A stretch of DNA of 58,363 bases, counting the filler, from Sluysia triapertura (taxonomy: Eukaryota), in assembly GCA_046118255.1 (NCBI GenBank). It is 5 parts of 5 records of this genome, joined end to end, with 100 filler letters (N's around TTAATTAATTAA, not from the genome) between each part and the next. Parts side by side here need not be neighbours in the genome. Positions count along the whole stretch, not along the records: positions 22,501 to 36,051 come from JBJNIA010033154.1; 4 more parts are not named here. One strand, written 5' to 3'. Position 1 is the stretch's first letter, and every line of letters starts with the position of its first letter. Below are positions 1 to 58,363 of this stretch, in pieces. Position numbers and translations under genes: made by a program. The notes under the pieces were generated by a model. That model was not told where the DNA came from. It ran no database searches and saw only the letters and a program-made list of their open reading frames with translations.

Positions 1-479
1 TTTAATCTAATAATCATATTCATGAGAATAATAAAAGTAATAAATTCTTTATTACTCGAAAACAATATAATTCAATTAAAAAGTAACTACAATTTTATTA
101 GATTTGCTATCTTAGAATATTTCAAATATAACAAACAGTTTTGTAATAATACAGCTCATAACAAAATGAAACATACTTTTAAATCTTATCGGATAAAAAT
201 GTCCTTAGAGGATCATGAAGCAATCCATAGATATTACATCTTAGTTCATAAATTATTGTTACATATGATCAATAAAAGTAAATGCAAGTTTTCAAAGTCT
301 AAAATTAACTATTACCCTCTTACATTGTATAATCTAACGCCCTCAAGTTTATCATATATCATAAAATGGGGTCAAACTCATAACAAAACACATAAATTAA
401 CTTTTCACCCCATACAAGTTTTGCATAAATATTAAAAAAAATAAACCATGAAACGTTTAACTGAAATTAAGAAGTAAAA

Positions 480-795
480 CATATAATTTATAACAATTTT
501 ACATGAAACTTTTTTTAACACCCCCAATTTCATGTTTCATCTTATATTTCTAAATAAAATAAATTTTATGTATATAATTTCCATCAGACATTCAATCTAG
601 AAGGAAATGTATTGTGCGCAGGGACACGAACAATAGAGAAAAAAGTAGAAAATACACAAATTTCAATGTAGTGAGTGCAACGTTGGATTGTGCATAGATC
701 TTTGTTTTAACGAATATCGCATTCATCAAAACTCAATAACTCAAATTAAATATTTTATTCAAAGATTATTCTTTAAAAAGCCCGTTGTGAAAGGG
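480..795 (+). mobile_element. Non-autonomous piggyBac relic (C-terminal Cys-rich domain plus right end)
   Basis: 600-725 translates to RKCIV..KYT/FQCSECNVGLCIDLCFNEY (piggyBac CRD). It ends in TGAAAGGG and aligns with the 29112-29482 element. Left end not defined. Confidence 0.7.
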
Positions 796-2244
796 ATAAA
801 TAATGCTTTTTACAATGGATGATTATTTTTGTGGTGGTCCAACTTATTTCACTTAATTATATTATATATTATTCAATAATAAACTCTTATTTACAATAAA
901 ATTATTAATATAAAACACAAATTATTTCACATTTAAAATCTTGAAACGTTTCAACGCAATTTTTCAACAATCATGATAATGAAATTTTCATATCAATTTT
1001 TCGAACAAATAATAACGTGTATTTTTTGTCTGTTGAAAATCAATTTTTGAAGAATTAAAAGAACTCTATCGCATTATTTGCTTCCGGCAAATGAAGATGG
1101 TAAGAAAATGGATATATTAATATTCGCAAAAAAGTAGAATATTTAGGAAGGAATTGTTACAAAATGCTTCCAGTCCTGATATCCTAAAACAGGAGAGAAC
1201 GATCGAAGAACAGCAACTGATTGCTACATAATTACAAAAAATACAGGCAAAATGATACAATATGCACAAAATTTGATGCTTGTTTGAATTGTGGTCAGAA
1301 TTCTGAATCTTGTCAAGTTACTGGACCAATCACAATATCAGAGAAACAATTTCAATGTCATTAATTTATTATATTGATTCACAAACCAAATCATAGAAAA
1401 ATACGTCATTGGCCAATTGGAATTGTCAAGAACCAATTATGAAGAATAATCAGTGACAAGATGAAATATTGTCGTCGAGTTCAAAGTACTTGTATTCAAC
1501 CATTTATTTATAATATTGAAATTTCAATTCAAGAAATCACGTCAACTATATATTTCGATTTACTGATAGAAAATACATATACATACGCAAGTTATTGTAT
1601 GCTGAATGAACTTAAAGAAATTGTATGACGTGCACGTAATCAGTATTTGAAAAAGATCATTGATGATAAACTGATTGTTCAATTTATTCAGCCAATTTTA
1701 TCTGAACTAATTGAATTTTATTTAATTAACATTTGCCTTATGCGACCTGTTAGTAAAAAATTTAACGTTGGATCAAAATGAAAAAGAAGTTTAAAACTTC
1801 CAAGAAAACACGTTACAAAGAATTGAATATTATAATTATAGGTAATTATAGGTATTAAAGATTCATTCATTCATTTTGAGAGCATTATCTCTTATTGATG
1901 TTAGTAAGAGAGAATCAGATGGTCCCACGTCTCATGCCGATACTGCTTATGGAACTGCTAATGTTGACAAGATGCAAATGTTGGTTCCGAGCAAGTTAAC
2001 AGCTATGGTGATTCGTATCGATGTTATGATGCTGCTAGGTGTTCCTTCATAATTTTATTTTTTATATTTTATATATTCATTAGCCATGTTCCTACTCACT
2101 TAAGCATTCCTAATGATCAAAATTGTTCACATCATTCAAACATTATCGAATACGTTATTATTACTACGTTATTATTATTACTCAAAATTTTAACTCATCT
2201 CACCACACTAAAAAATTACATTTTTGTAACACCAGCTTTTTATT

Positions 2245-4470
2245 CTATCAAAAATCATTTAATTAGCGTTTCAAATTTATTTTAAAACTAAATGGAATTT
2301 ATTTCAACACCTTTTACTACGTTGTTACTCTCTTTAGATATTCTTCATAAATTCTCTTTATATTCAAAGAATAGAAAGAATTAAAAGATTTAAAGAATAA
2401 GAATTTTAATATTAAAGAAAGAGAACTTTGTAAAAGAGGAATTAAAAAGAATTCAGTTTTAAACAGAAATATGTAAAGAAATAAGTTTTAAAGAGAATTT
2501 ATGTAAAGATTTTTNNNNNNNNNNNNNNNNNNNNNNNNNNNNNNNNNNNNNNNNNNNNNNNNNNNNNNNNNNNNNNNNNNNNNNNNNNNNNNNNNNNNNN
2601 NNNNNNNNNNNNNNNNNNNNNNNNNNNNNNNNNNNNNNNNNNNNNNNNTCTTTATCATTACTATAATCATTTTCATTATTATTTTAATTTCATTAACTGT
2701 CAATATTGACAGTTTTAATTACATAAATCTACAACTCATTTTATTAAATGTCAACTAATGACAGTTTTCTTTACTTCAAAATTTTAATTCGAAAACCCCG
2801 GCAACAAGAATTCTTTCTCACTAACTCCTTGAAAGCGATTTTCATTATTGGACGTTCTTATGCTATTAGCCGGCGAGTTGGATCATTGGCGAGAGGCCAA
2901 TTATTTTAGTCACAATTATTGTTATCCAATCAATTTTATTTAGCTCAAAAACCTTTAAAAAGAATTTATTAATTAATTTATTTTTTAGCGTGAAAATACT
3001 CAAAAATTTTATACTTTTATCGTATATTTATTACTCAGTACAGTTAAAGTTATTAATGATGAATTCTTATGATGAGAATACATTAGAAAATACGTTTTTT
3101 CAAACAATTACAATAAACCAGAAAAACATAGTACAAAATACTATTGAAAATAAGTGGATTATCACTATACCTCGTAAAATTCATTTCGGAAGAAATGATG
3201 ATTTTGATTATTTAAGTCATGTACTTGTACCCATAAATTCGTAAGAAATTATACATAATACTGTATTAAGTCAAAAGCAAATGCAATTCAAAACGCTGGC
3301 AAATCAAAAAGTAATGATACAAGGAAAATTGTTGCTCCTAATACCTAAAATTGCCAATAACAAAAGAGAGATCGAATTATTATTTACCAAAACATTTTTA
3401 GAACGAGATTTAGCTTATCAAGTATTTTGTATTTCTGAACCTCTAATTGACAGTTCATATGACGAGATTTCAAATGAGAATTGAGAAAATATTCTCCTTT
3501 CAATTCTCTAGAAGAATGCTCGAATCCTTTATGTAAATTTAGTTGTCAACATGTTCATTAAAATGCAGGAGAAACAGAACCTCCCCATTACCTACGTTGT
3601 TACAAAACTGGTCAATGTTTTTATGGTACTTCAGATACTGATAAGTGCCTTATGTATAGTCATGGTTTCTCAGATTCACGACAACCTTTCTATGATAACA
3701 AAATATTCAATGATGATTCCGAACATATTGATAATCTATTATCTACATTAAAAATAAAACCAAATCTAACAAGTTTTTCGATTATTGGCAACACACATCC
3801 GAGTATTTCAAATGATCGAGCATTATACACATTTGAACCTTATATTAAAAATGAAAATTTATTCATTAAAGTAAACTATTATATTTTAGAATTTTATTTT
3901 GATTATTATGATAATTAAGAGATCCAAGTAGTACATGGAGGTTGGAATATTCAAAGATCAATAAGCATTTAATATTATACAAACTTTTTGTTATAAAATA
4001 CGTTTTTATTGATAATATAAATTTTATGTTGAATATATATTCGAGTTTTATTTTCAATCATTTCATTTATAAAGGAACATCAGAGAAATTCAATCAAATA
4101 AAAATTCTAATAGAAATAAATAAAGTTAATTTAGTTAATAATCTGAATAATTTAATTAATTCGATAACAATTAAATTTAAAACATTTTATAAACTCCCAA
4201 ATAACGATTAATCATCTAAGTTAAAAACTTTACCAAATTAAAATAACAATAAAAAGTTCATCAATAATAAAATTGTATTTTAATGATTCTTCGCATAGAA
4301 CACTTCCACATTCAAGTATTTTAGCCTCAATAGTGTTTAAGTCGTCCTAATATATATTTGTTAATTATTATTATAATATAAGCTTAATATTTTATTTAAC
4401 TTTTCCTAATAAGTTTCATTATTTATTTTAAGTAATCATATGAAAAGGTTTAGGATATTATGCTTAAATA
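2245..4470 (+). repeat. Dispersed ~2.2 kb repeat, copy A (inverted homologue at 14320-16320)
   Basis: Blocks such as atcaaaaatcattt..aaatttattttaaaac, aaagcgattttcattattggacgttctta and taagagatccaagtagtacatgga match the reverse complement of 14320-16320 in collinear order. Confidence 0.75.
3480..3870 (+). pseudogene. Unkempt-like CCCH zinc-finger gene fragment
   Basis: Reads CQHVH*NAGETEPPHYLRCYKTGQCFYGTSDTDKCLMYSHGFSDSRQPF, compared with Unkempt HRTTGDTERRYHLRYYKTGxC..CAFAHGxxDLRxP. In-frame stop present. Confidence 0.7.
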
Positions 4471-7249
4471 ATAAATTTTATGAACATTTCATATTAATAA
4501 CGGATACTGCCAATTAGAATCAGTAATAATATTTGAATTGTATTACCAAAAATTTCAGAAAACGGTCTTTTCAGATTTTTGATTAAACAATTAAAAATTT
4601 ATTCCACATTTTCATAATCATTATTTTCATCAGGAATAGAATTATTATTTAATTGCACTTCCTTCTTTGAGTTGGATCAGGCATCACGGAATATTTTGCC
4701 ATAAACACCGTGTTTAGATATATGCTTTGTGAAGTTGTAAATTTGAGTAATGTATGAGTATGTTTTGAAATTATGTTTGATGTTGATATTGGGAATGAAT
4801 TGTTAAATTGAGTGGATTTAGTTAAATTTAAATGTAACTCACTTACTTTAAGTAAAAATTCTGAAAAAGTCTTTGATAATGTATTTCATTCCCCTAGTAT
4901 ACTAATGAAAACCTTGGTGTAATTTAAAATCACTTTTTCGAGCATGAAAACAAAACTTCGTTAATCCTAAATGTACATCACAAAAGAATCTTTTTCTTAT
5001 CATTTCATTATTAAATGCATTTAATATTGTTTTTATAACTTTTATCATGTTTGATCTCAAACTTAACAAAAACTCTTCATTACTTTTTGAGTCGTCATAA
5101 GAGTTATCAATTACGGATTTGATCAAACTATACTTCAATCTCACTGCCGAATTACAAAAATCGATAGTTTATTTCAACTTCCATTCCAAGTTTAGATCTC
5201 ATGAAACTTGTAATTAATTTTGTTTTACATATTTTTTAAGGTTCTATTGAGATAGGATCAAGATCTACCGTAAACAAATAAAAACGAAAGTACTCTAAAT
5301 TATCAATGATAATTTTATAATACGACAAAAATTATAAACGCAATTCATAGTAGTAATATTCACTAAATATATAATACAAGGTCTGAATCGAATTATGACA
5401 ATAATTTGGATTATTTCTTACTAAACTCCTTGAAAGATCGAACAAAACATCGTGATGTGAAACGCCAGATTGATGAAGACAATTAATATCATGGATGAAC
5501 AGATTCATGTAGTATTATTTCTAATATAAAATTGCATTATTTGTGTCAACTTCTGGAAAAAGTAATTCATAATCAATTTCAAATAAAGTTCATTTTTATC
5601 TCTACCATATTGTGAATAAAATACCATATTGTAGTAATATAATTGTAAAACAATGATTTCATGATATCAAATCTCTCGAAACACTTTCCATAAAGACTGT
5701 ACTAAATGATTCACTAAAAATATTTCTTTGTTCTTCTACCAAATGAACTACTTTTTTATCGTCTGAAGTAAGGAATGCAATAACATTATTGGAAGAATCA
5801 AACACTTTATCATTAATGTAATGTTTATTCATTTTGACTTCATAATCTTAACATATTATTCTGATTTAATATTTATCTTGTTGCAAGATTTTTTTATTCA
5901 AGTCACTTTTGGCTTGTATATCACTTCCAAAATATTGTATGATAATCTCCAACTTTTTGAACTGTTAGCAGCTGCTCAATTTAAATGAAGCATTGGGATA
6001 ATTATGTTTTATTAGAGTACTAAATGGCATTATTCTCTTAATCAAGCTTAAGTGAATCTTATTACAGTTACTGTTGCAAGAAGACAGTCACTCTACTTTA
6101 ATATTATCGTAATAATGCATATTATTGTTCACTTGACTTGTCTTCTTAGATGCTCTTATAAATTTCAAATTGGCATGTATACAACCAGTAGCTTTATTAT
6201 TATTTATTATATTACTTATTTATATTTTGATTTAATTATCTACTCACTATTACAAAAAGATAATAATTGCCTTTATTACAAGGCTACCGATTTAAATAAT
6301 CGACAAGCTTAAGCATCTAAATAATAAATTTATTAATTATATGAAGTTAATTAACTATTTAGTTGGACTGTTTAAATTACTTCGTTTGTATTCTCGGAAT
6401 ACCTGAAATTAAAGAATTATAAAATATTAAAAATATAAATAGTTAAAATTCAAAAATCAATAAATAGTTTTAATACTTACTTAAGAACCACAATCACGTA
6501 TTTTACTGTCACGATCACTTCAAAATGTAACTCATAAATATTGTTCTTTTTAAAGAACAATGGAAAACAGTTTCCTTTTATCGTAATTTTGATGTCGTTT
6601 TAACTCAAATAAATGAGTACTCATTTAAATCATCAAAATTGAAGTTTATATATTTGAAATTTGCGACATAACACTGATACCACATCGTATTGGCTTTTCA
6701 ACGAGGATACTTGGAATTTTGTTATACCAAGTGTATCTTATTACTAATTTTATCAATTTTCCTTTTATAAATCAGACTCAACAGTCGGTAAAAGATCATT
6801 GTTCTACAGAGATATTTATATATTAGTGCAGGTTAATACTACAAAAGAACGTTGTTAATTATTCAGTTGTGTTAGTGGTGTTTAAATTGTTGGTGTTAAT
6901 GCTATTTCCTGTGTTGAACTTTTATAAACGAAACAATTAGGACTTTTGTTTTTATGAAATATGTGTTCAATGATTATAATGCCTTATTTTAGTGATTAAT
7001 GAATTTAGCAATTAGTTCATTTTAAATTTTCAGAAAAAGAGCCAATTTAAGTTTTCCATAATGCAATTTGTAATTTATTGCTTACTATTCTGTACATGAA
7101 ATATATTATTTAATGAATATTTATGTATATTAAATTTTATGATGATCCGATCATAGTCGAATCGAGTTGTGATTTAATGGTTACAGTTGAGGTTGTCTTG
7201 CGTTTTCTGAATTATGGGATTTATAGGTAATTTGTACGTTATAAGCATA

Positions 7250-8210
7250 TGTGCTATAAGTTGAGCAACCTCAAATGTCAATCCTCATATGATGAACCAG
7301 CTGATAATTGAATTTTTTAAAGTTTTTCACTTCACTTCATTCTAAGACTCATTAACCAAAAAATGTGCATGAAGTTTTGGATTATCATTTTTTGTATATT
7401 CAACAGATTCTGAATTTATATTCTTATTAATGCGGTGAAACATTGAATCTTTTAATAAACGGAAAATTCTTATACCTCTTGCTTAAGATATATAAGAATG
7501 ATGATCATCTCAATTTTTTATGACAATGCTATTTAACTTTTTGGCCCAAATGCACGCATCATTTACAGTAAAGATACGATAAATTCATTTTATAATTAAA
7601 ACCCAAGATTTGAATGGAGTTGCATATAAAACACGATCTTGTAGAAAAAGAACACTATCAACCTTACCTTTAAGAATTACTAATGCTATTGCTTTATAGC
7701 CGTTAGGAGCATTGATGCACATCCAGTTGATTTCATAACTACGTGTTTTGCAGCCAATAAATCAACAGTATCTATTCTTACATCAACTAGTAAAGTTTTT
7801 TGGCATATTCAAATGTACCATGTATAACAGAGTTCAATGTCTTTAATCAATTCTTTATCAAACAAAATAGTTAATTTTGTGTGAAAGAAATAAATCCATT
7901 TAATTTCATAAATCCTACGATTCAATTTTTCTTTGCTATTAATTAAATTCTACATTCATTGCCAAATAACTCACCCTATCATAAATAAACCGTGTAACAT
8001 TATTTGCATTCTAAAGTCTATTATTTCATCATGTAATATTTGTTCAATATTTCACAAACTAAGTTTTTTCGACCACCAGCTTATTCATTTCATAGAGGAA
8101 GATTGTTTTTGCATTTTATCTTGGTTTTTACACCATTGCTGAAACATTGATTCATCACATGTATCTTTATTTTTAGCTTCAAAATATTGTTTTGCAGCAT
8201 AATATGATTT
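7250..8210 (-). mobile_element. Decayed pogo/Tigger-type transposase
   Basis: Fragments TVDLLAAKHVVMKSTG, INAPNGYKAIALVILKG and FKSWV, with many stops and frameshifts. Confidence 0.6.
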
Positions 8211-8388
8211 TCTTTACAAGAATCATAAAAGTTCGTAAAAATTGTAGCCAAATTTATATTAATTAAAAATTAAATATTTTAATGTCTAGGTTAAATAATC
8301 TCTTTAAGTAAAATGCATTCGTTAGTTGTAAACGTACTCAATGGCTCTTTCTGATACACATTTGTAAAGTACCTATTAATATTTTTTA

Positions 8389-8436
<48 letters not shown>

Positions 8437-9102
8437 TTTATTTTATTAGTTTTATTGTTTTATCATTTAGTGATTATATTTTTAATAAAACAGATATATT
8501 ATTACACGACTATATAAGCTACATCGTAAATTAATAAATGAAAATTTTTACACATTCTTTTACTAGGAACCATAGTTTAAATGACGTTATAATTTTGAGT
8601 ACGAAATTATATGCTTATAGATACTGTTTAGGTTATCTCAAAAATACCATCACTTACAAAACAATTTCAGAGAATATTTATTTTGTGTACACTGAAAAAA
8701 TTGTGGACTTCGTAATTAAATTATATTCCAGAAATTACGGGAAAGTATTCACTAGCACCAAAAAATCCTTAATTTTTACCAATAAATATAAACTAAGAAA
8801 TGTAAGTGGTATCGTCGAGTTTTAATAACTTATGCATATCATTGTAGATTTATATTTAGTGGAATTAATATTGTCAATTGTTAATTGTATTATGTAAATC
8901 GGTTGCCGGAGCATTATTCTAAAACATCTTAATGGTACACAAAGTCCATCAGCCATAATTATTTTTATATTTACTTTTTAAATGTCATTAAAATATGAAC
9001 TTTAATATATGATTAACTTTTTAAAATAATTTTATTTAATATAATTTAAATAATTAATGCTGAAATTATCTATACCACCTTATTCAAAGCCTAATATAAG
9101 TG

Positions 9103-9805
9103 TTACCCAAGTACTTTGAAAGGTAAAACTTGAATTTCTATTGCTGAAATTATACATTATAATATGCAATTATTAAGGTTCAATAAAATACTAACCATCA
9201 ATGTATGATATTTGTGGCAATAACCTAATTACCTCTAATGGATAATTAGAGGATAAACAAAATGGATTTGTAAGATTTGTGATAATTTCTGCAAAACATA
9301 CCTTTTTTAAATGTTCCAATTTTGATAAACATCGAATAGACTGAATACTGCGAAACATTTAAATAAATTAATATAAATTTCACTTTGTAATATTATTACC
9401 AGCTGCGTTTAGATTTACTAAATTATTACAATTTTCTAATCCTTCTAAAGCGAATATTGGTTAATTTAAAAATAAAACTATAAACTTAATGTGACTATTC
9501 TATTATTTGATATGTCAAGTATTCGTAATTTATCAAACAATGATAAAGCGTCAATTGTTGTTAGTTGATTGTTACTTATATTAATAATTTCTGCATTTTT
9601 ACATACTTGCAAGCCGTGTATATTTTCAATATCTAATAAAAATAATTTATGTGAAATATTTTTACTATTATATGATAAATCAATATTGGTGACATTTTCT
9701 AAATCAAATTCACCTAATTTTTTCTTCAATATTTTTTTGGATAAAATTTCAGCTGTTTAAGATATAATTTATAACAATAAATGTGTATTTATATTAACCT
9801 GTCAT
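9103..9805 (-). CDS. LRRC61: Leucine-rich repeat protein, LRRC61-like (6 exons)
   Basis: Spliced product MTAEILSKKILKKKLGEFDLENV..ISNNQLTTIDALSLFDKLRILDISNNRIVTLKGLENCNNLVNLNAAGNNI..LTNPFC..LLPQISYID. Five GT-AG introns of about 46, 33, 41, 36 and 52 nt keep the frame to TAA at 9103. Confidence 0.88.
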
Positions 9806-11127
9806 TTTAAATAATAAATATTCATTTTAAATAACATTTTAAATCACAGAATAACAAAAAGTAAAAAATATTTCAAAAATTTAAAGTGTAAGGTTACATT
9901 TCGTGTTTAAAAATTTTATGTAATAATTAAAAAAATGTTTAATTAATATTAATTTATAATTTATTAAAATTTGTTAATAAAAATTATAGTTTATACCATC
10001 ATAGCAACTATTATTACAAACAAATGAATAATTGAAAATTAGAAGGAATTAAAATCTTCTTTAATTACAAATTATTTTAATTACAAAATAATTAGACATA
10101 TGTTTTTTAATGGACTCAACATTTGTAAATGTCGTAAAATTTAACACATTTTAACTTTTATTTTAGTTTATTTATAAAACAAAAATAATTTTTCTACATT
10201 AATTAAGAATTTTCATTTAAAACTGCTTTATTCAACGAATTTATATAATATTTGATATTTTTTTGATTGACAACATTTTAAAATTATGCTAATTGTTTTG
10301 TTATTCCAGGATTTTTAAATTACTAAATTACTAAATGATATATTGTACATTGTATTAATGTTAATGTTAAGCTGATTATGGAATTCGAGTAATGTTATGC
10401 CATTTTAGGAACGGATGTGAATCAATATAGTTTAAATTCATTTTTAGTTTATAGAAACGTTGCGTATTATTCTATTTGATGCATGTTAAATAGATTAAAT
10501 TAACTCCAATAACTTTTATTTAAACTCAAAATATAAATAAGATATAACTGAAATTATATTCTGGGTCCCAATTAATAATAAAATCAAATATGGCAAATAA
10601 ATATATTTCAAATTTTATAACCAATAAATGTTAAATTATAAAATAAAATAACTTTATAGAGCATTATTAACAATAAAATTACATAAACAAATACGCAAAT
10701 TAATGTCTTCACCTTAAACGAAATATAACTAACCGTTATTTCATGTTAATATTACTTGAATGTAATGCGCAGCTTTAGACTCAATGACCTTTTGAAGCTG
10801 ATATTGATTTTACTTATATTCATTTTAATGATGGATAATTTCACATGATCGATTGATTTTAATATTTGATATTTGATTTTACTTTTGATTTTATAATTAA
10901 TTTGATTCGATAATTATTGATATTATTATTTGTTACTTTTATTGTAAATATTATCATTATATTAAAAAAATAAAATAAAAAACTCAAAATTATTTAAAAT
11001 ATTAAATAAAACAAATTATCTAAAAATACAATTAATTGTTTAAACGAAATAATTATATAAACAAATAACAAATATATACATAANNNNNNNNNNNNNNNNN
11101 NNNNNNNNNNNNNNNNNNNNNNNNNNN

Positions 11128-11139
11128 TTAATTAATTAA
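11128..11139. other. Scaffolding spacer N-TTAATTAATTAA-N (also 22445-22456, 36096-36107, 47298-47309)
   Basis: An identical 12-mer with stops in all frames sits between N runs four times. Confidence 0.95.
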
Positions 11140-11709
11140 NNNNNNNNNNNNNNNNNNNNNNNNNNNNNNNNNNNNNNNNNNNNATAATATTTTTAATATA
11201 TTGTGTCGAAAAAATAAGAAAAATGGAATAACCACACTTAATCAGACAAAAGATAAGTTATGGGGTAGTACTAGTAAAATAGAAATGAACACTAACTCGA
11301 ATTAATATTAGTTGAGAATAGGGATATAAATGGATTACATGAATTGGAGTGTTATATAAAAGAAATTGCAAATTATATGGATTCTAAAGAAAAATTGGCT
11401 ATAAAATGAAATTGATTACAGAGAGAAAATAGTTAACGTTTAAGAAATTATTGGCCATAAAATAATATTTGATTCAAATATTTAAATATGCTAAAAATGC
11501 ATAAAGCTAAACCAAATAACTTAAAAATAAGTTTGAACACATTCCATAGACAATTTTACTTCAACTGTTTTATTTATTGAACAATTTATTATTGAATATT
11601 GCTTATATATTTCAGAATAATGAAGACATTCGAAATAGCTTAATTCATATTTAGATCTAATTATAAATAGTTCCTTAAAATAATTCAAAGATTAAATTTG
11701 TAAAAAAAA

Positions 11710-14030
11710 CAGTGGTTTTCCATGAACATTTATATGATTGTTATCTATGTGGAACAAATAATTGCAGTTTTAACCTTCCGCCAACCATAAAAGTGTGTTT
11801 GCATTGCATACCGTGCGGGTTTATTGGATCCATAAATTAATTAACATAAAAATTAAAATTACATATTATTGTTTTCTTATAAATAAACAGTTGTAAATTT
11901 GTGTTTTTAAAATAAACTTTGTGTTTTAATTTTTTCATTTTTCTAAGGGATTGAAAATAGAGTTAAAAGGGATTAGAGATAAATAAATATTATAAAGTTA
12001 AGTTGAAATTAAAGAAAAAAACGTTTTAATGATTCTTATAAAGTGCATCGAAGAGTTTAAAGTTGAATTAAAATTTTTTATAAAGCGAATCGGGTAAATT
12101 TAATTTGTAAAATAAAAAAAAGTTTTTTGAATAATATTAAAGCACATACAAGAATTTAAATAAATAAACTTAAAAGTATTAGAACTTTTGTTGAGCAATT
12201 CCATCTCGAACAACTGAAACGAGTATTCGAATTCACACTTTCAGATAGTATATATATAGTATAAATATCACATAAAATAAATTAATAAAATTACACATTA
12301 ACAATAATAATCTTGATTTATATTGTCCAAATAGAACTTTATAGTTTTAAAGCATACACCATTACTTTCTAACTATAAGGCGAAGTTTTAACGAGTCCCA
12401 CTATTAGAAATTAAGACTGGTATAAAGTCCCTTCCTAAATATAATGTTAAATTACTTTTTCATCTGCATTAATTCATCTTCTTATACATTATTTATATAT
12501 TCGTACACATTATCTCCGTTTTCATTTGTTATTAGTAAATCTACAAAATAGTTTAGATAAGAAATCACAATATATTTTGTATATCTTTTTATTTCCATTT
12601 TTAGATTTCTTCGCCATTTGCAAATAATCTAAAAATTATTTTAATAAAAATAAAATCATTTTCATACATTTTTGATTTTTTAAATATCTTTTTCCTCCGT
12701 AACTTTCCAGAAATTAAATCATGTCCCTTATGCTTATCTGATTGCATTCCTTCTTTACTATTTCACATTAAAAAATTAATAATTTTAATAAAAACAGTTG
12801 AATGATTACGACTGAAAAATTTATACAAATTACAGGACCTGTTGATCACAGTTAAAAATAGTACTTGCTTGTTGTTTTAGTTTTTTGTTCAATTCATTCC
12901 TTTTAAATGATGGTAAGTATACATAACATGCATTGGATCAAGACTTTCTATATCAATGAAAGCGAATTTCATTTTATATTTTTTTGTCCGGCAAATAGAA
13001 AGACATAAAAAAGGTACATATAAAATAAAATATTTAAATAAGAGACGATTAACTAATTAATATAGAAAATAAAAACCAAATATATCGACACATTCAGGCT
13101 TCACATAAATTTCATGCCAATGTTCACCATCTATATGTTATTTACAATGTAACCACCTTTAAACACATTTTCAAGTAGAGCAGTACGAATTTGATTAATT
13201 TCTAAAGAACCAATCCTGTATTTCCACTACAGCTTTGGCTTTCAATTTGGTACGTTGTACTATTATTTAAATCTACCTAACTTGTTAAACTTAACTTATA
13301 ACAATTTTATAATAAATCAAAAGAAGCAAGACCATAAAATACATTTATTTATTAATTTTTACATTTTTTCTACTAATTCTTTGAGCACCTCTTCATTTTT
13401 CTGCATTCCAAAATGCTCATACCACAATATTAATTCAGAAACAGCGTACATAGATATTCTATGTATGATTAAATAAAAATTAATAAAATTTTACCTACAT
13501 TCATACTACTTTGGCTTCGATTAATTGACAGGATGGTAAATACAATTTTATGTAGTATGGTATTCCAGTTTCCCTTTGACGCATAACATGCATTTTTATC
13601 AGTAATTAACCACTTAAGCATCTCGAACAAGATTCTCTCGCTCATCAAATGTGTTCCGATTTGCGCTATCCCGAGTACCTCACACCACTTATAAACATTG
13701 TGTTTATATTTTTATCTGGAGCGATATCTTTTCGCAAGTTTGTATTTCATAGAACTTAGTGTATATTTATTGTGTGCTCGTTCGAATTTATTGAGTGTGC
13801 CAGAGACATGTGCCCGCATGCGTATAACAAAGTAAACATAAACAATATTATAAATATAAATAAAAACAAAAACACCTACGTTTTTGACCTCATTTAACAG
13901 AAAAACCCTCGCATTAAGTGGTTAAAATGAGTACTATCAAAAACGTGTATTTGAATATTAATAATACGTGATATATCGACGTCACTAATACATTCAATTG
14001 TGCATTTTAGTCCGAAACCTTTAATCATAA
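11710..14030 (-). pseudogene. Decayed multi-exon gene(s) of uncertain identity (possible RING/B-box remnants)
   Basis: Exon-like blocks bounded by short GT-AG introns (e.g. ISMYAVSELILWYEHFGMQKNEEVLKELVEK; SDKHKGHDLI; MQCKHTF), with in-frame stops. Confidence 0.35.
13610..13921. mobile_element. piggyBac-type MITE, 312 bp
   Basis: TTAA|CCACTTAAGC ... GCATTAAGTGG|TTAA, i.e. TIRs plus a TTAA duplication. Confidence 0.85.
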
Positions 14031-14319
14031 CAGAATAATGAAAATGCGATTAGTGATTTCGGCTATTCTCCAAAATTTAGTGAAGAATCTAAAAAAATTA
14101 ATTAATTTGTATTTGGTCAAGTGAAAATCGTGCTTTTTTCAATTCACATTTTTACGTCTTCTTGAATGTCGTTTTTTTGTTGTTCTTATGTTACTTGTTT
14201 TCTGGTTTTCGGTTGTTTATTTAATGGATTTAGTGGTACTGTATTGTTTTTCGTGGTAAGGTTTAGTTTTACATGAAATTGGTTTTATATTTTTAAAATA
14301 ATTTGTTAATAATAGTAGT

Positions 14320-16320
14320 GATATATTTAAGCATAATGAACCTAAGTTAGCTTCTGCAATAATTATGGCATCTTTTGCAGTTCTTCGAGTACGAAAATTA
14401 TCAATATCCGTATTGTCCCCATTACTTTCAATTATTATTATTTAATGATAATGGTTATTTAATGATACATATTTAATGATAGTGGTATTTTAAGAAAATG
14501 CAATTTTAGGTGTTAATTGTGCTAATAGATTATGTAAAAGTAAACTCTAATTATGCCAACTTGCTTATTTATTTTTAACTATTGTGATTACCTTTTGAAC
14601 TTTTAAAATATTTATGGTTTCCTACACCTGCGGCATGATAATTTTTATAAATGCCTGCACTCACATTATTAAAATATTTAATAGTCCTACATTTTAATCT
14701 GGACATTATTATGTATAATTATTTTAGTCATACTAATTAATATTAAAAGTTAGTTCTAATTGTTCTTTTGGTATTTTAAGAACAGTTTTAAAGTTATTCA
14801 TAACATTAAAAATCAATTTATATTTTTGAAATAAATTCATTATTTTATTAATTCTTTTTAATATATTTACATGTAAGATATTAAAATAACGGCTAATACA
14901 TTTATTATTGAAAACAATCATGGATTTAATGTAAACTTATTTAGAGAAACATAATCTGCATAAAAATAAATGTTTATTAATACTTGAAAATGTTATAGTC
15001 CATACGCTAAATGGACCTCTTAAAGAAAAAATAAAAATATAATCATGATAATCTAATAAAAATTTTAAAGTATAATAATTTACCTTAAAAGAAACTTTTT
15101 ATCACTTACGGTATACATAGCATTATCCAGTACACGAGTGAATGAATCATTTTGAAATGTATGGCCACTGATGGAAAAACTTACTAGATTGATCTGTTTC
15201 TAAAGTAGTTAATAAATTAATAATACGTTCGGCAGCATGATTAATTTTTTACATTATCGAACGGTTGTCGTAACTCATTAACTCCATGTGCATATATACA
15301 AAGTTTTCACCGTTTGTAAGACATTGGCCAGTATACGACGTCCCATACATACATTATCCGGTTTTGTAGTAAAGTAAATGATTGTGACGTTCCGTATCTT
15401 CAGTGTTTCATTATATGAAGTAGAATAAACATCAGAAGTGTAATTCAATGTTACGCTTTTTAATTCATTTAACATGATATTCATCGGTCGGTTCATTTGG
15501 TCATATGACATAATCTGAGAACGATTTTTCATCTTATCATTTTTCTCCATTATAATGAGTTATAATAAAATTTATCAATTGAATTAATTCACTTTCCAAA
15601 CACAATCAATCTAATGATAGATGATATTGATAAAATATTCTCAACTAAAGTAGTAAATCAACGATATATCTTTTATTTTCAACCGAAATAAATTTTATAA
15701 TTACAAAATTATATTATTGAGAAAATATCGTTGAGCATAATAATTTTTTAAACGTTTTTGAACTAAAATAATTTGTTTTTTACTATTGATCTAATTCGTT
15801 GACCAATAGTGTAAGAACATCCGATAATGAAAAATCGCTTTTAAACGGCCAATGAGCTGAGATCGTTTTACCAAATGGTAGATTTTTATGACGAAAACTG
15901 TCACTTAATGACAGTGAATAAATGAACACAAAATTAAATGTCAAAATTGACATGTAGCATAATTAAAAATTATTGTAATAATATTGTTAAAATTAGTGAT
16001 GATAATAATGAGAATAATTAATAATAATAATAATAAAATTAGACTAATAAAAATAAGAATAAAATGCACTAATTTAAATAAATATAAGAAAATAGTAAAA
16101 ATGAAATAAATACAAGTCTTTGCATAAATTCTTATTTCTTACATATTCCTCTTCTTTAAATAGTTCTATTTCTATTCTTTGAATGTAAAATGGAAATGTA
16201 AAGAGAATTTATGAAGAAATATTTAAAAAGAGTAACAACATATTTAAAGGTGTTAAAAGAAATTCCATTTAGTTTATTGTTTTAAAATAAATTTAAAATG
16301 CAAATTTAATGATTTTTGAT
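14320..16320 (-). repeat. Dispersed repeat, copy B (homologous to 2245-4470)
   Basis: Collinear reverse-complement similarity, including the palindrome region, the unkempt exon and the following intron. Confidence 0.75.
15084..15550 (-). pseudogene. Unkempt-like CCCH zinc-finger gene fragment
   Basis: TLNYTSDVYSTSYNET / EDTERHNHLLYYKTG*CMYGTSYTGQCLTNGE / YAHGVNELRQPFD match Unkempt TFNYSPDVYC..GDTERKYHLRYYKTG..C.KNG..CAFAHG. Stop and frameshifts present. Confidence 0.78.
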
Positions 16321-17299
16321 GTTATAAACGGTTAAGAAGTATAAGAGTTATAAGCTTTTCTATATTATGATGTATTAAAATTTTAATTTATAAGGTTGAC
16401 TACCACAGTTCTAAATGCTTTTAGTTCTACAAATTCTTCACTATTTAAATGTTTTCGTAGAATGAATACAAGTATCATTAATACAAATACACTGATAATT
16501 TAAAATGATTATACGGGACTACTGAATATATTTTATAACCCTTAAACCTATGAAAAAATAAAAAGTATGTCAACCTCATTATATTTTGAAAAACAAAATA
16601 AAACTAGTTTATTATAATGATTCGTCATATAACTTCATTGTGGTGATCACGGAGAATATGTGGATACCATTGATAGTCCGGATATCATTCCGAGGCTGGA
16701 TTAAATTCTGATTTGATAAATTGGCGTTTATGTGACCTCTGCGACGTCCAGATATTGTTCTCTATTCCATTTTATGGTTACTAGGGACTCCATTAAATAA
16801 TAAAAATTTATTTGACCTTATTGTGCAAATTTTTATTTGTCCTTAATCGGCCAGTGTTCATTTATGATATTCAGATTATCTGTCATACCCATCAGATAAT
16901 CATTGTACCATTATTGTAGAACGAATGCTCCAATGTTTAGACAATCTAGACGGAAGAAAAAACCCGTTGAATTTGTAACATTTAAAAATAAAATTAAAAT
17001 ACCTCTATTAACATTATAAAGTACTTTATAATTAACACGTCTCTCCGGTGATTCGGGTACTTTTTCATTATTAAGTGTGATGATTTCTAATGAACATCAT
17101 CTTCATTTTCATCTGTAGCCTCTCCATTTCAGCTTCATCAGAAAGTTACTTGGTATGGTTGTAACACTTGAGAAAATCTTTTTGAATAATACTTGAAATT
17201 ATCAAATGAGACTTCAAATCATTTTTAATTTTCTAACACCTCAGCCAATTCCAAATTTTTAATTACAAGCACAACTTTACTGCTAGCAAAAATATTAAC

Positions 17300-19250
17300 T
17301 CTTAAAAGATTTTATTTTAAATAACCAAAGTCAGGTAAAATTTTAGGTTCAAACATACAATGGTTACCAAGCTTAGTTGATAGCTGTGTAAATTAATTGA
17401 TTGATACATTTTTAAAGTGATTGTGCATAACTATAAACAATCAATTTGGATTCTGATTGTATATGAAATATATTCTATTGGTTTCTTGCACCCCATAATT
17501 TTGCATTTACCATTTGCAAAAATAACGAATAATTTTTTAATTTATGTACTTACTGTTTTGGCTAGCACTGATTAAATTTTAAATGATTAGTGTCATCTAC
17601 AACGTGACTGTTGTAATTAATATTTACTAGCATAACATAGAAATGACGAATTATGTCTTTTTACCTATTTACATACCCACAGATGTCTATACACACTAAA
17701 CATTTGTATATAAATATTAAGCCCATTTTCTCTAGTATCAATTTTGCATAAAATGTTATATCCAAGTTGATAAAATACCACTTTTCGTCTGACCTACTAA
17801 AATTGGTTGGTTACCGAATTCGACTGACGCTTCGAAATCAACCGGTGCATCAAATTGGTCATTCGATGGTAAGCAAAATGTTTCTTCCCATACAGATACA
17901 TGAGATACAAAATTAGATAATCTAAACAATTTATTTATTTATTTATATTGGATTGGTGCATAAAATCGTGCGATTTTATTTGTTGCAAAAAAACACACCA
18001 AATTATTGTTTTAACTGATTTGAGTTATATTCATTTAAATCATTACCCTCCATTACCCTCATTAAAATGGAGTGTTCGGTTGAGAAAAATGAACATTTCC
18101 AGCATCTACTCCTTTTCTATTTTAATCAACATTTAAACGCTGCAGAAGCAACCAAAATCCGAAGTTCACTAACTCAAAATATTGTGCCTTTGGTGGGACC
18201 AAGTTGGTGTTGTTCATTACGAAATTTTGCCAAGAAACCAAACAATCAATGTCGAGTAAACACTGCAATCAAACGAAGAGGACCAATAAGAAACAGATAA
18301 TTTTACAGCATGGCAATGCTTGGCCTTATGTAGCCACAATGACTAAGTTGGCTACTGAAGAGCTTGGCTGGAAAGTTCTTCTCCATCCCCGACTTACCCC
18401 CAACAAATTTTCATCTTTTCCATTCCATGTCGAACCATCTTTCTGGTCTCACATTTGAAAACGCATAAGCAATAACGCGGATTGAAGAATTTTTCGACCA
18501 AAAATCACCAAGCTTCTTCAAACGTGGGATTGGCAAACTGCCAGAACGGTTGTGGCGAATAATATTTCACCGATTACGACCGAGATATTTGTTTTTCTAA
18601 TGATTTAATAAATTCATTATGTTATCTGGAGTTTTTGCATGGTTTGTATTCTTGATTAATATACATTTTCATAAATGTAAAAAACCGAACTTAGGTGCCG
18701 ACCCAATACAAAACATAGATTGTTTAACTCACATGAATGTACTTTCTACGATAAGATATAATTTACAAATTCAAATCACATGTAAAAATCATGGCAACTC
18801 AATTTATTTTATTAAAAATGAGTAAAGATAAAACAACACTAAATGAAATACTAAGCAAATTCAACGTACCAAATGTAATTCCAGAACATCTACGATATAT
18901 TAGAGGAATTAAGAAAGACAAAATGGCTCATATAAACCAATTTGGTGCGTATTAAATAATTGCGATAATATATTATATTTGATACTCCAAATTGTTTTTA
19001 TTTATTTATAGATATAGGCATACAAATAACATAAGATATTATCTTCCCTCTATAAACTAAAAAATCTATATCCAAGTTATCAATACCAAACACAAATGTA
19101 ATATAGTACTCACCCTAATTCAATAAGGTAAATTTAATATTCAATTTAACTAATCAGGACGCTCTAAACCATTACACAACACTCAACCGGTCTATACCAA
19201 TTCATAATAAAAAACGAGCCAAGTAGTTTAGAGCTGAGATTGCTTGAATA
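17300..19250 (-). pseudogene. Decayed membrane-protein gene, possibly ionotropic glutamate receptor-like
   Basis: Order of blocks WFI*AILSFLIPLIY (M1-like), LYLIVESTF..SNFVS (M3-like), APVDF..GNQPILVG..KSG and YFANGKCKIMG..IEYISY (S2-like). Weak similarity, many stops. Confidence 0.3.
17948..18706 (+). mobile_element. Internally deleted mariner element
   Basis: TA TSDs; TIRs TTGGATTGGTGCATAAAATCG / CGAACTTAGGTGCCGACCCAA. Transposase pieces MECSVEKNEHFQHLLLF, LQHGNAWPYVA..LGWKVLLHP and FFKRGIGKLPER. Confidence 0.92.
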
Positions 19251-20494
19251 AAGGTTTTTATTTAAACTTTAAATTTTCTTATATCAGAAACGAGTTATAA
19301 TTGCAACTCTTTAGATCGTACATGTTTATATTATGAATTCAAAGTTATTTTAGACTATAAAGGTATCAGAACTCATTGATTTTAAAGTTTAACAAATTTC
19401 AGATAATTAAAATTAAATGTCTTACAAAATTTTAAATTGACACTCATTAATCATTTGTAAAGAATAAACTTAAACTCAATATGTCGAAATAGAATTTAAG
19501 GTAATAACAAGTTTTTATTGCAATTTAATTTTTAAGTAATAAATTTTTAAGTCCCAAACACATGATTGCCATCTACGGTTCTCGACTGTCCTGCTCTATG
19601 AACGGTAGATTATAGAATTGAAATTTTGAAAATTTCTCTAGCAACTGTCAAATTATTCTTCATATACTTTTTCTTGTTGAATTATTGGTTTTTAGTTTTC
19701 ATTCTATAATAATCTTATTATAATCAGTCACGTACCTTAAAGATAATTTCTAAAACAGAATCGCTTTTTCTATAATAAATTTTATAAAACTGATCTTATT
19801 CTATGTATTTTTGTCATTTTATGGTCAATTTCTTCTACATAATAGTTGTACTATAATTTTGACCACATAATGTATTTATATTCACATCGTATTAGTTAGT
19901 ATTCATTTTTTAAAATGTTTTTTTCATTGCTTATCGGCTTTATCGTCGATCCATAATTGTTCGGCTATATTTGTATTTATTCCAATTTTTCAAGGTCGTC
20001 TGAAGTACTTCATTTACGAATGAAGATATTTTTCGAAGTATTTTAAAATACTGTCAATTAGTTTTGTATTTTGTTGGTGTTTAATTAGTTTCATTCATTT
20101 CCTAAGTTCAATATTTACATTATTAATATTATTAGTATTATTATTTTAATTTTTCGCTCTCACAACATAAAATATATGCAGTAATAATAATTAAATAATG
20201 CTATAATATTTGCACATCTTTTGGTTTTATACTTTGAATCATAATCATAATCACTTATTTTATTATTACATCTTAACTTCTGTATTTTTATTACTTCCGA
20301 GATATTCAGTTCTTCCACAAGGTACGTATTTTAGATTAAAATCATAATTTTGAATACTGTTCATGCTTTTATTGGTACCATTATATTTTAAAACAGGACT
20401 TTATATGACATGTCTTTAATTGAAAAATCGTTCTTACTGATTGAATCAAAAATAATTGTATATTTATAACTATATGATTCTAAATATACAAATA

Positions 20495-20690
20495 ACCATT
20501 TATTTATTACAAAAAAATAGTGGACTAAGTATTGATCTCTGAGAATCTCCATAATCTGTCTTATTTTACTTCACATTTAATATAACATATTGTTTTTTTT
20601 ATTTAAATACGATTCAAACCATTTTACTGAATTAAATAAGCAATGCATCGTGCCTTGAAAATTTCCGCAATAGTTTATAAATATTTTGTT
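20495..20690 (-). mobile_element. LINE (CR1/L2-like) reverse transcriptase fragment
   Basis: VKWFESYLN.. and YGDSQRSILSPLFF resemble WFxSYL..GVPQGSILGPLLF. Confidence 0.6.
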
Positions 20691-20784
20691 GTGTTAAAAT
20701 ATTTTTTAAATAATATTTATTCTTTTTAAATTAACTTAATTCCACACTGATTTTTTATTATAAAATTACTTTTCCCAACTAACA

Positions 20785-21071
20785 TCACATAATCTATCGC
20801 TACCAGCAGTATCCCAAACATCTATTTTAATCCGCTTATCGTTAATAGTTCTAATTAAAATTATCTTTTAATAATATTCTTTATTACTCATAAAATGTAA
20901 AAAAAGCAGCTGCTAATGTTGGAGATGGGTCCGATTGGTGCTTGTTCATAAAATTGTAACAAACAGTTGTTTTACCAACTCCTAAAAAAACAAAATCGAA
21001 ACAATTAAAATATTTTTTTAACCAGAATCACCAACTACAATAACTTTTCCATAGTAATCGAATTCCTTCAT
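20785..21071 (-). pseudogene. Rab-family small GTPase, Rab24-like 5' exons; 3' half degenerate
   Basis: MKEFDYYGKVIVVGDSGVGKTT..PTLAAAF..IKIDVWDTAGSDR across two short introns. No clean NKxD/SAK exons follow; a LINE fragment lies downstream. Confidence 0.7.
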
Positions 21072-22500
21072 TTTAAATAAAATTAAAATTATCAGAATTT
21101 ATTCACTGATATTTAATAATACAGTGAAACAAAATATATCATAAATGTTTATTATTATTATTTCTTCAAATTTAAAAATTGAATATAATAAAGTATTTTA
21201 TAAATATTAAAATTTTATTTTACTTTTTGTTGAATTAAGTGTTTCATAAAACTTTTTGCATTTTTATTTTACATGGAATTTTAATGTTAATAAAATGGAA
21301 AAAGTTAAATTTCAATTTAGTAAATAAAACAACTTTTGACAAAATTTTTGGTTTTTGAAATATCAAAATTAATGTTTTTAATCAATATTTGATATAATTT
21401 GTATAGTTTGGATTATTATTGCAAAGTATAAATTAATGTGATTATAAATTATACAAATTTTTACGATAGTTTAAAACTATAATAATTCCATTATTATTTC
21501 CAATATCTCTCCATTGAGTGCTTACTTAATTTATGTAGAGTATTTGAAATAAATTTGTTTTACCATTGGGATGCCTTGATAACCCAATTTTTGTTATCAC
21601 AACCGAATTGAAACTAGAATTGACTTGCGAAACAGATATTAAAGAAATAAATATAAATAAAATCATTACATAACAATCAGAACGAAAAAAACTCGAAGAA
21701 CAATATAAGTTTAAGAAATTAACACTAAATAATAAAATAAATTCTATAAAGATATAGGCACAATATTATGATTAAAATTAGATCTTCATTTCATTTTAAC
21801 ATTGAAACATTCTTGATTCATGTAAGGTCGCTTAATGTATAAAAGAAATATAGTAAAGACATAATAAGAAATAGCACAAAGTTCTAGAAACATAAAAGCT
21901 TTTTATACTAAGATATTTTAGTATTATAATTATTTAAATTAATTAACATCTAAGTAAATTTATGTCCAGATAGTGTTTATTTTACCTTACAACAACTTTA
22001 GTTTATCTCGTAATAACTTTAGTTTATTTCATAAGTTCTATTTTTCAATCCCTTTTAATATGAATAAAAGAGTCACTAAAGTTTATTTATACAAATAAAT
22101 ATTAAAACTATATCATACTTTAAGAGGTTAAATCAAAAAAATATAAAATAAAATATAAAAAATAAAATATTTACTTAAATCAGAGATTAATCTCAATCAA
22201 TAATCACAATGTAATAAGCTGTAAGAACGTTATTTATTGTATTACTAACGCTATCCTAAATTGTTATATTTACGTTTAATTTTAGAATTTTATACATGTT
22301 ATATTTATTATATTTAAATTTTATAAAATTATAAATTTTGATTTCATGTTATCTTTATATATTCTCAATGTAAAATAGTTATTATATAATAATAATAATA
22401 NNNNNNNNNNNNNNNNNNNNNNNNNNNNNNNNNNNNNNNNNNNNTTAATTAATTAANNNNNNNNNNNNNNNNNNNNNNNNNNNNNNNNNNNNNNNNNNNN

Positions 22501-22573
<73 letters not shown>
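22501..22573. repeat. (TAA)n microsatellite (also ~8389-8431, 28705-28730, 36253-36306, 47354-47422, 48869-48915)
   Basis: Seen directly; several abut assembly gaps. Confidence 0.95.
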
Positions 22574-22790
22574 CTCACTTTTGCTATTGCTGTATTGTAA
22601 AAATATTGAAACGCCTCAAAAGGAAGTATAGAATTCTTTTTGATTAATTTGTAAAGAATTGTTCGAACTTCTTCTGGGCCCAGTTTCTGATTCTTCAATT
22701 GCTAAATTTAAATGCATTACGTATTTATGAAATTATACTTAATTTTTTGAGATTTTATTCTAATAATACTTTGACTCAAAAAATCATATA

Positions 22791-23188
22791 TAAAGGAGAC
22801 AAAAATAATTAAACTTACAAGCGAAAAAGGATTTATTAATAAAAATAGTGAGCGTACTTAGTCGAAAATTTTACTGTGGAAAACTACTGTTATGAAGGAA
22901 AATTATAATATCAGTATAAAATTATAATAAAATCATTATTGCTAATAATGAGATACTATTAATTGGAATTTACTAGAAGAATATATCATTATTTTGTTTA
23001 AATCCGTGAGTAGTAAGTACAAAGGTTTTAATATTCTAAGATCTAAACTCGCACTTAATTTATAAGTTAAACTTTTACTAGTTTAAAGCTAGCGTCAAAC
23101 TATTTTTAAAATCTAATCAATATTAAGGAAGCAAACCTAATATCGCAATATTGTACAAATTATAAATTGATTATTTTTGTCTCCCTTA
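22791..23188. mobile_element. Putative ~400 bp MITE
   Basis: Inverted ends taaaggagacaaaaataattaaactta and taaattgattatttttgtctcccttaa. Confidence 0.55.
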
Positions 23189-23367
23189 AATCTGTACATG
23201 TGTATATTAAAATCTAACTGTATTTTGACGACTAAGTTAAGCTAGTCTTAAACTATTTATTTCATTTGTAAATTCTAATTTCAGTTATCAGCTAGAATAA
23301 ATCTAACTTTAAGGCCTAAAATGCCATTTAGTATAATTGACTATAATAATCTAAAATTGCTAAACGG

Positions 23368-26264
23368 TTAACACACCGAAACACCCACATCCTTCGGTAC
23401 AATCTCTTTGTCTCAAATTCAGTAAGGAAACTCTCTCCCTGATTTATCGCCTGCATCCTCCAAAGTTTCCTAATATTATGTCTCAAATTAAATTCCACAG
23501 GATATTTCAAAAGGATATTAATCTTAACAAGATCTTTGAAAAGAATCAGACCAAAGAGCACTGACCCTCCTCTTATCACTTCTTATGCTGATGAAATCTG
23601 TCTTTACTACAGTTCAGGCGTTGTTCCACCATTCGATCCATCTAAGATTGGTGTAACACATTACTTTATGGATCTCTCAACCTGTTCTCCCTATTCTGAA
23701 GTAAATCTTAATAATCATGAAGTATTGCAAAAACTCTGCACCGGGACCCAATAAAATCACATTCGAACAAATCAAGAATGTTGATCCCACAGCGAAGTTT
23801 CTTTTAATTTTCTTCAATAAAATACTTCAAACTCAAAACGTTCATCAGCCCTGGAAATCTTATAATTAAACAAAATAAATTCTATCTGCACACGTAGTTT
23901 CTTCCTGGCGCCTTGTTGCTGTTCTGGATTCTTTGTACAGCATCTTTACAAAGATTCTCAATGTTCGACTCTTATCATGGATTCATTGTGGGAACCTCAT
24001 CAGTAACCATCAAGCTGCTCTTCTTCGCTCTGATTGTTGCACTGAACATAATTTCCTCCTTCATTCTCTTAATCATAAAAAATACCATAAAATCCAACTC
24101 CACATCATCTTTCTTGACTTGGCTAACACGTTTGGTACACCTTATCTTGTATGGGTCTTCATCAATCCACCCTTAATCTTACCAGAAATCTTTACGATTC
24201 TTCATCGACTCAATGCAAGTATAATAACTTCTTGACGGATAAAGTACCAATCAAATGTGGAGTCAAACAGGGTTGCCCAATATGTGTTGGTGGCTCCTCT
24301 TTTCCTCCTTAACTTGCCTATGCGGATGAGACAGCTACTTCCCATGGTAAGATTCAACAAATGCTTAATTGAATAGTTAAAAAGGCCAAGTCAGCCAATT
24401 TAATTTTCCATCCCAACAAATGTTTTTACTTTAATAATCTCCCGGAAAGCGAGCTCTCCCTATACATTGACAATGTACCTATTCCGGCTATGAAAGATGG
24501 TGATAAAATCATCTACCTGGGTTTCCTTTTGGCGGAGTCAACTTGAAAAAGCAGAACAAAAATTCACTTTTGAAGGAAAACCTTTGATTTTCTCAAAAAA
24601 CTGAATCCTTGTAGTCTTAGTTGTAAAAACAAGTTTCTTATGTACCGCAACTTTCTTCATTCCCGCTTTCATTGAGTAGCCTGCATGCGAAGCAATCCAA
24701 GAATCTCCCTCAAACTGCATATTATGATGAAAAGGTTCGCCAAATATTTAAACATTTTCTGGGCCTTAAAACCTTTCCTCTTAATAATAATTTCTTTGCG
24801 CACAAGAACCACAGTGGTCTTAGTCTCATATTCTCCTGCGATGACTGTATGTGCCAAAATGCAGTCAGTGCCTTTCGACTCTTCAATAGTCGCACATCTT
24901 TTATCCGCACCCTTGCGCTGAATGAACTGTTGAGAGTCACTAGAGCACGACTTAACAAGGTTGCTAATGCCTCTGATGCCTTGATGTGGTTAAATGAATG
25001 TCAGCTGGACAAACATGCGCACTTTCAAACCTAGTGGTCCAAAATTCTCAATGCCCTTTTTAACTTACAGCGAAAATACAAGATTTCTGACGCTTTCCTC
25101 TGCTCCAATGATGACAATCAGATTAAATTATCCATTAGTTGTGAATCCTAGGTGGCAGCGAAAATAGCATCATTTTTAATCGGTTTCATAAGGATAAACT
25201 TGGTAAATACCTTCATGAACTGATTAACATTTCCAATAGTAAATCTTGGAAATCCCTCAAATGTCAGGGTAATTTGTTGACTGTCTCATGAAAAGTCCAC
25301 TCTCGGCAGACCGTTCTCCCTTCAACTTAGCGATTCTTGCTGGGCTTTCATGCTCAAGGCACGTAACATCATCCTTAAATTAAATTTCTCGCCACATAAC
25401 ATTTGCCTTCACCAAACTTTAACTTGCCACTGGTGTGGGTTTGAGAAAGAATCTATTTCTCATGTCCTTTGTTTGTGTCCTCACACTCGCATCGGTCGAA
25501 CTGTGAGACACAATAAACTTCTTGAGTACTTGGTTGAGATTCTTTCTCCTAAGGGCTTTTCCGTAAAAAAGGATCTTCAAACGCCGATTATTGGAGACAC
25601 TCGACGCCCAGATATTCAGCCCGGGTTACTAATTCGTCACAACTTTTTCTCCAATTGATATCTATGAGAACTTTAAATCTAACTTGTCTGTGGAAAACTG
25701 CACGTGCAACTAAGTGTCAGGTTTCCCTCGATACCTTTGTGTGGGTGCCCTTGGTTCCTGGGATCCTGATAATGACCATCTTCTTAAATCTTTGGGTTTT
25801 CGCAAAGCAGAAATTAAGACTCTAGCTCGTCAGCGTGCTCAGCTTTCCCTAGAGTCTTCTTTTAATATTTATAAGGACCACACCCTCCAGTTTCCTGATT
25901 AACTAATTTATTTCCTCTTGTATGTTTGAAAGTTTTCTTACAAATTACTTTATTTCTATTTATACTTTTCTACCGTCTTTTCATGTCTGGTTCTCCTTTC
26001 ACTTTTCATTTTTCAACTCTCTTTCTTCTCCTTCCTCACTACTCATTTGCTCATTTCAAATATTTTTTCTCTCTTCACAAACTGGAAGCCGTCACGTCAA
26101 AATGGTCCAATCCAGAACAATTCAGACTATTCCAACCAATTCAACAAGATCCAGTGGCATTAACTTTGAATTTTACAAATTAACATTGTTTTGATCCCAT
26201 TTTTTAAAACTATCTTTGATTATTTATACTTTGTACCATGTATTAAAAATAAAAGTTTTCAATT
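23368..26264 (+). mobile_element. 5'-truncated, decayed RLE non-LTR retrotransposon (NeSL/Utopia clade), element 1
   Basis: RT motifs SAPGPNKIT, PWKS, SWRLVA, CCTEHNF, FLDLANTFG, GVKQGCP, AYADE, FHPNKC, YLG. Then FMLKARN, CxxC-H-C knuckle, RHN, RPDI, VGALGSWDPDN, IYKDH. Pyrimidine-rich 3' UTR with AATAAA. Confidence 0.92.
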
Positions 26265-26308
26265 CATTGAACTGCGAGAAGTTCCGGGTTCGATCCCCGG
26301 TCAGTCCA
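26265..26308 (+). tRNA. 3' half of tRNA-like gene (anticodon/T arm/acceptor) abutting element 1
   Basis: cattgaactgcgagaagttCCGGGTTCGATCCCCGGTCAGTCCA plus flank ttgtatgaagtctaaca, near-identical to 32095-32160. Confidence 0.85.
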
Positions 26309-27006
26309 TTGTATGAAGTCTAACACATCCTTATTTATATAGTTGTTTACTGAATTAAATTTCGTTAACGATATTTAATGAAGTCTTTTAATAATAAACC
26401 TTTCAGTTTCTTAGAAGTTTTATTTTACTGAATTAGATAGTAAGTTTAGATCCTCAAATAAAAGCCATTATAATCGACAAATTCTACGAGATCCTTTAAA
26501 ATTGAGTAATATTTTGCATTTAGGTTAAGTTAAAAGGAAAACCTATCAATATTCTTACCAATAAAAACTATCTCATAGTATCTTTATAAATCACTTCAAA
26601 CTTAACAAAATTTGTTTGCAGTTGGCTACAAATCACCTTGTAAAATTCCGTTTTGATTTAGGTTAAGATACAAGATATGAATTAAAAGATATTTAAATAT
26701 TATTTTGCCGCATATATTTCTATAATTATGTTTTACGATAATATTACATTTGTTTAAATGTGCTTCGAAATATATTTTAATAGCTACTTGTGAATTTTAG
26801 GAATATTTTAGTACAGATATGAATGTATAGTTTTCATATAAGTTAACGTCTAAAAATATAGATATTTTGATACGCATTTACTTCTTCATGAAAATATGAC
26901 CCTAAAAGGTATGACTTAATATATAGATCTTCTTCTTATAATGAACATTAAAAAATTGTTTTAAAATTATCCACTTTTTAATGCCAATTTCTACATCACA
27001 TCTTCA

Positions 27007-29979
27007 AAATTTAGGTATACCTTCGAATTTTATCACTAATGACTATTATTCCATTATTGTAATTATTACTAGAGAAATAAACTCACTTCTACTCCATCTT
27101 TGATTGTATACATGAAGTCGTAGTCTTCCAGACTTTTCGTCGTATGTGTATCTAATTCCATGCATGTAGATTTATTCTGACTTGGAGAAAACTGAATTGT
27201 GTATGACAAACTTCTACCAAATGATCGCACTTGATGAATATAACCAGCTGGAATAAATAAACAACCTCCTGCTAATACTGTTGCATATGTCCATGGCACT
27301 TCGCTTATATGTTTCTCAGTAAACATATTAATCATTTCAGTGTCTATTATCGAATGACCTTCACCAGTAAATGGATGCTTACATTAAAACAATTTTATTA
27401 ATTTAATTAATTAGTATATGCATTTTTTGATTAAAAAGTGAAAAACAAATTTACAAGAAATTCATTTATGATATAAAATCTGAAATGCATTACATGATTT
27501 TGTATTATGTATATATTTGAAAACTAAATTTAAAATGCTTTCCCTTAGAGGCTAAATATGTTAGTTCAGATCACTAGAATAATTAAACCGCTAATCACGA
27601 TCTGAAAAATAATCTGATCTGAAATTTGCGCTGGGAGTAGCGAAACCCCATAATTATTCATTTATGTAACCTTTGTTTGGTTTTTCACCAAAGTTTTACG
27701 ATAATTATAATTTAATTATGATTTTTAAATTAAATTCATTTTCCGTTACACATTTAATGGATTTTCTAAATTTCAATTTTATCATTTTTTTCAGAATCAT
27801 ATAAATACTCATGTACCACTTGAATGTAACTAATATACTACTTTTGATTGTAAAAGGCCCAATAATTGATTTCTTTGTGACGGATTTATTAATGTTCCTA
27901 ATGAATTAGGATCTTCGGTGAGGCTTTTCCATAGCACAAAATTGGAAATTTATTAAAATTTTAAAATTTAACAATAAAATGAATAATTAAATAATTATCT
28001 TTATTATAGTATAAAAATTTATATTTATTTCATAAGCATATTATGCGATATGTGATTCAGCGTTTGTGCAAAAATGCAAAATGGTATAAATCATGTTTAT
28101 ATTATTTGTAAACATTTACTTATTTTCTAGTGTCAGTAAATAATTCAATTCATTTATTTATATATAAGAAATATTTACTTTCTCCACCATTTTTAACAAA
28201 GATTTATATTTGCCGTTTATTAATATGAAATCTTTGCGTCCATCTGCCATACAATGTAGTTGATGATCTCCGTGATAATGAAGTAATGATCCAGTTCCAC
28301 CATACGCCATCCATAATTCAGTTTCAACAAGATTTCGCAAAATATGATCACATTTTAAAAAATTTGGGTACTAATAAAAATAGAATTATAAATTTATAAT
28401 CAATACTATTTAAAAATGTATTATTTTAATATGTATTATTTTTCTGGTTTTAGATATATAAGATTAAAAAAGTTTTAATACCAATATATAATGTATCTTT
28501 TTATTTTTTCTTAAAACGAAGATAAATTATCCTGTTAATTTTTTGAAATAAGTATGAACGTGTGATTCATTTTCGAAACATTAAAAGAATTATTTTAAAA
28601 AATGAACCGTAAATAGATTGCATATTCTGATGAACTATTCTGTTAAAATCACAATAATTTCATTGTTCTCTTTCAGATGGATAAAAATTTATTTATTTAT
28701 TTATAATAATAATAATAATAATAATAATAACTATGATTTCTTTTAACAGTTCATCAGGCATTGTACTTGCAATATAAATGTCTTGTAATTGATAAAATTC
28801 AATGAATCTAGCCAATGAAGTTTTTAGGGTTTTTTGATTGGTCTGTCGTATTCTTTTTATGACCCATACTTGAGACTGTCCATGACTAAAATTATAGAGT
28901 AATTGAATTTAAAATAATAATATTAATCTTCAAATAAAAATCACGTGAATGAGAAAATAATTATCTGATTTGATATTTTAATATTATTTAAAAATATTTA
29001 GTAATTATTATAAGTTATTTATTCCATTATATAATTTAATTTCATGTAAACTTTGAATGTAAAGTAGCGAAATTACAAAATTCTGTAAATTATGAAAGTC
29101 TTCTCTCTTCACCCTTTCGGGACGGAGACACATATATGCGTCTAAGCAAGTATCTTAAAAATAAGTTATTTTATCAATAAAATGTTTTAAATCAATTTAA
29201 GGCCCCTAATTTCATTTTTCGTTACGTTTCTAAATAAAATACATTTTATATTCACATTTTATATCATGGTTCCAATATAGAAGAAAATGTATTATATGCA
29301 ACCACACCATATAAAGAAAATATACAAAATTTCATTGTAGTGAATGAAAAGTTGGGTTGTGCATAGACCCTTATTTTAAAGAGTATCACATTCTTAACCA
29401 TTAAATTAAATATTAAACATTAAAACTTAAATTAAATATTTTATTGAAAACTTTCTGATTAAAAAAGGAGTTCCTGAAAGGGTTAATTATCACTCTTATT
29501 ATTAATGCAATGATAATAAAATGATATTTTAACTTAAGGAAATATGATCCTTACAATTTTTTCAATCTATCATCTGTCCATGTAGACCTAAATGGTTCGT
29601 TTTTATCAATAGCATTAAGAATTAAAAGAGGTTCTTCCTTCAAAACATTTTGTTCATAAAATTTTTTAGAATTAATTTCATGTTCTGTAGTTTTAACTGG
29701 TCCATCTGACGCTCTTTGATAACCTGAATAATGAAATCAATAAAACAATTGATCCTACTAACCTAAAGATCTTAAATGGCCAATTGGTATCTCTGCAAAC
29801 ATTGATCTGACAATTGTTGGTGGAAATTTGGTATCCATACCATGATCTTTAATAAAATAATCGCTAGGATCATCATTTTCTTCAATACAGTATATATTAA
29901 ATATAAAAATCAAAATGAGATAAAAATTTGTTTGAATATTTAACAAAATAGCTTTGTTTAATTTCGTGTAATAATTCAT
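27007..29979 (-). CDS. Secreted JmjC/cupin_8-domain protein (JMJD7/HSPBAP1/KDM8-like family); 3' end uncertain
   Basis: At least 5 exons: hydrophobic N-terminus, GHLRSLGYQR, PLLILNAI..WTDDRL, LWMAYGGTGSLLHYHGDHQLHCMADGRKDF, GGCLFIPAGYIHQVRS. Frame is conserved across GT-AG introns. Confidence 0.85.
29112..29482 (+). mobile_element. Non-autonomous piggyBac (371 bp) in a JmjC intron
   Basis: TTCA|CCCTTTCGGGA ... TCCTGAAAGGG|TTAA; internal RKCIIC..FHCSE*KVGLCIDPYFKEYH (CRD). Confidence 0.85.
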
Positions 29980-31258
29980 AATTAACTATATAGATTTAAA
30001 TATGGTACGTAAATCTAAATTACGTTTTTATTGGCAACATATGGTTTCTATTTATTTAAAATGAGTAATTAATACTTTGACTTAATTTTATTTATTGTAA
30101 TAACTTTAATAATTTGATATATTTTTTAATAATGAAGGAAATTAATTTTCATGTTTATTATAACTTAAATGAGCAATTAATTTATCTTTTAATAATTGTC
30201 GTAACAAGAAGCTACTGATAAAGCAGTAAATACATTACTGATAAATTTGAATGTGTATACAATCAATAACGCCTAATATTAATGACAATTAAGTTATCAA
30301 AAAATCAACATAGATCCCTTTATTTAGTTCACCTGTATGTCTACCTAGCTCTTCATTTTAGCTGTAATCAAGATAAGATTATCCAGTGATGAATTAGAAC
30401 ATTAGTTATAGAACGAAAATGATTTTAATTAAAATTAGATGTTCATAAAGCTGACAAAATGTGTAGTTGTATGAAGGAACATTTCAAGATTGAGTGCAGA
30501 ATACTTTCAGAGATATGATAGAATGCAAAGGTTGAAATTATTTTAATTTTTCGTTAATAGGAGAAATTAATATTTAATAAATGAAGAGTTTTTATTTGAC
30601 TATTTAATGCCTAAAAATATTATGACGTCAATATCCAATCCGTACATGGTTTTCTAGAATTGTTGCGTTTTGATTCGTGTTGACTTCAGAAACGAGTGTT
30701 GATGTTCTATACGTCTATAAACACCGATAATTATTTTATTTTGAAATAATTTCAATATCATGTCATTGCTGAAAATTGCATTTACTTAATATGGTATGTT
30801 AATTCAAAATATTAATTTCGATATTTTACTGAATGAAAATTTTATTGTTGACGATTGGTTAATATCCTCATTAATTGTAATTGTAAGATACTGATTTTTT
30901 GTCCTAGAGTTTATCTGATTATTTATTTTTGATTGAGACTCATTTTATCTCGAATAGTAAGCATTTCGTTATGTATGTTTTATTGGTGCTGATATTTTTT
31001 ATTTTATTGCCTGATATTAAACGAAATTGTGCAATGATTTAATTTTTTTCGAAAATTAAATGATCTTAATTACTGACATAATAATTATTGTATTATATTA
31101 TAAATTTTATTAATATATATTGTATTATGTACTATATTAAAGTTTAGTAGCTGTATTGTATATTTGCCCATTTTTTCAAATATAAAAGCTATATTGTCTT
31201 AGTTTTGATTTATTCTTAAAATTTGTATCAATTTCAATATTACTTTAAGTCTCTAAAG

Positions 31259-31330
31259 CAGTGTTGTCAAAGTGGCGGCCCGCAGAGGCAAATCATGCGG
31301 CCCGTAAAGCAAAAAGGTTTGACACCACTT
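31259..31330. mobile_element. 72-bp hAT/Charlie-type MITE
   Basis: TIRs CAGTGTTGTCAAA / TTTGACACCACTT, 8-bp TSD CTCTAAAG / TTCTAAAG, two internal GCGGCCCG motifs. Confidence 0.85.
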
Positions 31331-32071
31331 TTCTAAAGCCTAGCATTAATACAATGTGTCAAAATGTGTATATTAATGTATAATATTTATATTTGTAAGT
31401 AGAAAGCTTTAAAAGTTGTTTTATAGAGAATAAGTTTTAAGGTTATGTACCAATTATACAAGGCGCATTGATTATTATCTAAGGCAAAGTGATTTTATAC
31501 ATGAACAATAAATAGAAACATGCACCTTCATTAGTTTTTCAGTTGCAATAATCTTACTATTACTGTAATGTGTATGCGCGGAGAGTTATCGTTATTGTAC
31601 GTGAATGTCTCTTTATTGTGTATAGAAAGTATTATTAGAAGTGTTACGATCACTATCATTGTCATTATTGTTAATATTAATATTTTCATCATTAGTACTA
31701 TCGTCACAATTGCTATTATAATTTTAATTATTTTTTAATTTCTGTTATATTTATTAGAACTAAAATCATTATTATTAAATAAGATAAGCTGTTCCGCTAC
31801 AGGTTGAGCGCCAATTTAAAGGATTCAAGTTTAACTTTAAAACTATTACAAACTTTCTTATTGATGGCGTGTTTTGGAAATCCCAGCAAAATTAATACTA
31901 CCTTTTTTATTATGAATTTTTAATTCCTTATTCGCAAAAATTATACATCTATGGTCTACTAGTAGGAGAACGAGTAGACCACAAAACAAACAAAATTTCG
32001 ATTAACATATTGTTGGGATACAGGCCTAAGGTGCCACTTAGCATAATTGAATATAATAATCTAAAATTGTT

Positions 32072-32143
32072 GGGCTGATAGCTCAGTGGTAGAGCATCGA
32101 ACTGCACAGTGAGAGGTGCCGGGTTCGATCCCCGGTTAGTCCA
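32072..32143 (+). tRNA. tRNA-like gene/pseudogene (Ala-type body, GCA in anticodon register, unpaired anticodon stem)
   Basis: Acceptor GGGCTGA/TTAGTCC-A (G3:U70, A73), D stem GCTC/GAGC, T arm CCGGG-TTCGATC-CCCGG, intact A/B boxes and TTTT terminator. Anticodon stem TCGAA/GTGAG does not pair. Confidence 0.8.
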
Positions 32144-34447
32144 TTTTATGAAGTCTAACAATATGAACAATAAAAGTAAACAATTGATATGGAAAAGTAA
32201 CTAATAACTATATTATTGTTAATTATTCTCAGTTTTATAAGTTCATTGACCGACGTTTTTAATGTAACGTTTTAATAACAGAATCATAGATAAATTGTAG
32301 AATTCTTTGTATTGAACTAGTATTAGAAAATAAAATATATGATGAAATTGATTTTCTATTTTGAAAGCTTTAGACGTAACATTTTTTTATTCATCAACGT
32401 ATGTATCAGAATCTTGTAAACTAATTTCAGTACTATTTATTGCAATAAAATGTTCATTGATATTACATATACGTGTTTTATTTATGAGACTTAGACTTAT
32501 ACTTCCAAAAATATCGTGAGGGTCGGTTCGACTAATTAAACACACTTTACACTTGATTGGAGGCGTTTTAATTAGATTTAATCTTAAGTGACAACAAGGA
32601 AGAAAGCAATCCTAAATACTTTAAGAAGATTGTGTAACTTAAGAAGTAAGTTATTTAAAACAGTACTTTTTAGTAAGTGCTTTCAACGACGTTAAGATAG
32701 CCTTATTACGATTTGCCAGTATATTGCAAAATAAATTTATATGTTGAGTCAGCCTATTTTATTCAGTTGTAATATTAAATCAACTTTTGTACGGTCTGAT
32801 TCAGCAGTCAATATTTTAATATAAAAGAATTTTAAGACTAAAAATATATTATTAACAAAATCTATAACAATTTACTAGTAAAGTATACAAAATCCTTACA
32901 AATAATAAAAAGTATACTTATTTTAATACCTTAAGCTTACTGCTTAGGTATATCAAAAATTAGATTTTAATTAAAAGTTGGCTTATCCAGTTACGGTCTA
33001 GGACAAATAAATAGATTTTAAGTAAAATTTTTAAGGACCCTATTATATTAAAATTAGGGTAATTTAAAAACTTATGGACTAAAAAATTACTTATGCACGG
33101 AACTGTGAACTTAGAATATCTCCTGACTAAAAATGAAATCCTCTTCTGTAAAATTTTTAGTGGTTAAAATAATTCCAAAATTCCACTATTTATATTGTGA
33201 TTCGCCAAATTGGCGTTCATTATTATTACTTGCACAATGATTTATTTATTTAGACCACAAAAAATTATTATTAAATGTTTTATTACCATTTCTTTAATAT
33301 TAAATTTTATTTAATTTATTTTACAATAGAAATAATATATAAACACAATTCGAATATTTTTAAATAATATAAAATCAAATAATGTTAATGTAAAATACAA
33401 AATATTTAAAAATATAAAACAGAATATTTAAAATACATAACAATCAAATAATGACATCAATTTAAAATATTTATAAAATTCAAAAGATGTCTATGATTCT
33501 GCGATCCAACACATATTTACTATCATCATATTCAAGTAAACTTAAGGAAAAACAGAAACAATACCGATAAATAATAATAAACTTGATTTGTGTATATACT
33601 GAGTATATTATTAGACCACAAAATATGCGAATCTACAAACTCCGTTAGAAAGAAAAGGTGATATCAAAAGTTTCATGAAATCAAAGCTTTCTTTGAATTC
33701 AACTTTCCGGATTTTACAATTCGATATACGGTACAAATTTAAAAATAGTGCTTACTTCATAGTTTACTGATTATTTAACATTTGTATTTGTCTGATTACA
33801 TCACAGATTCTTACGCTTAACATCATTGCCATGCATTTTAAATAATTTAAATTATATGCATTGCAAAATTGTTGCTGTTACAATTTTCAAAATTAACAAA
33901 TTAATGATTATTAATTTATCCAATTGCTAAATAGCGAATATAATAAATAGAGACTAAAAATTAAATAAGTATATTAAATAAATGGAAAAGAAAGTAAATC
34001 ATGATAAATACTTAAGTTTATTTCAATAGATGGAAAGTAATGAACAAACAAAACAATAATAAAACATTAATAAAACAGTGTATGTAGAAATAAAAAGCTT
34101 GTTGTCATCATTGTAAAAATTGTGTACAGTGATGAGTTCTGATTTATCCAACTAAAAATTATCTTTCTTTAGTATTCGACGCAAAAGTATACTTAACTAA
34201 AATCCTCTTTTTATATCTTTATTTCAAGACGCAGTTACGGTAATTATGTTTTGTTAAAAGTGGCGTCGCTCACTAACTTTTTTTAAAAAATTATTATTGT
34301 CTTTTAATTATTAGTTTTATTACTTATTTAATTATTATCAATTTATTATTAAGAAAGATTTATAGCATGCTCTTTGACAATAAACTTAACTATAAAATTG
34401 TAAAATATGGACTTAAGGTTCGTTCTAAGTAGCGAATATTTATCATT

Positions 34448-35229
34448 AGACATCAGCTTCAGGCCACAGTTATATAATTTTTGTTGTTCTAATTTAAAAA
34501 GACGGAAGAAAAATATAAAATGAATTTCAAAAAGGACTCCATCAAATATTTATCAGTATAAAATTCTAATTCGATGTCTTTAGCGTATAAATCTTTAAAC
34601 TTGTCTTTTTCAATAAGTGTAGTATAGTATCCTTCATTTGTGTCGTTGATTGAAACATGAAAAATAAATCGCATGCATGAAAACAAAAGGGATATGTAAC
34701 CTGAAATTTTTAATTTATCTCTCGAAATTCCAAAACGATCCAAAAACCAGAGAAAATTTTAAATTTTTTTATATAATAATGAAATCCACGGCAATAGATT
34801 CTGCTGCTGCTGTTGCGGTAGAACTGCAAACGAAATTTGAGATATTGCCGTAATTTCGCGAACATTATCATGTCTGACTGATTTTGCTTGAATTTGTAAC
34901 GATTATTTTAAACGCGCGTTTACCAATTAAGAGATTGCTTATAAGCATTCATAATAGAAGAATCACTTTCGTTGGTTCGATGTCACATTCGGAATATGTA
35001 GGATGTCCATATTGATCGACTTCTTGATGCATAAAATCTGTTTCTAAATTCGTTTTTCTTTCCTGTTCGTGTTTTGGTGACTTTGAAACCTTCTTTCAAT
35101 CATTAGGATTGCGATATTGCCGCTTTCGATAAGTTTTCTATAAACTAGATATTCTGGACCACAAAAGTTAATAAAAAGACATCGGTTTAAGGCCCTAGCT
35201 ATATAATTTTTGTAGTTCTAATTAAAAAA
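34448..35229. repeat. Pair of ~53-bp direct repeats ~730 bp apart
   Basis: agacatcagcttcaggccacagttatataatttttgttgttctaatttaaaaa versus agacatcggtttaaggccctagctatataatttttgtagttctaattaaaaaa. Confidence 0.7.
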
Positions 35230-36249
35230 TTCAAAAAATACAAAACAGTAATAATTTCCGTATCTGGCCAATCACTGACGTTTAATTGGTGCAAGACAAA
35301 ATCGATGACAACTACAATCAACAATTAAGAAGCCTCGTCTCGTCCCGCAAACAAATCCGTAACCTCCTATGGTGAGCTCAAAGCAAAACATGATCATAAA
35401 CACAAACATTAACACAATACATTTCTCATAAATAAAATCTTAGACAAATCTCAAAACGATCTAACACAAAATACCAAATCAACAAACATAAATAAAACAG
35501 AAAATATCTTCAAATAACACTATTCAAATTCAGTATATCATCAAGTTATTGTTATCTTATTATTACTACTTTCATTTTTGTATTTTATTATCCCTTATTA
35601 TTGTATCTTAATGACATTCATTTTGGTTTCCACAATTTATTATTATGAACACGAATTTCGATTTGTGCCTTTTGAATATATCACCTACATATTTTCAAAA
35701 CTTGTGATATTCATTTTTTGTTTTACTAAACATTAAGCATGTCTAATGTTGGAACACATTAGTATTTTATTTATATTCTTATACAAAATTGCACTAACAT
35801 TAACGAACGATGAAACTGAAGTATTAAAAATAACTAAATTTAGCTACACTCACGCAACGAATAATGTCAAGCAGTATATTGATTGTACTCAATTAAATTA
35901 ACTAAAACATTAAAAACAATACATAGATTTCATAACGACAGTTGCATATGGAAAGTAAATAAATAATAATAATAATGTTAATTATTTTATTTATATTAAT
36001 AAAGAATGATGCATTAACAAAAAATACGCTTAAAGGTAATAAATCATATTTNNNNNNNNNNNNNNNNNNNNNNNNNNNNNNNNNNNNNNNNNNNNTTAAT
36101 TAATTAANNNNNNNNNNNNNNNNNNNNNNNNNNNNNNNNNNNNNNNNNNNNATTTCGGTAAATCGATTAATATTAAATTTATTTCAGCTAAACACGATAT
36201 GAAACATAGAATAACAGAAGTGGCAGGAAAAGTAGATTATACTACTAGC

Positions 36250-36307
<58 letters not shown>

Positions 36308-39300
36308 TATAATAATAATGATAATAATATAATAATGATAATAAAGAAAGACTTTAAAATTTGAAAATAAAAAATAAAATTTAGAAATAAAATAAAACAA
36401 AAGAACAATAACAGTAAAGAATGGAGTGCACCATGGTTAATTGAATAAAAGCAATGTAAGATTACTATGAAAGTGTAATTTTGGTAAAATAGAAATGAAT
36501 AACAAGCATAAAAAAACACAAATAATGCAAATGAACAAGGTGGATATAAATAAATTATATCGCCAGAGTTATAATACAGGATGAAATTAAATGTTACATA
36601 GAAAATACTGGCTATAACCACAAGAATATAAAGAATAAGATTATAAGTATATATATTTTATTATAGAGTAAAAGTGGCCGTATATTGGAATTATTATAAA
36701 GTGAATAAAAAATTATTATTATTTGGTTTGTCTGAAAAATACTACTTAAGGTGTTATTTTTCAATGTAATCACTCAACAACAATTACAAAGTATTATAGA
36801 GGTTGCCACATTAAAGAAACATTAAATAATTGTTTGATTTATTGAAGACTTAATAACATTAATAACACTACATATTTATTTCAGTTGAAAACTTGTGATT
36901 TTTATGCATTCTACAGTGGTGAAATCATTATTTTCGTTATTCACGAGTAATTTTCCATTAAATCACTTTTAAATATATATCCCGGAAAATGTCTCGAATT
37001 AGATAATTCCTCATATCATGTGAATTTTATATAGTGTAGGGTTTATAACTTTTAAAAAATGTCTGTCGTTATTTTTGATTTATTTAAACTCTTTATCTGG
37101 AGTTTAAAATTTTTATATTAACTGATTATATTTACTGAAAACTTTATTTAGGAGGTGTAAGCTATATTATTCGTTTCAGATATCTGAGATAAAAATGTCT
37201 TTTAATGATTTAATTTGTACAGTTGTGCTACTTTTTATTTGTACGTGTCTTATTTATTGGTCAATCACAATTTCTTTAATTTCAATATTTAGGAAGGTTC
37301 GTTCATTAAAAATTCATTTCACTTTATTTAATTCTACTTATCAGGTTCTTATTTTTCCATGCAGCTCTAATTTCAGTTCCTTACTTATAAAGGAAATCCA
37401 ATGTGATTATGACAACTTTCTTTTAAGATCAAACGATTAAAATAATAACACTAATAGTCAAATAATACCATTTAAAACAATGCAATATAGATTTTTTAAT
37501 TATTGTTTGTAAAATGATTAAAGAATGGAAACATAAATTTTAATAAAGTAATTAAATAAAACCAATGTATATTTTCAATTAATAACAAAATGATATAGTA
37601 ATACAATAAGGTTAAATTTTAATTATATTTGTGCTTAGTATTTAACCAAAAAATTTCTTACTTACAAAAGTTAAAATATTCAAATTCAATTTCGTGTTCA
37701 ATGGAAAATCACAAATCTATCAATAAAAGATTTCGATTAAGCTCCCCCAATTAACTTTGGTGAATCAATTCAATTCTCGTACAATTATTCTCCAATTAGT
37801 TTTTAATACCTCAATACCGCGATTTGTTTTATATATATATATATATATATATATTACTTCACCATTTACACTGTCTGATATTATTATTATTCAGTTAATT
37901 TATTACTTATTTTATACATTACTATATATTGATATATAGTAATTAATTTTTCTGGTCTAATATTACTAGTTAATTTTTGAATGTATCGCAATAATTTTCT
38001 AGTCAAAATACTTTATTATCAATAATAAATTTTGTTATACTGCACTGTTTATAGTGTACTAAATAGTAATTTTATTATTATTTTACGATGTATATAGATA
38101 ATAATTTTGTTCAATATATAATTTCAAAATAAGTACAAGTGATAAATATAACTTTAATTCGTTATATAATTCCATTCAGATAATAAATCGTCGATTAATC
38201 ATTGATTCATTATTATTTCTTTCATAAGGTTATTAAATTTTAATTTCTTATTGTTTTTGTTTAATCAACAATATAGAAATAACATGCATAAGACAGAAAT
38301 ACTCGACATATAACACAACGCAAAACTCAGTTATAACAACTACAATATTAACATTAACACTCAAATTTAATATCGTTTATTATTATTATTTTAAAATTAT
38401 TCTTGTATTCTTGTTTCATTTTCTTAATTTTATTATTTCCTTTGTTATGTTTTGATTTCTTCGCTCCAAATGAAAATTATGCTGCATTTACAACAATGCA
38501 ATGGAATTAGAAAAGCATTTAAACTGTTCACACATTGAATTGAATATGATAGGTAATAATAACCACCTGTCGATAAAAAATTCAAGAAACAATATATTAA
38601 CATTACGAACAATTCAGTTAAACGTGACACTGAATCATCAGTAAATTAAATTCCACGAGTTCAGAGTGCTCATTTTCATCAACAGGCTTAACATAAATAA
38701 TTCTAGTCGTTATCAAGTAGAGCCTACTGCTACTAAAGCTAATAGATATCAGGATATCCTCCTGATCATGTTCCTGGAAAGTGAAATTTAGAATAACATT
38801 ATGAAGTAATTAATCATGCAGAATCTTGCGCTAATCACGAAACAAATCAAATAATCATCAACGTATCAACAAAACATGATTCACCAAAGAAACTAAATAA
38901 TAAAGAGCAACTTAATAATTCAGCTAACTGTTCAGTGGTTCCTGAAGATACTAAACAAAAATATTATCTTCACGAGGTCAAGTTGATAAATATAAAAAAG
39001 AACGTTCAAAAACTCAAGAAAATATTAAAGAAATTTCTAAATAAAATGAATGCTTATGTAATTCAATAAATTTTTTATCTCATTCAAATAAAATTACGTC
39101 TGATTGAACATCAAAAATGCAGCTTTACAAGGTAAAGCAATATTAAAAAGTATTGAATGGGTATTTAATCTTTTTGATGCGTTTTTAGATATGTTTAGAC
39201 ACTATGAACTACAGCTGATCATATTATCGAATACATTTCTCGTAAAACTAATACATCTTCTCAACCATCCAAGAGTTGACCTTAAAGTCCAAACTATGGC

Positions 39301-39889
39301 TATGACCAAGAATATTAGCGTTTGATTGTCTGACAATAGTAATTCTCAACTGACAGTAGATCAGAAATGATTGGGCAAAACCAAAACCAATTACATTATC
39401 AACAAGATGTTATTGATCAAAGTGCGATTTTACCAACTTGATGTCATACTTGTCACATACCGTAATGGAAATCGACACAATTGAATTTGAATAATGAAAC
39501 TGAAGCAGAACTGTTAAAATAAATTCAAAGCTTATAACTCGATCAAATTCTTCCACATCGTCTAGAATAGCCTCGTCAGATGAGAAAATCAACGTATATT
39601 CACATTCACCTACACTACCACCACCATCACAAAATCAACCGAAAAATATATAATAACTATGGAATTGATTTTGAAATGAAGAATATTTTAATGATAATGA
39701 TGCTTATGGTAATAGAAGTGCCACTGAAATTAGTTCTGAGAGTGTATGCCTAGTGCCCATTCAGAATCTCAACCAATTAAATCGGTAACCAGTAAAAATC
39801 TAAATTTTCAATAAACCACTAGCCAGTATCGATGGAATCAATAGTATTATTTTAGATGAATAATTTAGTTTATAGTGATCATTTAATTA

Positions 39890-39995
39890 TGAAAAAGAAA
39901 CAGTAAACCTCCTTCAAATGAAACATTGAGCAAGTGGCTTAAAGCAGCATGGAATTCTATTAGCAAGGAACTTGTTGAAAAAAAGTTTTTTATCA
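39890..39995 (+). mobile_element. pogo transposase C-terminal fragment
   Basis: KPPSNETLSKWLKAAWNSISKELVEKKF. Confidence 0.6.
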
Positions 39996-42427
39996 TCTTT
40001 CGAGGAGCTAAATGTTGGAAAGGACCCGAAAGTTGGACACAGCTGTAACGGAATCTGACATTCACGAATTATAAAAAATAATTGATACTTGGTTTATATA
40101 TTTATTGATGAAAAATAACTTTTTAAAAAAAAGTTATCAAAAATTTATGATATAAAAGAAGTTTTACAATAATTTATGATATTTTTAATTTTATAATTAC
40201 TTATTAATTTCTGCTTACAATTGTAGGTAGATAATAACAATTATTCTAAATGAGAATTATAAAATATATATAGCGTTAGCAATACTAAAGTAAATGAATC
40301 AATACAAATATAAAGTTAACAAAAAAGCAAAATTCAGTTTATAATCGTTTATCAAGATTAGTAAATTTTAATAACTGGCACGATTCTATAAAAATCTACA
40401 TCCGAGTTTCTACCATCAATTCAAATTTTATAAATTATATAAAATTTCTACGTCATTTAATTACACTTTACTAATTAATTATTATTCGATCAAAAACATC
40501 ATTTTAGTTAACGTGCAATATATAATTATGATGAATTGAAAAAATTAACATCAACAAAATTTACATAAACAAGTTATTAAATAAACCACAACATATCAAA
40601 CCACTATAAACATAAAACACAAGCGTAGTTCTAACAATATTATATTTGCTTAAATCTTACGTGTAGTTATTATTATTATCACTATTATTATTGTATTTAC
40701 CGTTATTGTTATTATTTTTGTTGTCATTACTATTATCATTATAATTATTATTATTACGATTCGTATATACATTTAATAATTTGTGTTAATTACTTTTTTC
40801 ATTTATTATTACTTTCGACATTATTATCTTAACAATTCTCAGAAATTACACTACTTTTATTTGATCTTAAAAATGAAACACCATTTCCGTAATTTAAGCA
40901 AAAGACAGCAATTCTTGCTCTTGTACAGAACACACAATTACTAAAACAAGATATAGAAATCGTCACAAATGTAACATTAGCAGAAAAAAATCCATTTAAA
41001 AATGATTCTGACAATAAATTGTTTCAACTTCAACACCATTTTGCGAAAATCAAGATCGAGCTCAAAACTTCAATTAAATGAACTGTAAAATGAATTAAAA
41101 CAAAAAACTAAAATTAAATTAATATTTAATAAAACAATAAACTTCATAAACTAAATAAAAATATTTGAATAAAATATGAGTTACAATTAGAGTAAAAATA
41201 TAACTCTATTATATGACAATAATAGTGAAAGTAAAACAGTAGTAAAAAAGTAATCCTATTATATAACAAAAAAATTGGAACTATTGCTATTATAAAAAAT
41301 TTGATATAAATAGACGGATACTATCAACATATCTTTACAAAGATAATTGATATTTGGCTTCGAGTATTTTGGTTCAAGAATTATTTACAGCTGATTCGAG
41401 TTGATCCAAAACGAAAACATAACTTAACTGAAAAATTGAGGTATTTAATTATTAACTATTAACATATACTGATTTAATTTTTTTATACATTTTAAATCAG
41501 AATAACATTTAAGAGTGATAAAAGATTTTAAAATAGAAAATATTTATAAATCTAAAATAGCTACGTGTGGTAAATTTTGAGAAATTAGAGTCATTTTATG
41601 AGATACATTTCATTATTTTGTCACGAACTTTATATTAAATTACTTTTTAGATAGCGAATTATTAATTCGATATTTTTACATTTGATAAATAAACTTAGTT
41701 AGTTCACACAAAGTTTCATCTCGTACACCAGAGACCTAGTGAATAGTAAACACCAGTTATTATTATAAGTGTTAGAAATTAATTATCTTAAGCTCAAGTT
41801 GTAATCTTAGCACCCATAAGTCAAATAAAAAATTATTAAAAAAACTTAACACTAAATAATTCTAACAGAACAATTAAATCAAATGGTTCAGAATCGAGCG
41901 GATTTAGATAAAAAGAAGTATATAAACTGAAATTTTTTTTGAAGTCTTGGCAATATTATTAAAAAATAAATCTTGAAAATTACTTAATTAAATACACTTT
42001 AATCAATAATGCTTTATGATTATAGAATATCAGAATATTGAAGTGGAATTTTATACGTCTTCAGAGTCTTGAAAGGATTAAGCAAAAAATGTAATTAAAA
42101 CACATTTTAATTAAATGTTAATCATGGAATTAGGGAATAAGTAAAATATATTTAAATAATTTCCAGATCAATAAATTTTTAATGGTCAATGAATTTAATT
42201 CTTTTAAATGACAGTTTTTGTATTTTAATTTTATTGAATTTATTATATCAGTGTGCACTTTTACTCATCCAATTTGAATACGAAATAAATCTGAGATATA
42301 ATTTGGCAAATTTTTGGTATATATATTTATAAAATTATCTACAAAAATATAATAATTAATAATTAAAAATTTTATCAATTTTTTGATCATATCAACAATA
42401 ATAGTAGTTGATTTCCAACTTAATTTC

Positions 42428-42966
42428 ATGGATAAGAATTTACATTCTGAGTTAACACCTCATGAGTTACAAGTTTTATCACAATTACGTGGCGCAGGTG
42501 CTGTTGGAAGTTTGAATTCAAATTTCAGAGGTATTACCAGTTTATTTAAAAGTGTAAAAGTAAATTTAGAAATTGGAATAAAACCAGAAGAAATTGCGCA
42601 GCACGTACAGCATATGGAAGTAATATTCCCTCTCAGTCTCCAAAATCAATTTTCATATTAATACGGAATCACTACAAGATATCATATTTATAATATTAAT
42701 TATTGCTCCTTTATTATCTTTAGTTTTACCTTTTTATCTAAAAAGTCTCACAATACTGATTACCATGAAGCCGGTAGGATCGCAAGTGTTGTTGTTTTAG
42801 TCCTAGTAACTGTCGTGTCTTTTAATATTTTGCGAAAATGGCAATATCGCGGTTTGCAAAAGACAGTTGAAGAGAATAAAGTCAATTTAATACGTAATGG
42901 TGTTGTTACAACTGCACCATTGTAGTTAGTGGCATTTGTCTAATTAATTATGGCGATATACTCGAA
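42428..42966 (+). pseudogene. ATP2B: Plasma-membrane Ca2+-ATPase (PMCA/ATP2B) N-terminal pseudogene fragment
   Basis: LQVLSQLRG..YGSNIP..PKS..ESLQDIIFIILIIA..LSLVLPFY..QYRGLQKTVE..IRNG..INYGD, with several frameshifts and no intron. Confidence 0.85.
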
Positions 42967-44719
42967 GAAAATTATAGTAACAAGAAATCGATTTTACACA
43001 ACGAATTAACGATTTCGGTAATTAAAATTGTTTATCTTGAAATATTCGTTTTATTAAACACTGTAATTATTCTTTTTCACTTCTACAATAAAACATTTCA
43101 TTCAAGATAATTATGCATTTGAAATATACCGGAAGGCTTATTCTTAGCTGCTACAACATCATTTGATTATTCGGTTAAATAAGACGAAGATTTTGTTGAA
43201 CATTTTATTTTGCGTGACTCTATTGCTGCTAATTTTTATGTTTTATGTTTTATAGTTAATACAAAAGTTCTATTTTATTGTGCTTATTTAGTTGAATCCG
43301 TTTTTGTTAAAATTTTAATATCTTACAGTTTAAGCCGATAAAAAATTTTCGAAAGTTAAAAAAATTTTCAAATAAAATAATATACGATATTAATAATTTA
43401 ATTAAATTAACACTGAATACAATTAATAATAATGTGAAAATCCCCGTGCTCACTACATACTGATAAATACTTACCAATGTTTTATCGATACATTAGGACA
43501 AAATAATGTCAGAACAACCGAGATGTTTGAAAAGAAATTAACAGAAATATTGGGACACAGAAATTTTTTTTGGTTTCTAAGCTATGTGTTGAAATAACAA
43601 TTACATATCTCTTGATTATTGTTTAGTTTTTTAATTGTTATAAATATTATAACACTAAGTTATTTTTAATTTTATTTTAAATTTTTGAGAAAACGTTTTG
43701 TCAGGACCTAAGGCGGCTTTAAATTTAACTAAATTTAAATGTAAATGTGGTGAATCGATCATTTTCCGCAGTATTATATCATCCACACCTCATGAATACA
43801 TAGAAACTTCATTTTGAACACATTGTATAACACGACATCAATTCTCATATCTACATAACCAAACATTAACTTTTAAAATATTAAATTTGTAAACTTTAAC
43901 TTATAAGATAGTAAATTTATAAAATTAAAAATACATCTAATATATCGCTCCTTTCATTACCATGATTAAATTTTAATTTAATCATCGCTATCTTCCTTCT
44001 ACTTTCAATTACCTTCACATTTTATTTTGTTATATAAATATTTAATTTTTATTTTTTCTTAAATGATAAATGATGTGTTTTTGTAACATTATTTGTCTTA
44101 AACATTTGATTTCATCTCCTGACTTAACTATTATGATGTGGTGCCTCCTTTTCAAACAAAAACTATTACTTTATATAATATAGATTTGGGTTGCGATTCT
44201 GTAAAATATTTTGTAATTATAATGTTTAACAATCGTCATAATTAATTTTATTTAATTACAAAATGTACATTATTTGGAAACGACATGTGGATTGTAAAAT
44301 ATTTAGTTGTTTGAAGTACGACGTAATTATTCAAAATTTCTAACATTTATTGAATCGTTTAAATTTAAAAGAAAATTATTTCATTAGAATTATGAAAAAC
44401 TGAAATTTTATGTATTATTGAAATTAATAAAAAAATTGAAAGACAAAAACTAAAAAATAAAAATATTTCTTGTATTAAGATTTTACATATTTTTTTTCAT
44501 TAAAGACAGAAATTTTCGATATTTTTTTGTTTACAAAATTCTTTGGTGTTTAAAATTTAACCTTGATTTTGTAATGGCAATTTTAAAATATTTTACTTCT
44601 TTAGGGGTGATATTTTATATTTGTTTTATAATATCGAAATTTTATGTAAAAAAATGAAATGTAAAAAGTTTTAACATGTGATCAGTACTGTTCTTAAATA
44701 TATGTGTTGCGAATCCGAT

Positions 44720-46282
44720 ATTTATGTGGTGTCCCAGTTATTCATAAAATATCATCAAATTCAATTAAAAATATTCCACACACATTACAACCTCGCTACA
44801 TTTGCTAGATATCGCTTCCCTCATCTACATTAACATCGTATTACTATTGCATATTTTTTTATATTACCTCTTACTTTTTGAAATGATGGAATATGAGAAG
44901 AAAATATTTCATAAACATTATTAGTTTATTTGGAAACCATCTGAAAAATAAGTCTGTTAGAGAAATTTTTCTTTAACGAAGCTTTCCCATTCTCTTCTGA
45001 AAATATGTACAGACACAATTATGTTTATAATACATTTAAAGATAAAAAATCGGATAATTCGATCTCTTCAGAGGATGTTAGTGGTAAGACATTTTATAAT
45101 TCAACTGATAAGGTTACTTCTCGAATAGCAAGAAGTCAAGCTGCTATTGTAAGGTATTTATAAACGAAAGATGAGATAAAAAAGAATCTATACCTTCTAA
45201 AACATATGTAAGAAAACTAAATTATTGAATTGTTTAAAATTTTTCAATACATGAATGATAAACTATTAATTTTAAATGTGAGTTACAACTGTAGCGAATA
45301 TGCAGATTTAGCAGTTGAAGTTGTTAATGAAGAATCACAGTGGGAGAAAATAAAATCATTTACTGTTTAGACAAAGAAAAGAAAAGTACTTGAATGTCAA
45401 AAAGAATTTTATAATTCAAATATTAGATAATCATACTTACATGAAGAATTTATTTTATGTAAAGAACCTTTTACTTTGTTTAAGAAAGTACTTTTTAAAA
45501 AATTTTTAGTTAATCAAATTCTTTTGTATTTTTGTATTTGACTAACAGAATATTTCAAGATATGGAATCTTGTAAAATTTTACTACAGAATAATGATAAA
45601 GCAGATTTAGAAGATTTTGAAGGCATTAATTTAATGTCAGGAGCAGATCGATACAATGTATAACTCATCTAATGAATGCTTATCGTGAATCCTTTGATGA
45701 TATGAGATGCCACTTTAAAATGTATTCGAATAAATATCGCCAAGTACTACTTTTTATTGGTAAAGGAATGAAATAAAATTTAGTTATGAAAATTCAAAAG
45801 TGTTGCAAGTGTCTCGAACCAATACAGCTTTTATCATGTTTTGAAATTACTCGAACCGAAAGAGTGCGAACTTTTGTTGATTCATCAACGTAGAATTAGA
45901 CAGATGATAACCGATGATTTAGAAGTTATATGTTATATCTTTTTTTGATGTTTAGAGTTACTTCAGAAATAAGAAATGCAGTTTTATGTGTGAAAGAATT
46001 TAAAGTCATATTACATTCATCATATTTTTGTGCGATCAAGTTTTATTTTAAATTCAACTCTGAGTTCAATTTTGATTTCTGTTTTAAAGCCAAATTTTAT
46101 GATTCGAGTAATGAAAAAGGACTTAAGCCGATTTGTAATGTTACGCAATTACTAAACTTTAATAATAAAAATGACCTTAAGTCTATGTTCAATAGTTTCG
46201 CTTCTCATAATAGAATTTTAAAAGACAGAACGGGCCTTAAGCCCAATTTGTAAAAAATGTCATTTTTAAACCCGGCCATTAC
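44720..46282 (+). repeat. Dispersed repeat, copy 1 (homologue 56213-57341), with nested piggyBac-like transposase relic ~45440-45760
   Basis: Shared tgtggtgtc..ttattcataaa..ttcaatta start, cattaacatcgtatta block, and an end with three cttaagcc-like motifs and ccRgccatt. Confidence 0.7.
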
Positions 46283-46448
46283 AATTTAATACTATAGATA
46301 GGCTAAAATATAAATTTTTGATTCAGTCTATTTGAATTCAGAAGTGGCACGTGATTATTTTGATGTCCATGAGTAAAAAAATTAAAATCTTGTTAAGTAT
46401 CACATCCTTACCGCAACTTTAATAATAATAATAATAATGTAACATAAT

Positions 46449-46655
46449 TAACTAAATTATAAAATTTTCATATGTACTTTAAATTAATATAAAATTAACA
46501 TGTATGTAATAAAATATGTATAAAGAATTTTTTAGATTAACTAAATTTTTAAACTGTAATTATAAAATTTTCATATGTACTTTAAATTAAATAACTAAAC
46601 TATAAAATTAACATGTATGTAATAAAATATGTATAAAGAATTTTTAGATTAACTT
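46449..46655. repeat. ~100-bp tandem duplication
   Basis: aattataaaattttcatatgtactttaaattaa..aacatgtatgtaataaaatatgtataaagaattttt occurs twice. Confidence 0.9.
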
Positions 46656-47353
46656 AATATCTATGTATTGAAAGATAACGAAATAATCCTGTAATAAAAA
46701 TAGTAATAAAGAATTTTTAATATGAAAGCATACTATTCCAGTATAAAATAAAATAATAATAAATAGTATTATTATTAATATTATTGAATTTATATTATTG
46801 ACGTTATATTAAATTATTAATTATTGAATTTATTGACATCATATTGGATTACATTATTGAATTTATTGAATTATTAAATTTATTGACGCTGATTATTCTA
46901 TTGGATATTATATCAGTTATTATCACAAATTTTGGTATAAAAAGGGTAGACGAGAAAAACAAAACGAACAAGCAGAAAAAGAATTTTCTAAGAAGGAAAT
47001 CTTGGCAGATCCAAAATTCATCATAACTTTGTTGTGAAAGAAAGCGAACTTATCGTAAACTATTCTGTGAATATTCGATTGTTAAATATAACAAGTTTAT
47101 TACGAACGACTTTAATTTTTTTATTTGGTGTAACAAATTTAGATTAACCGAAAGGTCAGTGAGTATTTGTTTATTGTTTTATTTTGTATACTGGAATTAA
47201 TAGAATTCTCATTTTGTATTTCATAAAAGAAAATAAATAAATATATATATATANNNNNNNNNNNNNNNNNNNNNNNNNNNNNNNNNNNNNNNNNNNNTTA
47301 ATTAATTAANNNNNNNNNNNNNNNNNNNNNNNNNNNNNNNNNNNNNNNNNNNN

Positions 47354-47424
<71 letters not shown>

Positions 47425-47749
47425 CAAGTGTTTTATTTGAAAACTACTTGCAAAATGATTTTTGCTTAATGGCGGATTCATTTATAGTAAACGGATTATG
47501 CCCTTATTGGAGACGATCCTATAGCATTTTAATCAAAAAAATTCTACAATTAAAAATACTTGCTTAGCCGTTAACACCCTAAAGGTATATATTAATTTTG
47601 TCTAAAATTATTTAAATCGTTTAAGAATTACTTGCGCAATTAGCCTTTATACTTGATATTTATACCCTTAACTTTCTTACCGATAAGACCTAAAGTTTCA
47701 TAAAATTATGATAGTGATATTTACTATAATAAAATAAAATTGTTAGCCG

Positions 47750-47777
47750 GGACTGATAGTTCAGTGGGTAGAGAATT
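47750..47777 (+). tRNA. 5' half of tRNA-like gene abutting element 2
   Basis: GGACTGATAGTTCAGTGGGTAGAGAAT with upstream tataat..aaaattgtt, matching 32052-32097. GGACTGA pairs with TCAGTCC of the 26301 half. Confidence 0.75.
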
Positions 47778-48867
47778 AAAAATCCATACTCATATGATCC
47801 TGAAACCAGGTAAATGCAATGATTCTGCTTCCCTTCATCTTGGTAACCTATAGCAATTGTGGATACTTCTTATCGCCTTTATACAAAAATCTTAAATCTA
47901 TGTTTGATTGATTGGATCTTACTCAGGAATTTCATCAACTAACTGGATTATCACACTTCCTGTGATGGCAATCCCTGAAATGACATTCTCTTTTGACATC
48001 ATCTCTTTGGCAATCCCGACTCACCAACAGGTTGAATTCTGAATTTTCTGATAATACTTTCTTTTTCCTGATCAAAGCGCGAACCAATACTCTTGCCCTT
48101 AACTTTTCAAGAAGAAATCTGAAGATGAATATTACTACCAACTGTCGGCGATGCTTCTTCAAATGTTCATCTGTCCCCCATGTTCTCAATCATTTCCCTT
48201 GCTCTTCGGATTGTTACAACATTTCTAAGGGATAATGATATTGATGTCGACTGTGATGTGGAATGCAGTGTCCTTTCTAATCGTTCTGATATTCCGGAGG
48301 ATATCAAACGACATCGACTTGACTTATTTTTTCAATTTAATAACTGTTTTTACATTATTGATATCAAAACACCATTTGATAAAATAGAATCGTATGCTGA
48401 TATACATAAAGAAAACTCTTTAAAATACTTGCCCTTTTTTCAATATCTTAGTAAAATTGTTAGATCTAAAGTTAAAATTTTCACCCTTATATTTCCCATA
48501 CTTGGCACAGTGGGCACTGAAAATATAGATACTCTTAAAAATTTTAAATTTAGTAAACTGGCAATCAATAAACTTTTGGTTGATATTACATCCCAGATGG
48601 TGAAGATGTCACACCGCATCTACATCAACCATATTCTTTCGCGCTATCCAAAACTGCGCCGCCGTGCTGCTGCCCTAGCTCCAGTTCAGCAACAAATCCC
48701 AGATCCAGTTCCAGCTGCTACTGCTGATCCTGTGAAGAAAAATACTACAAACTCTGATTGATATGACTTATGAACCTTGATTGTTCGCACTCTAAATGTA
48801 TATGAAAACCATTATTTGGTTCTGCCATCGGGCGAAGGCTTTCGAATTAATAGTTAATTCATTTTTC

Positions 48868-48868
<1 letters not shown>
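47778..48868 (+). mobile_element. 5'-truncated RLE non-LTR retrotransposon (NeSL-clade), element 2
   Basis: KPGKC (RT6-like), FLIKARTNTL, CRRC..HVLNH..C knuckle, RLDL..IIDIKTPFD..KY (PD-D/ExK-type RLE), IYINH; 3' UTR followed by (TTA)n. Confidence 0.85.
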
Positions 48869-48915
<47 letters not shown>

Positions 48916-48917
<2 letters not shown>

Positions 48918-50640
48918 GTTCTTCTTCGATGAAGTATTGGAGAGCCCTTGTGACTCTGTAAAAGTTCTTTCTTGAGTTCACTATCTATGGCCAGACATGC
49001 AGATGTCGTTGGTTGAGGTACATCCTCCATGATCATACCAAGTGGCCTTCTAGGTCAGTATGGATAGATTGTACTTCAATTAATGAAAATTTTATGATAT
49101 TTTCATCATTTAGCCATCAGTTCACTCTTAATATCCCAGATGCTGCTGCTGCTGATGATGATGATCAAGTTGTGATTAATTGCCTCTCACTTATATTGGG
49201 TACCACGTTAAGTTCTGTGCCTAGTCCTAGTGATGCAGATTTTACGTTCTGGCATCTTATGATGATGCAGTTCATGTGTTCCGATCCATTAAAGACCAAA
49301 GCGTTAAAGTTTATGATGATATGGTAGTTCCAGTTATTGAAGATGTAGCTGTCACTGTTGCCGCCACATTTCCTGGAAAGTTTCCTGATAAAGTCAATTT
49401 GTTACAACCCATTAAAGTTGAAAATGATGATATGGTAAATCAATACATTGATGACGCACCTGGTGATGCTATTCATGATATTCCTGTCACTATTACTACT
49501 GCTCTTTCTCCTGCTGTTGTTAATGCTACCGCTGTTTCTGACAATATTGTTGCTGCCGATACTGGTGGTTTTGCTCCTGTAGTTCGTGTTATTCGTGTTG
49601 CTGCTGAGCTTTCTGCACGGGGTCTGTCTCCTGCTAGACCATTTTATCCTGAGTATCCAGCAAGCCGTGCTCCTGAGGTGAATGCAGTTACCTGGATGTT
49701 CCTGACAAAGGGAATTATTTAATGCATTCTGAGTGCTTTACAAAGGGCCTATCCGCAGTTAGGCCGTTGTACTCCAAGTATCGAGTAAGTTGTGCTCTTG
49801 TGGTACGTGCTACTCACCCGGTTATTCCAGCCAATCCATCAAGCACATTGATGGTTCCAGTTTGTGTATTTCTTGTTATTCTATGTGATCCGAACTTTTT
49901 CTTGTGTATGCCTGCTCTTTAAATATGTGATTGATGTTTGATTTATTATGTGAAATTTATTATATTTTTTATTCTTTATGCTTTCCTTTACTGGTTAACT
50001 TCCAAACCTATTCTCTCCGGAGGTGGTCCAGGTCATAATGATCTTTGGCTCTATGAAGACGAGATAGAGCTGTCTGCACTGTCTCTTCCAAGTCACATCC
50101 ATTTCTTAATCCGCGACACTTTAAAACATCTATTCTTGGTTAGACCCCTGGTTTCAGCATCATATGTGCAATATTACATATTTCCAACCACTTTTCCCTC
50201 CTTGTTATGGACTTAAACAAAGGTCAGTCCTATGTTCTTGACCCACTACGTGCCAATAATAATTCTACCACCATCTCCAAGGGTAGAACCCTTTCATTCC
50301 AAGTTTGCAGGCTCCTAAATCTACCCGATGTTTCATTTCTTGAGCATGCGCCACAACCCTTATGACTGTGGCATTATGGCTTGCGGGTACTTGGATACTC
50401 TTTCTTGGGGACGTTTTCTTTCTTCATTTCATCCTGCAGCTATTCGTAGGTTCCTACGTCCTCACAAAAGTAAAAATCTCACTAAGCGGGCTACAACCAC
50501 TGTTAGGGTTTTTTTAACCCTAAAAAATTGATAAAAGACCGCAAACCCTAATTCTTCTACCAAGGGTTTTCATTCTTCCACCAACCCTAAATTTATTAAT
50601 AATGCTAAATCTTACTCATATGTCTGGCGCTCCACATAAG
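48916..50640 (+). mobile_element. 5' segment of NeSL-like retrotransposon: zinc finger, low-complexity linker, Ulp1 (C48) protease
   Basis: LCKSSFLSSLSMARH (ZnF remnant); A/D/V/P-rich linker; then LWLYEDEI, ILHISNHFSLLVMD..YVLDPL and APQ/HNPYDCGIMAC across frameshifts. Confidence 0.75.
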
Positions 50641-51207
50641 GAAAGTTTAAACTGTATTTAAAATCATTAACATTGTTGCAAGACCTTAATCAGGCTTGCT
50701 TAACTTAATTTTCAAATTGATAATATAATTACTAAGACCAGAGATCTTAAGCAATTATTATTGTTATTATATCTATTTATTATATATTTATTATATTCTA
50801 CATTTTTTGGAAAAAATCCTTAGTGTGTTACTAATTGTTGTTAATATATATTTAAAATAATTTGGAAGATTTACTAGACCTTACTAAGGCTAGTTTAAAG
50901 TTTTAAATCTTTTATTGGATACGCTGGACCATTTTTGGCTGAGTAGTGCAACCTATTATTTGTTAAGTTAACATTGATTAAATGTTAGGTAACGTTCTAC
51001 TTGACAAGTTTAGTTCTTTTACGCATATTAAAAATCCTAATAGACCACCTTCGGTCAGTATAAGTTGTTTCTATTAGGTGGACTCGCTTCCAGAATTATA
51101 TTTGCACGCTATAAGATAGATAAAGCCTCGCAGTAGTCAAAATCAACTTTGCAAAATATGACATATTTTGAAATGATATAAATCTTTTTAAAAGTCTTGA
51201 AATAAAA

Positions 51208-51481
51208 GGTAAAACCAACATTATTAAAATCTAAAACATAATTTAAACTATCATGCTCTTTTTCATCTAATCCTCGAAGGATGTTTATGACATGAATTAA
51301 AACGAAACGCAGAAAGTAGCTATGCTAAACTTTTAGTTGATATTGGCCGATCATGTTCATGATTATACGTTTCTGCCCAAACTTGCAAACTCTTCATCAA
51401 TGGGACTGCATCTCCTTGAAATCCAGCAGCAGCTATAACCGTTTTATCAAGTTCTTCACCTAACCGCGTATCGCTATTCAT
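51208..51481 (-). pseudogene. PSMB1: Proteasome subunit beta type-1 pseudogene
   Basis: SDTRLGEE-LDKTVIAAAGFQGDAVPL..YNHEHDRPISTKSLA*LLS..NILRGLDE..NNVGF, with internal deletions and a stop. Confidence 0.8.
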
Positions 51482-52959
51482 AGAGTAGGAATTAAACAAC
51501 TTTATTCAGCTTATTTTTTATATTAGTTCGAATTCAAGAAATTCTAATCTTCAGTTTATATTCGTTATCAAATTCTGACATATAACTTTCAAAATATTAG
51601 TATTTCATTATTAACAATTGGACCAAACTGGACCAAACCGATGATATATAAAAATTCAGTCAATCAAATTTTTATTAATATAATGCCATTTCTGATTGGC
51701 GTATGAAATGTAGATTGTATTANNNNNNNNNNNNNNNNNNNNNNNNNNNNNNNNNNNNNNNNNNNNNNNNNNNNNNNNNNNNNNNNNNNNNNNNNNNNNN
51801 NNNNNNNNNNNNNNNNNNNNNNNNNNNNNNNNNNNNNNNNNNNNNNNNNNNNNNCACAGTATCGATGATTGATCAGTAAAACACTTTAAAAATTGAATTA
51901 AATGATATATCATTGTTTCATAAAACGCAACCAATTAAAGGAGACTTAGAATTTGCAAAAATGCACAATAGAATATGATTTTCAAATTTTTAATTTTCTC
52001 TCAAATCACAAATAAGTTTCTTGTTGAAATCCCGCTCTAAACAGTGATAATATGATTCTATTGAAGTCATTCGTTTTGTTCGACTTAAGTCGGGTTGAAA
52101 TTGTTTAATATTTTTGCCGCTGTTTATAGAAATTCGGTTCATTTATGTGTTTAAAGAGAGTTGAGTTACCGAAGCAGTCTGAGCGAAACATTTACATTTA
52201 CAATTTATTGAGTTTACCTTAATTAAGGTGTTACGGTCTTGACCGTGACGAGTATAACAATGTCGGCGAAGTCGTTTTACTTCATTATATGATTTACAGA
52301 TGACATAAGCACCGTAAAAACATAAGGTAACTCTGAATCTGATGACGTAGATGAAGAAGGATTTATAAGAGTTCGATTTCGATGATTTGAAGACGATTCT
52401 TCAACTTCAATTGCAATTACTAGCATATTAACACCAATTTTTGAAATGACATACAAGCAAGAGAAGGTGACAATTTTTCTCGATATAATTCACTTTCCAC
52501 AATATCAATATAGTGATTAATTCATGGACCACGAAGAGTGTTTTTATCGCGTTAGTAATGCGATAATAAAAATTGTAAAAATGTAACATGAAAAAATTAT
52601 ATAATTATACAATTGTCTAGATGTAAAATATGAGAATAAAAGACAAAAGTTGCGAGATACTAGCAAAAGGATGTTGCATCATAATGACAAGATGACAACG
52701 AGTGTTGTGTTTGATGTTTTGATCTAAAATGTTAATAAAAAGAATTTTACTAGGCATCTGTGATTTTGTCAGGATGAGTGGTGCGATGCTTTGAATGACA
52801 TGGACAAGACTTGCGATGATGTAATTTTTGTGATGAGATTTATGTAATTGGTTGGTGTGATTTATATATTGTGTAAGCAAATGTGGGCTGGATCACTACA
52901 GTAGGATTTCGAGAAAATTGACTAAATGAAGCCAATGAAAAATTAAGAAAGAAAAATAT

Positions 52960-53830
52960 TTTACAGAAGAGCGGATCCTCTACAAAGGTCAGACAAAATT
53001 AGGAATTTATTTTTCTCTAATACTGAGAAAAAATTATTCGAAGATATCATCAAAAGAGTTATATCCACTGTTTAAATTAGGTTGAAGGCTTTTATTTTAA
53101 TTTAAGAAGTTATATCATAATTCAATATTTAAAAGCCTTGGCACATTAGTGCCAGTTTTCTTAAAAATGAATGATATTTCTATAAGAACTAGAACTTCAG
53201 TTACACAGCGACATAGAAAAAAGCTCAATTATATAAAAGCTCAAATACACAATAAATTTAAGGAAAAGGTGTGAATATCTAATTAGTTTCAGATAATTCG
53301 GATATTCCTTCATTTCAAACATTGGATTTCAAGGGAGTTAAGGCAACCTCTACTAAAACTATGTGTAATAAAAGTATAGGTTTATAGTTATGTTGGAAGC
53401 TTATGGTTTTTGCAAGAAAATTTTTAATTTTTATATAATTTTTAAAAGAAAGTCTTTATCCAAAAGCATTCAGTAGCCAGCTGGAATGGTTGTTAAAGCA
53501 CAAGAAAATGGATATATGAATGAGAAGTTGAGGAGATTGGATTAAAACTTATTTGGTGAAAGGATAGAAAAAACATATTCTGATGCCATTTTATGCCAAC
53601 TGTAAAAGAAATTTTGGCAATAATATTGTGATAATTCCTTGCGGAATGACGGGACAACTTCAAGTTATGCGTGTAGTTTACAATATGGAATGAGTGGATA
53701 CTTTCTGTGTACCATCATTTACTGCTTCAGGAAGGAGAAAAAAGTTGATTTAGAAATCATTTGTAAATGAATTCAAAAATCGTGAACTGAAGTTAGTGAG
53801 GAAATTATTATCAAATTATTATTATGTTTC
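52960..53830 (+). mobile_element. Decayed pogo (POGK-like) transposase
   Basis: ISIRTRTSVTQ, TLDFKGVK, PAGMVVKAQENGYMNE, IIPCGMTGQLQV, FTASGRRKK..VSEEIIIK. Confidence 0.8.
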
Positions 53831-54799
53831 CATCACAATCCTCTTAAATCATTAAAAAATTTTATTTTCCAAAAAAAGAAATTTATTTTCTTTTGACAAA
53901 ATAAAATTCGTTTCTAAAAATAGAATAGAATATTCCATCGATTCTTATTGGCTGATGACTAATATATAAACTAGCATCAGTTTAATCATAGGCGCTGTTT
54001 TATTTATTAGCTACTTTGCAATCATTATCTGATTAGCAGCCATTTTATTTACTTAAAACCACAATTGGAAGAAGTTTAATCCATTATTATCATACAGAGA
54101 ATTCGCCACTGATAATTTAATGATACTAGGCAACGTCAGAATTTTGATCTGCTTCAATTCGATTGCAATAATTTTTGAATAATTTGCTCGAAACAATAAT
54201 CATCAACTTCTATGAAGTTTTCCTTGTCAATCGTAAGTTATTTTTATTAAGGAGATAATAATTTTTCATTAAAATATACGCAAAATTCAGTTTAGATGTT
54301 CATATTCCCGATTTATTGAGGGATAACATCAGTTTTAAATTTTCTTTCTTATATCAAATTAAAGACCCTAAGTGGTTATACATTTAACTTTAATTTTTGA
54401 ACTTTGTGTCTATCCTCTAACGTGTTTAATTATTTTAAGAAAAGAATTGTGTAGAAAATAGTTAATTGTTATTGCGTATTTTTGAATATAGACTTTTGTC
54501 GATTTATTGTTTCATTTAGAAAAGACGGATTTAATCCCTTTTTGTGGCAGAAAAGGATAAGATTATTTAGAAAAACCACGTCTAAAATTATTTAAAATGT
54601 AAGAAAGTCAAAATTAAATTAATTTGAATTTTATTAATAGTCGTTGATTTTTAGGCACTCTTAAGTAAACACTGTAGACGCGTGACTTGTGAAATTTACA
54701 ACTAAATATAAGATATATTAGAGGAAAGATATTTTATTTTAAAATCTGTTGATGTTTAGTTAGAAAAACGCCTACATTACGTTGTAAGTCGTTTACTGT

Positions 54800-54960
54800 A
54801 AACGAATTTTTACTGTTGAAGAATTTTTGTTCTAGAACCGCAGCATATTCCAGAAATGTTGTCTGACTAATGCTTTGGATGGATCAGGAGACAGTATCAT
54901 TTGGGCGAACGATATATCTGATATAGGGAATGAAAGAGATTATACTGATGATATGAAAAA
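54800..54960 (+). mobile_element. pogo C-terminal fragment
   Basis: QKCCLTNALDGSGDSIIW resembles FKKCxISNALDGSEDD. Confidence 0.6.
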
Positions 54961-56212
54961 TGAATTAATGTTTGGAGACATTGATGAAACTGAAAATGTA
55001 ACAAAAAGTTAAGATGAAAATAATGATTTCCATAATGAAAAAATTTTCTTAGGATACAAATTGATTTTTTGTAACAATTTATTATTTACTAAATTTCTAA
55101 TTTTCCAAACAGGAAAAAATTATTTCCTGTTGCATCATTGTATAATAAACAGTGCAATTATCATCCAAAAAATAGGAAAAAAGCGCATTATGATGAATAT
55201 TTACGGTAGTGCAAAATCCATTAAAATAAGTAGATACATAAAAGGATTTAAAAATAAAATTTTTTCGCACGTCATTAAATGACAACTGTTAAATGTAAGC
55301 CGAATAGAAAATCCACGCGTGGATTATTTGGATTATAAGAAGAAAAGTTTTTGGACGCGGTGTCTTATTGAATTCATCACCAAAAGAATAAACAGGTTAG
55401 ATATTGTTTTTAAATAGCAGGTAGTATTTTTAAGTTAAATAATTATTCACTAAAAGGCAATCTTTTCTTTTATAATTATTGGGAATTGATTAATATCTTC
55501 CATATGCTTAATCAAATATGCTTCAATCAAATGTTACATTGCAGAATAATTTTTATTAAAATCTATAATGATGCACAGAAACCTTAGAAATATGCAATCC
55601 AAATATTATTAATACGGTAAATAAAATGTAAATACTTATAAAATATTTAATAAGATATATAATTTATATAAGATATATAAATCCTTCAAGAATGATAATA
55701 ATTGTAAAAGTTGCATATAAAATTTATCTATATTTTGTTATTATTTTGTATTTTATATTTTATTTTTTTAGTAAATATTGTAACAAATATAAATATTTTA
55801 AAAATTATAAATATTGAAAATGGTAAAAATTATATCATTAAAAATTATAAATAAAATTAAATTATTTCAATTTACAAAGAAAAAAGAATACTCTAGAAGT
55901 AAATAGTTTAAATCAATCAAAAATTATTAATGTGGCTTTTAATAGCCAATAAACTATATATATGCAATGTAAATTAGATAATAAGGAACGCCGTTTTATT
56001 TATGAAGCAAAATTTATTTTTTGGATAAAGTCACAATTGCACAATTATACTGTACAAATTGTTTGGATTCGTCAACGCAACCAATTGTTTAATAATTATT
56101 AATTATTAAAATAATTGTTTATACCAAATAGTAATTTTAATTTATACAGCTGTGTAAACTCTTTAGTTATATAAAAGTTAGAAAATTATACTTAAAATCA
56201 CATTTTTTGCGT

Positions 56213-57341
56213 TGTGTGGTGTCAAACTTATTCATAAATTCTTAACGAATTCAATTACAAATATTTCATACGCATTTCAACTTCGTTACATATTGTACAC
56301 ACGATAACATCTAAAATAAAATTCTAAATATATTCTAAACTACAGTAATTAATCATACTAGCATTACGTTTAACTCGCCTCTTTCCTCTGCATTAACATC
56401 GTATTATTATTACATCTTTTCTTTTTATATTATTACTTATTACCTTTTGAAATGGTCCACTACTACCACCATTACGATTGTCACTTTAAGGAGCCAATCA
56501 ATAATCAATAATGTGATTCATTTCTTACCTCCCATTAATAAAAAATCTATTTCGCAAAAGGAGGCATTTAATGAAGACGTAGTGAAACAACCAATGTATG
56601 AGATATGCAAGATTATGAAGAATATATATATGATAAAAATGAAATTAATGAATTTAATATAACTTTAGCATCAATATTAAAAGAATTTCCATTGTCATAC
56701 AAAATTGAAAATAAGTACACTTATGTTTATAGACAGTACTCTCTTTGTGATTTAAAGGAAACGTTGTTAAGATATGGTGCGTATGGACAATATCGATTAA
56801 TTGAAAAAGTTATTGAAAAATAATTATTTTTGTTTGTAAAAGTTAAATAAAAAATTATAGAAAGTTTTAAAAATTTATTTTAAAAATGAATTTGTTTATG
56901 TTGCATGTATTTTCTTGTTTTAATAATAAGAAATTTTGAAAAAATTTAAAGAGTATTCTAAATATCTTGAGATATCAAATCAAGATACTGAAATGAGGTA
57001 AAATTACCAAATCGAATAAAGTTTAAATTTCCTTTTGAAAAAGAAGCATCATTGATTTAAAAGTTTTATTTTAAATTTAGCTTAAAATTTTGTGTTAGCT
57101 TTTGTTTTGGATTTAAATTTCATTATTTTTATAATGTGGAAGGCATTAAGCCGAATTTTAATGTTTTGAAATTTGATGTTTTATTAAATTTGAATAATAT
57201 AAAGGGCCTTAAGTCCATATTTCATAAATTCGTTTGAAGTGAGCCTTAAGCCCAAGTTTGGTAATTCTGTTTACAACAATATAGTTTTTAAATGTACGAA
57301 TATTTTATGCATCAAAGGCTCAAATTCAAACCAGCCATTCC
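56213..57341 (+). repeat. Dispersed repeat, copy 2 (homologue 44720-46282)
   Basis: Collinear blocks as for copy 1; includes the short ORF 56605-56823. Confidence 0.7.
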
Positions 57342-58363
57342 ACGTTGGTCCTTAAGATCAATAGTAAAATACTACCAAATTGATCGAGCCTTCGGACTAC
57401 ATCTAATTAAACTACTATTGTTATTATCATTTTGTAATTTTGTTTAGTATTATTAAGTCGTTTTTATAATTGTGCATATCATTTATAGTTCCGCTAATTT
57501 GTTTTATCATTTTAATAATATATATTTAAAAATATTCGTTGTTTTTCTTATAGAGTTAACCTAAATATATTCGTTAAAATACATTGCATAAAACTCTTGC
57601 AGCATACATTCGACGTAAACTTCTTACATTGCAATCAAGTACTTACGAAAATTCACCTTACTTGCAAGTACGCCATTTGTAAGTCGTAAATTGGAAGCAG
57701 ACTCTCAACTTTTATTTTGCTGTTAAATTAGATTTAAGATATAAAAACCAAAGCATAATCTTATGGAAAAACTCAGAAATTTGAATCAAATTTAGAATAA
57801 CAAGAACGAAGAATGGATCTACAAGAAATGCAAAAATGAATTAATAACATGATGGATGGAAATGATTATATTTTAGAATAGACCTATAATATAGCTATAA
57901 TATAGAATAAATAGTAAAGTGGATGAAAATTATAATATAGAAGTAAATTGACTATTATGTGGAGAAAATTAGCCATATAACGGTAAAAAATTTACGGAAT
58001 AAGATTAAAATGTATTATGTTATTACTCGTTATACAATGAAATAAACTATAGAGAAAAAATAATTATGAACTTATAATAGAATAGAATTAGAAAAACTTT
58101 TGGCTGTAGTATAATGCCATTAAAAAATGATAGAGAAAGATTGAGTACTTAATATACAAAATACGACTCTGCCTTTACAAATCATGCCAAAAATAATTTG
58201 AAAATAATAAAATGAAAATTTTAATAATAATAACAACGATAATAATAATTTTAATATTTATTTAGAATAAATATAATTATACAGTATACTATAATTAAGA
58301 AAATACTATACTATTAATAATTTATTATTAATAATATATTAATAGTATCATATGTTCTTAATT

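What the first reader, a model, noticed from the sequence alone, without database searches (positions are those of the whole stretch)
23311..26325. RLE retrotransposon inserted inside a tRNA gene: filled site with a matching empty site 6 kb away
Seen: 23311-23367 (aaggcctaaaatgccatttagtataattgactataataatctaaaattgc..cgg) matches the 5' flank of the intact tRNA-like gene (32021-32073: caggcctaaggtgccacttagcataattgaatataataatctaaaattgt.gg). The element's 3' end is followed directly by the tRNA 3' portion and its downstream flank (ccatt.tatgaagtctaaca). About 20 nt of the tRNA 5' half are missing at the 5' junction. Known: RLE elements (R2, NeSL, Utopia) insert site-specifically in multicopy RNA genes by target-primed reverse transcription, giving precise 3' junctions and 5' truncations or target deletions. 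The protein has Utopia/NeSL signatures (EHNF, VGALGSWDP), yet Utopia targets U2 and NeSL-1 targets SL1. Inference: a tRNA-specific family cutting at about tRNA position 24-27. From memory, some planarian/ascidian NeSL-clade families target other tRNAs, so novelty lies in the target and lineage.
Basis: partly seen in the sequence, partly recalled or inferred. Interest (0 to 1): 0.9.

Follow-up and report, generated by a model that had tools for sequence, protein, structure and literature searches.

The report
Dead retrotransposon inside tRNA-like repeat
A broken, 5'-shortened copy of a jumping gene of the NeSL/R2 type (reverse transcriptase plus restriction-like nuclease) sits inside one copy of a very abundant tRNA-like repeat, at a place in the tRNA where a second copy also sits; such tRNA-targeting elements have been known since 2015, so this is a new family of a known kind.

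Summary
23312-23359 matches 32022-32069 (90%) and 26265-26325 matches 32095-32160, so one tRNA-like unit is split by about 2.9 kb. The insert (about 23368-26264) is a decayed, 5'-truncated non-LTR retrotransposon with RT, a CCHC knuckle and an RLE remnant. It has 10 in-frame stops and 3 frame changes. Its nearest relatives (30-44% identity) are about 1,060-1,150-aa proteins with Ulp1 protease, RT and RLE, the NeSL-type architecture. It falls in a well-supported clade with them.

Three of those relatives are followed on their contigs by the 3' part of a tRNA gene. Contigs of one public run show about 25-200 copies of the element, rising towards the 3' end. They also show a second insertion, truncated at 24612, that keeps tRNA positions 1-23. 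Together the two copies put the site at tRNA positions 23-25.

The target is not a canonical tRNA gene. It is a tRNA-like unit with an unpaired anticodon stem, present in hundreds of copies or more.

Kojima & Jurka (2015) already described NeSL-clade families specific for tRNA-Pro, tRNA-Arg and tRNA-Glu genes; the tRNA-Arg family inserts at about the same cloverleaf position. Verdict: real, probably site-specific, a new member of a known kind. Specificity rests on only two junctions.

The parts
23312..23359 (+). 5' flank of the interrupted tRNA-like unit (upstream part of the repeat)
   Evidence: 43/48 identical to 32022-32069. In run X1, 261 contigs diverge from the window just upstream of it, at 23311/23312 (table 7).
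23360..23367 (+). 5' junction zone: probably the short spacer and the first two G of the tRNA, then the element; the exact break is not resolved
   Evidence: Other units carry a similar 6-7-nt spacer followed by G-rich tRNA starts (table 5c). No significant tRNA 5'-half remnant lies beyond it.
23368..26264 (+). Decayed, 5'-truncated copy of an RLE-type non-LTR retrotransposon (GC 37.7% against 24.9% around it)
   Evidence: tblastn aligns it to residues about 272-1057 of P0003 (1061 aa) and 295-1076 of P0004 (1079 aa) across three frames. 10 in-frame stops and 3 frame changes. Summed contig depth rises from about 700 to about 5,800 towards the 3' end.
23732..24564 (+). Reverse transcriptase domain (frame change near 24130-24140)
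   Evidence: Weak Pfam RVT_1 hit on one piece. tblastn E 1e-28 and 3e-18 to the RVT_1 region of P0003. Motifs read at FLDLANTFG 24110-24136, GVKQGCP 24259-24279 and AYADE 24316-24330.
25425..25478 (+). CCHC zinc knuckle (C-x2-C-x8-H-x4-C)
   Evidence: Read. Aligns with the invariant C..C...H...C columns of seven relatives.
25506..25767 (+). Restriction-like endonuclease region, broken: RHN and RPD are kept, the D-x-K place reads R-H-N and a frame change follows; the C-terminal VGALGSWDP motif is kept
   Evidence: Alignment with P0003, P0004, P0008, P0047, P0048, P0050 and P0052; coordinates.
25903..26264 (+). 3' untranslated region of the element; no poly(A) tail
   Evidence: The ORF stop is at 25900-25902. 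This is the highest-depth part of the element, about 4,800-5,900. The tRNA-derived sequence begins at 26265.
26265..26308 (+). 3' part of the interrupted tRNA-like gene (positions 25-73, with a 5-nt gap in the anticodon loop relative to the copy at 32072-32143)
   Evidence: Best local alignment. The B-box motif at 26287-26297 is one of only two matches in the window, 0.03 expected.
26309..26325 (+). Trailer of the repeat unit after the tRNA-like gene
   Evidence: Matches 32144-32160. 368 contigs diverge just behind 26325 (table 7).
32022..32160 (+). Uninterrupted paralogous unit: 5' flank 32022-32069, tRNA-like gene 32072-32143, T-run and trailer 32144-32160
   Evidence: Rfam tRNA 42.6 bits. 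ARAGORN 'tRNA-???' with a 4-base anticodon call. The minimum-energy fold is not a cloverleaf.

Best explanation
The insert is a dead, 5'-truncated copy of a NeSL-like non-LTR retrotransposon: RT, a CCHC knuckle and a restriction-like endonuclease, with full-length relatives that also carry an N-terminal Ulp1-like protease. The family inserts, in the same orientation as the target, into a tRNA-like sequence between about positions 23 and 25, on the 3' side of the D stem. Inferred mechanism, by analogy with R2: the protein recognises the tRNA-like DNA, the RLE nicks the bottom strand at 24/25, and the freed 3'-OH primes reverse transcription of the element RNA from its 3' end. This gives a fixed 3' junction. 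Incomplete cDNA synthesis and variable second-strand processing give 5' truncation and a variable 5' junction: here a loss of about 22 nt of the tRNA, in a second copy no loss. The insertion separates the A box from the B box and so inactivates that unit. The landing site is a unit present in hundreds of copies or more, so insertions are cheap for the host. Shown: anatomy, decay, both junctions of this copy, the 5' junction of a second copy, family copy number, and kinship with Ulp1-RT-RLE elements of which several abut tRNA 3' parts. Inferred: the nicking position, target recognition, and that most copies share the site.
For: Flank matches are far above chance. RT, CCHC and RLE anatomy and collinearity with about 1,060-aa relatives. 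In run X1, table 5c shows a contig that runs from the unit's 5' flank (to 23358) through 30 letters that read as spacer plus tRNA positions 1-23, straight into the element at 24612; its depth of 26 is single-copy-like. That is a second insertion, with a different truncation point, at the same tRNA position. Element depth rises 5' to 3' from about 700 to about 5,800, against about 20-40 in the single-copy flanks, as TPRT predicts. No large cluster of loose ends running out of the element's 3' end is among those listed, whereas 138 contigs enter at 26274 from a tRNA 5' half, which are uninterrupted units (table 7). In a tree the element sits in an 11-row clade (SH-aLRT 100) of Ulp1+RT+RLE proteins. 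Three of these are followed by a tRNA T arm, acceptor strand and, where the contig reaches that far, a T run: L005 4630-4670, L007 4240-4290, L009 4516-4543. Published precedent exists: NeSL-1_TV in tRNA-Pro, LIN15_SM in tRNA-Arg at about positions 23-26, LIN25_SM in tRNA-Glu (PMC4640811).
Against: Only two junctions were seen, one 3' and one 5', from different copies; I could not tabulate the 3' flanks of all copies. Logan contigs are short and break at repeats, so the absence of listed loose ends at the 3' end is weak evidence (only 6 of 547 were shown). The target unit is so abundant that some chance hits are expected for any element. The tRNA-derived part carries a 5-nt gap next to the junction region, so an alternative register with the junction at 38/39 exists, though it fits worse (5/11 against 10/11 matches). 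The relatives with tRNA flanks join the tRNA near position 48/49, not 24/25, and their flanks score below threshold with the Rfam tRNA model (12-15 bits). Clade membership was not tested against named NeSL, LIN or Utopia references.
Confidence: 0.72

Rival explanations
1. Chance insertion: the element has no or only weak target preference, and this copy, like the second one, landed in an abundant repeat by accident.
For: The tRNA-like unit is very abundant: at least 368 distinct 3' contexts and very high summed depth. Only two junctions support specificity. Some NeSL-clade families have weak specificity (Utopia in crocodilians, PMC4640811).
Against: Even thousands of about 150-bp units cover well under 1% of about 736 Mb of contigs. 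Two independent insertions fall within about 2 nt of each other inside a 72-nt gene, in the same orientation. Related elements also abut tRNA 3' parts.
Confidence: 0.12
2. The element is specific not for tRNA genes as such but for this particular mobile or amplified repeat (a tRNA-derived SINE- or MITE-like unit of about 150-170 bp), a parasite of a parasite. Genuine tRNA genes of the genome are not hit.
For: The unit has a conserved 5' flank of at least 48 nt and a 17-nt trailer with sharp ends in hundreds of contigs. Its anticodon stem is unpaired and no isotype can be called. The uninterrupted copy is bounded by a 9-nt inverted repeat, 32006-32014 and 32157-32165 (read).
Against: The nature of the unit is unresolved: it keeps A and B boxes and a T-run terminator, so it may be a transcribed gene family. 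Relatives and published families hit ordinary tRNA genes. The site lies in the most tRNA-like part, the D arm.
Confidence: 0.13
3. The tRNA-like 3' part belongs to the element itself (a tRNA-like 3' module), and the 5' flank match comes from an unrelated neighbouring fragment of the repeat.
For: The sequence just before 26274 can be read either as tRNA or as element.
Against: The 5' flank, the 3' part and the trailer all belong to one unit and are collinear with the uninterrupted copy. Hundreds of units exist without the element, and 138 contigs enter at 26274 from a tRNA 5' half. The summed depth jumps roughly 40-fold between the 3' UTR and the tRNA-like part.
Confidence: 0.03

Closest known systems
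LIN15_SM and LIN25_SM (planarian Schmidtea mediterranea, NeSL clade; Kojima & Jurka 2015, PMC4640811)
   Same: RLE-type non-LTR elements inserted inside tRNA genes in the gene's orientation with a fixed 3' junction. In S6 Fig the LIN15_SM 3' flank starts at about tRNA positions 23-26, the same cloverleaf place as here. They come from an AT-rich genome.
   Different: Their targets are tRNA-Arg (LIN15_SM) and tRNA-Glu (LIN25_SM); here it is a tRNA-like unit with an Ala-like acceptor and T arm and GCA at the anticodon place. The 3' terminal letters printed in S6 Fig differ from this element's. Protein similarity could not be tested because no Repbase sequences were available.
NeSL-1_TV (Trichomonas vaginalis; tRNA-Pro-specific, PMC4640811)
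   Same: An RLE element related to NeSL with tRNA-gene specificity.
   Different: Different tRNA and a different host kingdom. Its phylogenetic position was unresolved in that paper. Not compared by sequence here.
NeSL-1 (Caenorhabditis elegans; spliced-leader SL1 genes) and Utopia (U2 snRNA genes)
   Same: Ulp1-like protease + RT + CCHC + RLE architecture (NeSL-1, Utopia-1_TSP), as in this element's nearest relatives. Precise 3' junctions and variable 5' junctions in small multicopy RNA genes.
   Different: The target is SL1 or U2, not tRNA. The flanks here are not U2 or SL sequences. The protease part is missing from this truncated copy.
R2 (28S rDNA; solved structures 8GH6, 9DOU, 9NL2-4)
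   Same: Mechanistic model: site-specific RLE nick and target-primed reverse transcription. The relative P0004 matches R2 proteins at E 1e-54 to 1e-55 over the RT.
   Different: R2 has N-terminal zinc-finger and Myb DNA-binding domains and no Ulp1 protease, and it targets 28S rDNA.
Dada DNA transposons (tRNA and snRNA genes; PMC8869645); from my own knowledge also Dewa (Tx1 clade), Dictyostelium TRE and yeast Ty3
   Same: Mobile elements that use tRNA genes as safe landing sites.
   Different: Dada is a DDE DNA transposon. Dewa and TRE carry an AP-type endonuclease. TRE and Ty3 land beside tRNA genes, not inside them.

Membership tests
RLE-type non-LTR retrotransposon | Reverse transcriptase domain with the non-LTR motif order | tested here: met
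   tblastn to the RVT_1 regions of P0003 and P0004, E 1e-28 to 4e-65. Weak direct Pfam RVT_1 hit on one piece (17.7 bits, below the cutoff) because the ORF is in pieces.
RLE-type non-LTR retrotransposon | CCHC knuckle and the PD motif of a PD-(D/E)xK nuclease C-terminal to the RT | tested here: met
   C-x2-C-x8-H-x4-C at 25425-25478, RHN at 25506 and RPD at 25605-25613, aligned to invariant columns of seven relatives.
RLE-type non-LTR retrotransposon | Intact (D/E)xK catalytic pair | tested here: not met
   In this copy the aligned D-x-K place reads R-H-N and a frame change follows. The relatives have D-x-K. This fits a dead copy and does not argue against family membership.
RLE-type non-LTR retrotransposon | No LTRs; 5'-truncated copies and more 3' than 5' sequence in the genome | tested here: met
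   No terminal repeats in the piece. About 270 N-terminal residues are missing relative to P0003 and P0004. Depth gradient 5' to 3'.
NeSL clade (sensu Kojima & Jurka 2015) | RT phylogeny groups it with NeSL-1, R5, Utopia or LIN references | not tested
   No named reference sequences could be obtained. The tree contains only unnamed metagenomic or Logan proteins plus AP-endonuclease LINE outgroups.
NeSL clade (sensu Kojima & Jurka 2015) | [quoted passage not shown] | not testable with these tools
   This copy lacks the N-terminal part. 8 of the 10 other members of its 11-row clade carry PF02902: P0004 and P0047-P0053 by precomputed hits, with P0004's hit also found by hmmscan above the cutoff. 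P0003 scores just below the cutoff (20.1 against 20.7 bits) and P0008 has no hit.
Site-specific retrotransposon | Independent copies share the same 3' junction in the same target | tested here: inconclusive
   One 3' junction (this copy, 26264/26265) and one 5' junction of another copy at tRNA position about 23 (table 5c) agree within about 2 nt. No table of all copies was possible.
tRNA gene (the target) | Scores as tRNA with a covariance model; A box, B box and T-run terminator | tested here: met
   Rfam RF00005 42.6 bits against a gathering score of 29. The B-box pattern occurs only at 26287 and 32122 in the window. A TTTT run follows position 73.
tRNA gene (the target) | Cloverleaf with a paired anticodon stem and an assignable anticodon | tested here: not met
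   ARAGORN gives 'tRNA-???' with a 4-base anticodon. Positions 27-31 and 39-43 pair at only 2 of 5 places (read). The minimum-energy fold is not a cloverleaf. The consensus of uninterrupted units shows the same defect (table 7).
Utopia | Insertion in, or next to, U2 snRNA gene sequence | tested here: not met
   The flanks are a tRNA-like unit. No U2 hit in the Rfam scan of the piece at E up to 1.
LIN15_SM-like tRNA-targeting family | Target is a tRNA-Arg gene | tested here: not met
   The D arm and T arm differ from the tRNA-Arg sequences printed in S6 Fig. Only the position of insertion is shared.

The most novel reading that the evidence does not exclude
The Ulp1-RT-RLE clade that holds this element may be a broad, largely uncatalogued radiation of tRNA-targeting retrotransposons whose members have shifted both the tRNA species (Arg-, Leu- and Lys-like flanks in L005, L007 and L009; the tRNA-like unit here) and the cut position in the cloverleaf (about 48/49 there, 24/25 here). 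This family may further have specialised on an amplified tRNA-derived repeat with hundreds to thousands of copies, a parasite of a parasite. That would give a natural series of related nucleases with different, short, well-defined DNA targets.
Probability: 0.3. Interest if true: 0.55.

Novelty: new member of a known kind. Interest (0 to 1): 0.4.

Why it matters
Site-specific RLE retrotransposons are the model for target-primed reverse transcription, and R2 is being developed as a tool for writing genes into safe-harbour sites (for example PMC11371274 and PMC10499050, seen). Almost all mechanistic work is on R2 in 28S rDNA. A set of related NeSL-like elements that recognise different tRNA-like targets and cut at different cloverleaf positions would help show how target choice changes in this enzyme class. 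For genome annotation the lesson is practical: split tRNA-like fragments around a higher-GC block are insertion scars, and the abundant tRNA-like unit should be treated as a repeat, not as hundreds of tRNA genes. As a single dead copy of a kind already published, the locus itself is of modest interest.

Tried and rejected
- The search for homologous proteins with the 125-aa RLE piece found nothing. Its length filter excludes full-length kin; the unfiltered representative search then gave 40 hits.
- Exact look-ups of three window ORFs found no contig, so neither the organism nor further copies could be fetched.
- A metagenome scan for the unit's T-arm plus trailer found nothing.
- The Atlas search of the neighbouring cupin/JmjC exon gave no usable taxonomy.
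- Pfam on the ten stop-free pieces gave only one weak RVT_1 hit.
- An Rfam scan of six relatives' contigs at E up to 0.1 found nothing. Targeted scans gave only sub-threshold tRNA hits on the T arms, 12-15 bits, so the tRNA flanks of the relatives rest on direct reading plus the B-box pattern count.
- A remnant of the tRNA 5' half at the 5' junction was looked for and not found.
- The alternative register with the 3' junction at tRNA 38/39 was rejected: 5/11 against 10/11 matches, and it disagrees with the second copy's 5' junction.
- Reading the tRNA-like gene as a canonical tRNA (Cys-GCA or Ala) was rejected for lack of an anticodon stem.
The read-through used for the tree and the alignment had X at every stop and frame change and stayed inside the scripts; a C-terminal part with X was printed.
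Full report
WHAT IS THERE.
- 23312-23359 matches 32022-32069 in 43 of 48 positions (D4).
- The best local alignment of the 3' side runs from 26265 to 26325 against 32095-32160, with one 5-nt gap in the anticodon loop (ungapped version D3).
- Both scores lie 17 or more standard deviations above shuffles.
- The uninterrupted copy carries a tRNA-like gene at 32072-32143 (Rfam tRNA 42.6 bits, gathering 29), followed by TTTT and a 17-nt trailer shared by both copies.
- The B-box pattern GGTTCRANYCC occurs in the window only at 26287 and 32122, with 0.03 expected.

THE INSERT. Between the two halves lies about 2.9 kb (about 23368-26264) with 37.7% GC against 24.9% around it.
- The reading frame is in pieces: 10 in-frame stops and 3 frame changes along the path that aligns with relatives.
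- The pieces carry RT motifs (FLDLANTFG, GVKQGCP, AYADE), a C-x2-C-x8-H-x4-C knuckle at 25425-25478, RHN and RPD of a restriction-like endonuclease, and the C-terminal VGALGSWDP motif. The stop is at 25900-25902 and a 362-nt 3' UTR without poly(A) follows.
- In this copy the aligned D-x-K place of the nuclease reads R-H-N, and a frame change follows. The copy is dead.
- Pfam alone sees only a weak RVT_1 hit, because the ORF is fragmented.

RELATIVES. A search of 1.84 billion representatives with the RLE piece gave 40 hits, the best full-length ones at 35-39% identity.
- tblastn shows the element collinear with residues about 272-1057 of P0003 (1061 aa) and 295-1076 of P0004 (1079 aa). About 270 N-terminal residues are therefore missing, which is 5' truncation.
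- P0004 and most of its kin carry an N-terminal Ulp1 protease domain (PF02902) before the RT, and P0003 scores just below the cutoff for it. This is the architecture described for NeSL-1 and Utopia-1_TSP (PMC4640811).
- In a maximum-likelihood tree made with an X-joined read-through, the element falls in an 11-row clade (SH-aLRT 100) with P0003, P0004, P0008 and P0047-P0053. Its own branch is long, as expected for a decayed copy.
- P0004 matches solved R2 proteins over the RT at E about 1e-55.

THE JUNCTIONS.
- 3' side: the element ends at 26264, and tRNA-derived sequence starts at 26265, which is position 25. The first 11 nt match positions 25-35 in 10 of 11 places. The rival register (junction at 38/39) matches 5 of 11.
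- 5' side: the unit's flank runs to 23359. A short spacer-like stretch and two G follow. No significant trace of the tRNA 5' half was found. About 22 nt of target (positions 3-24) are lost.

OTHER COPIES. One public run (X1, kept as Logan contigs, possibly the source sample) holds the stretch. I laid its contigs on 23200-26500 at 80% likeness.
- The summed depth is about 20-40 in the single-copy flanks, about 700 at the element's 5' part and about 5,800 in its 3' UTR. That suggests tens to a couple of hundred copies with the 3' bias of TPRT. This is rough, because the tool warns that summed depth is not a copy number.
- The longest listed pieces differ from this copy by about 11-13%, so the copy is old.
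- Table 5c lists a contig (depth 26) that runs from the unit's 5' flank (to 23358) through 30 letters that read as spacer plus tRNA positions 1-23, and then continues in the element at 24612. This is a second, differently truncated insertion in another unit, with its 5' junction at position about 23.
- Combined with the 3' junction here (24/25), the two nicks lie within about 2 nt of each other, as in R2.
- Among the loose ends shown, none leaves the element's 3' end, while 138 contigs enter at 26274 from a tRNA 5' half; those are uninterrupted units. This is weak support, because only 6 of 547 loose ends were printed and short contigs break at repeats.

THE TARGET IS A REPEAT, NOT AN ORDINARY tRNA GENE.
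- 261 contigs diverge from the window just upstream of 23311/23312, and 368 diverge just behind 26325. The summed depth over the unit is roughly 10 to 40 times that of the element. There are therefore at least hundreds of units.
- The loose-end consensus upstream still agrees with the letters upstream of the uninterrupted copy for about 15 nt, so most units extend a little further 5' than the interrupted one.
- ARAGORN cannot name the tRNA. Positions 27-31 and 39-43 pair at only 2 of 5 places. The minimum-energy fold is not a cloverleaf. The consensus of uninterrupted units has the same defect.
- The acceptor stem has G3-U70 with A73, and the T arm looks Ala-like from memory, while the nominal anticodon is GCA. 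I leave the isotype open.
- A box, B box and terminator are intact, so the unit may be transcribed.
- Whether it is a tRNA-derived SINE- or MITE-like element or an amplified gene family is unresolved. The uninterrupted copy is bounded by a 9-nt inverted repeat (32006-32014 and 32157-32165), which may be chance in AT-rich DNA.

DO RELATIVES ALSO SIT IN tRNA GENES? I fetched nine contigs of relatives.
- Three continue past their 3' UTR into a 5-bp T stem with a GGTTCGA-type loop and a 7-nt acceptor strand. A T run follows where the contig reaches that far: L005 4630-4670, L007 4240-4290 after a (TTTTTAC)n tail, and L009 4516-4543 at the contig end.
- The B-box pattern occurs once in each of these loci at that place, and only once elsewhere in the nine loci, inside the L008 ORF.
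- From memory the flanks look Arg-, Leu- and Lys-like. The Rfam tRNA model gives only 12-15 bits, as expected for a third of a tRNA.
- In these three the tRNA part starts near position 48/49, not 24/25.
- L002 (P0004) ends in (TAC)n. The other contigs end before any target is seen.

WHAT IS KNOWN. [quoted passage not shown]
- Their S6 Fig shows LIN15_SM 3' ends followed by tRNA-Arg sequence starting at about positions 23-26 (the text is machine-read and noisy).
- RLE elements inside tRNA genes, even at this cloverleaf position, are therefore published.
- Literature searches found no later survey of tRNA-targeting RLE elements.

MECHANISM (inferred by analogy with R2, for example PMC10499050, listed). 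The protein recognises the tRNA-like DNA. The RLE nicks the antisense strand at 24/25. Reverse transcription of the element RNA is primed from that nick, which fixes the 3' junction. Premature termination and variable second-strand events give 5' truncation and variable target loss. The insertion splits the internal Pol III promoter. How the element is transcribed is unknown; read-through by Pol III is unlikely because of the many T runs.

RIVALS.
- Chance insertion into an abundant repeat (0.12).
- Specificity for this repeat rather than for tRNA genes in general (0.13). This is a variant of the main reading, not a contradiction of it.
- The tRNA part being an element module (0.03). The collinear 5' flank and trailer, and the many element-free units, argue against this.

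VERDICT. The target is a high-copy tRNA-like repeat, the specificity rests on two junctions, and the kind is already known. I rate it a new member of a known kind, interest 0.4.

LIMITS. No Repbase references were available. I had one reads call only. 

Noticed in passing
window 27069-27335 (-), 28158-28340 (-), probably 29560-29890 (-): Exons of a host gene for a cupin/JmjC-type protein on the minus strand, between the two tRNA-like units. The exon ORFs carry motifs such as HYHGD and FIPAGYIH. The Atlas features search gives Cupin_8/JmjC clusters at 0.93-0.94. Introns are AT-rich, roughly 0.8-1.2 kb.
   Followed up: partly
window 34439-34500 and 35168-35229; inverted partner 31935-31957: A 62-nt direct repeat (81%), 729 nt apart, whose core (AGGCC..AG.TATATAATTTTTG) also occurs inverted just upstream of the uninterrupted tRNA-like unit (D2, I11, I12). 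It resembles the AGGCCTAAGG...ATATAATAAT part of the unit's own 5' flank. It may be a shared promoter-like element or another small repeat family.
   Followed up: no
window 32006-32014 and 32157-32165: A perfect 9-nt inverted repeat (CATATTGTT / AACAATATG) brackets the uninterrupted tRNA-like unit. With the ATAT on both sides it could be read as short terminal inverted repeats plus a target-site duplication of a MITE-like element, or it could be chance in AT-rich DNA.
   Followed up: no
window about 31259-31330: A GC-rich island in AT-rich DNA, bounded by 13-nt inverted repeats (12/13) about 45 nt apart. It looks like a small hairpin or MITE-like insertion.
   Followed up: no
window 31975-31990, 33250-33262, 33611-33623, 35160-35171: The motif (T)AGACCACAAAA recurs four times in 3.5 kb (two copies listed as D16). 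At 31953-31982 it is part of a hairpin (GGTCTACT...AGTAGACC).
   Followed up: no
L005 4630-4670; L007 4180-4290; L009 4470-4543; L002 4420-4436: Metagenomic or Logan contigs of Ulp1+RT+RLE relatives end their 3' UTRs against tRNA 3' parts (Arg-, Leu- and Lys-like by eye). L007 and L009 carry short A/T-rich repeat tails, (TTTTTAC)n and (ATTTT)n, before the junction. L002 ends in (TAC)n.
   Followed up: partly
window 22501-22573 and 28705-28731: (TAA)n microsatellites. The first lies at the piece's edge.
   Followed up: no
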